In this document: positions 1 to 64,000 of the stretch, piece by piece | Position numbering within the stretch: position 1 is the first letter of the stretch | Layout: each line of letters begins with the position of its first letter | NCBI GenBank assembly: GCA_965197645.1 | Contig: OZ240219.1 | Coordinates: forward strand, 1,120,001-1,184,000 | Reading direction: 5' to 3' | Length of the DNA stretch: 64,000 bases | Source: Dehalococcoidia bacterium | Lineage (GTDB): Bacteria > Chloroflexota > Dehalococcoidia > Plut-88900 | The notes under the pieces: model-generated | Told to the model about the DNA's origin: nothing | The model's database searches: none | What the model saw: only the letters and a program-made list of their open reading frames with translations | Made by a program: the position numbers and the translations under genes

Positions 1-37
1 GCAGGAACATGAGGATTATGAGTATGTACTCGTCCAG
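1..37 (-). CDS. nuoM: 5' end of NADH-quinone oxidoreductase subunit M (partial, runs off the window); probable CTG start
   Basis: Directly downstream of nuoL. Minus strand reads AGGAG-6nt-CTG GAC GAG TAC ATA CTC ATA ATC CTC ATG TTC CTG (xDEYILIILMFL), a hydrophobic N-terminus. Identity is inferred from nuoLMN gene order. Confidence 0.55.
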   Translation of the reverse strand, partial: MDEYILIILMFL

Positions 38-64
38 TTCAGGCTCCTGTTAGCTGTCTTGCAG

Positions 65-1984
65 TCAGTCTGCCAGGGTAACGGCAAGTATGAATATCAG
101 AGAACCGAATACGATAGCCAGGGCGTAGTTGGCGAACTGGCCCGTCTCATGGTACTTGAGCACGTTGCCCGTCTCCCGGACTATGCTCCCCGTGCCGTCG
201 ACGCCGGCATCGTTGACCACGCGCCGGTCGAATATCCCCACGACGTTGGAAAAGGCGAGGAGCACCCTGTCCGTGAGGCCCTGGTACAGGTCGTCCAGAT
301 AGTACTTGTTGGCCAGCAGCTTATGGACCGGAGCAAATCGCCGGGTTACTGATTCGGAGGTGACGAGGCCTCTCCGATAGACGGCCCAGGCTATGCCTAT
401 CCCGACCAGAGCGACTATGGTAGAGCTGGCCGCCAGGCCGAAGTGGGAGTGGAACCGGTCCGACTCAATGGCGAGGTAGCTGGCGAAACCGGTGTAGGGC
501 TCGGGGAGACGGAGGACGTTGTCGAGCCAGTCAGGGGCGGTGAAGCCGAACACCAGGGTTAGAGCGCCGAGGCCCAGCATCGGCACGGCCATCGTCCAGG
601 GCGATTCGTGAGCAGCGGCATTCTCAGATTTGAGCTCTCCGAAGAAGACCAGGAAGCAGAGCCGGGCCATGTACAACGCGCTCAGGAGGACGGCCGCCAG
701 GGCAATGACGGTAACGATGGGGTTCTGATCGTTCCATACGGCCTGGAGGACCTCGTCTTTGCTCCAGAAGCCGCTCAACGGGGGCAGCCCGGCGAGGGCC
801 AGAGAGGCGATGATGAACAGTAGGGCGGTGATGGGCAGCCGTCTCCACAGGCCTCCCAGCTTTCGTATATCTACGTCGTAGTGTTCACCGATGGCGTGAA
901 GGACGCTGCCGGCGCCGAGGAAGAGGAGGGCCTTGAAAAAGCCGTGGGTAACCAGGTGGAATATCCCTGCCGAGAGCCCCCCCGCCCCCAGGGCCATCAT
1001 CATGAACCCCAGCTGGCTAACGGTGGAATAGGCGAGCACCCGTTTGAGATCGGTCATCACCAGTGCCATGGAACCGGCCACGAATGTGGTGATGATACCG
1101 ATTATCAGGACCACCTCCAAAGCTCCGGGCGCCGCCTCGAACAGGGGGAACATCCGGGCTACCAGGTACACCCCGGCGGCCACCATGGTAGCGGCGTGAA
1201 TCAGGGCGCTGACCGGCGTGGGGCCCTCCATGGCGTCGGGGAGCCAGACGTGGAACGGGAACTGGGCCGACTTGCCCGCAGCGCCGAGGAACATCAGCAG
1301 GGCCACCAGAGTCAACGTCCCATCGCCCACCTGCCCCGCTGCTATCGCCTCGAATATGGTGGAGATGTCGAAGGTGTTGGGCTCCACCGATTTGAACAGG
1401 ATGAGGATACCGATGAGCAGGCCCACATCGCCCAGTCTGGTGGTAATGAAGGCCTTCTTGGCCGCCTCGGCTGCGGAGCGCCGCTCGTACCAGAAGCCGA
1501 TGAGCAGGTAGGAGCAGATGCCGACAAGCTCCCAGGCAACGTAGAGCAACAGCAGGTTGTCGGCGAGGACCAACCCCATCATCGAGGCGACGAAGAGGGA
1601 CTGGACGGCGAAGTACCAGCCAAACCGGGAATCGCCGCGCATGTATCCCAGCGAGTACACCTGCACCGCCAGGGAGACGAAGGTGACCAGGCCCAGCATG
1701 AGCACCGATAGGGGATCGATGATCATACCTATTCTGAGGTTGGTAAGCCCGACGTCGAACCAGGTCTTGCTGAAGAATCCGGGTCCGTAGACCATCAGGT
1801 CCCGCAGCACGAACCAGAAGAGCACGAAACCGAAGCCGATGGCCGCCACGGACAACAGAGAGCCCCTTCCCGGAAGGTACCTGTTGAAGAGGCTCAGCAC
1901 GGCGAAGGCGCCCAGACACACAATCGGAGCGAGCCAAGCCCACTCCGCGCCTAGGGTCCCCTGGGATAGTAGGGGCGAGGGCAT
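65..1984 (-). CDS. nuoL: NADH-quinone oxidoreductase subunit L
   Basis: 639 aa polytopic membrane protein with WELVGICSYLLIGFW, GKSAQFPFHVWLPDAMEGPTPVSALIHAATMV and LAYSTVSQLG motifs. Confidence 0.97.
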   Translation of the reverse strand: MPSPLLSQGTLGAEWAWLAPIVCLGAFAVLSLFNRYLPGRGSLLSVAAIGFGFVLFWFVLRDLMVYGPGFFSKTWFDVGLTNLRIGMIIDPLSVLMLGLVTFVSLAVQVYSLGYMRGDSRFGWYFAVQSLFVASMMGLVLADNLLLLYVAWELVGICSYLLIGFWYERRSAAEAAKKAFITTRLGDVGLLIGILILFKSVEPNTFDISTIFEAIAAGQVGDGTLTLVALLMFLGAAGKSAQFPFHVWLPDAMEGPTPVSALIHAATMVAAGVYLVARMFPLFEAAPGALEVVLIIGIITTFVAGSMALVMTDLKRVLAYSTVSQLGFMMMALGAGGLSAGIFHLVTHGFFKALLFLGAGSVLHAIGEHYDVDIRKLGGLWRRLPITALLFIIASLALAGLPPLSGFWSKDEVLQAVWNDQNPIVTVIALAAVLLSALYMARLCFLVFFGELKSENAAAHESPWTMAVPMLGLGALTLVFGFTAPDWLDNVLRLPEPYTGFASYLAIESDRFHSHFGLAASSTIVALVGIGIAWAVYRRGLVTSESVTRRFAPVHKLLANKYYLDDLYQGLTDRVLLAFSNVVGIFDRRVVNDAGVDGTGSIVRETGNVLKYHETGQFANYALAIVFGSLIFILAVTLAD

Positions 1985-1997
1985 ATGGGCTACCTCT

Positions 1998-2318
1998 CTA
2001 CCATTTCATCAGATTGACCTCATCCACGTTCACCGACGCTCGGTTTCGATACAGTCGTAGGATGATGGCCAGTGCGAGACCCACCTCTGCCGCGGCTACA
2101 GTGATGACGAACAGGGCGATTATCATGCCCAGGTGCTGCTCTATACCGCCCTGGGAGTTCAGATAGAGGGAGAAGGCGATCAGGTTGATGTTCACGGCCT
2201 GCAGCATCAGCTCTATGGACATGAGGATGAGGACGGCGTTTCTGCGGGCCAGCACGCCGTATACCCCGATACTGAAGATCGCAGCACTCAGTATGAGGTA
2301 GTACTCTATGTCTATCAT
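1998..2318 (-). CDS. nuoK: NADH-quinone oxidoreductase subunit K
   Basis: MIDIEYY... with SIELML and AAAEVGLAL motifs. The ATG at 2318 overlaps the nuoJ stop (ATGA); the ORF-track start at 2405 is an overextension. Confidence 0.95.
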   Translation of the reverse strand: MIDIEYYLILSAAIFSIGVYGVLARRNAVLILMSIELMLQAVNINLIAFSLYLNSQGGIEQHLGMIIALFVITVAAAEVGLALAIILRLYRNRASVNVDEVNLMKW

Positions 2319-2812
2319 TCTTCCCTGCCCGGTCGGGAGATTACGATAGCGCCGATGAGGGCCACCAGAAGCACGAGGGAGGCCACCTCGAAGGGCACGG
2401 CCCACTGCCGAAAGAGGGTATCCGCAAGCCCGGTGAAGCTGACCCGTTCCGGGTCGTCCCTTGTGCCCGGCCAGTCGCTGACCAGCAGAACGACGGTCAG
2501 CACGGCGAAGATAGCCCCCGCAGCCACCAGTGCCAACGGCTTCTGCGAGTTATCCAGGCTGAAGGGCATCTCCTGGGACCTGGTCAACATCAGTGCAAAC
2601 AGCAGAATAATGGTAATAGCGCCGCCGTATATCAGCACCTGAACGATGGCCAGGAACTCGGCCAGGAGAAGGACGAAGATGCCGGCTACGGCCAGAAGGG
2701 CCAGGATGAGGAACAGGGCGCTGTGCACTACGTTTCGGGAGGCGACCGTGCCCACTGATCCGATTAGCATCAACCCTCCCAGGATGAAGAAGAAGATCAG
2801 GACCACCGACAC
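2315..2812 (-). CDS. nuoJ: NADH-quinone oxidoreductase subunit J
   Basis: AEFLAIVQVLIYGGAI and PFEVASLVLLVALIGAI motifs. The GTG start overlaps the nuoI stop (TAGTG). Confidence 0.93.
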   Translation of the reverse strand: MSVVLIFFFILGGLMLIGSVGTVASRNVVHSALFLILALLAVAGIFVLLLAEFLAIVQVLIYGGAITIILLFALMLTRSQEMPFSLDNSQKPLALVAAGAIFAVLTVVLLVSDWPGTRDDPERVSFTGLADTLFRQWAVPFEVASLVLLVALIGAIVISRPGREE

Positions 2813-3312
2813 TAGGTCTCTTCTCCCTGCTCCGGAGACTCTTCGGCGTTGACGGCGGCGCCCACCGGCCCCATCTTCTCCTCGTAGCGGCGACCCATCT
2901 CGTGAAGGGCGTCCGCATCGACCCACAGGCCGCGACGAGTCTGGTCGCCGATCTCGTGCTCGTGGGTCATGACGATGGCATCGAAGTTACAGACCTCCAC
3001 GCAGATGCCGCAGATGATGCACCGGGAGATGTCCAGTAGAAAGGCGTCGTACATCTTCTTGCGTTTGCTGGTTCCGTCCTGGTACTTTTCGTTGTCCTTC
3101 ATGGTGACGTAGATGCAGTCGGTAGGACAGTAGCGGGCACAGACCTGGCACCCGACGCATTTCGATTCGTCGATTACGTCGTCCCAGAGCAGGCCCGGCG
3201 GGCCCATGAATCGGGGAGCCAGGGGAAGGTGTGTGTCGGGGTACTGGACCGTGACCGGAGACCGGAGCATGGTCCTGAGAGTAGTGGTCAGGCCCTTGAG
3301 TATTCCCTTCAT
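2812..3312 (-). CDS. nuoI: NADH-quinone oxidoreductase subunit I (2x4Fe-4S)
   Basis: TVQYP motif plus CVGCQVCARYCP and CIICGICVEVC ferredoxin motifs. Confidence 0.95.
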   Translation of the reverse strand: MKGILKGLTTTLRTMLRSPVTVQYPDTHLPLAPRFMGPPGLLWDDVIDESKCVGCQVCARYCPTDCIYVTMKDNEKYQDGTSKRKKMYDAFLLDISRCIICGICVEVCNFDAIVMTHEHEIGDQTRRGLWVDADALHEMGRRYEEKMGPVGAAVNAEESPEQGEET

Positions 3313-4400
3313 GCCGCCATCTGCTCCTTGCGAAGTCTAACCATCTCCGTCCTCTTAGCCGCCAACCATTTCTTGCGCAGCCATATTATATAGCTGCCCC
3401 CGACGATCATGCCTAAGGACATGAGGAGCATGGTCCATGAGGGCCAGCCGTAGAACTCGTAGATGCCGGTTACCAGTATGTTGAGGAAGGTCAGTGGAAT
3501 GAGGAACTTCCAGCAGAAGCTCATGAGCTGGTCTATTCGCAGCCTGGGGAGAGTTGCCCGCATCCAAAATATGACGAAGATCACTCCGATTACCTTTATG
3601 GCGAACCAGACCACCGCAGGCAGGAGGGGTCCGCTCCACCCGCCCAGGAACAGGATGGTGGTCAGGGCGGCGATGGCGAAGGTGTTGGCGTACTCGGCGA
3701 GGAAGAACATGGCCCAGTGGATGCCGCTGTACTCGACGAAGGGCCCGCCCACGACCTCCGATTCGGCCGTGGGGATATCGAAGGGGGTCCTTCCCAGCTC
3801 GGCGAGACCGGCGATCAGGAAGACCACAAAGCCCAGCGGCTGCAGGTAGATGAAGGGATAGTCGCCCTGGCCCTCCACGATCTGCCGCATGTCCAGGGTG
3901 CCGGTGGTCATCACGATGGCCAGGGCTATCAGGATGATGGGTATCTCGTAGCTGATGAGCTGGGCCGCAGCCCGGGCGGCTCCGAGGAGGGCGTACTTGT
4001 TGTTGGAGCCCCACCCGGCCATGACCATCCCCACGATCGATACCACCGATACGGCGATGATGTAGAAGATGCCGAACTCCATGTTCCTTACGACCAGGTC
4101 CTTGGTGAAGGGGATGGTGATCCAGATGGCGAAGGCAGGCACGAAGACTACCAGGGGCGCCACCCAGAACACGATGCGGTCTTTGACCGATGGCACAACG
4201 TCCTCTTTCACCATCAGCTTGATGGCGTCGGCTATCGGTTGGAAGGTACCGTGAAAGCCGGTCCTCATCGGCCCCATGCGCCTCTGAATGCGACCCAGGG
4301 CCTTCCTCTCCAGGTAGGTCAGGGCCAGCACCACCACGCTAATCAGCAGGATCAGAATGCCGACTTTGAGAACGGTAAGGCCTACGTCCACCCAGCTCAT
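3309..4400 (-). CDS. nuoH: NADH-quinone oxidoreductase subunit H
   Basis: ERKALGRIQRRMGP, QPIADAIKL, RTPFDIPTAESE and LPRLRIDQL motifs. The ATG at 4400 overlaps the nuoD stop. Confidence 0.96.
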   Translation of the reverse strand: MSWVDVGLTVLKVGILILLISVVVLALTYLERKALGRIQRRMGPMRTGFHGTFQPIADAIKLMVKEDVVPSVKDRIVFWVAPLVVFVPAFAIWITIPFTKDLVVRNMEFGIFYIIAVSVVSIVGMVMAGWGSNNKYALLGAARAAAQLISYEIPIILIALAIVMTTGTLDMRQIVEGQGDYPFIYLQPLGFVVFLIAGLAELGRTPFDIPTAESEVVGGPFVEYSGIHWAMFFLAEYANTFAIAALTTILFLGGWSGPLLPAVVWFAIKVIGVIFVIFWMRATLPRLRIDQLMSFCWKFLIPLTFLNILVTGIYEFYGWPSWTMLLMSLGMIVGGSYIIWLRKKWLAAKRTEMVRLRKEQMAA

Positions 4401-5509
4401 CGATCGACGTCTCCCAGGACTATGTCTATGGAGCCGAGGATGACTACGGCGTCGGCTATATAGGCGCCCTTCAGCATATGTCGCAGGGCCATCAGATTGG
4501 CGAAGGACGGGGTCCTCATCTTGATGCGGTGAGGCTTGTCCCTGCCACTGCCCACCAGATAGACGCCCATCTCGCCGCGGGGGTTCTCTGTGCGGACGTA
4601 GACATCGTTTGCGGGGGCCCGCAGGGTGCGGGGCGTTTTGGCCATGACTGGACCGCCGGGTATCTTGGCCCGGGCCTGTTTGACTATCTTGATCGACTCC
4701 CACATCTCGGCCATGCGCACCAGGTACCGGTCGTAGCAGTCGCCGTTCAGGCCCGTGGGCACATCGAAATCGAACTCCGGGTAAACGGAGTAAGGCTCGG
4801 TCTTTCTCAGGTCCATGGCTACGCCGGTGGCCCGCAGGTTGGGGCCGCTCATGCCATAGTCGATGGCGGTCTCGGCGTCGATTATCCCGACACCAAGGGT
4901 CCTCTCGAGGAAGACCTCGTTCTCATTGAGGAGGTCCTGGCACTCGATGATACCCTTTTCCAGGGCGGGGAACAGATCGTCCAACCGGTTGTTGAAGTCG
5001 TCGGGCAGGTCCTGGAAGACGCCGCCGACACGAAAGAAGCCGTGCATCATCCGGGCGCCGCTGACCGATTCAAAGACGGACTGTATGTGCTCCCTCTCCT
5101 TGAATCCGTACAGAAAGGGCGTGAGGGCGCCGCAGTCTCCGCCGAAGGCGCCGTAGAACATCAGGTGACTGGCTATCCGGTTCAGCTCACACATTATGAT
5201 CCTGATGTACTGGGCGCGTTCCGGGACCTCCAGGCCCATCAGCTTTTCCACCGCCATCACGTAGGGGAGCTCGTTGTTGAAGGAGGAGAGGTAGTCCAGC
5301 CGATCGAAGAGATCGATGATTTGGCGATAGTCCTCGGCCTCGCACAGCTTCTCAGACCCCCTGTGCAGGTAACCGATGTGGGGCTCCAGATCGGCGATCA
5401 GCTCTCCGTCCACCGTCAACAGCATGCGGAACACGCCGTGGGTACTGGGGTGCTGGGGCCCCATGTTGATCATCATGTCGACGGTCTCGAGGTGCTGCTC
5501 GGTGGTCAC
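4397..5509 (-). CDS. nuoD: NADH-quinone oxidoreductase subunit D
   Basis: NMGPQHPSTHGV, GYLHRG and C-terminal GSIDIVLGDVDR. No NiFe CxxC motifs. Confidence 0.96.
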   Translation of the reverse strand: MTTEQHLETVDMMINMGPQHPSTHGVFRMLLTVDGELIADLEPHIGYLHRGSEKLCEAEDYRQIIDLFDRLDYLSSFNNELPYVMAVEKLMGLEVPERAQYIRIIMCELNRIASHLMFYGAFGGDCGALTPFLYGFKEREHIQSVFESVSGARMMHGFFRVGGVFQDLPDDFNNRLDDLFPALEKGIIECQDLLNENEVFLERTLGVGIIDAETAIDYGMSGPNLRATGVAMDLRKTEPYSVYPEFDFDVPTGLNGDCYDRYLVRMAEMWESIKIVKQARAKIPGGPVMAKTPRTLRAPANDVYVRTENPRGEMGVYLVGSGRDKPHRIKMRTPSFANLMALRHMLKGAYIADAVVILGSIDIVLGDVDR

Positions 5510-6030
5510 TGCGGCACCTCGATGTCGTCGGGTATCTCAATTTCGGCGAAGGGATACTCTTTCCGGCCCGGGTAGCCTTCGAACCCGTCCCAGAGGAGCA
5601 GGTGCTTGGGATTGGGATGACCTTCGAAGATGACCCCGAACAGCTCGGCGCCCTCCCGTTCGTACCACTCGGCGCCGCGCCAGACGGGAGTGACCGAGGC
5701 GAACACCGGGTTGTCCTTGGGGGCGCTGGCCTTCACCACCGCCGTGTGGCCCTGTCCAGTGGAGTAGAGATGCAACACTACCTGGAACTCGTCGTCATGC
5801 TCCACAACGGACAGGCAGCGCATGAAATCGAACCGGAGAGTCGAGTCATCCTTTGCCAGCTGGGCGAAATCGCGTAGGCTGAGGGGGTCGATGGTCAACT
5901 CCACTCCGTCCATGCCGACGGTGATGCCGGGGTTGAATCGAGAGAAGGTCCGCTCCAGGGTCTGGACGTACTCCTGGGTGCGAGGGTCCAGTTCCCTTCC
6001 TTCGTCCTGTTCCGTTTCCTTCTTGGCCAT
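5506..6030 (-). CDS. nuoC: NADH-quinone oxidoreductase subunit C
   Basis: AEWYEREGAELFGVIFEGHP...GYPGRKEYP, the 30-kDa subunit signature. Confidence 0.93.
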   Translation of the reverse strand: MAKKETEQDEGRELDPRTQEYVQTLERTFSRFNPGITVGMDGVELTIDPLSLRDFAQLAKDDSTLRFDFMRCLSVVEHDDEFQVVLHLYSTGQGHTAVVKASAPKDNPVFASVTPVWRGAEWYEREGAELFGVIFEGHPNPKHLLLWDGFEGYPGRKEYPFAEIEIPDDIEVPQ

Positions 6031-6552
6031 CTAATCGTTACCGGCGTCTTCGCTCTCGCTCATGATCTTCTCTTGAAGCTTGATCAGGCCGTCCATCAGG
6101 GCTTCGGGGCGAGGAGGACAGCCGGGGATGTAGATGTCCACCGGCACTATGTGGTCGACTCCCATCACCACCGAGTAGGACTTCTGATAGGGCCCTCCGG
6201 CGCTGGCGCAGCTTCCCATGGCTATGACCCACTTGGGAGAGGGCATCTGTTCATAGAGCAGCTTTATCGGCTCCTCCATCTTCTTGACCACGGTGCCCGC
6301 CACGATCATCACGTCTGATTGTCGGGGCGACGGCCAGGTAACTATGCCGAACCGGTCCAGATCGTGGTGGGACATGAAGGTGCTCATCATCTCGATGGCA
6401 CAGCAGGCCAGGCCGAACTGCAAAGGCCACAGCGATGATTTTCTGGCCATGGCGAACAGCTTCTCGGCCTTGGCGGTTATCACCCCAGGCGCGGCGGTCT
6501 TGAACAGGCTCTTGCCCGGCCAGTTCCGGCCTTGGCCGGATTCTATTTCCAT
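6031..6552 (-). CDS. nuoB: NADH-quinone oxidoreductase subunit B
   Basis: [21 protein letters not shown] and [10 protein letters not shown] motifs. Start placed at MEIESG, overlapping the nuoA end. Confidence 0.95.
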
Positions 6553-6911
6553 TGGAGGACACCCTTTCGCCAGGCGTATATCAGGCCGAAGAAGAGGATT
6601 GCGATGAACAGGATCATCTCGTAGAACAGTATGGCGCCGCCGCTTTTGAATATGACCGCCCACGGGAACAGAAAGACCGCTTCGACATCGAAGATGAGGA
6701 ACAGAATGGCGAATATGTAGTACCTGATGTGGATCTGCGACCAGAAGCGGCCCACCGGAGGAATGCCGCATTCGTAAGGCGTGTCTTTGGCCGCGGACTT
6801 GTGCTTCGGGGCCAGGATGTACGACATGGCGAAGGAAAATAGGACCAGGCCCACGCCCACTATGGTGGCGATGAGTACGGCCGTGTAGTCCAGCGAGTAG
6901 TCGGCAGGCAT
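6543..6911 (-). CDS. nuoA: NADH-quinone oxidoreductase subunit A
   Basis: [20 protein letters not shown] and WRKGVLQW motifs. Confidence 0.96.
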
Positions 6912-6961
6912 AGCTCGCCCCTTCTTATGTTATAGGGCTACGCAGGCGAGGACGGAAGAGC

Positions 6962-6970
6962 ATTATAGCA
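6962..6970 (-). promoter_or_regulatory. Extended -10 element (TGcTATAAT) upstream of the nuo operon
   Basis: Minus strand TGCTATAAT about 50 nt upstream of the nuoA ATG. Confidence 0.5.
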
Positions 6971-6975
6971 TAGGC

Positions 6976-7305
6976 TCACGATATCAACGCCCTGACAAAC
7001 AGGCCCAGCCCCCACCCCAGCAACAAGGAGGGTACCATCCCTATGGCCGGCCTGGGATTTCTCTCCGGCTTCTGGTCCCCTTCGTAGTAGAGACGCACGA
7101 TGGCGACCAGGACCACTACAGCAATGATGTAGGCCGAGACGGTGGTCACCTTCAGGACTACGCCCAGCACGAATCCGGCTGCGAGCCAGGCCATAAGCTC
7201 TAGCTCGGCGCGGCCCAAGTGGCCCCAGCTGTCGGCGGGACGCCTTGCTGGCCCGGGAGTTGCTTTGGACCGGTCCTGCTCCGTCTCTTGTGATTGCTCG
7301 GTCAT
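6976..7305 (-). CDS. Small hypothetical membrane protein (about 3 TM segments)
   Basis: 109 aa with three hydrophobic stretches, GGAG upstream, co-oriented between tmk and nuoA. Confidence 0.65.
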   Translation of the reverse strand: MTEQSQETEQDRSKATPGPARRPADSWGHLGRAELELMAWLAAGFVLGVVLKVTTVSAYIIAVVVLVAIVRLYYEGDQKPERNPRPAIGMVPSLLLGWGLGLFVRALIS

Positions 7306-7322
7306 GGGGTATCTGCTCCAGA

Positions 7323-8003
7323 TCAGGCAAGAGCGGGCGCAAGCACCGATTCTACCTTTTCCCAGATGGCTTCCCTTACATCTTCCTGGGACCTGCTGGC
7401 GTCGACTATCACCCAGCGGTCCGGTTCTTCCTCGGCCAGCTTCAGGTAGCCCTGCCGCACCCGCATGTGGAACTCCATCGCCTCCTCCTCGAACTTGCGC
7501 TGGTTTTCGTCATCCTGCCGGCCCCCGATTTGCGGAGCGCTTTCGTCCAAGGACAGTCTAACCTGGATGGGGCTCAGCCGTTTCAGGGCATCTTCAGGTT
7601 CTACGTCCATGAACAGGGTCAGATCGGGCATGACCTGCTGAGTGGCGATGGTGTTAATGGCCCGCACCTGTTCCAGGCTGAGACGACGGCCGTATCCCTG
7701 GTATGCCGTCGTAGAGTCCACGTACCTATCGGTAACGACGATGATCCCTGCCTTGAGCGAGGGCTTGATCACGGTTGAGACCAGTTCGGCTCGTGCTGCA
7801 GAGAAGAGGAAGAGCTCGGCGCTGTAGGACATGGAGATCTCCCCCTTGATCAGAGGCCTCAGCCGTTCGGCGAGCACCGTGCCGCCGGGCTCGTGGACCA
7901 GAAGACATTTGTATCCCTGCTCCGTCAACCGGTCCCTGAGCAACTGGGCTTGGGTGGTCTTTCCTGTGCCTTCGCCACCCTCGAAGGAGATGAACAAGCT
8001 CAA
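7323..8003 (-). CDS. tmk: Thymidylate kinase
   Basis: FEGGEGTGKTT P-loop, EPGG, DRY and AYQG motifs; TTG start with AGGAG. Confidence 0.96.
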   Translation of the reverse strand: MSLFISFEGGEGTGKTTQAQLLRDRLTEQGYKCLLVHEPGGTVLAERLRPLIKGEISMSYSAELFLFSAARAELVSTVIKPSLKAGIIVVTDRYVDSTTAYQGYGRRLSLEQVRAINTIATQQVMPDLTLFMDVEPEDALKRLSPIQVRLSLDESAPQIGGRQDDENQRKFEEEAMEFHMRVRQGYLKLAEEEPDRWVIVDASRSQEDVREAIWEKVESVLAPALA

Positions 8004-8074
8004 AGCGTCTCCTGCCGCGGTAGTCCCAAGAGAATATACCAGATTGAGGGGTAATGAACGAGGAGAATATGCGG

Positions 8075-9601
8075 TTAGCCGGACAGGTCTACGGCTTTCA
8101 TCAAATGGACTCTGCGGGAAGGCTCGCTGCCGCTGCTGCGAGAGAGTAGGTTGGAGCGCTCCGCTACCAGGTGCTGCAGCCTGCGAATGAAAGCGCTCTG
8201 CGGACTGAGCTCCACGGAATCAGCGCCGTCCAGTATCTTGTCAACGGCTTTCTCGGCCTCTTGGATTGCGGTGTTTATGGAATCGGAGGGCCGGTCCAGG
8301 CCGTACATGGTGGCCAGGGACTGCTGGATCTGGGGCATGCTGCTGCGACGCAGGACGAAGATGGGAATGCCCTCGGCTTCGGCGGCCCGAAGAGTCTGGG
8401 GCCGCTTTCTGTAGTAGGTCTTGGTGGTCATTATGATATCGGCGTCACGGATGCTGTTCACCACCGAGACGGGGAGCTTCATCTTCTTGACCATGTCTTC
8501 CAGCCGGCTGCGGTTTACTCCGAAGGGGTATATCCGGGAGGAGGCAGAGGTTGTTTGGAGGGTCTCCAGTGGGGCATTGACGGTGGTGGGAGCCTCGGCG
8601 CCCGACTCCTTGCGGACCTGCCCCTCGGTGTCCAGCCAGCGCTCCTCGGGAGGCAGGGGACGCTGCCGCAGGATGGCGTCGACGGTCTTGGCCACCTCTG
8701 GGTGGACGGCGACCTTCTCCCAATTCTGGATCTCGACGACGATGTCGAAGGTAGGCGGTGCTTTGCGTTCCAGGATCGATTTCTGGGTCCGACGTCGCCT
8801 CGCTTCTTCGTCTCCCAGGGTCACCGACTGAATGCCGCCGACCAGATCGGATAGGGTGGGATTCATAATCAGGTTTTCCAGGGTGTTGCCGTGGGCCGTA
8901 GCCACCAACTGCACGCCCCGTTCGGCGATGGTCCGGGCGGCGGAGGCCTCGAGCTCGACGCCGATCTCATCGATGATTATGACCTGGGGCATGTGGTTCT
9001 CCACGGCCTCTATCATCACGGCGTGCTGGAGGAGGGGGGTGGGTACCTGCATCCGTCGCGCAGGGCCGATGGCCGGATGAGGGATATCGCCGTCGCCGGC
9101 GATCTCGTTGGACGTATCGACGATTATCACCCGCTTCTTCATATCGTCGGCGAGGACGCGGGCAACCTCTCTCAGCATGGTCGTTTTGCCGACTCCGGGC
9201 CGTCCCAGAAGGAGAATGCTCTTGCCGGACTCGACCAGGTCCTGGATGATGCCGATGGTACCGTGCACGGCCCGGCCCACCCGGGAGGTTAGGCCTACGA
9301 TACCGCCTTTTCGGTTGCGAATGGCGGAAATCCGGTGCAGGGTCCTCTCGATGCCGGCCCGATTATCATCGCCGAACGTGCCGGTCCGGCTCACAACGTA
9401 ATCGATGTCCTCTCCTGTGACTTCTCGTTCGGCGAGGGTGATCTCTGCAGTGGCGAACCGGGCTTCGGGCAGGCGGCCCAGGTCCAGGACGACCTCCAGC
9501 AAGTCGCTGCTGTCGGCGCGGTCTCGCAAGGGGTTCTGCAGATGGGGCGGTAGGACGTCGAAGAGGGCATCCAGGTCGTCAGTGATCTGCTTTTCGATCA
9601 A
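8075..9601 (-). CDS. SpoIIIAA/Ycf45-like AAA ATPase with C-terminal R3H domain
   Basis: Walker A GRPGVGKT, VDTSNEIAGDG, IDEIG, ATAHG; C-terminal PQSAFIRRLQH (R3H). Confidence 0.9.
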   Translation of the reverse strand: MIEKQITDDLDALFDVLPPHLQNPLRDRADSSDLLEVVLDLGRLPEARFATAEITLAEREVTGEDIDYVVSRTGTFGDDNRAGIERTLHRISAIRNRKGGIVGLTSRVGRAVHGTIGIIQDLVESGKSILLLGRPGVGKTTMLREVARVLADDMKKRVIIVDTSNEIAGDGDIPHPAIGPARRMQVPTPLLQHAVMIEAVENHMPQVIIIDEIGVELEASAARTIAERGVQLVATAHGNTLENLIMNPTLSDLVGGIQSVTLGDEEARRRRTQKSILERKAPPTFDIVVEIQNWEKVAVHPEVAKTVDAILRQRPLPPEERWLDTEGQVRKESGAEAPTTVNAPLETLQTTSASSRIYPFGVNRSRLEDMVKKMKLPVSVVNSIRDADIIMTTKTYYRKRPQTLRAAEAEGIPIFVLRRSSMPQIQQSLATMYGLDRPSDSINTAIQEAEKAVDKILDGADSVELSPQSAFIRRLQHLVAERSNLLSRSSGSEPSRRVHLMKAVDLSG

Positions 9602-9616
9602 AGGGGGTCTCTCCGG

Positions 9617-10543
9617 CTACTTTACGCCGATGGGCACCAGCGAAGGCCGCCTTACCCTCGCCGTGATGTACCGGACCGCCGCCGTGTATTCTTCGACAGG
9701 CTTGAAGCCCTTGGATTCCAGGACGTTGCCCAGGGGCGCCTGGTAATCGGACGCCAGGCAGTAGACCTGGGAGGCCCCGCAGATGGCGAGGCCAGCCTCT
9801 ACCAGGCGGTCTTCGATGCCGAGCTCCGGTCTGGCCACGATCTGCAGAAAGGAGCTGCGCCGGTCTCCGGAAGCTCGCAGCCAGCCCGCCAACGTGCCGT
9901 TGTGACGGTAGACGTACTCGCGGCTGTGCTGGCCGGTCCAGGAGCGATGGACGTCACCCCAATCGTCCAGGGTCTCGCCCTCCGCCTCTCGCACGCGAGG
10001 AGGATAAACGGCGTTGAAGAGTTGAAACACGCCGAATTCATCGGCCGGGGACTTGATATCCAGACCCAGCAAAGAGGGGTCGACGCTACTTCTCAGGCTC
10101 CAGTGCGGGTTCTCGTGGGCATATAGGAGCTCCCGGCCGTAGAAGGAGAAGCCGATGGACCGGAGTTCAGATGTGTAGGAGCAGTTGGTGGACAGACGGA
10201 GGAAGATCTTATCTACGCCCATCTGTCCTGCGCCTAGGGCCAGGCCGTGAACGACGTTCATCTCCTCCTGAAAGGAATCGGGCAGGAAGGCCAGCTGATC
10301 GATCTCCCAGGCGGAAGCGCCTCGGCGGCTATGGGCCGAAACCAGCCCTGTTATCTGCAACCTTTGGGAGGCTATCCATGTGTGGCGCTCGCTGGAAGCG
10401 CTGAGCCAGTGGACGGGTAGAAGTTCCTTGATGGACAGGTTTGGACTGCCTACTCTGTTCCGAGGCTTAGCGTGGTTAGGGAGCTTCCTCAACTCGGAGA
10501 AGGGGAGCTTGAGCAGATCCGTGGACGAAAGGGACCTTATCAT
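9617..10543 (-). CDS. Hypothetical protein, possible tandem GNAT-like fold
   Basis: 308 aa, coupled to pdxT by an ATGA overlap. Two xGF endings (LRSIGF, LESKGF) recall GNAT motif B; the fold is inferred. Confidence 0.6.
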   Translation of the reverse strand: MIRSLSSTDLLKLPFSELRKLPNHAKPRNRVGSPNLSIKELLPVHWLSASSERHTWIASQRLQITGLVSAHSRRGASAWEIDQLAFLPDSFQEEMNVVHGLALGAGQMGVDKIFLRLSTNCSYTSELRSIGFSFYGRELLYAHENPHWSLRSSVDPSLLGLDIKSPADEFGVFQLFNAVYPPRVREAEGETLDDWGDVHRSWTGQHSREYVYRHNGTLAGWLRASGDRRSSFLQIVARPELGIEDRLVEAGLAICGASQVYCLASDYQAPLGNVLESKGFKPVEEYTAAVRYITARVRRPSLVPIGVK

Positions 10544-11124
10544 CCGCCGTTCATACCTGCCAGTTCCAAAAAGTACCTGTGAAACCGGGGATCGTTGGTG
10601 AGCTCCGGGTGGAAGGAGGTGACCATGACCTTGTCCTGGCGGGCGGCCACGGCGCTGCTGTCAGAAAGCTCGGCGATCACGTCCACGGCGGGGCCCACAC
10701 GCTCTATGACAGGGGCTCGGATGAAGACCGCACGAAAGGGTTCACTACCGAGGGTCGATACGGAGAGGTCTGTTTCGAAGCTATCGATCTGGCGTCCGTA
10801 GCCGTTCCTGCGAACGTCCACGTCTATTAGCTTCATCGGCTCGAGCCAGTCTTCGATCACCGTCTGGGCCACTACTATCAGGCCTGCGCAGGTGCCCCAA
10901 ACGGGCAGCCCGGCTCTACCAAGCTTCTTGATGGCCTCGCTGAGGCCGTAGAGGTCCATCAGCTTGGTAATGGTGGTGCTCTCGCCGCCCGGAATGATCA
11001 GGCCGTCCAGCCGCTCCAACTGCTCGGGGAGACGGACCTCCACCGGCTCCACCCCCAGACCCGCCAGCATCTGGGTGTGCTCGGCAAAATCGCCCTGGAT
11101 AGCCAGAACGCCGATTTTGCTCAT
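10540..11124 (-). CDS. pdxT: Pyridoxal 5'-phosphate synthase glutaminase subunit
   Basis: GVLAIQGDF, PGGESTT, GTCAG, FIRAP and FHPEL motifs. Confidence 0.97.
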   Translation of the reverse strand: MSKIGVLAIQGDFAEHTQMLAGLGVEPVEVRLPEQLERLDGLIIPGGESTTITKLMDLYGLSEAIKKLGRAGLPVWGTCAGLIVVAQTVIEDWLEPMKLIDVDVRRNGYGRQIDSFETDLSVSTLGSEPFRAVFIRAPVIERVGPAVDVIAELSDSSAVAARQDKVMVTSFHPELTNDPRFHRYFLELAGMNGG

Positions 11125-11145
11125 AGGAATAAGGCGACTCTCCCT

Positions 11146-12027
11146 TTATGTACCTCTTACCGCGAGCAGCTCTTCTTCGGGTATAGCCTTGACGGATATT
11201 CCCCTCATCGGGTCGCCCAGGCCTTCGGATACCCTGGCTATGATATCGGGGTTTCGGAAGTGGGTGGTGGCCTCTACGATGGCCTTGGCCATTACCGGCG
11301 GATTCCCCGACTTGAAGATGCCCGAGCCCACAAATACGCCTTCCGCTCCCAGCTGCATTACCAGGGCCGCATCGGACGGGGTGGCCACGCCACCGGCACA
11401 GAAATTGACCACCGGCAGCTTGCCCGTTTCGTGGACCTCCCTGATTATCTCGAAAGGAGCGCCCAGGTTCTTGGCCTCGGTCATCAGCTGCTCTTCACCC
11501 AAGGCCTGGATCCGTTTCATTCCGTCCTGTACGGACCTGATGTGCTTCACAGCCTCGACGATGTCACCGGTCCCGGCCTCGCCCTTGGTCCTTATCATGG
11601 CGGCGCCTTCGCCAATGCGGCGCAGAGCTTCACCCAGGTCGCGGCAGCCGCATACGAAGGGCACCTTGAAATCGTACTTCCACACGTGGTGAACTTCGTC
11701 GGCGGGGGTCAGCACCTCCGACTCATCGATGTAGTCGACTCCCAGGGCTTGGAGCACCTGGGCCTCGACGAAGTGACCGATGCGGCACTTGGCCATAACT
11801 GGGATGGTGACCGCTCTGATAATCTCGTTGATCTTTTGAGGATCTGACATGCGAGCGACGCCGCCGGCAGCCCGAATGTCGGCGGGCACCCGCTCCAGGG
11901 CCATCACCGCCACGGCGCCGGCGTCCTCGGCTATCTTGGCGTGCTCGGCGGTCACGACGTCCATGATGACGCCGCCCTTGAGCATCTGGGCCAGTCCCCT
12001 CTTTTCAGTCCACGTGCTCTTTTCCAT
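11146..12027 (-). CDS. pdxS: Pyridoxal 5'-phosphate synthase lyase subunit
   Basis: [20 protein letters not shown] and [11 protein letters not shown] motifs. Confidence 0.98.
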
Positions 12028-12155
12028 TCCGCTTCCTCCTGGTCTAATCGGGTAAGAAAGGGGACAGACTAGTTGCGGGTCCCCGGAGATTTCTCATGCT
12101 ATATATTAACATATCGTTCCCACTCGACCGGACAGTAGGTCTGGACCTGGTTCTG

Positions 12156-13100
12156 TCAAGCTCCTCGGGCCGCGCCCACCAGTTGAGACAGGGTACCGAT
12201 GGACTGAGAACTCATGTAATCCCTGATGCCATCCAGCACATCCAGGCAAGCTCTGGGATTGAGGAAGTTGGCCGTGCCCACCTGTACGGCCGAGGCGCCG
12301 GCCATGATGAACGCCAGGGCGTCCCCGGCATCGGAGATGCCTCCCATTCCAACTACCGGAACACTCACGGCGCCGGACACCTTGTAGACCATGGACAGGG
12401 CCATCGGTTTGATGGCCGGCCCGGAAAGACCGCCCATGACCGTGCTCAACGTGGGTCTTCGCTTGGCCAGGTCCATGGACATTCCGACGAAGGTGTTGAC
12501 CAGCGATATGGCATCGGCGCCGGCGTCCTCTACCACGCGAGCGATCTCTACGATGTCCGTGACGTTGGGGGTGAGCTTGACGACCAACGGGAGATCGGTG
12601 GCTGCTCTCATCGCTCCGGTTACCTCGGCAGCGGTCTCCGGGTGGATTCCGAACTCCATGCCTCCCCGTTCCACGTTGGGGCAGCCGATGTTGGCCTCGA
12701 AACCGCTGATTCCATCCACGCCGTCCAGTATCCGGACTATCTCTCCGTACTCGTCTACTGTATCGCCGGCGACGTTGACGATGACCCTGGTTTTCCAGGT
12801 AGCCCATATGGGCGCCAGGTCTCGTTTGACCGCCTCGGGACCGATGTTCTGGAGGCCGATGGTGTTGAGCAGACCGGAGGTGGTCTCGGCCAGCCGCGGC
12901 TGGGGGTTGCCGTCCCGAGGGTTGCGTGTTATCCCTTTCGACACCAGACCGCCAAACTGGTCAAGATCGATCGCGCCGGCCAACTCGGTGCCGTACCCCA
13001 CCGTCCCTGACGCCCCGATGACGGGGTTTCTCAGGGCTAGCCCGTGGTTGTTGGCCGGGGCCAACTCTACCGAGAGATCTGGAACGACCGTAGTTGCCAT
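12156..13100 (-). CDS. pyrD: Dihydroorotate dehydrogenase, family 1 (1B-like) catalytic subunit
   Basis: NPVIGASGT, LNTIGLQNIG, NIGCPN, VKLTPNV and GGLSGPAIKP motifs. Confidence 0.95.
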   Translation of the reverse strand: MATTVVPDLSVELAPANNHGLALRNPVIGASGTVGYGTELAGAIDLDQFGGLVSKGITRNPRDGNPQPRLAETTSGLLNTIGLQNIGPEAVKRDLAPIWATWKTRVIVNVAGDTVDEYGEIVRILDGVDGISGFEANIGCPNVERGGMEFGIHPETAAEVTGAMRAATDLPLVVKLTPNVTDIVEIARVVEDAGADAISLVNTFVGMSMDLAKRRPTLSTVMGGLSGPAIKPMALSMVYKVSGAVSVPVVGMGGISDAGDALAFIMAGASAVQVGTANFLNPRACLDVLDGIRDYMSSQSIGTLSQLVGAARGA

Positions 13101-13110
13101 CTTGGCTTGA

Positions 13111-17400
<4,290 letters not shown>

Positions 17401-17489
17401 GCGTTGCAGTTCCCCTTTTTCCGGTTCAGATTCTTGTTAGGATCCTTATAAGGCTGGGCCAGTTCAGATGCCGGTTACTCGTTGGGTGC

Positions 17490-20400
17490 CTAGGAATCGG
17501 CTAGCTTGTCCAGCGACAGGTCTACCTCGATACCCAAGGAGACGCCTTCCAGGGTGGGGGTATCGCCCTCTATCTGCTCCGGAGCTTCCTCCTCCAGCCC
17601 CTCTTCTTCCTCCACCTCTTCGTTCAACAGCTCCACGGATAGACCAAGGCTCTGCAGCTCTTTCTGCAGCACCCGGAAGGACTCGGGGACTCCGGGCTGG
17701 AAGACGTTTTCACCTTTGACGATGGACTCATAGGTCTTGACGCGTCCGGCCACGTCGTCGGACTTCACGGTCAGCATCTCCTGCAGGTTGTGTGCGGCGC
17801 TGTAGGCCTCCAGCGCCCAGACCTCCATCTCGCCGAAGCGCTGTCCTCCAAACTGGGCCTTGCCTCCCAGGGGCTGCTGGGTTATGAGGGAGTAGGGGCC
17901 TGTGGACCTGGCATGGATCTTGTCCTCTACCAGGTGTACCAGCTTCATCATGTAGATGGGGCCGACGGTTATCGGCTGATTGAAGGACTCACCGGAGCGG
18001 CCGTCTCTGAGGGTGGTCTTGCCGAAGAACGGTGGGGCCACGTCCTTATCGAGAACCACCTCTCTCAACAGCTTCTCCAAGTCTCCGTTACTTTCTGCCT
18101 GTTTGGCTTCGGCGCCCACTCCCGTCTCTTCCAGCCAGAGGCGAAGGCAGGCTTCCCGGGCAACGCCGGGATGCTCATCGCTCATCACCTTCTCGCCGTC
18201 GAAGCCCTGCTCTGCAAGCCAGTCGACGATCTTTCCCTGCTCCTGAATACGGTCCTCATTATCCAGGGAGTAGTTGAACACACCGGCTTTCTGGGCCAGC
18301 CAGACGCGGGAGAGGGAGTCTTCTATGGTCGTATCGGTGGCTCCATCGAAGACGGGCGAGGTCACCTTGAACCCGAGGGTCTGGGCCGCCAGGCCCAGAT
18401 GGGTCTCCAGTATCTGCCCCAGGTTCATTCGAGAGGGCACGCCGATGGGATTGAGGACGATGTCGACGGGGGTCCCGTCGGGTAGGAAGGGCATATCCTC
18501 CTCGGGGAGGATGACGGCTATGACGCCCTTGTTACCGTGGCGCCCGGCCATCTTATCGCCCTCGGCTATCTTGCGGGTCTGGGCTACCCATACCCTGACC
18601 ATCTGGTTGACGCCTGGGGAGAGCTCGTCCTTGTCCGCCCTGGACAGCACCTTGACGTCGATGACCTTGCCCTGCTCCCCGTGGGGCACCCGGAGGCAGG
18701 TGTCCTTTACCTCCCGGGCCTTCTCGCCGAAGATGGCCCTGAGAAGCTTCTCCTCGGCGGTAAGCTCGGTCTCCCCCTTCGGCGTGATCTTGCCGACCAG
18801 GATGTCTCCCGGTCCGACCTCTGCGCCGATACGGATGATCCCGTACTCGTCAAGGTCCTTGAGACTCTCTTCACCCACGTTGGGGATGTCCCGGGTGATC
18901 TCCTCGGCTCCCAGCTTAGTGTCCCGGGCCTCGACCTCGTGCTTTTCGATGTGGATGGAGGTGAACTTGTCCTCCTTGACCACCCGCTCGCTGATTACCA
19001 CTGCGTCCTCGTAGTTGTAGCCTTCCCAGCTCATGAAGGCGCAGAGCACGTTCTGGCCCAGGGCCAGCTCTCCCTGATCGGTGGAGGAGCTATCGGCCAG
19101 GACCTGGCCCGGCTTGACCCGTTCGCCCTTCTGAACGATGGGCCTCTGGTTTATGCAGGTGCCTTGATTGCTTCGGACGAACTTGAGCAGGGGGTAGACG
19201 TGTTCCTTGCCATTGCTTTCGGCTAAGGTAATCTCTTCGGCGGAGACGGCCACTACCTCGCCCTCCACCTGGGATAGGCACACCTGGCCGCTGTCCTTGG
19301 CGACGTATGACTCCATGCCGGTGCCGATGAGAGGGGCTTCCGCCCTCAGCAGCGGCACGGCCTGGCGCTGCATGTTGGAGCCCATCAGGGCCCTGTTGGC
19401 GTCGTCGTGCTCGAGGAATGGGATCAGCGAGGTGGAGACGCTGACGATCTGCTTGGGGGAGACGTCCATGAAGTCGATGTTCTCCGGGTCCTCGACCCGC
19501 AGGGTCTCGCCCAGCCTGACCTCCACCTTGTCCGAGATGAAGTGGTTCTGATCGTCCAGGCGGGAGTTGGCCTGGGCTATGGTGTAGGTCTCCTCTTCAT
19601 CCGCTGCCAGGTAGACGATCTCATCGGACACGTAGGGCTGGACCGTGATCTCGGTATCGGGCAGCTTGGCGAGCCGCTTGAAAATCGGCTTGTCGATCAC
19701 CTGGTCCGCTTCGCCGATGGGCTTCCTTCTGCCCATCTGCACGGGTTCCACGAGCTTCTTGCCGATCAGAGCGTCACTCTTGTTGGGGATCTCGCGGATG
19801 ACACGCCGGTAGGGTGTCTCGATGAAGCCGTACTCGTTGATTATGGAATAGGTGGCCAGCGATCCCAGCAGGCCGATGTTGGGTCCTTCGGGAGTCTCGA
19901 TGGGGCAGATGCGCCCGTAGTGGGAGTGGTGGACGTCCCGAACGTCGAAGCCCGCCCGCTCTCTGGACAGGCCTCCCGGCCCGAGGGCGGAAAGGCGCCG
20001 CTTGTGGGTCAGCTCGGCCAGAGGGTTGGTCTGGTCCATGAACTGGGAGAGCTGGGACCCTCCGAAGAACTCCTTGATGGAGGCGACGATGGGTCGGATG
20101 TTGACCAGTCCGCTGGGTACGGCCGTCTCCGGCTCGGTCAGGGTCATCCGCTCGCGGACCACCCGCTCCATTCGTAGTAGTCCGATGCGGAACTGGTTCT
20201 GCATCAGCTCTCCCACGCCCTTTACCCGGCGGTTACCCAGGTGGTCTATGTCATCGACCCCGTCTTCGCCCTTGTTTACCTGGATTACGCCGCGGACAAT
20301 GCCCAGCAGGTCCTCGTTGTTCAACGCGCGATTTCCGAACACCTCGAACAGCCGGTCGGCCTTGGCGTTGGGCAACACCTTGCGCAGTGCGTTGAGGGTT

Positions 20401-21344
20401 GGGTCTCCCCGCACTATGGGCAAGGCTGCCTGTACCTGCTCTGGCGTGAGACCGGCGGCCCGCATGATCTCATGGCTGAGCCGCTTGTTCACCTTGTACC
20501 GGCCCACCCTGCCCAGATCGTACCGGCGGGGGTTGAAGAACAGGGCCGTCAGAAGGGACTCGGCGTTCTCCGCGGTGGGCGGCTCGCCGGGACGCAACCG
20601 GCGATACAGCTCTATCAGCGCCTCCTCACGGGTCTCGATGTTGCCGTCCTTTTCGATGGTGGAGGTGATGTAGGATACGTCGTCGGTGGGGTCTATGTCG
20701 CTGAAGAGCCTCAACAGCTCCTCGGTGCTGCTGTAGCCTATGCAGCGCAGCAGGGTGGTTACCGGAATCTTTCGTTTCCGGTCGACCTTCACCGAGATAA
20801 TGTTCTTGTTGCTGGTCTCGAACTCCAGCCAGGCGCCGCGGTTGGGAATCAGCTTGGCGAAACAGAGTGCCCGTCCGCTGGCGGGGTCCGACTCCCGGGT
20901 GAAGTAGACCCCCGGCGAACGGACCAGCTGGCTTACTACCACCCTTTCGGCGCCGTTGATGATGAAGGTGCCCTGGGCGGTCATCAGGGGAATATCGCCC
21001 ATGAAGAGGTCCTGCTCCTTTATCTCGCCGGTCTGCTTGATTACAAGCCTGACCTTGACGTATAGGGGAGAGGCGAAGGTCATGTCCCGTGCCCGGGACT
21101 CGGCCTCCGAGTACTTGGGCTCGTGGAAATTGAAGTCCTCGAAGTGGAGCTCGAAACGGCCGCCAGCGAAATCGGTTATGGGGGAGACCTCTCGAAACAG
21201 CTCTGCGAGGCCTTCCCGCTTGAACCAATCGTAGGAGTCCAACTGTATACGGATCAAGCTAGGTACTTCAAGTACCTCCGGTAGCCTGGCGAAGGACTTA
21301 CGATCTTGAAGAGATAGTTCGGGTAGGGGCAGGGTGGAAACCAT
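17490..21344 (-). CDS. rpoB: DNA-directed RNA polymerase beta subunit
   Basis: [38 protein letters not shown] and [16 protein letters not shown] motifs. Confidence 0.99.
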
Positions 21345-21475
21345 GCTGGGGCGATCCTCCTAAAAAGGAATACAAAAGCCGGAATGCAGGCAAATATCTA
21401 TAATGCCTTAGGTAGCTGAGGAAGTGCCGATGACTGGGGGCGCGACGTGCAACAGCATCATGCGTTCAAACGAAG

Positions 21476-21504
21476 ATTCTAACACTACCATAATATGCTG
21501 TCAA
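21476..21504 (-). promoter_or_regulatory. Sigma70 promoter for rpoBC
   Basis: Minus strand TTGACA-17nt-TAGAAT with a TG extension. Confidence 0.75.
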
Positions 21505-21635
21505 CCTTTTTCGCACCAATTTCGTGAAATCCGTCCATTGTGCTTAGCTAGCTCGCAAGGGGGAGGCATGATGCAGCGTCGTTGCCCGTGCAAACGACCC
21601 TCTGCTAGAATTTCCAGCGCATACCGGTGCAGGCC

Positions 21636-22475
21636 ATGATCATCGATTTTCACACCCACATCTTTCCTCCTAACGTTCGGGACAACCGGGAGCGCTACCT
21701 GGCCACCGATAGCACCTTCGCCCATCTCTACTCCAATCCCAAGGCCCGCCTCATGACGGCGGAGGATCTGGTCGAGAGCATGGATGCCAACGGCATCGAC
21801 GTGGCGGTGACTCTGGGCATGGGCTGGAACGTGCACGAGTACTGCGTAGAGGCCAACGACTACATCCTCGAGTCGGCAGCTAAGTTCCCTGGCCGGCTGG
21901 TGCCCTTCTGCTGCGTCAACCCAACCCTCGGCATAAGGGCGGCGGAGGAGGTGGAGCGGTGCGCCGCCAAGGGGGTCAGGGGAATCGGCGAGGTACACTC
22001 CTACGCTCAGGGCTTCAAGCTGAACGACGTCGAGGTCATGGGACCCGTCATGAAGGTGGCGCAGCAACACGATCTGATCGTGCTGACCCATTCATCGGAG
22101 CCGGTGGGCCACGTGTACGCCGGCAAGGGCACCGTCACACCCGACGAGCTGTGCGGCTTCATCGAGAGCTTTCCCAAGGCTCGGATAGTCTGTGCCCACT
22201 GGGGAGGAGGACTCCCCTTCTACTCGCTGATGCCGGAGGTTAAGGAAGCGCTGGCCAACGTCTATTTCGATACGGCGGCATCTCCATTACTCTACTCCCC
22301 CGATGTGTTTCCCACCGTCGCCCAAGCGGTGGGTGCGGAGAAGATACTCTTCGGTACCGATTTTCCCATCATAAGCCACCGTCGACTGTTGAAACAGGTG
22401 GAGGAGCTGGGCTGGGAGGAATCCGCCAAGGCCAGGGTCCTTGGCGACAATGCCAGGGCGCTCCTCGCCCTGTGA
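21636..22475 (+). CDS. Metal-dependent amidohydrolase (Amidohydro_2 family)
   Basis: IIDFHTH, GIGE, THSS, CAHWGGG and LFGTDFP motifs; TGcTAGAAT upstream. Confidence 0.88.
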   Translation: MIIDFHTHIFPPNVRDNRERYLATDSTFAHLYSNPKARLMTAEDLVESMDANGIDVAVTLGMGWNVHEYCVEANDYILESAAKFPGRLVPFCCVNPTLGIRAAEEVERCAAKGVRGIGEVHSYAQGFKLNDVEVMGPVMKVAQQHDLIVLTHSSEPVGHVYAGKGTVTPDELCGFIESFPKARIVCAHWGGGLPFYSLMPEVKEALANVYFDTAASPLLYSPDVFPTVAQAVGAEKILFGTDFPIISHRRLLKQVEELGWEESAKARVLGDNARALLAL

Positions 22476-22591
22476 CGCTCGGCGCAACGCCTCGTATAGA
22501 ATTGACGCTCCGGCACGACAATACTAAACTCGCGTCACCCCCCCCATCCATCCTCGCCGATAGCTTCATAACCTACTTTGGAGGTCAGCCA

Positions 22592-23275
22592 GTGCCTGAT
22601 GCCACATCTCGAGGGTTGCTAGGACTCAACAAGAACGACATTCTCTATAGCCAGGGCAGAACGATGGTCCAGGAAGAGGTGATCCCTCCCAAGGACAGCC
22701 GGGCGGTGGAGATGAAAAAGGGTCAGTTTCTCCGGCTTATCGACGTTGAGGGTAAACAGGTCAGCGATATGGCCATGTTCAACGGGGAGAACCACAAAGA
22801 GAGGTACGCCGCCTACTGGACCAAGACCCGCAACCACCCCAAGAAGATACCCGGTCGGGTCACCGTGGGCGATGTGCTCTACTCGTCGTTGAGCAGACCC
22901 TTGATGACGATAACCCAGGATACCCCCGTGCCCGGAGGCATCCACGATCTCCACGCCGGCATGTGCAATCTTCTCGGCTACGAAAAGTTCGGATGGGAAC
23001 CACCGAAAGACGGAGGTTGCTGGGAGCTGCTGTCCAGGGCGGTGAAGCCCTACAATATCGCTCCCGAAGAGGTGCCCCAGCCCTTCAACCCCTTCATGAA
23101 CACCTACTTCGATGAAGAGGGCGAAATGGTCATCGATGAACCCGTCAGCCGTCCCGGCGACTTCATAGAGCTGCGGGCCGAAATGGACCTTATCGTGGCC
23201 ATGACCGTGTGCCCCTTCCACGGCCCCTGCAACGGTTGGGTCATCACCCCGCTCAAGTTCGAGATATGGGAGTAG
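22592..23275 (+). CDS. DUF1989 / urea carboxylase-associated family protein
   Basis: LIDVEGKQVSD, HDLHAGMC, GCWELL, FNPFMN and SRPGDFIELRAEMDLIVAMTVCP..CNG motifs. GTG start 7 nt after GGAGG. Confidence 0.85.
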   Translation: MPDATSRGLLGLNKNDILYSQGRTMVQEEVIPPKDSRAVEMKKGQFLRLIDVEGKQVSDMAMFNGENHKERYAAYWTKTRNHPKKIPGRVTVGDVLYSSLSRPLMTITQDTPVPGGIHDLHAGMCNLLGYEKFGWEPPKDGGCWELLSRAVKPYNIAPEEVPQPFNPFMNTYFDEEGEMVIDEPVSRPGDFIELRAEMDLIVAMTVCPFHGPCNGWVITPLKFEIWE

Positions 23276-23814
23276 CCTCGGATACCTCCAGCGATGGTAC
23301 CGAAGCTGAGACGCTACCGGACCTGCTCAGGCCGGGGTTGACCCTGGTCTTTGTCGGGATAAACCCCAGCACCTACTCGGTCGAGAGGGGTCACTACTAC
23401 GCCAGGCCTGGCAACCTGTTCTGGCGGGCTTTGCAGGAGTCCGGAATCGTCGACTGCCCAGTCGGCCCGGAGGACGACTCCCGCTTGCTCGAGCTGGGCA
23501 TAGGGTTCACCGACATGGTTAAACGACCTACCCGCAGCGCCGGCGAAGTCGCCCCGGACGAGTTTACATACGGGGCCGTCGATCTCCTGGACAAGCTGGA
23601 GAAGCATCGCCCCAGGGTCTTATGTTTCAATGGGCTGACGGGGTACAGGAGCGGCTTCGATATCAAAGCAAATCCCGGCGCACAGGCCGGACTGATCTGC
23701 GGTGCTCAGGTGTTCGTGCTTCCCTCCACCAGCCGCAGAAATGCCCATTACCAGTGGCCGGAGATACTCGGTCTGTTCCGGGAGCTTAAAGCCTTCGTGG
23801 AATCCGGCGGATGA
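23266..23814 (+). CDS. mug: G/U mismatch-specific DNA glycosylase
   Basis: LPDLLRPGLTLVFVGINP, GHYYARPGNLFW and LPSTS motifs. Start uncertain. Confidence 0.9.
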   Translation: MGVASDTSSDGTEAETLPDLLRPGLTLVFVGINPSTYSVERGHYYARPGNLFWRALQESGIVDCPVGPEDDSRLLELGIGFTDMVKRPTRSAGEVAPDEFTYGAVDLLDKLEKHRPRVLCFNGLTGYRSGFDIKANPGAQAGLICGAQVFVLPSTSRRNAHYQWPEILGLFRELKAFVESGG

Positions 23815-23815
23815 C

Positions 23816-24385
23816 ATGCTGCGCACCTTCGTAGCCATCGAGTTGCCGGGCCGGGTCCGGGAGGCGCTGGAGAGACACATACGCCGGCTCCGTCAGCAGC
23901 TTCCCGGTTCTTTCAGGTGGGTGAAGCCCGAATCGGTCCACTTGACGCTGAAGTTCCTGGGTGACATCGAGGAAGCGCAGGCGTCGGCCATAGCCGAAGC
24001 CTTGCGACGGTCCCTGGCAGGTCACCCGCAGTTCGACCTTCGCACGGGCAGGCTGGGCTGCTTCCCTAACGCCAAGAGGCCGCGGGTAGTGTGGATGGGC
24101 GTGGAAGGAGACCTGGACGCCCTCGCCGGTCTGCAGCTGAAGGTAGAAGAGGCCTGCACCGATCTGGGTTTCGAGAGGGAGAAACGCCGGTTCGTTCCCC
24201 ATCTCACCCTCGGCCGGGCATCGAGATCGGCGCCCGTGAGTCTGGATAAGGCCCCCGGGGAGTCGGAGCCGTTTACCGTGACCCGGATCAGCCTGATGAA
24301 GAGCGAGTTGACGCCCGGAGGAGCGGTCCACACCAGGCTGGACTCCTTCGAGCTGGTTCAGAACGCCCAGGAAATGGGGTCGTGA
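23816..24385 (+). CDS. thpR: RNA 2',3'-cyclic phosphodiesterase (2H family)
   Basis: RTFVAI and two HxT motifs (HLTLKFLG, PHLTLGR). Confidence 0.92.
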   Translation: MLRTFVAIELPGRVREALERHIRRLRQQLPGSFRWVKPESVHLTLKFLGDIEEAQASAIAEALRRSLAGHPQFDLRTGRLGCFPNAKRPRVVWMGVEGDLDALAGLQLKVEEACTDLGFEREKRRFVPHLTLGRASRSAPVSLDKAPGESEPFTVTRISLMKSELTPGGAVHTRLDSFELVQNAQEMGS

Positions 24386-24389
24386 GCCC

Positions 24390-24419
24390 TTGACACAGTA
24401 TCGGCCCAGTTAATATACT
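24390..24419 (+). promoter_or_regulatory. Sigma70 promoter driving the stand-alone 23S gene
   Basis: TTGACA-18nt-TATACT immediately after the thpR stop. Confidence 0.75.
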
Positions 24420-24553
24420 AGTTTGCGTTTTAAAGCCTTAGAAGACACAGAGGTCGCTTGTCTCACTTAGCACAACTGCATTGGTGAACTGAGGCCCAGA
24501 GATGATTACTCGTTGACGGCTTGAGTAACATCAAGCCGTTTGTTTTCTAGGGA

Positions 24554-24565
24554 GCACCTTAACAA
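24554..24565 (+). promoter_or_regulatory. BoxA-like rRNA antitermination element
   Basis: GCACCTTAACAA, resembling the GCTCTTTAACAA consensus, just before the processing stem. Confidence 0.5.
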
Positions 24566-24603
24566 CTGAATAGAGAAGAAGGTTCTGTCCGGTTCTTAAT
24601 GTA

Positions 24604-27680
<3,077 letters not shown>

Positions 27681-27791
27681 GCATTAAGATTCGTACAGAA
27701 CCCTTCTCTATTCAGCGTTCCCTGAGAAGGGCGCGTGTTAGGCCTTACCGGCGACGCGCTCTTTCGTTAGATAGTAGTAGGTAGTCCACGA

Positions 27792-27866
27792 CGCGGGGTG
27801 GAGCAGTGGCAGCTCGTCGGGCTCATAACCCGAAGGTCGGCGGTTCGAGTCCGCCCCCCGCTACCA
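27792..27866 (+). tRNA. Initiator tRNA-Met (CAT)
   Basis: Cloverleaf with CAT anticodon, C1:A72 mismatch, GGG/CCC anticodon stem and encoded CCA. Confidence 0.97.
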
Positions 27867-27875
27867 AGGCAGACC

Positions 27876-27917
27876 AAGGCCCCCGGGAGATCGTCTCTCC
27901 GGGGGCCTTTTCCTTTT
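27876..27917 (+). terminator. Intrinsic terminator after 23S-tRNAfMet
   Basis: AAGGCCCCCGGGAGA/TCTCTCCGGGGGCCTT hairpin followed by a T-rich tail. Confidence 0.85.
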
Positions 27918-28055
27918 GTGACAACAATGCGATGTTTGGTCACAATGGCCCTGCCAGGTTCGGGGCTGGCCCGATCCCCCCCCTGTGGTATGGTCGAAAG
28001 TGGTTGTTTCAGCATGCCGTTAGTGCTTCCAATCGCCAAACGCTATAATCCCCAC

Positions 28056-28709
28056 ATGAACACCTCAAATCCCGATTCCGTCAAAAACCGGTACCGACTC
28101 CACGCCGCCGGATACGATAGGACCATGCGCTTCGCCGAGCGCATCCGCACCCAGGCCGTCCGTCGACTGGACCTTCAGCCCGGCGAGTCCGTCCTCGATA
28201 TCGGCTGCGGCACTGGCCTCAGCTTCGACATGATCCAGGAGGAGATCGGGCCCGAGGGCCGGCTCATCGGTGTAGACCTCAGCGCCGATATGCTGGAGAT
28301 CGCCAGGGACAAGGTGGACCAAAACGGTTGGACCAACGTGACGCTGATAGAAGGCGACGCCTTCGGCATAGATCTCCCAGAGCCGCCGGACGCCGTGCTG
28401 GCCTTCTTCGTGCCGGAGATAATGCTCTCGACTCCGACCATCGTCCGCACCCTCGATTCCCTGGCCCCGAACGGCCGGCTGGTCGCGGCGGGAGTCAAGC
28501 ACGCCCGCGGACCACTGGGACCCCTGTTCAATCTCTATTTCCAGGCGCGATTCCGCACTTGGAGATGGGTCGGCTTCCGGGGCGCGGCGAAGCGAATATT
28601 CGCCCGGGGGCAGCCGTACTCAGCGCTGGAGAGGGCCGTGGAAAGACTGGATCGGCGGGACTTTTTCTTGGGGTGTGCCTACGTCGCCCGAGCGGTGAAG
28701 CAGGAGTAG
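28056..28709 (+). CDS. Class I SAM-dependent methyltransferase
   Basis: VLDIGCGTG and IGVDLSADML motifs. ATG lies 6 nt after TATAAT, suggesting a leaderless transcript. Confidence 0.88.
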   Translation: MNTSNPDSVKNRYRLHAAGYDRTMRFAERIRTQAVRRLDLQPGESVLDIGCGTGLSFDMIQEEIGPEGRLIGVDLSADMLEIARDKVDQNGWTNVTLIEGDAFGIDLPEPPDAVLAFFVPEIMLSTPTIVRTLDSLAPNGRLVAAGVKHARGPLGPLFNLYFQARFRTWRWVGFRGAAKRIFARGQPYSALERAVERLDRRDFFLGCAYVARAVKQE

Positions 28710-28776
28710 CTGCCCTCCCACCGAAGGGCCTATCTACCAAGGATGGCCCGTGTGGGGGAGCGAAGATGAAAAGTCG

Positions 28777-28811
28777 AAGGGCGCCACGGGTATACCACCC
28801 GTGGCGCCCCT
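28777..28811 (-). terminator. Hairpin terminator after SBP copy 1
   Basis: GGGCGCCACGGG/CCCGTGGCGCCC stem, homologous to the hairpins after the other three copies. Confidence 0.7.
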
Positions 28812-28826
28812 CAGTTCCGGCCGATC

Positions 28827-30791
28827 TTACTGCCTGGCAGGGGCGTCTGCCGTGAACCAGGACTCCAGGAAAGTGTAGCCCTGGCCGGCCGAACCCTTCA
28901 TTCCGCCGGCGTTGATCAGGTAGTTGGGGTAAACGTTCTCGCTTATCCAATTGGGCATGGGCCACCAGTACAGCTTAACCGCAAAGAGCCTCTGGAGGTC
29001 CTCCACGGCCTGCCTCTTGGTCGCATCGTCTCTCGCCGCCAGTCCGGCCTCAATCAACGCGGTAAGCTCCGGATCGTCGACCCCCTGGAAGTTCAAGGTC
29101 GCGCCGGGATAGAAGGCGTTGTAGTAGAAGTCTACGGGATCCGGATAGGCCGCTGGGGTCCAATCGAAAGCCAGATCGCCTGGCCAGCTCGCAAAGTCGC
29201 TCCAGATCTGGTCGGACATCTCGGGGTAAGTTATAACCGAGAACTGGATGTCCAGTCCCAGCTCCGCCGCGTTGGACTGGAGCACCGAGGCGTTTTCCTC
29301 AAAGACGTTCTCCAGGCGGTGGAGGAACATCTCCACCTGGATCGCGTCCCCGATCTGGAATCCCTCTGGCGCCAGCCCCTCATCTATCAGCTCCTGCAAC
29401 CCCTCGTTGAACAGCGCCTTGGCCCCTGCGATGTCTACTGCGGGCTCGCCATTGGCATCCACCGGGAAATAGACTGCTCCTTCGCCCAACTCGTCCCGAG
29501 GAACGAACCAGGGATGGACGACTGCTATGTCTCTGGTCTCAACACTGGAGCCGCTGTACCACAGCTGAGGACTGCGGTCTACGATCATGTTTAACGCCTG
29601 CCGAACCTTCTGGCTCATGAAGGGGAAGACCTCCAGCTTCGGCACCAGGTATACCTCGGTGGTGAACTGCTCTACCACCGGGCGGTAGTCTGATATCAGT
29701 TCGGGACTATCCTGCAGTGCGTTGACACTCTCTGCGTCACCCGTCCACCAGCCCCAGTAATAGTAGGCCGGGCCCACGTCCAGCTCGCCGCCCCGGTACA
29801 GGGCCATCTTGGCCGCATCGTCGGCGACGAACAGCACTTCGATGTTGTCTATGTAGGGCAGGTTCTCACCGGTAATGCCGTTCGGGCCCCGCCAGTAGTC
29901 CGGGTTCCTCTCGTAGTACTGTCTAACGCCGAACTCGTGCTCCACCAGGGTCCACGGACCCGTTCCTATCACGGACTCCGGCGTCTCGAAGGTGCCGAAC
30001 TCCTCCAGCACCTCGGGCGCCTCTATGACGAAGTAGGTGTATGCGGCGTAGGGCAGCAGGCCGGACCAGGGCTGCTTGAGATTGTAAACCACGGTGTAAT
30101 TGTCCGGCGCTTCGATGCTCTCGATGAAGCCCAGTATGGCCGCGTGAGGCGAGCCCTCGGACATGTAGCGGCCGTAGGAGAACACCACGTCGTCGGCCAC
30201 CAGCTCCCGGCCGTTTACCGGAGGTATGTTCGGCCAGTGGATGCCCTGCCTCAGGTGGAAGGTGACGGTTAGCCCGTCTTCGCTTATCTCCCAGGACTCG
30301 GCCAGCTCAGGGTAAGGAGACAGGTCGGAGGAATCCAGAGGGTCGCAAACGTTGTAGGTGATCAGCTTGTTATGGGTAAAGCTCTTGGTGGCGGCGCCTT
30401 CCCAGGCGTTGTACTGGGAGGTATCGTAGGTTCCCGGATCGTAGCCGGTCAAAGTGAGGGTCCCACCATGCAGGGGCTCTGCGCCTTCCGGCGTGCACAC
30501 CGGGGGCAAGCCCCCCGCCTGTAGAACCAGATCTTCCTCTTCCAGAACAAAATCGGTTGCCTCTTCTTCGGCAACCGGCGCCTCCTCCTCCATCACCATA
30601 TCTTCCGCCGGCTCTTCCTCCATCACATCCTCTTCCATTACCTCCTCAACCGGCGTCTCCTCCGCCGCTTCCTCCATTACTTCGGGCTCTGTCGTAGGTT
30701 CTGTGGCTTCCTCGCCACAGGCCAGCGCCACCAAGGCAATAACTACGACTATGCTGGTGAGTAACCACAGTCGCCTGTTCAGTAGTTTCAT
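28827..30791 (-). CDS. ABC transporter substrate-binding lipoprotein, family 5 (copy 1)
   Basis: Lipobox ALAC, acidic linker, LAESWEISEDGLTVTFHLR, ADDVVFSY, GTGPW and NPDYW family-5 motifs. Confidence 0.93.
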   Translation of the reverse strand: MKLLNRRLWLLTSIVVVIALVALACGEEATEPTTEPEVMEEAAEETPVEEVMEEDVMEEEPAEDMVMEEEAPVAEEEATDFVLEEEDLVLQAGGLPPVCTPEGAEPLHGGTLTLTGYDPGTYDTSQYNAWEGAATKSFTHNKLITYNVCDPLDSSDLSPYPELAESWEISEDGLTVTFHLRQGIHWPNIPPVNGRELVADDVVFSYGRYMSEGSPHAAILGFIESIEAPDNYTVVYNLKQPWSGLLPYAAYTYFVIEAPEVLEEFGTFETPESVIGTGPWTLVEHEFGVRQYYERNPDYWRGPNGITGENLPYIDNIEVLFVADDAAKMALYRGGELDVGPAYYYWGWWTGDAESVNALQDSPELISDYRPVVEQFTTEVYLVPKLEVFPFMSQKVRQALNMIVDRSPQLWYSGSSVETRDIAVVHPWFVPRDELGEGAVYFPVDANGEPAVDIAGAKALFNEGLQELIDEGLAPEGFQIGDAIQVEMFLHRLENVFEENASVLQSNAAELGLDIQFSVITYPEMSDQIWSDFASWPGDLAFDWTPAAYPDPVDFYYNAFYPGATLNFQGVDDPELTALIEAGLAARDDATKRQAVEDLQRLFAVKLYWWPMPNWISENVYPNYLINAGGMKGSAGQGYTFLESWFTADAPARQ

Positions 30792-31004
30792 TCTCTAGCC
30801 TCCTGTGTGATCGTCCTCATTCCTCCACTACCCGCAGCTCTTGCCGCGGCAAGAGCCTCACAAAGTGAGACTTGCTTCTGACGGCGTTACTGCTACATTG
30901 GCCATCTCCTACCTGTCTTCGGTTAGCGGGATCGATAACAGCTTGGACAGGGGTTTCGTGGGGGCTGTTTGGGGCATTTTCCTTCTTTGCTCATACCATG
31001 TCAA
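30792..31004 (-). promoter_or_regulatory. Promoter (TTGACA-17-GAAAAT) and conserved leader of SBP copy 1
   Basis: -35 at 30999-31004, -10-like at 30976-30981, AGGAG-7nt-ATGTAGCAGTAA at 30887-30910, main SD AGGAGG. Confidence 0.7.
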
Positions 31005-31042
31005 CTTTGCTGGCCGGGTGCGGAAAACGAAGGTAAAAGGTA

Positions 31043-31078
31043 AGGGGCGCCACGGGTAGGTATACCCGTGGCGCCCCT
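31043..31078 (-). terminator. Hairpin terminator after SBP copy 2
   Basis: AGGGGCGCCACGGGTA/TACCCGTGGCGCCCCT stem with a pyrimidine-rich tail on the minus strand. Confidence 0.75.
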
Positions 31079-31117
31079 CAGTTCCGGCCGTTCTTACAGC
31101 CTACCAGGAGCGAGTAT

Positions 31118-33082
31118 CTACTGCCTGGCAGGGGCGTCTGCCGTGAACCAGGACTCCAGGAAAGTGTAGCCCTGGCCGGCCGAACCTTTCATTCCGCCGA
31201 CGTTTAAGAGGTAGTCGGGGTAAACGTTCTCACTTATCCAGTTGGGCATCGGCCACCAGTACAGCTTGACCGCCGTGACCCGCTGGAGCTCCTCCACAAC
31301 CGCCCTCTTGGTTGCGTCGTCCCTGGATGCCAGGCCGGCCTCGATCAGCTCGGTAAGCTCCGGGTCGTCAATCCCCTGGAAGTTTAAGGTCGTGCCGGGG
31401 TAGAAGGAGTTGTAGTAGAAGTCTATGGGATCGGGAAAGGTCGCGGGGGTCCAGTCGAAGGCCAGATCGCCGGGCCAGCTCGCGAAGTCGCTCCAGATCT
31501 GGTCGGACATCTCGGGGTAGGTTACAACCGAGAACTGTATGTCCATTCCCAGCTCTGCCGCGTTCGCCTGGAATACCGCGGCGTTTTGCTCGAAGAACTC
31601 CTCCAGGCGGTGGAGGTACATGCTCAGCTCGATCCGGTCTCCCACCTGGAACCCTTCAGGAGCCAGCCCGTCATCTATCAGCTCCTGCAGGCCCTCGTTG
31701 AACAGCGCCTTGGCTCCTTCGATGTCTATGGTCCGGACGCCGTCCGCACCCACCGGAAAGTAGGCTGCGCCTTCGCCCAGCTCATCCAGAGGGACGAACC
31801 AGGGGTGGACGATTGCCATGTCCCTGGTCTCTACATTGGAGCCGCCATACCACAGCTGGGGACTATGGTCTACGACCATGTTTATCGCCTGCCGAACCTT
31901 CTGGTTCATGAAGGGAAAGACCTCCAGCTTTGGCACCAGGTATACCTCGGTGGTGAAGTTCTCCACCACGGGCCGGTAGTCCGCTATCAGATCGGGCCTG
32001 TCCTGCAGGGCGTTCATGGTCTCCGGATCACCCGTCCACCAGCCCCAGTAGTAGTAGGCCGGGCCCACGTCCAACTCGCCGCCCCGGTACAAGGCTACCT
32101 TGGCTGCGTCGTCGAAGACGAACAGCACCTCGATGTTGTCTATGTAGGGCAGGCTCTCCCCGGTTATCCCATCGGGGCCTCGCCAATAGTCGGGGTTCCT
32201 CTCGTAGTACTGCCCAACGCCGAACTCGTGCTCCACCAGAATCCAGGGCCCTGTGCCTATCACCGTTTCCGGTGTCTCCAGTGTGCCGAACTCCTCCAGC
32301 ACCTCGGGCGCCTCTATGACGAAGTAGAGGTATGCGGCGTAGGGCAGCAGGCCCGACCAGGGTCGTTTGAGGTTGAACACCACGGTGTAGTTGTCCGGCG
32401 CTTCGATGCTGTCGATAAAGCCCAGTATGTCCGCGTGAGGTGATCCCTCCGCCCTGTAGCGATTGTAGGAGAACACCACGTCGTCGGCCACCAGCTCCCG
32501 GCCGTTCACCGGGGGTATGTTCTGCCAATTGACGCCCTGCCTCAGGTGGAAGGTAACCGTCAGTCCATCTTCACTTATCTCCCAGGACTCAGCCAGGTCG
32601 GGATAGGGTGAAAGGTCGGAAGCGTCCAGGCGGTCGCAAACGTGATACGAGATAAGCTTGTTGTGAGTAAAGCTCTTAGTGGCAGCGCCCTCCCAGGCGT
32701 TGAATTGGGCGGTGTCGTAAGTTCCCGGGTCGTAGCCGGTCATGGTGAGGGTACCGCCATGAATGGGTTCGGCATCTTCCGGCGTACACACCGGGGGCAA
32801 GCCCCCTGCCTGTAGGACAAGCTCTTCCTGTTCTATAATGTAGTCGATAGCATCTTCTTCGGCGGCAGGCGCCTCCTCCTCCATCACCATCTCTTCAACC
32901 GGCGCCTCCTCCGCTACTTCCTCCTCCATCACCTCCTCAACCGGCGTCTCCTCCGCCGCTTCCTCCATTACTTCGGGCTCTGTCGTAGGTTCTGTGGCTT
33001 CCTCGCCACAGGCCAGCGCCACCAGGGCAATAACTACGACTATGCTGGTGAGTAACCACAGTCGCCTGTTCAGTAGTTTCAT
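31118..33082 (-). CDS. ABC transporter substrate-binding lipoprotein, family 5 (copy 2)
   Basis: Paralog of copy 1 with the same motifs and length (654 aa). Confidence 0.93.
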   Translation of the reverse strand: MKLLNRRLWLLTSIVVVIALVALACGEEATEPTTEPEVMEEAAEETPVEEVMEEEVAEEAPVEEMVMEEEAPAAEEDAIDYIIEQEELVLQAGGLPPVCTPEDAEPIHGGTLTMTGYDPGTYDTAQFNAWEGAATKSFTHNKLISYHVCDRLDASDLSPYPDLAESWEISEDGLTVTFHLRQGVNWQNIPPVNGRELVADDVVFSYNRYRAEGSPHADILGFIDSIEAPDNYTVVFNLKRPWSGLLPYAAYLYFVIEAPEVLEEFGTLETPETVIGTGPWILVEHEFGVGQYYERNPDYWRGPDGITGESLPYIDNIEVLFVFDDAAKVALYRGGELDVGPAYYYWGWWTGDPETMNALQDRPDLIADYRPVVENFTTEVYLVPKLEVFPFMNQKVRQAINMVVDHSPQLWYGGSNVETRDMAIVHPWFVPLDELGEGAAYFPVGADGVRTIDIEGAKALFNEGLQELIDDGLAPEGFQVGDRIELSMYLHRLEEFFEQNAAVFQANAAELGMDIQFSVVTYPEMSDQIWSDFASWPGDLAFDWTPATFPDPIDFYYNSFYPGTTLNFQGIDDPELTELIEAGLASRDDATKRAVVEELQRVTAVKLYWWPMPNWISENVYPDYLLNVGGMKGSAGQGYTFLESWFTADAPARQ

Positions 33083-33296
33083 TCTCTAGCCTCCTGTGTG
33101 ATCGTCCTCATTCCTCCACTACCCGCAACCCTAGTTTGATACAACAGCCTCATAAGGAAGAGTTGGCTTTTGACGGCGTTACTGCTACATTGGCCATCTC
33201 CTACCTGTCTTCGGTTAGCGGGATCGATAACAGCTTGGACAGGGGTTTCGTGGGGGCTGTTTGGGGCATTTTCCTTCTTTGCTCATACCATGTCAA
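33083..33296 (-). promoter_or_regulatory. Promoter and conserved leader of SBP copy 2
   Basis: Identical to the copy 1 leader except 33127-33170. -35 at 33291-33296, -10-like at 33268-33273. Confidence 0.7.
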
Positions 33297-33334
33297 CTTT
33301 GCTGGCCGGGTGCGGAAATCGAAGGTAAAAGGTA

Positions 33335-33370
33335 AGGGGCGCCACGGGTATACCTACCCGTGGCGCCCCT
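33335..33370 (-). terminator. Hairpin terminator after SBP copy 3
   Basis: Same stem as 31043-31078 with the central segment reverse-complemented. Confidence 0.75.
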
Positions 33371-33388
33371 CAGTTCCGGTCGATCTTA

Positions 33389-35353
33389 CTACCTGGCCGG
33401 AGCGTCAGTCGTAAACCAGGACTCTATGAAGCTGTAGCCCTGGTTGGCGTAGCCTTTCATGGCTCCGACGTTTATCAGGTAGTCGGGGTAGATGTTCTGG
33501 CTTATCCAGTGGGGCAACGGCCACCAGTACAGCTTTGTGGCGAAAAGCCTCTGGAGGTCCTCGACGATCTCCCTTTTTGTCTCATCGTCTGTCGCCGACA
33601 GGCCAGCTTCTATCAGGGCGGTGAACTCCGGATCGTCGATACCTTGAAGGTTTCTGGACGCGCCTGGGTAGAACTGGTTGTAGTAGAACTCAATCGGGTC
33701 GGGATAGCCTGTCCACATATAGTCGAACGCCAGCTCTGATGGCCAGTTTTCAGTGGTCGTGCTCCAGAAGGTGTCAAACATCTCCTGGTACGATATCACT
33801 GTGAGCTCTGCGTCTATTCCCAGCTCCGCCAAGTTGGCCTGGAATACCGGGGCGTTATACGGGAACTGCGCATCCGTCCCCTCGGTGTACAGCTCTATCT
33901 GGATCCGGTCTCCCACTTGGAACCCTGCAGGAGCTAGACCCTGGTCTATCAGCTCCTGTAACCCCTCGTTGAGCAGCACCCGGGCTCCTTCGATGTCTAC
34001 GGTCGGGTTGCCCTCCGCATCCACCGGAAAGTACTGTGCTGCTTCGCCCAGCTCTTCCACGGGTAGGTACCAGGGGTGGAGGGACACCAGGTCCCTGGTC
34101 TCGATCTGGGCGCCGTCGAACCACAGCTGAGGACTCCGGTCTATGACCATGTTTATCGCCTGCCGCACCTTCTGGTTCATGAAGGGGAAGGCCTCGAGGT
34201 CAGGCATGATCCACATCCCGGGAGAGATGTTCTCCACCACCTCTCGGTAGTCCGATATCAGATCGGGCCTGTCTGTCAGTGCATTCATCATCTCGGGAGA
34301 TGCCGTCCACCAGCCCCAGGACCACCAGGCTGGGCCTACGTCCAACTCCCCTGCTCGATATAACGACAGCTTGGCGGAGTCCTCAGTGACGAACAACGCC
34401 TCGATGCTGTCTATGTAGGGCAGGTTCTCCCCGGTTATCCCGTTGGGGCCCCGCCAGTAGTCGGGGTTCCTCTCGAAGACCTGTTTAACCCCGATCTCAT
34501 GCTCCACCAGAATCCATGGACCCGTGCCTATCACCGACTCCGGCGTCTCCAAAGTACCTAACTCCTCCAGCACATCGGGAGCGTCGATAGGGAAGTAGTA
34601 GTAGGCTGAGTAGGCAATCAACCCCGACCAGGGTCGGTTGAGGCGGAACACCACCGTGTAGTTATCAGGGGCTTCGACGCTGTCGACAAATGCCAGTATG
34701 CCGGCGTGAGGTGATCCCTCAGCCATGTAGCGGTTGTAGGAGAACACCACGTCGTCGGCCACCAGCTCCCGGCCGTTCAGCGGGGGTATGTCCTGCCACT
34801 TCACTCCCTGCCTAAGGTGGAAGGTGACTGTCAGTCCGTCTTCGCTTGTCTCCCAGGACTCGGCCAGGTCAGGGACGGGCGTTAAGTCGGAAGATTCATG
34901 AGGGTCACAGATGTCATAATTGGTCAACTTGTTGTGGGTAAAGCTCTTGACTACGGCGCCCGACCAGATCTCCCCACCCCCGGCTGTGTCGTAGCTTCCC
35001 GGGTCATATCCGGTCAAGGTAAGGGTACCGCCCGGGATGGGGTTGGCGCCTTCTGGCGTACATATCGGAGGCAAGCCTCCCGTCAGCACAACCAGCTCTT
35101 CAACCGGCTCCTCGACCGGCGCCTCCTCCTCCATCACCATCTCTTCCTCGGCAACCGGCTCCTCCTCCATCACCATCTCTTCCTCGACGACCGGCTCCTC
35201 CTCCATCACCTCCTCAACCGGCGGCGCCTCCACCTCCTCCGCTACCTCAGGGACTGGCGTAGGCGCAGCTTCCTCGCCGCAGGCCAGCGCCACCAGGGCG
35301 ATAACGACGACTATACTGGTGAATAACCACAACCGTCTGTTTAGTGATTTCAT
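33389..35353 (-). CDS. ABC transporter substrate-binding lipoprotein, family 5 (copy 3, most divergent)
   Basis: Same scaffold with divergent segments (GGGEIWSG, WWSWGWW, DYMWTGY). Confidence 0.93.
   Translation of the reverse strand: MKSLNRRLWLFTSIVVVIALVALACGEEAAPTPVPEVAEEVEAPPVEEVMEEEPVVEEEMVMEEEPVAEEEMVMEEEAPVEEPVEELVVLTGGLPPICTPEGANPIPGGTLTLTGYDPGSYDTAGGGEIWSGAVVKSFTHNKLTNYDICDPHESSDLTPVPDLAESWETSEDGLTVTFHLRQGVKWQDIPPLNGRELVADDVVFSYNRYMAEGSPHAGILAFVDSVEAPDNYTVVFRLNRPWSGLIAYSAYYYFPIDAPDVLEELGTLETPESVIGTGPWILVEHEIGVKQVFERNPDYWRGPNGITGENLPYIDSIEALFVTEDSAKLSLYRAGELDVGPAWWSWGWWTASPEMMNALTDRPDLISDYREVVENISPGMWIMPDLEAFPFMNQKVRQAINMVIDRSPQLWFDGAQIETRDLVSLHPWYLPVEELGEAAQYFPVDAEGNPTVDIEGARVLLNEGLQELIDQGLAPAGFQVGDRIQIELYTEGTDAQFPYNAPVFQANLAELGIDAELTVISYQEMFDTFWSTTTENWPSELAFDYMWTGYPDPIEFYYNQFYPGASRNLQGIDDPEFTALIEAGLSATDDETKREIVEDLQRLFATKLYWWPLPHWISQNIYPDYLINVGAMKGYANQGYSFIESWFTTDAPAR
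35123..35210. repeat. 36-bp tandem repeat (about 2.4 units) in the acidic linker of SBP copy 3
   Basis: CTCCTCCTCCATCACCATCTCTTCCTCG(GCA/ACG)ACCGG repeated, encoding PV(V/A)EEEMVMEEE. Confidence 0.85.
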
Positions 35354-35567
35354 TCTTTCGCCTCCTGTTAGATTGCCCGGATTCCTCTACCGCCCAGAGC
35401 CCCTGTTACAACAATAGCCTCAATTTAGGAACGATTGGCTTTTGGTAACGTTACTGCTACATTGACTATCTCCCACCTGTTTCGGCTAGTGGGATTGATA
35501 ACAGCTTGGACAGGGGTTTCGTGGGGGCTGTTTGGGGCATTTTCCTTCTTTGCTCATACCATGTCAA
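35354..35567 (-). promoter_or_regulatory. Promoter and conserved leader of SBP copy 3
   Basis: -35 at 35562-35567, -10-like at 35539-35544, GGGAG-7nt-ATGTAGCAGTAA at 35451-35474. Confidence 0.7.
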
Positions 35568-35603
35568 CTTTGCTGGCCGGGTGCGGAAAACGAAGGTGAA
35601 AGG

Positions 35604-35643
35604 TGAGGGGCTCCGCGAGTAGACCTACCCGCGGAGCCCCTCA
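35604..35643 (-). terminator. Hairpin terminator after SBP copy 4
   Basis: TGAGGGGCTCCGCG/CGCGGAGCCCCTCA stem with compensatory changes relative to the other copies. Confidence 0.75.
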
Positions 35644-35656
35644 GTTCCGGTCGATC

Positions 35657-37582
35657 TTACTGCCTGGCGGGAGCGTCCTCCGTGAACCAGGACTCCAGGA
35701 AGGTGTAGCCCTGGTGGGCTGATCCCTTCATTCCGCCGGCGTTCTTGAGGTAGTCCGGATAAACGTTCTCGCTTATCCAGTGGGGAGTCGGCCACCAGTA
35801 CAGCTTCACAGCGAAGAGCTTCTGGAGGTCCTCCACTATCTTCCTCTTGGTTTCATCGTCTCTTGCCGCGAACCCGGCGTCAATCAGCTCTACAAACTCG
35901 GGGTCATCGACCTTCTGGAGGTTGTTCGCGTTGCCGGGGTAGAAGAAGTTGTAGTAGAAGTCAATGGGATCCGGGAAGGTCTGGAGAGTCCAGTCGTAGG
36001 CTATATCGCCGGGCCAGTCATCAAAGTCGCCCCAGATCTGATCGTACATCTCGCCGTAGTCTATGACCTTGAGATCTACGTCCATTCCCAGCTCTTTAGC
36101 GTTGGCCTGGAACACCGATGCGTTCTGCTCGAAGAACTCTTCCACGCGGTGGGTGAACATTTTTACCTGTATCGGATCGCCAATCTGAAACCCCTCGGGG
36201 GCCAGCCCCTCATCTATCAGCTCCTGCAGCCCCTCGTTGAACAGTACCTTGGCCCCTTCGACGTCCGCGGTCATGGTGCCCTCCGCATCCGTCGGGAAGT
36301 AGGCTGCCCCCTCGCCCAGCTCATCGAGGGGGACGAACCAGGGATGGACGGCGATCAGGTCCCTGGTCTCGACCACGGCGCCGCCGAACCATAGCTGGGG
36401 ACTGCGGTCTATGATCATGTTTATCGCCTGCCGCACCTTCTGGTTCATGAAGGGGAAAGTTGTCAGCTTTGGTACGATGTACACCTCGGTGGTGAACTGC
36501 TCTACCACCTGCCGGTGGTCCGCTATCAGATCGGGCCTATCCTGCAGTGCGTTCAAGCTCTCCGGGTCGGCCGACCACCAGCCCCAGTAGTAGTAGGCTG
36601 GGCCCACGTCCAGCTCGCCGCTCCGGTACATGGATATCTTGGTCGCATCTTCGGCGACGAACAGCACTTCGATGTTGTCTATGTAGGGCAGGTTCTCACC
36701 GGTTACCCCGTTGGGCCCCCGCCAGTAGTCCGGGTTCCTCTCGTAGTACTGTCTAACCCCGAACTCGTGCTCCACCAGGATCCACGGCCCCGTGCCTATC
36801 ACCGACTCCGGGGTCTCCAAGGTGCCGAGCTCATGCAGCACCTCGGGCGCCTCGATAACGAAGTAGTGATAGGCGGCGTAGCCGAGAAGGCCGGACCAGG
36901 GCCTCTTGAGGCTGAACACCACGGTGTAGTTGTCCGGTGCTTCGACGCTGTCGACGAAGCCCAGTACGCCCGAGAGGGGCGAGATCTCGTTCATGTAGCG
37001 GTTGTAGGAGAACACCACGTCGTCGGCCACCAGCTCCCGGCCGTTTACCGGAGGTATGTTCTGCCACTTGACGCCCTTCCTCAGGTGGAAGGTGACGGTT
37101 AGCCCGTCTTCGCTTATCTCCCAGGACTCGGCCAGGTCGGGGTAGGGGGACAGGTCGGAAGAGTCGTGGGGGTCGCAGATGTGATACGTGATCAGCTTGT
37201 TGTGGGTAAAGCTCTTTGTGGCGGCCGCTTCCCAGGCGTTGTACTGGGAGGTGTCGTAGGTTCCCGGGTCGTAGCCGGTCATGGTGAGGGTACCGCCGTG
37301 AAGGGGCTCGGCGCCTTCCGGCGTGCACACCGGAGGCAAGCCGCCCGTCTGGAGGACCGTCTCATCCATCGCCTCATCTTCCATCACCATCTCGTCGTCC
37401 GGTTCCTCCTCCATCACTTCCTCTTCCATTACCTCCTCAACCGGCGTCTCCTCCACCGCTTCCTCCATTACTTCGGGCGCTGTCGTAGGTTCTGTGGCTT
37501 CCTCGCCACAGGCCAGCGCCACCAGGGCGATAACGACGACGATGCTGGTGAGTAACCAGAGCCGCCTGTTCAGTAGTTTCAT
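35657..37582 (-). CDS. ABC transporter substrate-binding lipoprotein, family 5 (copy 4)
   Basis: 641 aa paralog with a shorter acidic linker. Confidence 0.93.
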   Translation of the reverse strand: MKLLNRRLWLLTSIVVVIALVALACGEEATEPTTAPEVMEEAVEETPVEEVMEEEVMEEEPDDEMVMEDEAMDETVLQTGGLPPVCTPEGAEPLHGGTLTMTGYDPGTYDTSQYNAWEAAATKSFTHNKLITYHICDPHDSSDLSPYPDLAESWEISEDGLTVTFHLRKGVKWQNIPPVNGRELVADDVVFSYNRYMNEISPLSGVLGFVDSVEAPDNYTVVFSLKRPWSGLLGYAAYHYFVIEAPEVLHELGTLETPESVIGTGPWILVEHEFGVRQYYERNPDYWRGPNGVTGENLPYIDNIEVLFVAEDATKISMYRSGELDVGPAYYYWGWWSADPESLNALQDRPDLIADHRQVVEQFTTEVYIVPKLTTFPFMNQKVRQAINMIIDRSPQLWFGGAVVETRDLIAVHPWFVPLDELGEGAAYFPTDAEGTMTADVEGAKVLFNEGLQELIDEGLAPEGFQIGDPIQVKMFTHRVEEFFEQNASVFQANAKELGMDVDLKVIDYGEMYDQIWGDFDDWPGDIAYDWTLQTFPDPIDFYYNFFYPGNANNLQKVDDPEFVELIDAGFAARDDETKRKIVEDLQKLFAVKLYWWPTPHWISENVYPDYLKNAGGMKGSAHQGYTFLESWFTEDAPARQ

Positions 37583-37799
37583 TCTCTCGCCTCCTGTGTG
37601 ATCATACTAAGTTCTCCACTACCCGCAGTCCTGGCTACGGCAGGAATCTGGCGGGAAGGGACTGGTTGTTGACGACGTTACTGCTACATTGGCTATCTCC
37701 TACCTGTTCTCGGTCGGAGGAGAATGGTGGCAGCCAATAGTGGGGTTTCGTGAAAGCTGTTCGCGGCATTTTCCTTCGGTGCCAATACGTTGTCAACAA
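37583..37799 (-). promoter_or_regulatory. Promoter and diverged but homologous leader of SBP copy 4
   Basis: -35 at 37791-37796, -10-like at 37768-37773, AGGAG-7nt-ATGTAGCAGTAA at 37678-37701. TTGTCAACAA palindrome overlaps the -35. Confidence 0.68.
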
Positions 37800-38029
37800 T
37801 GTGTATGATTTCACAAAGCTTACCGGGAGATGGCACCGCACATGTAGGCCTTCACTATGTCCGGCTGCCTCTTGTTGCCTGCGGTGAAGGAGCGCCCTCT
37901 GAAGCGTGCAATATGGTAGCATGTGCATCTCAATAGCTACCCAGAAGCCCATCTTGAAACCTCCGCCTACCGCCAGGTGATACGATAAGTTCCTGGAGTG
38001 GCGGCAACCGTGGAAAGGGAAGGTGAGCC

Positions 38030-39718
38030 ATGAGAGAGTACGATCTGGTAATCAGGGGCGGAACGATAGTGGATGGAACGGGCATTCCTCGCTACAGGGC
38101 GGACCTGGCGGTCAAGGACGGTCGGGTGGCCAACATCAGCGGCAAGATCCCGGCGGGCAACGCCAAGGAGATAGATGCCGGCGGATGCATCGTGGCGCCC
38201 GGGGCCATCGACCTCCACACCCACTACGATGCACAGCTCAACTGGGACCCTTACGCCACCCTTTCGGGCTGGTTCGGGGTCACCTCTCTCACCATCGGAC
38301 AGTGTGGCTTCGGATTCGCGCCCACCAGGCCCCAAGACCGGGAGCTCAACATGCGCATGATGAATCGCATAGAGGCCATTCCGTTGGAGTCCATGCGATT
38401 GGGAATGCGGTGGGACTGGGAGACCTTCCCCGAGTATCTCGATAGCCTGGACCGGCAGGCCCTGGGGGTGAACGTGGGAGCACTGTTCCCCTTCTCGCCC
38501 CTGAGAGGATATGTGCTGGGGATGATCCCGTCCCGGGAGAGGACATCGGTTACGGACGAGGAGTTGAACGAGATGAAGCGCCTCTTCCACGAGGCCATGG
38601 AGGCCGGCGCCTTTGGCTTCTCCACGGACATGAACACGGGGGATAGGCCGGAAGATGGGTCCTGGCTGCCCAGCCACGTGGCCTCCAACGAGGAGTACAC
38701 GGCTCTCGCAGAGGTGCTTACCGAGTTCGGAGTGGGGCACATCGGCTGGACCATTGCTAATTCCGGGGGCCTCCCTCCCGAGAAGAGTCCGAGTCGACAG
38801 CGTGAGGTGATGACCCAGCTGATGAGGATCAGTGGCCGGCCCCTGCACGTGCTCTTGGAGCAGGAATCGGCCCGGGACGCGTGGGTGGCGGAGATGCGGG
38901 CCGAGGGGCTGCCTCTAATGACCCAGGAGTTGGTCATGGAGGTCAATGCCGAGTTCAAGCTGGCGGAGTACAACCTCTTCGATACTCTGCCCAGCTGGGT
39001 GGATCCGCTGGTCGGCACAGTCGAGGAACGGGTCATCAAGCTGCGGGACCCCGACACCCGGGCCGCCATGAAGAAAGACGCCGACGAGCAGGCCCTGCTC
39101 CGTACCGACTGGACCAGGATCACCGTCCTGGAGACGATCCACGAGCGGAACTACAAGTATGACGGGCTAACTATCGAAGAGGTAGCCCGCATGCAGGACA
39201 AGCATCCTCTGGACGCCTTCCTGGACCTGGCCCTGGACGAGGCGCTGGAGACCCAGTTTGCCCACGCTGTGGACCCCGAGCCGTTGGAGCAGAATGTCCT
39301 GAACCCCTATGGACACATCTCAGTGTCCGATGGCGGCGCCCACACCAGGTACCTCACCACCGCTACCTGGCCCGTGGAGTTCCTTACCCACTGGGTCCGG
39401 GACAAGGAGATAATGAGTCTGGAGCAAGCCCATTACAAGATGAGCTCGCTCCCCGCCTGGTTCGCCGATTTCAAGGACCGGGGCGCTCTCCGCATAGGGG
39501 CCTGGGCCGATATCATGGTCTACGACCAGCAGGAGCTAGGCTTCCTCTACGACAGGATGGTCTACGCCAACGACTTTCCGGGCGGCGAGCGCCGGGTGAT
39601 ACAGAAGCCCACGGGCCTTCGTTACACCCTGGTCAACGGCGCCGTGACCTTCGAGGACAACGAGTGCACAGGCGCACTGCCGGGCGTGCTGCTGCGCAGC
39701 TACGACATGGTAGTCTGA
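38030..39718 (+). CDS. N-acyl-D-amino-acid deacylase family amidohydrolase
   Basis: DLVIRGGTIVDGTG, APGAIDLHTHYD, GQCGFGFAP, SDGGAH and LVNG motifs. Confidence 0.9.
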   Translation: MREYDLVIRGGTIVDGTGIPRYRADLAVKDGRVANISGKIPAGNAKEIDAGGCIVAPGAIDLHTHYDAQLNWDPYATLSGWFGVTSLTIGQCGFGFAPTRPQDRELNMRMMNRIEAIPLESMRLGMRWDWETFPEYLDSLDRQALGVNVGALFPFSPLRGYVLGMIPSRERTSVTDEELNEMKRLFHEAMEAGAFGFSTDMNTGDRPEDGSWLPSHVASNEEYTALAEVLTEFGVGHIGWTIANSGGLPPEKSPSRQREVMTQLMRISGRPLHVLLEQESARDAWVAEMRAEGLPLMTQELVMEVNAEFKLAEYNLFDTLPSWVDPLVGTVEERVIKLRDPDTRAAMKKDADEQALLRTDWTRITVLETIHERNYKYDGLTIEEVARMQDKHPLDAFLDLALDEALETQFAHAVDPEPLEQNVLNPYGHISVSDGGAHTRYLTTATWPVEFLTHWVRDKEIMSLEQAHYKMSSLPAWFADFKDRGALRIGAWADIMVYDQQELGFLYDRMVYANDFPGGERRVIQKPTGLRYTLVNGAVTFEDNECTGALPGVLLRSYDMVV

Positions 39719-39735
39719 TTGCAAATCTGTCGGAT

Positions 39736-39830
39736 GTAGGGAGAGTCCAGAAGGACACTTCCCTCTGGCAGGGGGATTGGGGGATGTGCCCCCAGGTATA
39801 AACCCATCCCGGTGTGGGGTGGAGGGGGAC
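39736..39830 (+). repeat. REP-like palindromic repeat, family A
   Basis: CCAGAAGG..CCCTCTGG plus GGGGGATTGGGGGATGTGCCCCCAG; similar to 42184-42260, 45787-45870 and 45670-45728 (reverse). Confidence 0.65.
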
Positions 39831-39871
39831 AAAAGCACCGATGCTTTTGAGACAAGCTCAGGAGAGTGCCA

Positions 39872-40723
39872 ATGATCAGCGAAGAGCAGGTCAAGCAGTA
39901 TCGTGAGGATGGGTACCTGGTCGTCAAGAACGTCCTGTCGAAGGACGAGGTGGCCGAGCTCGGCCGGGTTACCGACGAGTTCCGGGAGAAGTCTCGAGAG
40001 GCAACCGAGCACACGGGCGTCTTCGATCTCGAACCCGACCACACCCCGGAGGACCCCAAGCTCCGTCGCATAAAATCGCCCCACGAGCATCACCCCGTTT
40101 ACGAAGCCGCCCGTTGCAACGAGAGAATCCTCGACGTCGTCGAGCATCTCGTGGGTCCGGGTGTTCGATTCTTCGAGACGAAGCTCAACATGAAATGCCC
40201 CGAGGGCGGCAGCCAGGTGGAGTGGCACACCGACTGGGGTTTCTACCCCCACACCAACGATGACATCGTCGCGGTGGGCATCTCCCTGGATGACATGGAG
40301 ATCGAAAACGGGTGCATGATGGTGATGCCCGGCTCCCACACCGGCCCCCACTGGAGTCACCACGAGGACGGGGTGTTTATAGGCGCCGTCTCCGAAGAGG
40401 CGTTCGACATGGAGTACGCGGCCCCTGTGACCATGAAGGCGGGAGACATCTCCGTGCATCACGTGCGACTGCTCCACGGGTCAGCACCCAACGTCTCGGA
40501 GAGGCCCAGACGCCTTCTTCTTCAGAGCTACACGGCCCTCGACGCCTTTCCCCTCAGCGGCATCGCCGACTGGGACGTGTGGAACGACATGATCCTCCGT
40601 GGCGAGCCCACGTTCGAACCCCGCTTGGAGAAGGTGCCGGTCCACTTCCCGCTGCCAATGCCCGACCGTGTTGGCTCCATCTTCGAGCTGCAGACCCAGA
40701 TGAAGAAGTCCCACTACAAGTAG
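39872..40723 (+). CDS. Phytanoyl-CoA dioxygenase (PhyH) family Fe(II)/2OG dioxygenase
   Basis: QYREDGYLV, WHTD (HxD), PGSH and LLHGS..N..R motifs; AGGAG 7 nt upstream. Confidence 0.92.
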   Translation: MISEEQVKQYREDGYLVVKNVLSKDEVAELGRVTDEFREKSREATEHTGVFDLEPDHTPEDPKLRRIKSPHEHHPVYEAARCNERILDVVEHLVGPGVRFFETKLNMKCPEGGSQVEWHTDWGFYPHTNDDIVAVGISLDDMEIENGCMMVMPGSHTGPHWSHHEDGVFIGAVSEEAFDMEYAAPVTMKAGDISVHHVRLLHGSAPNVSERPRRLLLQSYTALDAFPLSGIADWDVWNDMILRGEPTFEPRLEKVPVHFPLPMPDRVGSIFELQTQMKKSHYK

Positions 40724-40796
40724 CCGGCCCCGCTTACGCCCGCGCGTCTATGCGCCGGCTTTTCACCGCCCACCACCGGAACGTAAGGAGGAGATC

Positions 40797-41798
40797 ATGG
40801 GAGGATACGCAGAGCTCGAACAGCGACTGGCTGACGGCGAAGTGCTGGTTCTGGACGGGGCCATCGGCACCGAGATTACCAGGCTGGGCGCCCCGGCTCA
40901 TCCCATAGCCTGGACCGCCGAGGCCCTGTTCACCCATCCTCACACCGTGCGCCACATGCACGAGCGCTACATCAAGGCCGGGGCCGACATCATTATGACC
41001 AACACCTTCGGCAGCCACCGGGACGTGCTGGAGGCCTCCGGCTACGGCACCCAGGTTCGGGAGGCCAATATCCGAGCCGTCTACCTGGCCCAGGAGGCCG
41101 TTGCCAGGGCCGCAGGCGGCAGGTCCGTCTACATAGCGGGTTCCATCAGCGACCGGCACGTGGGGCGAGAGGTACACACGGGCGCTCTCCGAGCCATGAG
41201 CGGCGACGGATATCATCTGGACCCAATCCTCAAAGAGGCCTACTACGACGAGATGGTCGACCACCTTGCCGAGATGGGCGTGGACTTCTTCCTGCTGGAG
41301 AACCTGTCCGATCATCCGGCGAGGAAGATGTGTCTGGACGCCGCTAAGCGCTCGGGCCTGCCGGTCTGGTCCAGCATCAGCCAGGTATACGAAGAGGATG
41401 ACAAGCTTCTGGTCAGCGATCGGGAGAGAGACGATCTTACCTTGGACGAGAGCCTGGAAGACATGATGTCCTGGGGCGGCCAGGCGGCGATGACCATCAT
41501 GCACGCCGAGATCCCCGAGACCACTCTTGGTCTGGAGGTGCTCAGCGAGAAATGGGACGGGCCCATGGCGGCCTACCCGGACTCGTTGCGGCCGGACTGG
41601 CTGACCACCTGGCAGGACCTGTCCATCCAGAACGCGGAATCGCCCCAGGACTTCGTGGCCGAGGCGAAGAAGTGGGTCGAGATGGGGGTCCAGGTGATCG
41701 GGACATGCTGTGGGTTCGGTGTAGAGTACATCGAGCCGCTGAAGGAAGGGTTGCCCAGCCACATCCCGACGCCGCGCAACGTGAAGAAGGCGGCCTGA
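40797..41798 (+). CDS. Homocysteine S-methyltransferase family protein
   Basis: VLDGAIGTE, HERYIKAGADIIMTNTF, IAGSIS and IGTCCG motifs. Confidence 0.9.
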   Translation: MGGYAELEQRLADGEVLVLDGAIGTEITRLGAPAHPIAWTAEALFTHPHTVRHMHERYIKAGADIIMTNTFGSHRDVLEASGYGTQVREANIRAVYLAQEAVARAAGGRSVYIAGSISDRHVGREVHTGALRAMSGDGYHLDPILKEAYYDEMVDHLAEMGVDFFLLENLSDHPARKMCLDAAKRSGLPVWSSISQVYEEDDKLLVSDRERDDLTLDESLEDMMSWGGQAAMTIMHAEIPETTLGLEVLSEKWDGPMAAYPDSLRPDWLTTWQDLSIQNAESPQDFVAEAKKWVEMGVQVIGTCCGFGVEYIEPLKEGLPSHIPTPRNVKKAA

Positions 41799-41915
41799 AC
41801 CCCCTCCGGGCTGGAAATCGAGGGATACTTCACCGGCTCGTTGCAAAACCGGCGTGGGGTGGGGCTCCCATTCATCAGCCCAACCCTCTTGAAACGTGGT
41901 CCTAACCACCCTGGC

Positions 41916-42040
41916 TAGATTGCCACGCCCCGACATTGTCGGGGCTCGCAATGACGAAGGTATGGATTCAATCTGACGGTAGTCGTCGTTGCGAGCGAGG
42001 GGGAGTTGGTCTTGGTGGGTTGAAGAGAGCGAAGCAATCC
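41916..42040. repeat. Two inverted GTCATTGCGAG...GCAATC-type REP/RPE-like palindromic elements
   Basis: Minus GTCATTGCGAGCCCCGACAATGTCGGGGCGTGGCAATCT at 41917-41955; plus GTCGTTGCGAGC...GAGCGAAGCAATCC at 41985-42040. Confidence 0.7.
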
Positions 42041-42183
42041 AGCCCGCTTCGCTCCTCTGCGCACCTCGTGTTTCATCGGGCTGCTAACACTCGACCCCGA
42101 ACCCGTTGTCTCCTTGATATAGGCCGGCACTATCTTCTACCTGCCAAGAGTGCGGGATGTCGCGCTCTCTTCTCTCATGTTAT

Positions 42184-42260
42184 GGGTGCAGGGTCTCGCC
42201 CTGCCAGAGGCAGGGGGTTTAGGGGATGTCCCCCGGATACACCACGTCCCAGGGCGGATA
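42184..42260 (+). repeat. REP-like palindromic repeat, family A
   Basis: GCAGGG..CCCTGCC plus GGGGGTTTAGGGGATGTCCCCCGG and GTCCCAGGGCGG. Confidence 0.6.
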
Positions 42261-42323
42261 GTCTCGAAGGACAGCTGCCAGGCCTACCGGGAGACCCGCC
42301 CGCGCTGATATACTGGTGCAGCC

Positions 42324-43139
42324 ATGACATCCACCAAGTACACCGACGTGAACCGTACCAACTGGGACGAACGGGTCCCAGTCCACGTGGCATCCGAGAT
42401 GTATGCCGTGGAGGGGTTCATGGCCGGCGGCAATCCCCTGCCCGCCGTGCAGATGGACGAGCTAGGCGACGTGCGAGGCAGGACGATGGTGCACCTCCAG
42501 TGCCACATCGGTCTCGATACACTGTCCTGGACCAGGTTGGGCGCCGAAGTGACGGGTATCGATTTCTCACCGCAGGCCATAGAGGCGGCGCGGAGAATAA
42601 GCGAGGAGTCGGGGGTGGCGGGCCGCTTCATCGAAGGGGACGTGTACCAGACGCACCTTCTGCTGGAGCGACAGTTCGACATCGTTTACACGGGGGTGGG
42701 AGCGCTGTGCTGGCTGCCCGATGTCAAAAGGTGGGCGGAGGTGGTGGGCCGGCTTCTAAACCCCGGCGGGACGTTCTATATCCACGAGTTTCATCCGGTC
42801 CTCTGGGCTCTCGACGCCGACCGCACGGACGGAGTCCTCGCCATGACCGAGCCTTACTTCGAGACCGCCGAACCCAACAGGTGGGAAGGGATTGGCACCT
42901 ATGCCGACGAGAACGCCACCTTCGAGAGCACGGTGACCTACGAATGGAATCACGGCATGGGCGAGATCATCACCTCGCTGATTCAAGCCGGTCTCCGCAT
43001 AGAGTTTCTACACGAGCAGCCGACGTGCGTCATCTCGGTGTTGCCGGGCATGATCGAGACCGAGGAAGGCTGGGTCCTGCCGGGAAAGACCATGCAAGCA
43101 CCAATGATGTATTCGATCAGGGCGGTAAAGACGGGTTGA
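42324..43139 (+). CDS. Class I SAM-dependent methyltransferase
   Basis: HLQCHIGLDT, TGIDFS, FDIVYTGVGALCWLPD and LNPGG motifs. Confidence 0.88.
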   Translation: MTSTKYTDVNRTNWDERVPVHVASEMYAVEGFMAGGNPLPAVQMDELGDVRGRTMVHLQCHIGLDTLSWTRLGAEVTGIDFSPQAIEAARRISEESGVAGRFIEGDVYQTHLLLERQFDIVYTGVGALCWLPDVKRWAEVVGRLLNPGGTFYIHEFHPVLWALDADRTDGVLAMTEPYFETAEPNRWEGIGTYADENATFESTVTYEWNHGMGEIITSLIQAGLRIEFLHEQPTCVISVLPGMIETEEGWVLPGKTMQAPMMYSIRAVKTG

Positions 43140-43165
43140 CCAAGCCCTAGTCCAGGATGGTGAAC

Positions 43166-44377
43166 ATGAGCGTGTTGATCAAGGACTGCAATATCATAGA
43201 TGCCACTTCGCCGGACGTGCGGCGGGGCCGGCACGTACTGATCGAAGACGGAACGATCACAAAGGTCGGGGCCGGCGCCGGCCCATCGGCCGATACCGTG
43301 ATCGACGCCGGAGGGGCCTGCCTGTTGCCCGGGCTGTGGGACGTCCACACCCACCTGACCAAAGGCGCCTGGGGACAGGAGTATGAGGAGGAGGTAGCCG
43401 AGGGGCCGCCCAAGCTGGTCGCCAACAACGGCCGCAATGCTATGGAGGCGTTGAAGGCCGGCGTTACCTCTATGCGGGTTGTCGGCATAGCCGATTGGGC
43501 GGATATAGCCTGGCGGGATGCCTTCAACTCGGGGCAGTTGGTCGGGCCGCGGTTGTTTTGCTGTGGACACAGCCTGGACACTCCCGCCGGCCACGGCGGC
43601 GGATCCGGGATGGCGGCGACAGTCAACGGCCCCCTGGCGATAACCAATGCGGTCCGCAACGAGATAATGCACGGCGTAGACCAGATAAAGCTCATTACCA
43701 CCGGCGGGATCATGGGTACCGGCCACGATGTTATGCATCACGTGATGTGGACGAGGGAAGAGGTCGAGGCGGCTATCGGCATCGCCCGAATGAGGGGAGT
43801 GGCGGTGGCCACCCACGCCACCGCTCCCCAGGCCGTCAAGTGGGCCGTCCAGGCGGGGACCCACTCCCTGGAGCACGGGTACATCCTGGACGAGGAAGCG
43901 GCGCAGATGATAGTGGACAACGGTGTTTACTACGTGCCCACCCTGGCCCTAAGCCATCTGACCGAAGAACAGGCGGAAAGCCCCGCTCATCGCTCCTACT
44001 GCCAGGCCCATAAGCTTCCCGAAGAGTTCGCCGAGAGGGCCGATCAGTTCGCCCCGACTCACGAGAAATCGTTCCGCATGGCCCTGGAGGCCGGCGCCAA
44101 GATAGCCTCCGGGTCCGACGAAGGGCCGCCCAGGGAGGCCGCTCTCCTGGAGATAGAGTTCCTGTCCCGCGGTGGCCTCGGCCCTCACGGCGCCATAGTG
44201 GCTGCAACCCAGACCGCGGCCGAGGTCTGCGAGGTGGGAGACAGGATCGGCACTATCGAAGAAGGCAAGCTGGCTGATATGATACTTGTCGAAGACAATC
44301 CCCTGGACGATATCCAGAATCTGCATAAGCTGCTGCTGGTGTTGAAGGGCGGCGCGGTGGTGACGGACAACAGATAG
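43166..44377 (+). CDS. Amidohydrolase family protein (Xaa-Pro dipeptidase/ochratoxinase-like), paralog 1
   Basis: LPGLWDVHTHL, DQIKL, ATHA, LEHG and GSD motifs. Start placed by alignment with paralog 2. Confidence 0.9.
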   Translation: MSVLIKDCNIIDATSPDVRRGRHVLIEDGTITKVGAGAGPSADTVIDAGGACLLPGLWDVHTHLTKGAWGQEYEEEVAEGPPKLVANNGRNAMEALKAGVTSMRVVGIADWADIAWRDAFNSGQLVGPRLFCCGHSLDTPAGHGGGSGMAATVNGPLAITNAVRNEIMHGVDQIKLITTGGIMGTGHDVMHHVMWTREEVEAAIGIARMRGVAVATHATAPQAVKWAVQAGTHSLEHGYILDEEAAQMIVDNGVYYVPTLALSHLTEEQAESPAHRSYCQAHKLPEEFAERADQFAPTHEKSFRMALEAGAKIASGSDEGPPREAALLEIEFLSRGGLGPHGAIVAATQTAAEVCEVGDRIGTIEEGKLADMILVEDNPLDDIQNLHKLLLVLKGGAVVTDNR

Positions 44378-44392
44378 TAGACGGGAATCGCT

Positions 44393-45601
44393 ATGAGCAT
44401 TTTGATCAAAGACTGCAACATCATCGATGCCGCTTCCCCCGAGGTGCGAACGGACCAGTACGTGCTGGTGGAGGACGGTACCATCACCGAGGTGGGCAGC
44501 GGGCCGGCGCCCTCCGCCGATACCACTATCGATCTGGGTGGTACCTACCTGCTACCCGGTCTCTGGGACGTTCACACCCACCTGAACAAGGGCACCTGGG
44601 GCCCGGAAGTAGAGGAGGAGGCCGAAGGACCGGCCAAGTCCGTCGCCAACGAAGGACGGCACGCCATGGACGCACTGCAGTCCGGGGTCACGTCCCTGAG
44701 AGTCGTCGGCATTGCAGACTGGGCCGACGTAGCCTGGCGGGAAGCGTTCAAATCGGGGCAGTTCATGGGCCCCCGCCTGTTTTGCTGCGGCCACGGACTG
44801 AACACCCCGGCGGGCCACATGGCCGATCTGGAAAGCGGAGGCATCGCCAACGGGCCCGGGGCGTTCGTCAAAGCGGTACGCAACGAGATCATGCACGGCG
44901 TCGATCAGATCAAGCTGGTCACCACCGGAGGCATCATGGGCACGGGGCACGACGTGATGCACCACATCATGTTCACCCGCCAAGAGGTGGAAGCCGCTAT
45001 ATGGATCGCCACGATGAGGGGTGTGCCCGTCGCCACCCACGCCACCGCTCCCCTGGCCGTGAAGTGGGCGGTCCAGGCAGGTACCAACTCGCTGGAGCAC
45101 GGTTACATCCTGGACGAGGAAGCAGTGCACATGATGGCTGATAGAGGGGTGTACTACGTGCCCACACTGGCCCTCAGCCACCTCACCCCTCAGCAGGCTT
45201 CCACTCCGGATCAGACCTCCTACTGCCAGGAGCACCACCTACCCGAGGAGTTCGCCGAGAGGGCCGACCAGTTTGCCCCTGTCCACGAAGAGTCGTTCCG
45301 CATGGCGTTGGAAGCGGGGGTGAAGGTCGCCTGTGGCTCCGACCAGGGCCCGCCCAGGGAGGCTGCTCTTCTGGAGATCGAGTACCTGTCCAGCTGTGGG
45401 CTGGGACCCTATGGCGCCATCGTCGCAGCGACGCAGAACTCGGCCGAGGTCTGCAAGGTGGGCGACAAGCTGGGGACCATCGAACAGGGCAAGCTCGCCG
45501 ACTTGATCGCCGTAGAGACCAATCCCCTGGAGAACATCCACAACCTGCGCCGGCAACTCTTGGTCATGAAGAACGGCGATGTGGCCGTAGACCGGCTCTA
45601 G
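44393..45601 (+). CDS. Amidohydrolase family protein, paralog 2
   Basis: Colinear tandem paralog of 43166-44377 with the same metal ligands. Confidence 0.9.
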   Translation: MSILIKDCNIIDAASPEVRTDQYVLVEDGTITEVGSGPAPSADTTIDLGGTYLLPGLWDVHTHLNKGTWGPEVEEEAEGPAKSVANEGRHAMDALQSGVTSLRVVGIADWADVAWREAFKSGQFMGPRLFCCGHGLNTPAGHMADLESGGIANGPGAFVKAVRNEIMHGVDQIKLVTTGGIMGTGHDVMHHIMFTRQEVEAAIWIATMRGVPVATHATAPLAVKWAVQAGTNSLEHGYILDEEAVHMMADRGVYYVPTLALSHLTPQQASTPDQTSYCQEHHLPEEFAERADQFAPVHEESFRMALEAGVKVACGSDQGPPREAALLEIEYLSSCGLGPYGAIVAATQNSAEVCKVGDKLGTIEQGKLADLIAVETNPLENIHNLRRQLLVMKNGDVAVDRL

Positions 45602-45611
45602 CTCCTCTCTT

Positions 45612-45870
45612 CGGCGACCATCCCCCTATTCCCCTTCCTAGCCAGGAAGGGGGGAAGAAAAAGAGACAAGTTCTGAGGGACGCCCTCAGACTCCCGGCAA
45701 AGGGACTTCGCCCCTCTGCACACCCCCACGCTTAACCGACTCACTAGCGGTAGTATGTGGGGGTGGGGAGTTGACGGATGCAACCCGGGGAGTCCGGAGG
45801 GCCTCCCACTAACGGGGGGTTTGGGGGACGTGCCCCCAGATCGAAAATGTCTCAGGGCGGGTGGGAGGGC
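45612..45870. repeat. Cluster of REP-like palindromic repeats between the convergent amidohydrolase and pheT
   Basis: CCCCTTCCT/AGGAAGGGG hairpin; minus GTGCAGAGGGGCGAAGTCCCTTTGCCGGGAGTCTGAGGGCGTCCCTCAG; plus GGGGGGTTTGGGGGACGTGCCCCCAG. Confidence 0.65.
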
Positions 45871-45896
45871 AAACCAACCTGGGACCAGGCTGACTA

Positions 45897-48281
45897 TCAG
45901 CTACCCCTGAGCTCCGCTCCCAACTCCTTGCTGAGCCGCTGCAGCAGCTGCGCCTGCACCACGTTCACCTCGTCCTCGGTCAGGGTGCGGTTTGGCGACT
46001 GGTACATCAGATTGTAGGCCAGCGATTTCTTGCCTGCCGGCACCTGATCGCCCGTGTAGATATCGAACAGCCTGACCGAGGTAACTATGGGGAACGACTT
46101 GAGGAGGTCCTCGACGGCCCGGGCCTGAGTGTCCAGGTCCACTATTAGAGCAACGTCCCTCATTACGCCCGGGAACCGGGACACCGGCCTGTAGCTCTTT
46201 GTAGTGGGCACGTGGCGCAGAAGCGTTTCCAGGTCAAGCTCGAAGACGTGGACAGATGGGGCCTCCAGGTCGAAGGCCTCGGCGACACTGGGGTGGACCT
46301 CGCCAAGCACGCCCAACCGATCGTTCTGGACGTAGAGGGAAGCCACCCTGCCGGGATGAAGGCCTGGCTCCGAAGCCTCCTCGAACCTGGCTTCCACACC
46401 CAGCTCGTTCAGGAGCGTTTCCAGCACGCCCTTCGCCTCGAGGAATCCCTCCGCTAGTGGGCTCTCACCTGCGGTGAAAATGGCCGCCAGCACCTGTTTC
46501 TCGGCGGGCAGATCGGCTTCTTGGGCAGGGTAGACCCTGCCGATCTCGAATAGGCGAAGACCTTCAACCTGGTGCTTTTCGTTGAGAGCTGCATTGGCGA
46601 GCAGGCCGGGCCGGAGGCTGAGGCGCAGGTACTCCTGGTCCGAATGCATGGGGTTGGCTACCTTCAGCGGCCGGGGCGAATCGGGCACCTCTATACCGGC
46701 GGCTTTCATCCGGGAAAGCCCGATCAGCGAGTAGTTGATCACCTCCTGCATCCGGCAGCTGGCGAGGACGTCCCGGATGTATTGCCCCATATCTCGAAGG
46801 GGGTCGGATTCCCGGTGAGGGATATCGCCGCTTAGCGAAGTAACGGGAATCCGGTCGTAGCCGATGGTCCGGACCACCTCCTCAACCAGGTCATCCTCGA
46901 TGGCAATGTCCGAGCGCCAGAAGGGAGGTTCGACGGAGATATCGTAGCCTCCGCCATCGGTACACTCGAATCCCAGTGACTCCAGGATTTTGATTATCCT
47001 CTCCTTTTCTACCGATATTCCCAGAACCTGCTCGACGCGGGCGGCGGTCACGGTAACCGGTTCTTGCTTCACCTTGCCCGGGTATACGTCGATCACCCCT
47101 TGAGCAACGGTCCCACCTCCCAGCTCTACCAGGAGTTGAGTGGCCCTGCGAAGGCCCTGGATGGGCAACTCGCGGCTCAGGCCCTTGTCGAAGCGGATGG
47201 AGGCTTCGCTGCGCAGCTTCAGCCTATCGGAGGTGCGGCGAATGTTGACGTTGTTGAAGTTCGCTGACTCCAGAAGCACCGCCGTGGTGTCTTCGGATAC
47301 CTCCGTGTTGGCGCCTCCCATCACCCCCGCCAGCCCCACGGGGCCCTGGGGATCGGTGATGGCCAGCATTTCCGGGTCCAGGGTACGATCTTCGCCGTCC
47401 AGCGATACCAAGTGCTCGCCCGGCCGCGCCCTTCGCACGATTATCTTCTTCTCTCTCAGCCTGTCATAATCGAATGAGTGAAGCGGCTGGCCGAACTCCA
47501 GCATCACGTAGTTGGTCACGTCGACGATGTTGTTGATGGGCCTCATTCCGGCAGCGATGAGCCTCTCCTGCATCCACTGAGGCGATGGGGCGACGGTCAT
47601 GCCGGTGATCAGGCTGGCCGTGTAACGGGGGCAGAGGTCTGGGTCGGCTACCTCGATGGTCATCAGCTCATCGATGGGAGGGCCCTGCTCCGGGTACCTA
47701 ACCTTCGGCAGTGAGACCCGGTTCTCGGTCAAGGCGCCCACCTCCCAGGCGATGCCCAGCATAGACTGGCAGTCGGGCCGGTTGGGGGTGAGCTCTAGGT
47801 CAAATATCTGATCACCCATGAAATCGGACAGGGGAACGCCGAGGGGCGCCTCCTCGGGAAGGACCAGGATGCCCTCATGCTCATCGGACAGCCCCAGCTC
47901 CTTCTCCGAGCAGACCATCCCCGCCGAGACCACGCCCCGTATCTTGGCCGCCTTTAGCTTGGCCGGCTTGCCGGTATGTCCGTCGATCAGCTCGGCGCCG
48001 ACTTTGGCGAAGGCGATCTTCTGGTCCGCGGCGACGTTGGGTGCGCCGCAGACGACGGTATGCTCCTCGTCGGGAAGCTGGACGGTGGCGAGGACGAGCC
48101 TATCGGCGTTGGGGTGTTTGTCCACCCTGGTCACCAGCCCGACGAACACGTCGTTCCAGCTTCCACCCACCGTGGTGATCTCGGCTACTTCAGTGCCTGC
48201 CTGGGTCAGCTTGCCCGCCAACTCCTCCGCCGGAAGGGTGATGGGGACGTATTCGCTGAGCCATTTCAAGGATACTTTCAT
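45897..48281 (-). CDS. pheT: Phenylalanine--tRNA ligase beta subunit
   Basis: MKVSLKWL, HPNADRL, VCGAPN, TPNRPDC, HPGR and GKKSLA motifs. Confidence 0.97.
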   Translation of the reverse strand: MKVSLKWLSEYVPITLPAEELAGKLTQAGTEVAEITTVGGSWNDVFVGLVTRVDKHPNADRLVLATVQLPDEEHTVVCGAPNVAADQKIAFAKVGAELIDGHTGKPAKLKAAKIRGVVSAGMVCSEKELGLSDEHEGILVLPEEAPLGVPLSDFMGDQIFDLELTPNRPDCQSMLGIAWEVGALTENRVSLPKVRYPEQGPPIDELMTIEVADPDLCPRYTASLITGMTVAPSPQWMQERLIAAGMRPINNIVDVTNYVMLEFGQPLHSFDYDRLREKKIIVRRARPGEHLVSLDGEDRTLDPEMLAITDPQGPVGLAGVMGGANTEVSEDTTAVLLESANFNNVNIRRTSDRLKLRSEASIRFDKGLSRELPIQGLRRATQLLVELGGGTVAQGVIDVYPGKVKQEPVTVTAARVEQVLGISVEKERIIKILESLGFECTDGGGYDISVEPPFWRSDIAIEDDLVEEVVRTIGYDRIPVTSLSGDIPHRESDPLRDMGQYIRDVLASCRMQEVINYSLIGLSRMKAAGIEVPDSPRPLKVANPMHSDQEYLRLSLRPGLLANAALNEKHQVEGLRLFEIGRVYPAQEADLPAEKQVLAAIFTAGESPLAEGFLEAKGVLETLLNELGVEARFEEASEPGLHPGRVASLYVQNDRLGVLGEVHPSVAEAFDLEAPSVHVFELDLETLLRHVPTTKSYRPVSRFPGVMRDVALIVDLDTQARAVEDLLKSFPIVTSVRLFDIYTGDQVPAGKKSLAYNLMYQSPNRTLTEDEVNVVQAQLLQRLSKELGAELRGS

Positions 48282-48285
48282 GGGT

Positions 48286-49323
48286 CTAGAACTGCTTTAG
48301 AAACCGTACATCGTTGGCGTAGAAAAGCCGGACGTCGTCGATGCCGTACTTCAGCATGGCGATCCGCTCCAGGCCTATGCCGAAGGCGAAACCGGTGTAT
48401 ATGCTCGGGTCGTAGTCGACCCGCTCCAGCACCTTGGGGTGGACCATGCCCGCGCCCATGATCTCCAGCCAGCCGGACTGGCCGCAGACCCGACAGCCCC
48501 TACCGTTGCAGGAGATGCAATCGATGGCCATCTCCGCCCCCGGCTCCACGAAGGGGAAATAGTCGCAGCGAAACCGCACCTTTCGATTGGCGCCGAACAC
48601 CTGGCGGACGAACTCGTACAGGGTGCCCTTCATATCGGCGAGTGTGATGTTTCTGTCGACGGCGAGCCCCTCGCATTGGAAGAAAGCACTTTCGTGGCTG
48701 GCGTCGGTGGCCTCGTACCGGTAGACACGGCCCGGCACCACCACCCGGACAGGCGGGCGGGTATTCTCCATGACCCGGATCTGCATGGGGGAGGTGTGGG
48801 TGCGCATCAGCATCGGCCGCTGGCCCTCGGCATTGACGTAATCAATCCAAAAGGTATCGAACATATCTCGAGCCGGATGGCCCCGAGGTATGTTCAAGGC
48901 CTCGAAGTTATAGTAGTCCCACTCCACCTCGGGCCCCTCGACCACTTGGAAGCCCATGTTGGAGAAGGCCTGGCACACCTCTCGCATTATCTGGGTGGTG
49001 GGATGGAGACGCCCGATGGGCACCCGATGGCCGGGCAGGGTAACGTCTATGGACTCGCCCAGCTGAGCGTCGAGTGCTTTTCGCTTGAAGTCCTCTTCCC
49101 TCTGCTCCAGGGCCGACTCCAGCTCAGCCTTGACGCGGTTGGCCGCACCGCCGATGGACCGACGTTCTTCCGGGGCCAGCTTCCCCAGCGTTCGCAGCAC
49201 CTGGGTAAGGGCGCCCTTCCTGCCCAGGTAGGAGATGCGCCACTGCTCCAGCTGGTCCGTGCCCGAGGCCGATTCCAGCTCTCGCAGGGCCTTGTCTTTT
49301 ATCTCCTGGACTTGATCGATCAT
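48286..49323 (-). CDS. pheS: Phenylalanine--tRNA ligase alpha subunit
   Basis: HPARDMFDTF, MRTHTSP, YFPFVEP and GFAFGIGLERIAM motifs. Start at ATG 49323 or GTG 49326. Confidence 0.97.
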   Translation of the reverse strand: MIDQVQEIKDKALRELESASGTDQLEQWRISYLGRKGALTQVLRTLGKLAPEERRSIGGAANRVKAELESALEQREEDFKRKALDAQLGESIDVTLPGHRVPIGRLHPTTQIMREVCQAFSNMGFQVVEGPEVEWDYYNFEALNIPRGHPARDMFDTFWIDYVNAEGQRPMLMRTHTSPMQIRVMENTRPPVRVVVPGRVYRYEATDASHESAFFQCEGLAVDRNITLADMKGTLYEFVRQVFGANRKVRFRCDYFPFVEPGAEMAIDCISCNGRGCRVCGQSGWLEIMGAGMVHPKVLERVDYDPSIYTGFAFGIGLERIAMLKYGIDDVRLFYANDVRFLKQF

Positions 49324-49344
49324 CACCGCTCCCGTTAAATATAG

Positions 49345-49371
49345 AAAAGCGAGAGGAGGTCTCCTCTCGCC
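49345..49371 (-). terminator. Intrinsic terminator/attenuator between rplT and pheS
   Basis: Minus GCGAGAGGAG-AC-CTCCTCTCGC followed by TTTTCT. Confidence 0.7.
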
Positions 49372-49399
49372 TTGCCGCCTCGGTATGTTCAAGCTGGCG

Positions 49400-49756
49400 T
49401 CAGGCAGACGCCTCCTTGGCGGCGGCTATGACCTGACTAAACCCCGCGGGGTCCCGCAAGGCCATATCGGCCATCGTCTTACGGTCCAGCTGAATGCCCT
49501 TCTGCTTCAACGCGTGGATGAACTTGCTGTAGGAGAGCCCCTCGCGCCGGACAGCGGCGTTGATCCGAGCGATCCACAACTTGCGGAAGTCCCGCTTGCG
49601 CTCCTTGCGATGACGATAGGCGTAGCTCAGGGACTTGAGCATAGCCTCATGGGCCCTTTTGTACAGGGTGCTCTTGGTGCCCCGGTAGCCCTTGGCCAGC
49701 TTTATTACTTTTTTGTGTCGGTGGCGGGTTGTCGTGCCGCCCTTTACTCTGGGCAA
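49400..49756 (-). CDS. rplT: 50S ribosomal protein L20
   Basis: PRVKGG and [15 protein letters not shown] motifs. Confidence 0.98.
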
Positions 49757-49776
49757 GTTACTCTCCGGGCGCTCAA

Positions 49777-49980
49777 CTACGGGAGTCCGTAGGGGAGGGT
49801 CTTTTGTATCTTACGCCGGTCCGAGGGTGAGATGGGGTGCATCTCGTCGAACATCCTCCGGACCCGCTTGGGCTTCTTGGTCTTGTTGTGGCTCTTGCCG
49901 CCCTTGGCGCGCATGATTTTTCCGGAGCCGGTGATGTGAAATCTCCGCTTAGCCCCTTTATGTGTTTTCAGCTTTGGCAT
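49777..49980 (-). CDS. rpmI: 50S ribosomal protein L35
   Basis: [14 protein letters not shown]...LPY. Confidence 0.97.
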
Positions 49981-50533
49981 CTACTCTTTCCTTCGAGTCT
50001 TCCTCTGCCGTCGATGCCGTCTTCTTGCTCGGCACCAGTACCATGCTCATGGTACGTCTTTCTACGGTGGGCGCTACCTCCACCCGCGCTTCGTCCGTCA
50101 GGGCCCTAGCCACCTTGCCCAAGAGCTGGTTGCCGATCTCCGGGTGGGACATCTCCCGGCCTCTGAACAACACGGAGACCTTCACCTTGTCTCCTCCGAC
50201 CAGGAACTCGACGATCTTCTTGGTCTTTCGCAACATATCGTGCTCGCCGATACGGGTCCTCATACGGACCTCTCTCAACGCGGAGGACTTCTGCGATTTC
50301 CGGGCTAGGCGGTCCTTTTTTGCTTGTTCGTACTTGAACTTGCCGTAGTCCATCAACCGGCAGACCGGCGGGTCTGCGTTGGGCGCAACCTCGACCAAGT
50401 CTACCTCGTTCTCACGAGCCGTGTTGATGGCTGAGGGTAGCGTCATGATACCGAGCTGGTCACCATTCACGCCTATGACCAGCACCTCCCTGGCCCGTAT
50501 TCGCTCGTTAGTACGATAGGCCTTGCCGGCTAT
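49958..50533 (-). CDS. infC: Translation initiation factor IF-3 (ATA start)
   Basis: NERIRAREV and [14 protein letters not shown] motifs; AGGAGG-8nt-ATA in frame. Confidence 0.95.
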
Positions 50534-50580
50534 ACTAGCTACCTCCTGAATGCAAATTCAATGGTGGTTGAAGCGGCGGG

Positions 50581-50609
50581 AATATAGCACAAGTTTCCAT
50601 AATCGTCAA
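50581..50609 (-). promoter_or_regulatory. Sigma70 promoter for infC-rpmI-rplT
   Basis: TTGACG-17nt-TATATT with a TG extension. Confidence 0.65.
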
Positions 50610-50613
50610 TGTT

Positions 50614-52395
50614 TTAGGTTTTCGCCCGAACCTCCTCAGCGATCATCTCCTTGACGGACTTCAAGGGGTTGGCCCCCAGGTCTTCGCCGCTGCGAAGCCG
50701 GACCGATAGGCTGTGGCTCTCCACCTCTTTGTCACCGACGACCAGCATGTAGGGCACCTTTTGCAGCTGGGCCTCGCGGATCTTGAGGTTCATTCGCTCC
50801 TTGCGTGCGTCCATCTCGGCCCGGATGCCGGCGGACCGCAGCTCCTCCACAGCCGTTCGGCAGAAATCGTGGTGCCTATCGGTTATGGGGATGACCACCG
50901 CTTGTACCGGGGCCAGCCAGGTGGGAAACGCTCCTCCATAGTGCTCTATGAGCACTCCCATGAACCGCTCCACTGAACCCAGCAGGGCGCGGTGGACCAT
51001 GAAGGGCCTGTGCTCCTGCCCGTCCTCGGCGATGAAGCCGAGATCGAACCGCTCCGGCAGGTTGAAATCGAACTGGACGGTGGTGCACTGCCACTTCCTG
51101 CCTATGGCATCCTGTATCTTGACGTCTATCTTCGGCCCGTAGAAGGCGCCGCCGCCTGCATCCAGCTGATAGCTGAGGCCCTTCTTGTCCAGCGTTGAGC
51201 GCAGGGCCTCCGTCGCCCGGTCCCAGTCCTCCGGCCTACCGACGTACTTCTCCGGCCTGTCCGCCAGGAAGATCTGATACTCGGTGAACCCAAAGGCGCC
51301 GAGCAAAGAAAAGGTCAGGTCCAGCACCCCTTCGACCTCATCCTCCAGCTGGTCCGGCCGGCAGAAGATGTGGGCATCGTCCTGGGTGAAGCCTCGCACC
51401 CGAAGCAGGCCGTGGAGGACGCCGCCCCGCTCGTAGCGGTAGACGGTCCCCAGCTCGCCGAGGCGGAGGGGAAGCTCCCGGTAGCTGCGCAGGGAGGACT
51501 TGTACATCAGGATGTGGAAGGGGCAGTTCATCGGCTTCAGGTAGTATTCCTGGCCGTCCAGATCGATGGGCGAGTACATGTTTTCGGAGTAGAAGTCCAG
51601 GTGGCCGCTGGTCTCCCACAATGTGCTCTTGCCGATGTGAGGGGAGTAAACCAGCGAGTACCCGGCCTTGTAGTGCTGCTCACGCCAGAAATCTTCCATT
51701 ACCGTCCGCACCTGCGAGCCCTTGGGGTGCCACAGTATCAGGCCCGCACCCAGCTCCTCGTGGATGGTGAAGAGGCCTAGCTCCCGTCCAAGCTTCCTAT
51801 GGTCGCGCTTGGAGGCCTCTTCGAGTCGGTGAAGATACTTGTCCAGGGCCTCCTGGGACTCAAACGCGGTGCCGTAGATGCGCTGCAGCATGGTACGGTG
51901 CTCGTCCCCTCGCCAGTATGCGCCGGCGACGCTCAAAAGCTTGAAGGCCGACACTTGTCCCGTGGACTCCACGTGGGGCCCCTGGCACAGGTCCATGAAA
52001 TCGCCGTGGGTGTAGGTGCCGAGCATTTCGTCCGGGATCTCCTCGATGATCTCCAGCTTGAAGGGCTGACGGCCGAACAGATCGGGGGCGTTGGAACGGT
52101 GGATGTCTTCCCTGACCATGGGGTGATCGGCGGCCATGGTCTTCGCCATCAGCTTCTCGATATCCTCCAGGTCTGCGTTGGTCAGGGAGCGAGGTAGCAG
52201 GAAGTCGTAGTAGAACCCATCGGCCGTGGGAGGGCCGATGGCCAGCTGGGCATCGGGAAACATGGACACAACGGCATCGGCCATGACGTGGGCCGCCGTG
52301 TGCCTGATCCTCCTTCGGAGGTGAGCGATGCCGTCGGGGTCTTCCGAGGAAGCCTCTTTCGCTATCTCCGTATCGGTCAGTATAGATTCAGCCAC
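50614..52395 (-). CDS. thrS: Threonine--tRNA ligase (short form without the N-terminal TGS domain)
   Basis: RHTAAHVMA, DLCQGPH, KPMNCP, RVRGFTQDDAH and GAFYGPKID motifs. Confidence 0.97.
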   Translation of the reverse strand: MAESILTDTEIAKEASSEDPDGIAHLRRRIRHTAAHVMADAVVSMFPDAQLAIGPPTADGFYYDFLLPRSLTNADLEDIEKLMAKTMAADHPMVREDIHRSNAPDLFGRQPFKLEIIEEIPDEMLGTYTHGDFMDLCQGPHVESTGQVSAFKLLSVAGAYWRGDEHRTMLQRIYGTAFESQEALDKYLHRLEEASKRDHRKLGRELGLFTIHEELGAGLILWHPKGSQVRTVMEDFWREQHYKAGYSLVYSPHIGKSTLWETSGHLDFYSENMYSPIDLDGQEYYLKPMNCPFHILMYKSSLRSYRELPLRLGELGTVYRYERGGVLHGLLRVRGFTQDDAHIFCRPDQLEDEVEGVLDLTFSLLGAFGFTEYQIFLADRPEKYVGRPEDWDRATEALRSTLDKKGLSYQLDAGGGAFYGPKIDVKIQDAIGRKWQCTTVQFDFNLPERFDLGFIAEDGQEHRPFMVHRALLGSVERFMGVLIEHYGGAFPTWLAPVQAVVIPITDRHHDFCRTAVEELRSAGIRAEMDARKERMNLKIREAQLQKVPYMLVVGDKEVESHSLSVRLRSGEDLGANPLKSVKEMIAEEVRAKT

Positions 52396-52554
52396 CAGGT
52401 CTCCTACTTATGCTCTAGACGTTCAGACCTCCCCACATCGGTCCGGGGAGGTCCTCTACTTTCATCTCTCAGTTTGGCCAGCTAGTTTCGATACTCTATC
52501 TAGACCTCTCCATCTTTTCCGCCTTGTACCCGAGCGCCCGATAAGGCGGAGTTA

Positions 52555-52631
<77 letters not shown>

Positions 52632-52675
52632 CTGGCTCGTGGGACCAACGAATCGAGTCTAGCAAGGGCCAATAC

Positions 52676-53599
52676 CTAAGTCAAGGAGAAGACCTTCTTG
52701 GGCGCCCAGGGGCCTCGGGGGCCGGGAGAGGTGAGGATGGCCAGGAACTTGCCATCGCTGGAGTAGGCCCGCAACCTGTAGGGCTTCTCTGAGGGGGGAG
52801 CCGGCTTGTTATCCGTCATCTCGCTGGGAGGCACCATGACCGCCTGCCCCGATAGTACCGCCCGCTCCGCCCGCTGGTCCAGGATGGCGCTGTCCATACC
52901 CTGCAGCACGAAGTCGACGGGATATAGAAGCTCCTGCCAGGAGTCTCCCTCAACGGCCGCCGAGAACTCCTCGATGCCGACGGAGTCTCGAATGTCGAAG
53001 GGGCCGGTCCTCAGCCTGATCAAGCTCTGGAGATGGGCGCCGCAGCCCAGCGCTTCGCCGATATCGTGGGCCAGGGAGCGGATGTAGGCGCCCCGGCCAC
53101 ACTCCACTTCGATGGTGATTATCGGGTGTTCCCAACCGGTGAGCTCCAACCTGTAGATCATGGTGGAGCGCTTCTTTCGCTCGATCACCACGCCCTCTCG
53201 GGCCAGCTTGTAGAGCCTCTTGCCCTCGTGCTTGAGGGCGCTGTACATGGGGGGCTCCTGATCTATGGCGCCCCGAAAGGAGCCAAGAGTCTCTTCCAGC
53301 AGCTCCGGGGTGACCCCCGAGGGGTCTCGGGTGGCGACTACCTGGCCCTCGGCATCGTAGGTGTCGGTGGTGACCCCTAGAATGATGTCCGCCCTGTAGC
53401 TCTTATCGGCCTCGGCGAGGTACTCGGTGACTCGGGTGGCCTGCCCGATGCAGATGGGCAGCACGCCGGAGGCCAAGGGGTCCAGGGTACCGCCGTGCCC
53501 CACCTTCTTCTGGCGGGTAAGCTTCTTGACCAGGCGTACGATGTCGTAGGAGGTCTTGCCTGCGGGCTTGCAAAAATTGAGGCTGCCGTTGACGTTCAA
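52676..53599 (-). CDS. truB: tRNA pseudouridine(55) synthase
   Basis: KVGHGGTLDPLASGVL, PPMYSALK and GAYIRSL motifs. Confidence 0.96.
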   Translation of the reverse strand: MNVNGSLNFCKPAGKTSYDIVRLVKKLTRQKKVGHGGTLDPLASGVLPICIGQATRVTEYLAEADKSYRADIILGVTTDTYDAEGQVVATRDPSGVTPELLEETLGSFRGAIDQEPPMYSALKHEGKRLYKLAREGVVIERKKRSTMIYRLELTGWEHPIITIEVECGRGAYIRSLAHDIGEALGCGAHLQSLIRLRTGPFDIRDSVGIEEFSAAVEGDSWQELLYPVDFVLQGMDSAILDQRAERAVLSGQAVMVPPSEMTDNKPAPPSEKPYRLRAYSSDGKFLAILTSPGPRGPWAPKKVFSLT

Positions 53600-53970
53600 C
53601 GCGGCTCTGCTGCCTCGCCATCGTGGCTGACAGCGTCGGCCTGGTTCATCAGCTCCAGGACGTGGGCGCCCTGCTCCAGGGAATCGTCCCGCCGGAAAGA
53701 GAGCTGGGGAAGGTGGCGCATGGCCAATCGGGGGCCCAGATTACGGCGCAGGAAGTGCGAGGCGGCTTTCAGGCCCCGGAACACTTCGTCCTTCTCCTCC
53801 TCGGTCCCCATGACGCTCACGTAAACCCTGGCGTGGCCCAGATCGTTGCTCACCGAAACCCGGGTGATGCTGACCATGTGCTGCAGCCTCGGGTCCTGGA
53901 CCTTTCGCTGCAGAATCCGGCTCAGTTCGTCTCGTATCAGTTCGTTGATTCTTAGGACACGACGGGACAT
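53596..53970 (-). CDS. rbfA: Ribosome-binding factor A
   Basis: DPRL..VSITRVSVSNDLGHARVYVS and PQLSF..DDSL motifs. Confidence 0.95.
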   Translation of the reverse strand: MSRRVLRINELIRDELSRILQRKVQDPRLQHMVSITRVSVSNDLGHARVYVSVMGTEEEKDEVFRGLKAASHFLRRNLGPRLAMRHLPQLSFRRDDSLEQGAHVLELMNQADAVSHDGEAAEPR

Positions 53971-54036
53971 GGCTGGAGCTCCGGGGTGAATTGGGTCGAG
54001 GAAAGATACCCGTTCCAGAGAAGGAGTATCTACTCG

Positions 54037-55881
54037 TTAGGCCAGAATCTTGACCTCTTCTCTACGGTACGCCTCTACGACGTCGCCGGGCTGGAAGTCC
54101 TGGAAACCCTCCACTCCGATACCGCCTTCGGTGCCCGGCGCCAGCTCCCTGACCGAGTCCTTGTAGTGCTGAAGGCTCTTGATGGTGGAATCGTGCAGGC
54201 GGGTGCCGTTGCGGATAACCCGGACGAGGGCGTTCCTGGCCAGGGTCCCCTCGGTTACGCCGATGCCGGCTACCCTGCCGCCCTTGACCTTGAAGATCTC
54301 TTTGACGACGGCCTGAGCTTCGACGACCTCCTTGTACTCGGGCTCGAGCAGTCCAAGAGCGGCCTGCTGCGCATCGTCTATCAGGTTGTATATCACATCG
54401 TAGAAACGGATGGGGACCCCTTCGATGTCCGCCAGTCTCCGGGCGCCCGTTTCACTTCTTGTATTGAATCCCATGATCATGGCATTGGAGGCGGAGGCGA
54501 GCATTACGTCGTTTTCACTGACCGCTCCGCTGCTGGTGCGAATTATCTTTATTCTGACCCGATCAGATGCCAGCTTCTCCAGGGCGCCGCGTATGGCCTC
54601 GGCGCTCCCTTCCACGTCGGTTTTGAGGATTACGTTGAGCTCCTTGGCCTCGCCGGAGGAGACCTGGGCCATCAGACGCTCCATGTTGCCGACGGGGGTC
54701 ACCTGGCGCGCATCGGCTCCTCGACGACGGCGGCGGCCTTTCTCGGCCTTTTTCCCTTCCTGGTCTACGATCAGCGGGTCACCGGCGTGGGGTACGGAGT
54801 CGATTCCCAAGACCTCCACGGGTATCGAAGGGCCTGCTTCCTTCAGCGGCTCGCCGTGGTCGTCGAACATCGCCCGGACCTTGCCCCACGTGTCTCCTAC
54901 AATGAAGGAATCGCCACTGTAAAGGGTACCTGTCTGCACCAGCACCGTGGCTATGGGGCCCTTGGTGGTGTCCAGCTTGGCCTCGATAACGACGCCCCGA
55001 GCGTGCTGGCTGGGGTCGGCCTTGAGCTCCGATATCTCGGCCACTAGGAGCAGGTTCTCCAGGAGGTCCGGGATGCCTTCCTGGGTCTGGGCAGAGACGG
55101 GTACCACGATGGTGTCGCCGCCCCACTCCTCGGGTACCATGCCCAGATCGGTCATCTGTTGCTTTACCCGGTCGGGGTTAGCCCCCTCCATATCTATCTT
55201 GTTTACGGCAACTACAATGGGCACCCCTGCCGCTTTGGCGTGATCTATGGCTTCGCGGGTCTGGGGCATGATCCCATCGTCGGCAGCGACCACCAGGATT
55301 GCGATGTCGGTAACCTGGGCTCCTCGGGCGCGCATTGCGGTGAAGGCCTCGTGGCCCGGGGTATCCAGGAATGTTATCTTCCGGTCCTCGATGTCCACCT
55401 GGTAGGCGCCGATGTGCTGGGTAATGCCGCCTTTTTCCGTGGCGGTTACAGAGGTCTCCCTTATAGAGTCCAGCAGGGTAGTCTTGCCGTGATCTACGTG
55501 ACCCAGGATGGTGACTACCGGGGCCCGGGTCTGGAGTTGGGCATGCTCCTCCGTTTCATCGATATCGGGTTTGACCGATCCGGACCGGGCTTCTTCCACC
55601 GGCTGGGGTTGGAGACCGAAGTCGGATGAGATGGCCGCAGCGGTCTCGTAGTTGATGATCTGGTTGATGTTCGCCATGACGCCACGGCGCATAAGCTGCT
55701 TGATCACGTTGATAGGGTTGGCGCGCATGGTGTCCGCCAACTGCTGGACGGACAGGGCTTGAGGCAACTTGATAATTGGGGCAGCGGGTCTGCGGGGTCG
55801 GGCAGGTTCCTGGGGGGCCCTGGTCGTGGGGGCCTCGCCGGCGCCTGCCTCTTGCTCCGCTATGTCTGTTTTTTCAGTCAT
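54037..55881 (-). CDS. infB: Translation initiation factor IF-2
   Basis: [27 protein letters not shown] and NKID motifs; short N-terminus. Confidence 0.98.
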
Positions 55882-55971
55882 TGGCCTCCGATTGTGTCGC
55901 TAGCGACATAGTATAAGTACAGGGTTTACACGGTACTTAGCGGTTTCTTACATCCGCCCGGCGGGCCCGCT

Positions 55972-56334
55972 TTAGCCCTCAGAGCTCAGGCTACGAGTAT
56001 ATCTCCATAACTGTTCAACGTATTCCTCGCCGATTTGGACTCTGAGGGTACGATTCAGCCTACTCTTCTTGAGGCCTATCTCCCAACAGTCCCTTTTCCG
56101 GTGGAGATAAGCGCCCCGGCCGGACTTCTTTCCCGTTTCATCGACGATAACGGCACCCTCAGGAGTGCGTACTATGCGGACCAGGTCCCCCTTATCTCTC
56201 ACCTCGCCGCAGCCGACGCAGGACCTCTGGGGCCTCGATTTTCGCTTCTGTTCTCTACCCTGTACCTTAGTCACCACACTGGATGAGGCCGGTCTGGTTG
56301 TTCTAGTCCGGTCTGTCGTAGAAGGGCTTGGCAT
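55972..56334 (-). CDS. ylxR: YlxR/DUF448 nucleic-acid-binding protein
   Basis: PQRSCVGC and [10 protein letters not shown] motifs, between nusA and infB. Start uncertain. Confidence 0.88.
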
Positions 56335-57883
56335 TGGGACCGGCTCCCCGGTTACCGCCCATACGCCCCTCCACCTCGTGCCTTCCCCGCTTTCGCTTCT
56401 TTTTCCTGGACTTGGAATTGGATCTACCGGGGATGGCTATGTCCAGGTCCTCGGCAAACCTCAGGACCGAGTCCGTCTTTACGACCACCTCGGGGGCGGT
56501 GGGGAATATCTCCTCTATGGACCTGGTGGCCGGCGCCTCCTCGATGACGGACCTGACGGGCACCTCTTGCAGCTGCGGCGCCTGTTCCTCTGCGGCGATC
56601 AGCACCTCGATCGTTTCCGCCTCTTCGATAGCCGGCGTTTCGGCCGCTACCGCCGGTTCGGGGACTACCTCCTCTGCAGCAATCTCGGCTACGGGGGCCA
56701 GCTCTTCCGCTTCGGTTGGTATCTCTACCACTTCGGCCGGTGCAGCCACAGCCTCGACACCGGCTACGGCGGCTACCGGTTCTTCGATGGGCGTCGGGGC
56801 CTCTTCCTTAGCGGCGGCAGCCAGCACGGCTGCGGCTACCCGCTCCTCCTCAGCTTCGGCCGCGCCTTTGATATCGATGCGCCAGCCTGTAAGCTTGGCG
56901 GCGAGGCGTGCATTTTGTCCCTCTTTACCGATGGCCAGGGAGAGGTGCCGGTCGGACACCACCACCATGGCCTCGCCTTCCTCCTCGTTGACCTCCACTC
57001 GGGCTACCTGGGCCGGGCTCAGCGAGTTGGCGATGTATACGGCCGAATCTTTATCCCACTGCACCACGTCTATCTTCTCGCCGTGCAGCTCGTTGACGAT
57101 GTTCTGTATTCGAATTCCCCGCAGCCCAACGCACGAGCCGACGGGATCGACCCCTTCCTGTTTGGCCGCTACGGCCACCTTTGTCCGGTAACCCGCCTCC
57201 CGGGCGATGGAGCGGATCTCGACGGTGCCGTTGTAGATCTCGGGCACCTCGAGCTCAAAGAGGCGGCTGACCAGGCTTCGGTGACCTCGTGAGACCAGGA
57301 CCTGAGGTCCTTTGGGGCTGCGGTTCACCTCCACTATCAGCACCTTTAGGCGCTGGCCGGCCCGGTACCTCTCGGTGGGCACCATTTCAGAGGTCGGCAT
57401 GATAGCTTCGGTCTTGTCCAGGTCCAGGGTCACCTGCCGGGGGTCGGTGCGCTGGACGACTACGCTGACTATGTCCCCTTCTCGATCGGCGAACTCCTCG
57501 TAGACCAGCTCTCGTTCCGCCTCCCGCAGCCGCTGCATAACCACCTGTTTGGCGGTCTGAGCGGCGATCCGGCCTGCGAACTGGGCGGTGGTCTCTATCT
57601 CTACTACATCGCCGACTACGGCGCCCTTCTTGTACTCTTGCGCCTCCTTTGGGGTCATCTCCAGCTTGGAGTCCTCCACCTCATCCGCCACGGTCTTGAT
57701 CACAGCCACCCGGACCTCGCCGCTATTGGGAAGGATTTTGACTGAAAGATCCTGGCCAGCGGCTATGCTGTCCTTCTTATAGACCGAGACCAGGGCTGCT
57801 TCGATGGCCGAAATCACCACCTCCCTGGGTAGATTTCTTTCCGCCGCCAACTGCGTCACCGCGATCAGAAAATCGCTTTTCAT
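56303..57883 (-). CDS. nusA: Transcription termination/antitermination factor NusA with acidic C-terminal extension
   Basis: [27 protein letters not shown] and [22 protein letters not shown] motifs. Confidence 0.97.
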
Positions 57884-57932
57884 ACCGGTCTATACCCTCC
57901 TTATAGACCTGAGCCCATTCATCCCCTTATAG

Positions 57933-57958
57933 CAAAAAAGTGGGTGAACCCCACTTTA
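57933..57958 (-). promoter_or_regulatory. rimP-leader-like hairpin/attenuator upstream of nusA
   Basis: Minus AAAGTGGG-GTTCA-CCCACTTTTTT. Confidence 0.6.
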
Positions 57959-57984
57959 CGACGGTCACTATTTGATTCGTAGGC

Positions 57985-58014
57985 ATTATATCAGAGGTGT
58001 TCCGCCGGTTGCAA
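57985..58014 (-). promoter_or_regulatory. Sigma70 promoter for the nusA operon
   Basis: TTGCAA-18nt-TATAAT with a TG extension. Confidence 0.7.
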
Positions 58015-58134
58015 GCCTGGGTACACCTTGAGGGAGGCGAGTTTCCGTCCAGTTCGGTGACGGACCGTGGGTCTCGACAAACGGTCTCAGTCCAAGTCTT
58101 AGCTGCCCCGGCGGACCGAAGCGGAGGGGGCCGC

Positions 58135-59388
58135 TTACGTTGTGGCGAGGGCCTCTGACATGACCGGATGGTCAATGTGGCGGGGTAGAAGGAGGGCGGC
58201 CACGGGCATGGTAACCGAGGCGATACAGGCGACGGTCAACGCCAGGCGCAGGTCACCAAAGGCCTGCTGCAGCGCTCCGGTAAGCACCGGTCCGATTATC
58301 GCTCCGCTCATCATGATGGACCGGATCAACGCGCTGGCTACTGCCACCTCTCGAGGCTTGATCCCCGGAAGCTCGAAGGGGATGGTAAAGATAATCGGGA
58401 AGATGGTCACGGACAACCCGTTGGCGATGGACAACATGGAGAGGTTGAAGAAGGAGCCTGTGTACAGCATTCCCGCGTAGCTGAGACCCATCAAGATCCC
58501 GGATATGAACAGGAGCGGTCTCTTCTTGCCCGTCCTGCTTACCAGAACGCCGACCGCGAGGGCAGCCGGCGCCATCACGAATCCTCCCAAAGCCCTCACG
58601 ACAGTCGATTTCGTCAGTGAGAGGCCGTAGGTGTCCAGCATGTAGCTGGGCCAGAAGGTGGACATCGAGGAGAAGGTGATGTCCAGACCGAGGACACCTA
58701 TCGCCAGTATCCACAGCTCCTTGTACCGGAAGATGCTGCGGACCGGGCTTCTCCCCTGGGAACGCATCTCCGAGGTGTACTCGCCGGTCGTCCGCTCCTT
58801 TCCCAGTACCTGCCACGTCAGGGTGATGAGCAGCGTTACTCCGGCGAACAGGTAGTAGGTAGCCCTCCAATTGTCATTGAAGGCACCCAGGATTACAGGG
58901 AACAGGATGAACAGGGCGCTCCCGAAACCCCACAGCAGCTCGATGGTGGCGTTGGCCATCACTATCTGCTTGGGGTCCATCCACTGCCTGATCAGCAGCG
59001 CTCTGGCCGGGTCCCGCGCAACGATGGTCAACCCGTAGAGGAACCTGCCGAGCAGCAAAGCCCCGAAGGCCGGGGCCCAGCCCTGGTACACCATCAAGAG
59101 GGTCGCGGCTATGTGAGTGGCCGTGGTGAGTCGTTTGGGGCTGAGCCGGGAGAGAAATACCCCGGAAGGGATAGCCAGTATCAGGTTGCCTATCTGAGGA
59201 GCGGCCCCCAGCCAGCCTTCCTGCCACGGAACAAGTCCCAGCTCCTCTCTCATGGCGGGAAGGAAGATCCCCAGGCTTTCGATCATCATGAAGCCCCACA
59301 TGTTGGCCGCCATCCAGGTGACCACCACAACCCATCGGTACCACGTGGGCTCCTGGGACTCGGGTGGGGAGCTCAAGGCTTCACTCAT
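58135..59388 (-). CDS. MFS transporter
   Basis: About 12 hydrophobic segments with motif A-like GVFLSRLSPKR and GVLVSRTGKKR. Start at 59388 or 59397. Confidence 0.88.
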   Translation of the reverse strand: MSEALSSPPESQEPTWYRWVVVVTWMAANMWGFMMIESLGIFLPAMREELGLVPWQEGWLGAAPQIGNLILAIPSGVFLSRLSPKRLTTATHIAATLLMVYQGWAPAFGALLLGRFLYGLTIVARDPARALLIRQWMDPKQIVMANATIELLWGFGSALFILFPVILGAFNDNWRATYYLFAGVTLLITLTWQVLGKERTTGEYTSEMRSQGRSPVRSIFRYKELWILAIGVLGLDITFSSMSTFWPSYMLDTYGLSLTKSTVVRALGGFVMAPAALAVGVLVSRTGKKRPLLFISGILMGLSYAGMLYTGSFFNLSMLSIANGLSVTIFPIIFTIPFELPGIKPREVAVASALIRSIMMSGAIIGPVLTGALQQAFGDLRLALTVACIASVTMPVAALLLPRHIDHPVMSEALATT

Positions 59389-59444
59389 GGTTGGCACGAT
59401 ACTACCGGCAGGGATATACTGTCCACACGTTAGCGAGGTGGAAC

Positions 59445-61781
59445 GTGACTGCAGCAGGCATCACCCGGGAAGACTTGAAATCGGCCCTGCCGGACGTGTC
59501 CAACGACATGTCCCTGAAGGGGATAGATGGACCGGTGGAGATACTGCGAGACCGGCTGGGGATACCCCACGTCCGAGCGGAGTCCACCCACGATGCGTTT
59601 TTCGGTCAGGGATACGCCACGGCCCAGGATAGGCTGTGGCACATGGAGTACGACCGGCGTCGTGCGGCCGGCCGGTGGGCCGAGTACGCGGGCCCGGAAG
59701 CGTTGGAGCAGGACCGGTTCATGCGCCGTTTCCGGCTGGCATTCAGCGCCAAGGCCGACTACGAGGTGATCAAGCCGGAGACCAGGGCCATGCTGCAGGC
59801 CTATTCCGACGGCGTCAACGCCTTCGTCGGCAGCACCGCCAACCTGCCCGCGGAGTATGGGATAGTGGAAGCGGAGCCCGAGCCATGGCATCCCTGTGAC
59901 TCTCTGGCCGTATTCAAAGTGCGGCACATCCTCATGGGCGTCTTCGAGGGGAAGATATGGCGGGCCAAGCTGGTGAACCAGCTGGGGGCGGAGAGGGCCG
60001 CCGAGCTGCTTTCCGGGTACGAAGTTGGACACCTGCTGACCGTTCCACCCGGAGGGCTCTACTCCGGTCCCGCTCCCAGCGGCTTGAAGGAGATGTTGGA
60101 GGGCGTGGAAGCCGTGTCTCCGTTTAAGAACACGGATGCGGGAAGCAACAACTGGGTCCTGGATGGCCGGCGCACGGCTTCGGGCAAACCGTTGCTGGCC
60201 GGCGACCCCCATAGGGGTCTCGATACTCCCAACGTCTACTATCAGAACCACGTCTCATGTCCCGAATTCGACGTCGTCGGCATGTCGTTTCCGGGGGTGC
60301 CCGGGTTCCCCCACTTCGGTCACAACGCCTGGGTGGCATGGTGCGTGACCCATGCCATGGCCGATTACCAGGACCTGTACATCGAGCGGTTCCAGGAGGG
60401 CGACCCGGCCCGGTACTTGGTCGATGAAGAGTATCAGCAGGCCGAGGTCCACAAAGAGACGATTGACGTGAAGGACGGGCAGTCCGAAGAGTTGGATGTG
60501 ACGGTGACCCGGCACGGGCCCGTCATTCTGGGAGACCCGTCGGCGGGACACGGGCTCGCCTTCAGGTACACCGCCACCGCCGAGCCGATAAACGCCGCAG
60601 ACGTGTTGTTGGAAATGCTGAAAGCCCAGTCTATCGAGGAGATGGACGAATCGATGCGGGACTGGGTCGATCCCTGTAACAATCTCCTGTTCGCCGACGT
60701 ACATGGGGGAATCCAGTACCTGACCCGGGGTAAAGTTCCGGTGCGCAGCTTCGCCAACGCCTGGCTCCCGGTGCCGGGCTGGACCGGAGAGCACGAGTGG
60801 CAGGGGATGGCGCCCTTCGAAGAGATGCCCCGGTCCCGCAACCCGGAGGACGGGTACATCATAACCGCCAACCACCGGATAGTGGATGAGGACTTCCCCT
60901 ACTACATCGGGCTGGACTACTACGCCGAGTTCAGGGCGCGGAGGATCAAGGAGAGACTCGGCGAGATCGAAAGCGCCACGGTCGATGACATGGCCGAAGT
61001 ACACTCGGACGACGTATCGATACCCGCTGCCGAGATCGCTGCGCTCCTGTCCAACTCCAGTCCGAAAACCGCCGATGCTCTGATCGCCAGGGATAAGCTG
61101 GTGAAGTGGGACGGGAGCATGCACAAGGACCGGATAGAGCCTACGCTGTTCAGCGCCTACCGGGACGCGCTGGTGGAGAAGGTAGCCGGATATACCATCG
61201 GGCCGCTGGCCGAAGAGGCCTTGAGCGGGGTGGGTCGAGGGGGCCCTCAGTGGCTGCACAACCTGGGCACCGTCATCCGGCGATACGCTCGAGAAGGAGA
61301 AAATGGCTTCCTGCCCAAAGGCCGTAGCTGGGGATCGGTCATGGCGGAGGCCCTGGAAGAGGCCACGGCGCGATTGCGGGATAGACTGGGCGACGACATG
61401 AGCTCCTGGACGTGGGGAAGCGTCCACACCACCCGTCCTCGGCACACCCTGTCTCCATACTTCCCAGAGGTGTCCGACCTGTTGGACCCGCCCGCGGTGA
61501 CCTTGAGCGGGGACGGAGACACACCGCTGGCCGGCAGCTACGACTTGTCGGACCCCTTCGTCATCTCCAGCACCTCGGTGTCGAGGTACGTGTTCGATCT
61601 GGCGGACTGGAACAACTGCAGGTGGATTGTGCCGCTGGGATCGTCGGGACATCCGGGGAGCGACCACTTCTCCGACCAGGCGGTGACCTGGAGCGAGGTC
61701 AAGCTGCTTCCCATGCTCTACGATTGGGAGCGCATAGAGGCCGAGGCGGAGTCCCGGCAGACGTTGAACCCGAGCAGCTAG
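59445..61781 (+). CDS. Penicillin acylase family (Ntn-hydrolase, S45) protein
   Basis: ILRDRLGIPHV, GYATAQDRLW, GSNNW (catalytic Ser), LAGDPH and GSSGHPGSDHFSDQ motifs. GTG start after GAGGTG. Confidence 0.93.
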   Translation: MTAAGITREDLKSALPDVSNDMSLKGIDGPVEILRDRLGIPHVRAESTHDAFFGQGYATAQDRLWHMEYDRRRAAGRWAEYAGPEALEQDRFMRRFRLAFSAKADYEVIKPETRAMLQAYSDGVNAFVGSTANLPAEYGIVEAEPEPWHPCDSLAVFKVRHILMGVFEGKIWRAKLVNQLGAERAAELLSGYEVGHLLTVPPGGLYSGPAPSGLKEMLEGVEAVSPFKNTDAGSNNWVLDGRRTASGKPLLAGDPHRGLDTPNVYYQNHVSCPEFDVVGMSFPGVPGFPHFGHNAWVAWCVTHAMADYQDLYIERFQEGDPARYLVDEEYQQAEVHKETIDVKDGQSEELDVTVTRHGPVILGDPSAGHGLAFRYTATAEPINAADVLLEMLKAQSIEEMDESMRDWVDPCNNLLFADVHGGIQYLTRGKVPVRSFANAWLPVPGWTGEHEWQGMAPFEEMPRSRNPEDGYIITANHRIVDEDFPYYIGLDYYAEFRARRIKERLGEIESATVDDMAEVHSDDVSIPAAEIAALLSNSSPKTADALIARDKLVKWDGSMHKDRIEPTLFSAYRDALVEKVAGYTIGPLAEEALSGVGRGGPQWLHNLGTVIRRYAREGENGFLPKGRSWGSVMAEALEEATARLRDRLGDDMSSWTWGSVHTTRPRHTLSPYFPEVSDLLDPPAVTLSGDGDTPLAGSYDLSDPFVISSTSVSRYVFDLADWNNCRWIVPLGSSGHPGSDHFSDQAVTWSEVKLLPMLYDWERIEAEAESRQTLNPSS

Positions 61782-61894
61782 CGGCTCGCTCTAGACCCGT
61801 GGCCGGGGGTACCCGTACAACCCATCGGTTCCCGGTTCGTACCAGGAAGCTAGCGCCCCCGCTTGGCGCAGGACTGAAGCAAAGGAAGAGACCG

Positions 61895-63157
61895 ATGGCG
61901 CAAGCGTTAACCAGTCCATTCGACAACCCGGACCGTGTGGCTCCGGAAGTAATCGCCAATCCGTATCCCAGCTATGACGAGCTGCGTACCAGAGACCCGG
62001 TCCACTGGAACGATGGACTCAAATACTGGGCCCTGACCCGGTACCCCGACGTCTTGGCGGCACTGCGAGATCGGCGTCTTTCCATGGAGCGGATGTCCTT
62101 CTTCGTAGGCCGGCTTCCAGAGCCGGTCCAGGAGATGATGGCCCCCGTCACTCGGCTCTTCTCCAACATGATGTTGATGTCCGATCCGCCGAAGCACACC
62201 CGGCTCCGCAGCTTGGCCAACAAAGCGTTCACCCCGCGGGTGGTCGAGGCTATACGGTCCCATATACAGGCTATCGTCGACCGCGCTCTCGATAAGGTTG
62301 AAGAGGCGGGCAAGATGGACGTGATAGCCGATCTGGCATACCCGCTGCCCGTTACGGTCATCTGCGAGATGCTGGGTGTGGCGCCCGAAGACCGGGAACA
62401 GTTCAAGAATTGGAGCGACGACCTGGCCTACTTCCTGGGCGATATTCGCCGCGCTGCTCAACATATTCCCGTCGCCCAGCAGAGCGCGCTGGCAATGACG
62501 GAGTACCTTAAAGACATAATCAGGGAATGTCGTCGTAACCCCAGGGATAACCTTATTAGTGCCCTGGTGGCCGTCGAAGAGCAGGGAGAGGTGTTCAGCG
62601 AGGAAGAGCTTTTCTCGATGTTCATCCTGCTGCATCTAGGAGGCCATGAGACCACCACCAATCTCATCGGCAACGGCCTGCTGGCCCTGTTGCAGAACCC
62701 GGACCAGTTGGAGAAGCTGAAAGCCGACCCTTCCCTGATCGAGACCGCCGTCGAGGAGTTCCTGCGCTACAACAGCCCGATACAGTCTACGATTCGGCTG
62801 GCCTTGGAAGACCTGGAGATAGGCGGCCAGTCGATCTCCCAGGGGCAGTGGGTGGGGATATACATAGGGGCGGCCAACACGGATCCTGCGCAGTTTGCCG
62901 ATCCGGACCGGCTGGATATCACGAGGCGGGAGAACAGGCACCTTGCCTTCGGGTTCGGGCCTCATTTTTGCCTGGGCGCCGCCCTGGCCCGATTGGAAGG
63001 ACAGATCGCCATCAATACCGTCCTTCGTCGCATGCGCCATCTGAGGCTGGAGCCCCCCTTCTCCCCCGAAAGCCCGGTGGAGGAATTCCCGTGGCGGAAC
63101 AATCGGGCCTTTCACGGCTTGGAGTCTTTGCCAGTGGCTTTCAACGGCGCGTCCTGA
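61895..63157 (+). CDS. Cytochrome P450
   Basis: DPPKHTRLR, GGHETT (I-helix), EEFLR (ExxR) and HLAFGFGPHFCLGA (heme Cys). Confidence 0.96.
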   Translation: MAQALTSPFDNPDRVAPEVIANPYPSYDELRTRDPVHWNDGLKYWALTRYPDVLAALRDRRLSMERMSFFVGRLPEPVQEMMAPVTRLFSNMMLMSDPPKHTRLRSLANKAFTPRVVEAIRSHIQAIVDRALDKVEEAGKMDVIADLAYPLPVTVICEMLGVAPEDREQFKNWSDDLAYFLGDIRRAAQHIPVAQQSALAMTEYLKDIIRECRRNPRDNLISALVAVEEQGEVFSEEELFSMFILLHLGGHETTTNLIGNGLLALLQNPDQLEKLKADPSLIETAVEEFLRYNSPIQSTIRLALEDLEIGGQSISQGQWVGIYIGAANTDPAQFADPDRLDITRRENRHLAFGFGPHFCLGAALARLEGQIAINTVLRRMRHLRLEPPFSPESPVEEFPWRNNRAFHGLESLPVAFNGAS

Positions 63158-63251
63158 GGACCAGGACTGGGACCGTGCCAAGGGTGGTCGGAACAACCGC
63201 CCCTACGAAAACTGTAATACCGATACGTCAACCCTGACCAAGGAGGAGAAC

Positions 63252-64000
63252 ATGCCCGTTGTAGACCTATCGCTGGAGGGAAAGGTAGCATTGATAACCG
63301 GCGGCTCCAAGGGGATCGGCCTGGCTATAGGACTGGCGTATGCCGAGCACGGGGCTGATATCGCCATCGCCGCTCGGGGTGCTGAAGCCCTGGAGACCGC
63401 ACGAAAGGAGATCCAGGCCACCGGTCGGAGGGTCATCGCCATACAGGCCGACGCCAGCAACGACGAAGGCCTTGAAAGCATGTACCAACGCACCGTCGAT
63501 GAGCTGGGCGGCGTGGACATCCTGATAAACAACGCAGCCAGGGGTGGAATGCCCAATCTGGGCGATACCACCCACGAGATGTTCGAAGCTGTTATGCAGA
63601 TGAACATGTGGGCGCCCCTCAGACTCTCTCAGCTTTGCCGTCAATCGATGGTCGAGAGAGGTGGGGGAGTGATTATCAACATCGTCTCCAACGAGGGGGT
63701 CAGGCCTTCGTTGGGCATCGGAATTTACGCCCCCTCCAAGGCCGGGCTTATGAACCTTTCCCAGCTGCTGGCCAAGGAGTGGGTCAGGGACAATATACGG
63801 GTGACCTGCATCGCCCCCGGCCTGATACGGACCGAGTTGGCCACGCGACTGGTGGAAGCCGTCGAGGCCTCCGGCCACTATCCCAGCCCCCAGTTGCGCA
63901 TCGGCGAGCCTGCCGAGATAGCCGGGATGGCCCTGTTCCTGGCGAGCCCGGCGGGGAGCTATGCCACAGGCGAGACCTACGTGGTGGACGGCGGCGAGAT
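63252..64000 (+). CDS. SDR family oxidoreductase (runs off the window)
   Basis: Translated by eye: MPVVDLSLEGKVALITGGSKGIG, DILINNA, YAPSK, IAPG. AGGAGG SD upstream. Confidence 0.92.
   Translation, partial: MPVVDLSLEGKVALITGGSKGIGLAIGLAYAEHGADIAIAARGAEALETARKEIQATGRRVIAIQADASNDEGLESMYQRTVDELGGVDILINNAARGGMPNLGDTTHEMFEAVMQMNMWAPLRLSQLCRQSMVERGGGVIINIVSNEGVRPSLGIGIYAPSKAGLMNLSQLLAKEWVRDNIRVTCIAPGLIRTELATRLVEAVEASGHYPSPQLRIGEPAEIAGMALFLASPAGSYATGETYVVDGGE

Follow-up and report, generated by a model that had tools for sequence, protein, structure and literature searches.

The window (the whole stretch of DNA analysed here, 64,000 nucleotides in length) carries four tandem SBP genes, and the leader of each contains a short block in which an SD-like GGAG precedes an AUG that is followed at once by a stop codon. 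What is such a block, from which no peptide could be made, kept for? The initial annotation of the locus had proposed a ribosome-loading or translation-sensing attenuator responding to initiation, RF1 or recycling capacity, with a protein-binding site or an aptamer core as the alternative. Based on the comparison of five paralogues from one uncultured genome, the likeliest reading of the block is a ribosome-binding site ahead of the gene, with a reading frame of zero length.

The four genes in the window were matched as family-5 solute-binding proteins by Pfam PF00496 with E-values ranging from 7.5e-53 to 5.6e-59, and the SBP products carry an N-terminal lipoprotein signal (MKLLNRRLWLL...LACGEE), behind which lies a linker rich in Glu and Met. 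Each SBP gene has its own promoter of the form TTGACA-17-GAAAAT, in which the hexamers are invariant in five copies and the spacer is variable; a promoter scan matched 10 of the 12 consensus positions in each of the four window copies. The genes and their expression signals are as follows:

28827-30791, minus strand: SBP_bac_5 paralogue 1, 654 aa, Pfam PF00496
31118-33082, 33389-35353 and 35657-37582, minus strand: SBP_bac_5 paralogues 2, 3 and 4, PF00496, in tandem with paralogue 1
30789..30804, minus strand: true start of SBP copy 1, with AGGAGG at 30804-30799 and ATG at 30791-30789
30976..31004, minus strand: sigma-70-like promoter of copy 1, from the promoter scan
33268-33296, 35539-35567 and 37768-37796, minus strand: equivalent promoters of the other window copies, from the promoter scan

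Transcription of copy 1 would be expected to start near 30969, about 7 nt past the -10 hexamer, and given this start the leader would be about 178 nt in length with the upstream AUG near +72.

The initial annotation had placed the core of the block at four positions, and an exact search for the 12-mer ATGTAGCAGTAA in the window bore this out with exactly four matches (30887-98, 33179-90, 35451-62 and 37678-89), all on the minus strand. The number expected by chance in the window, obtained from dinucleotide-preserving shuffles, is 0.04, and four copies were reached in 0 of 100 shuffles. A fifth copy, located outside the window, was added by searching the whole 3.21-Mb genome with a 25-nt motif (C1:2324111-2324135, minus strand); it belongs to a leader of the same type, 5' of a fifth SBP paralogue. 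The blocks in the window and the parts of copy 1 are:

30885..30916, minus strand: copy 1 block, -18 to +14 relative to the upstream AUG (sequence, exact motif and alignments)
30909-30906, minus strand: copy 1 GGAG, read from the sequence
30905-30899, minus strand: copy 1 7-nt spacer, read from the sequence
30898-30896 and 30895-30893, minus strand: copy 1 AUG and UAG, read from the sequence
30892-30890 and 30889-30887, minus strand: copy 1 CAG and UAA, read from the sequence
33177..33208, minus strand: copy 2 block, AUG at 33190-33188
35449..35480, minus strand: copy 3 block, AUG at 35462-35460
37676..37707, minus strand: copy 4 block, AUG at 37689-37687

The order within the 31-nt block is GGAG, a 7-nt spacer, AUG-UAG and then CAGUAACG, and the block of copy 1 reads as RNA ACAGGUAGGAG-AUGGCCA-AUG-UAG-CAG-UAA-CG. 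The sequence thus agrees with the earlier description of an SD 7 nt before the ATG, a stop at once and a second in-frame stop, as it does with the position of about 95 nt before the SBP start, the gap between the TAA and the SBP ATG being 95 nt in copy 1. Counted from the A of the upstream AUG to that of the SBP ATG, the distance is 107-109 nt across the five copies. The GGAG, the 7-nt spacing, the AUG and the UAG are present in all five copies; in terms of sequence, an AUG with UAG directly 3' of it and an SD-like GGAG at a working spacing before it are the marks of a bacterial start-stop. Where copies 1 and 2 have an ATG from which a 15-aa peptide could start, copies 3 and 4, as previously noted, have ATA, and so does copy 5.

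The five paralogues share 70-85% identity as proteins, 76-86% as CDS nucleotides and 68-91% in their leaders. Among the block columns, 28 of the 31 are invariant, compared to 73 of 170 four-fold sites (43%) in the same five genes, where the four-fold sites counted were those of codons with an identical amino acid in all five. The binomial tail for the block at p = 0.43 is 4.7e-8, or about 9e-6 when allowing for some 190 window positions; over the leader as a whole, 53% of the columns are invariant. These figures show that the block is under selection. The description of the block as the best-conserved part of the leader was upheld, as the longest invariant run, 16 columns (CAATGTAGCAGTAACG), lies inside it. 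The next runs are 13 columns in the -10 region (GAAGGAAAATGCC) and 9 columns at the true SD; two of the three longest runs are therefore known expression signals, which we count in favour of the block as a ribosome docking site. All three substitutions in the block sit in copy 3 (GGUGGGAG, AUAG and GUCA), two of the three in the spacer between SD and AUG, and the invariance reaches 5 nt before the SD and 8 nt past the stop (CAGUAACG).

The block might also be a functionless leftover of a duplicated translation start, in which the stop silences an out-of-frame start and gene conversion homogenizes the copies. Each leader does hold three SD-AUG-like units (CAGGUAGGAG..AUG, GGGUAGUGGAGGAAUG and CAGGAGG..AUG), and recombination among the copies is visible, with the flanks of copy 2 being those of copy 1 and its variable hairpin resembling that of copy 5. 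A relic should drift, however, whereas the block is largely invariant next to the four-fold sites. Furthermore, copy 3 has private substitutions on either side of the core, at 3 and 11 nt before the AUG as well as directly after the core, so that conversion tracts of about 16-20 nt would be needed in every one of the five copies, making core-only gene conversion unlikely. A stop right behind a spurious start has been discussed as damage limitation (bioRxiv 10.1101/520783). This would account for the stop, but it leaves the conservation of the SD, of the AUG and of the 8 nt past the stop without a reason. We regard the leftover as improbable, and purifying selection on the block would be a simpler reading than gene conversion.

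The sensing role proposed for the block fared less well. A search for intrinsic terminators between the upstream ORF and the gene found none on the gene strand in any leader, where the variable hairpin is without a U run; with zero terminator-like sites inside the leaders, transcription attenuation is unlikely. The proposal that RF1 is sensed is weakened by stop usage, as in a crude set of 2530 ORFs there were 1208 TAG, 812 TGA and 510 TAA stops, so that UAG, being the commonest stop, carries no obvious RF1-specific meaning. Start-stops are also without genome-wide enrichment: of 397 intergenic GGAG-N5-9-ATG sites, 13 (3.3%) have a stop as the next codon, equal to the background frequency of stop trinucleotides (3.2%). 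The leaders described here supply five of these 13, leaving no start-stop regulon. In predicted folding of the five copies, forcing the region from -15 to +15 around the upstream AUG to be single-stranded had no consistent effect on the main ribosome-binding site, with the accessibility of the main SD changing from 0.44 to 0.28, 0.40 to 0.34 and 0.32 to 0.31 in three copies and from 0.30 to 0.34 and 0.57 to 0.57 in the remaining two.

The block might alternatively be read at the level of DNA, as an operator within the transcribed region (about +54 to +85) whose bound transcription factor stops elongation or loops to the promoter. The position of the block relative to the promoter is fixed in all copies, CCGAAG lies just before both the -10 and the block in copies 4 and 5, and in copy 4 a 13-nt inverted repeat links the -35 region with the flank on the 3' side of the core. 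That repeat is nevertheless absent from the other copies, the invariant core is not palindromic and forms no direct repeat, and no regulator gene stands beside either of the two loci, whose neighbours are an amidohydrolase, a PhyH dioxygenase, a methyltransferase and a CoA-transferase. An operator is thus the least probable of the readings that we name, and a very unlikely one.

Evidence pointing to the ribosome came from the 16S rRNA of the host, the 3' end of which is ...GGATCACCTCCTTTCT. The upstream SD forms a duplex with this tail of -9.1 to -10.5 kcal/mol and the true SD one of -10.3 to -12.3 kcal/mol, and 7% of random genomic 19-mers reached -10 kcal/mol. The spacing after AGGAG is 7 nt at the upstream site and 8 nt at the true start. 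As the upstream SD pairs with the 16S tail about as well as the true SD does, ribosome loading is plausible, and this part of the original attenuator idea stands, whereas an attenuator sensing initiation, RF1 or recycling is unsupported. Moreover, the span of the block, -18 to +14 around the AUG, is the size of an initiating-ribosome footprint. Counted against docking is the finding that the upstream SD is mostly paired in predicted ensembles, with a probability of being unpaired of 0.03-0.47.

In a rival explanation, the block would be a hairpin with the stem GAURGY/GYYRYC that presents an invariant 15-nt loop, CAAUGUAGCAGUAAC, to an RNA-binding protein or to an RNA contact, tertiary or long-range; the SD-like, AUG and UAG letters would then be parts of a recognition site and not translation signals. 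The predicted elements in copy 1 are:

30880..30906, minus strand: candidate hairpin A, stem GAUGGC (30906-30901) with GCCGUC (30885-30880), loop CAAUGUAGCAGUAAC
30810..30815, minus strand: GACGAU, the partner in helix B, pairing with the 3' flank GCCGUC at 30880-30885 and located just 5' of the main SD

The loop does not vary at any of its 15 positions, among them the 8 nt past the stop for which a start-stop has no need. The variable flanking positions pair in 90% of the cells, and in copy 3 one G-C pair has become A-U by a double change, a pattern typical of a recognition site. A three-helix structure holding hairpin A has 88% of its cells paired compared to 29-55% in slid controls. The 3' arm has a second partner beside the true SD, in helix B, with 86.7% of the cells paired and double changes at two pairs; only one of the two helices can form at a time, as would suit a switch. 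The covariation is however not significant with five sequences, as shuffles scored as high in 163 of 500 cases for hairpin A and 96 of 500 for helix B, and the 6-bp stem has one mismatch each in copies 3, 4 and 5. An enumeration of all conserved helices gave many G-U-rich options and none that was compelling, and single-sequence fold stability is ordinary (z = -0.46).

Candidate readers of the loop were sought in the same genome (94% complete), where neither CsrA (PF02599) nor Hfq (PF17209) gave a match, whereas the control genomes did. Antisense partners of the loop were no more frequent than expected: 85 non-self sites reached 13 or more of the 15 pairs, and shuffled loops gave 90 +/- 32 such sites. 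A scan of 26000-42000 with Rfam 15 at E <= 1 gave no match on any leader and hence no family for the hairpin, while the gathering-threshold Rfam scan of the whole window returned rRNA and tRNAs only. The protein-site or structured-core alternative of the initial annotation is still viable, given the invariance of the 8 nt past the stop and the flanks that can pair; no known riboswitch was matched. On the hairpin reading, a GGAG, the correct spacing, an AUG and a stop would have to occur in one block by chance, which is improbable (about 1e-3 to 1e-4 by a rough hand estimate). Since neither helix beats the shuffles with five sequences, a structured recognition site is a serious rival that falls short of being demonstrated; we consider it possible, and give it a substantial minority of our belief.

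The mRNA decay enzymes of the host bear on how a docked ribosome might act. RNase J (TIGR00649, 585.8 bits compared to a cut-off of 400) and RNase Y (652.1 bits, cut-off 454) are encoded, and RNase E/G was not found in the 94% complete genome. The closest relatives of the RNase J are from Dehalococcoidia and Chloroflexota MAGs (54-63% identity), which together with the presence of the locus in sponge metatranscriptomes indicates a Chloroflexota-like sponge symbiont with mRNA decay of the Bacillus type. With RNase J and RNase Y present, and RNase E, CsrA and Hfq not found, the reading that we prefer, tentatively and at somewhat less than an even chance, is ribosome docking like that at a STAB-SD or a start-stop, which would form a 5' roadblock or tune expression.

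In the mechanism that we propose for ribosome docking, a 30S or 70S ribosome would dock on GGAG-N7-AUG, meet the UAG in its A site and be released with no peptide made. The bound ribosome would cover about -18 to +14, the extent of the conserved block, and while parked it would shield the SBP mRNA from decay by RNase Y and RNase J entering on the 5' side. As a secondary effect, it could keep the 3' flank (GYYRYC) off the GACGAU beside the true SD. What the sequence shows is the anatomy of the block, the selection on it, the strength of its SD and the set of nucleases; ribosome binding, mRNA stabilization and tuning of the main start by the block are all functions that we infer from these features. 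Weak signs of transcription were provided by contigs from RNA libraries, one spanning the copy 2 leader (33104-33283) with zero differences and another running from CDS into a copy-5-like leader. Contigs of two runs with an unrecorded library type (X4 and X5) cover the copy 1 leader at 30806-31021 with zero differences, the X4 contig differing just upstream, at 31022-31104. The X4, X5 and RNA-library contigs add presence and not variation, and such contigs neither prove transcription nor show transcript ends, starts or levels.

Docking and hairpin may also be two states of one element. A ribosome parked on AUG-UAG would then compete with the hairpin showing the same 15 nt to a second reader, either a protein or the helix between the 3' flank and the pre-SD sequence, forming a selected zero-length-ORF switch through which the output of the paralogue family would be set by free-ribosome or release-factor capacity. 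We see only a slim chance for this combination; if true, a sponge symbiont of the Chloroflexota would have, in a bacterial 5' UTR, the equivalent of the AUG-stop sensors of plants. What remains of the probability belongs to some other explanation of the block.

Several known systems are comparable to the docking site that we prefer. [quoted passage not shown] Upstream ribosome-binding sites of Sinorhizobium meliloti are described as acting by occlusion or coupling, with starts 3-25 nt apart for occlusion (PMC13285730). The block, at which ribosome occupancy is putative, would be like both if its upstream ribosome-binding site, occupied but with little or no product, alters the expression or stability of the downstream gene. 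Its start lies 107-109 nt from the main one compared to 3-25 nt in S. meliloti, thus direct occlusion of the main ribosome-binding site is excluded.

Start-stops were identified by Ribo-RET in E. coli, where the account of Meydan et al. gives 14 cases, inside genes and out of frame (bioRxiv 10.1101/520783). That of yecJ was ribosome-bound in toeprints and its removal raised expression by about 16%, and the elements are proposed there to bind ribosomes and fine-tune expression. The present block shares with them an AUG-stop without a possible peptide. It differs in being located in a 5' leader, with some 107 nt between it and the gene start, in its longer invariant block and in its retention by five diverged paralogues; the E. 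coli cases, as described, were found by ribosome profiling and not by conservation.

The STAB-SD of Bacillus thuringiensis cry3A, at -129, is described as pairing with the 16S 3' end and blocking the 5'-3' exonuclease activity of RNase J, and as staying close to the 5' end of the stable transcript (PMC4113751). More generally, in decay of this type RNase J is reported to be blocked, and a long stretch of downstream mRNA stabilized, when the 5' region carries an SD-like sequence or is occupied by an initiating ribosome (PMC3997798), and related 5' ribosome roadblocks are given for aprE, hbs and ermC (PMC4113751, PMC3997798, PMC5737220). Like the STAB-SD as described, the upstream SD of the SBP leaders is far upstream of the real start, complementary to the 16S rRNA, does not start the main ORF and occurs in a host with RNase J. 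A STAB-SD by that description needs no start codon, whereas a conserved AUG-UAG follows the SD here; the SD here would also be about 60 nt from the 5' end as estimated from the promoter scan (an unmapped start), while the STAB-SD is near the 5' end.

Among eukaryotes, an AUG-stop is cited for plant NIP5;1 (in bioRxiv 10.1101/520783) and start-stops are reported in human (bioRxiv 10.1101/2021.07.26.453809; PMC13338717). These resemble the block in being minimal start-stops in a 5' UTR and are, according to those accounts, conserved regulatory ribosome traps; unlike it, they depend on scanning, are without an SD and belong to a different translation system.

Bacterial start-stops are known mainly from ribosome profiling in E. 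coli, and it is doubtful whether selection favours them there. Here, one with a competent SD before it is kept to the letter in five leaders of genes whose silent sites have largely diverged, which is direct evidence of selection on such an element in a 5' UTR. The block appears to combine known kinds, the start-stop and the STAB-SD, and what stands out, in this one genome, is the clear selection on a bacterial 5'-UTR start-stop. The host lineage, a Dehalococcoidia-like Chloroflexota, has RNA decay of the Bacillus type and no known post-transcriptional regulators were found in it. If the roadblock is true, stabilizers of the STAB-SD type would extend beyond the Firmicutes and be tied to start-stops; if the hairpin reading is true, the block would point to a new regulator that binds RNA and controls how a sponge symbiont takes up nutrients.

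The distribution of the block was investigated at several depths. The genome-wide and cross-species motif search that the initial annotation had called for returned only the five copies of this genome and no homologue elsewhere; within this genome, nhmmer profiles of the leader and of the core likewise found the five copies only. BLASTN of the 217-nt leader matched nothing in 40 relatives, and a search of 400 other genomes of the class for the 25-nt motif, allowing up to 3 mismatches, came back empty. Two protein-seeded scans of metagenome contigs, the first of which was taken up by low-complexity Glu/Met peptides, gave no relative. An exact scan of assembled genome contigs for GGAG-N5-CAATGTAGCAGTAACG gave no homologue, its sole match, in a Succinivibrionaceae MAG, lying inside a 174-aa ORF and being rejected as a chance match. 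The closest SBP relatives in the assembled genome contigs are 24-39% identical, and the best in the other 11 genomes of the family is at 32%. A covariance model of the block and hairpin A produced four matches in 60 relatives (E 0.009-0.03), about the number expected by chance; the same-family match, the only one inspected, lacked an SD-AUG-stop and coincided in part with the 3' end of an ORF encoded on the other strand. With no homologue outside the genome, comparative power is low.

Six more SBP paralogues, here termed d1 to d6, occur elsewhere in the genome with 36-54% identity to the query. The leaders of d2, d3 and d6 have a common promoter type and a CCGCAAACA-like transcript start, and d2 and d3 have an orphan GUAGGAGAU about 35 nt before the start, while d1 and d4 have an anti-SD-like AUCCUCC; orphan modules of the SD and anti-SD kinds are thus a trait of the family. 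An ATG-TGA is found in d3 and d6, with ATG-TGG at the same place in d2. A convincing SD (GGGGGUGA) precedes the start-stop only in d6, and its lack at that place in d2 and d3 was counted against docking. No clear counterpart of the SD and AUG-UAG block was seen in the d group, for which a joint leader alignment with the five close paralogues is unreliable; on the sequences compared, the block is specific to those five.

An upstream ORF of 21-24 codons from an ATG inside the -10 hexamer was considered as a further candidate and rejected: its frame is broken in copies 3 and 4, its SD spacing is 2 nt and its ATG is upstream of the expected transcription start. The remaining features of the leaders and intergenic regions are:

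30937..30969, minus strand: possible 5'-terminal stem-loop, AACAGC (30969-30964) pairing with GCUGUU (30942-30937)
30920..30929, minus strand: C-rich anti-SD-like element CCGCUAACCG, from inverted-repeat and helix scoring
31041..31080, minus strand: terminator-like 18-bp hairpin between copy 2 and the copy 1 promoter, from the terminator scan
33333-33372 and 28775-28813, minus strand: equivalent terminator-like hairpins, from the terminator scan

The CAGC/GCUG core of the 5' stem is invariant in all five copies, 92.9% of the cells are paired and four of the six pairs never vary; the data are compatible with a possible stem-loop, short of proof. The potential partners of CCGCUAACCG are the GGUAG of the upstream SD or CGGGUAGUGG at 30825-30834; its helix has 82% of the cells paired with zero compensatory changes, and in copy 5 the inverted repeat is 10 nt long and 90% complementary. 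On the 3' side of the block, the leader continues with a hairpin of copy-specific sequence and then a second SD-like unit, CGGGUAGUGGAGGAAUG. The terminator-like 18-bp hairpins stand 3' of copies 1, 2 and 3, and in the Rfam 15 scan these hairpins showed a weak, sub-threshold similarity to ftsZ-DE that is confined to the hairpin itself.

The leader of copy 2 of the tandem minus-strand genes for family-5 solute-binding lipoproteins (SBPs) (window 33080-33297) is a mosaic when set against those of copy 1 (window 30789-31005) and of copy 5, the fifth paralogue elsewhere in the genome (L005:1403-1620), in that both of its flanks are identical to copy 1 while its variable hairpin is like that of copy 5. 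Judged from this mosaic sequence, the copy 2 leader indicates that the paralogues have recombined. Likeness among the coding sequences is 80-99% over the first 120 nt as against 75-86% for the remainder, and each SBP carries, after the lipobox Cys, a low-complexity linker of about 60 residues rich in Glu, Met and Val, with VMEEE repeats (window 30500-30720 in copy 1, and the corresponding 5' portion of the coding sequence in every other copy).

A second short upstream ORF is found at the SBP start in copies 1, 2, 4 and 5:
window 30789-30820, MRTITQEARE, copy 1
window 33080-33111, MRTITQEARE, copy 2
L005 about 1403-1434, MRTITQEARE, copy 5
window 37580-37605, MITQEARE (8 codons), copy 4

The TGA stop of this ORF overlaps the SBP start codon as ATGA. 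When the leaders of the five copies were compared, copy 3 lacked this ORF, having ATC and, in that frame, a TAA. The ORF may serve in translational coupling or may be a relic.

Copy 4 alone has a 13-nt inverted repeat (92% complementary), which connects the -35 region with a stretch just 3' of the start-stop core, the ATG-TAG block behind the Shine-Dalgarno sequence:
window 37666-37678, one arm
window 37787-37799, other arm

The 18-bp terminator hairpins between copies matched the Rfam ftsZ-DE model weakly, at 30.8 and 26.8 bits, below its gathering score of 72.2, and these matches are read as hairpin likeness only:
window 31041-31103, terminator hairpin
window 33334-33370, terminator hairpin

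Six more distant SBP_bac_5 paralogues (d1-d6) in the same genome have related leaders:
G000:C1 about 1525554-1531835, 2272132-2274054, 2287437-2289353 and 3101356-3103281, paralogues d1-d6
G000:C1:1525848-1527475 (+), d6

An orphan GUAGGAGAU occurs in the leaders of d2 and d3, ATG-TGA start-stops in those of d3 and d6 (d2 has ATG-TGG), and an anti-SD-like AUCCUCC in those of d1 and d4. Matches to d6 fall in two neighbouring reading frames, one covering residues 6-228 and the other 227-554, which suggests that the gene is frameshifted or that the assembly is in error there.

No ABC permease or ATPase genes adjoin the SBP genes (window 38030-41798 (+); L005:1769-2974 (+)); the neighbours encode Amidohydro_3, a PhyH dioxygenase and homocysteine S-methyltransferase, and copy 5 is adjoined by a family III CoA-transferase gene.

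The rRNA genes are unlinked, since the 64-kb window holds a solitary 23S gene and no 16S or 5S gene, and the only 16S gene found lies about 300 kb from the 23S; a tRNA gene follows the latter:
window 24604-27681 (+), 23S rRNA
G000:C1:1447263-1448874, 16S rRNA
window 27792-27863, tRNA, 3' of the 23S rRNA gene
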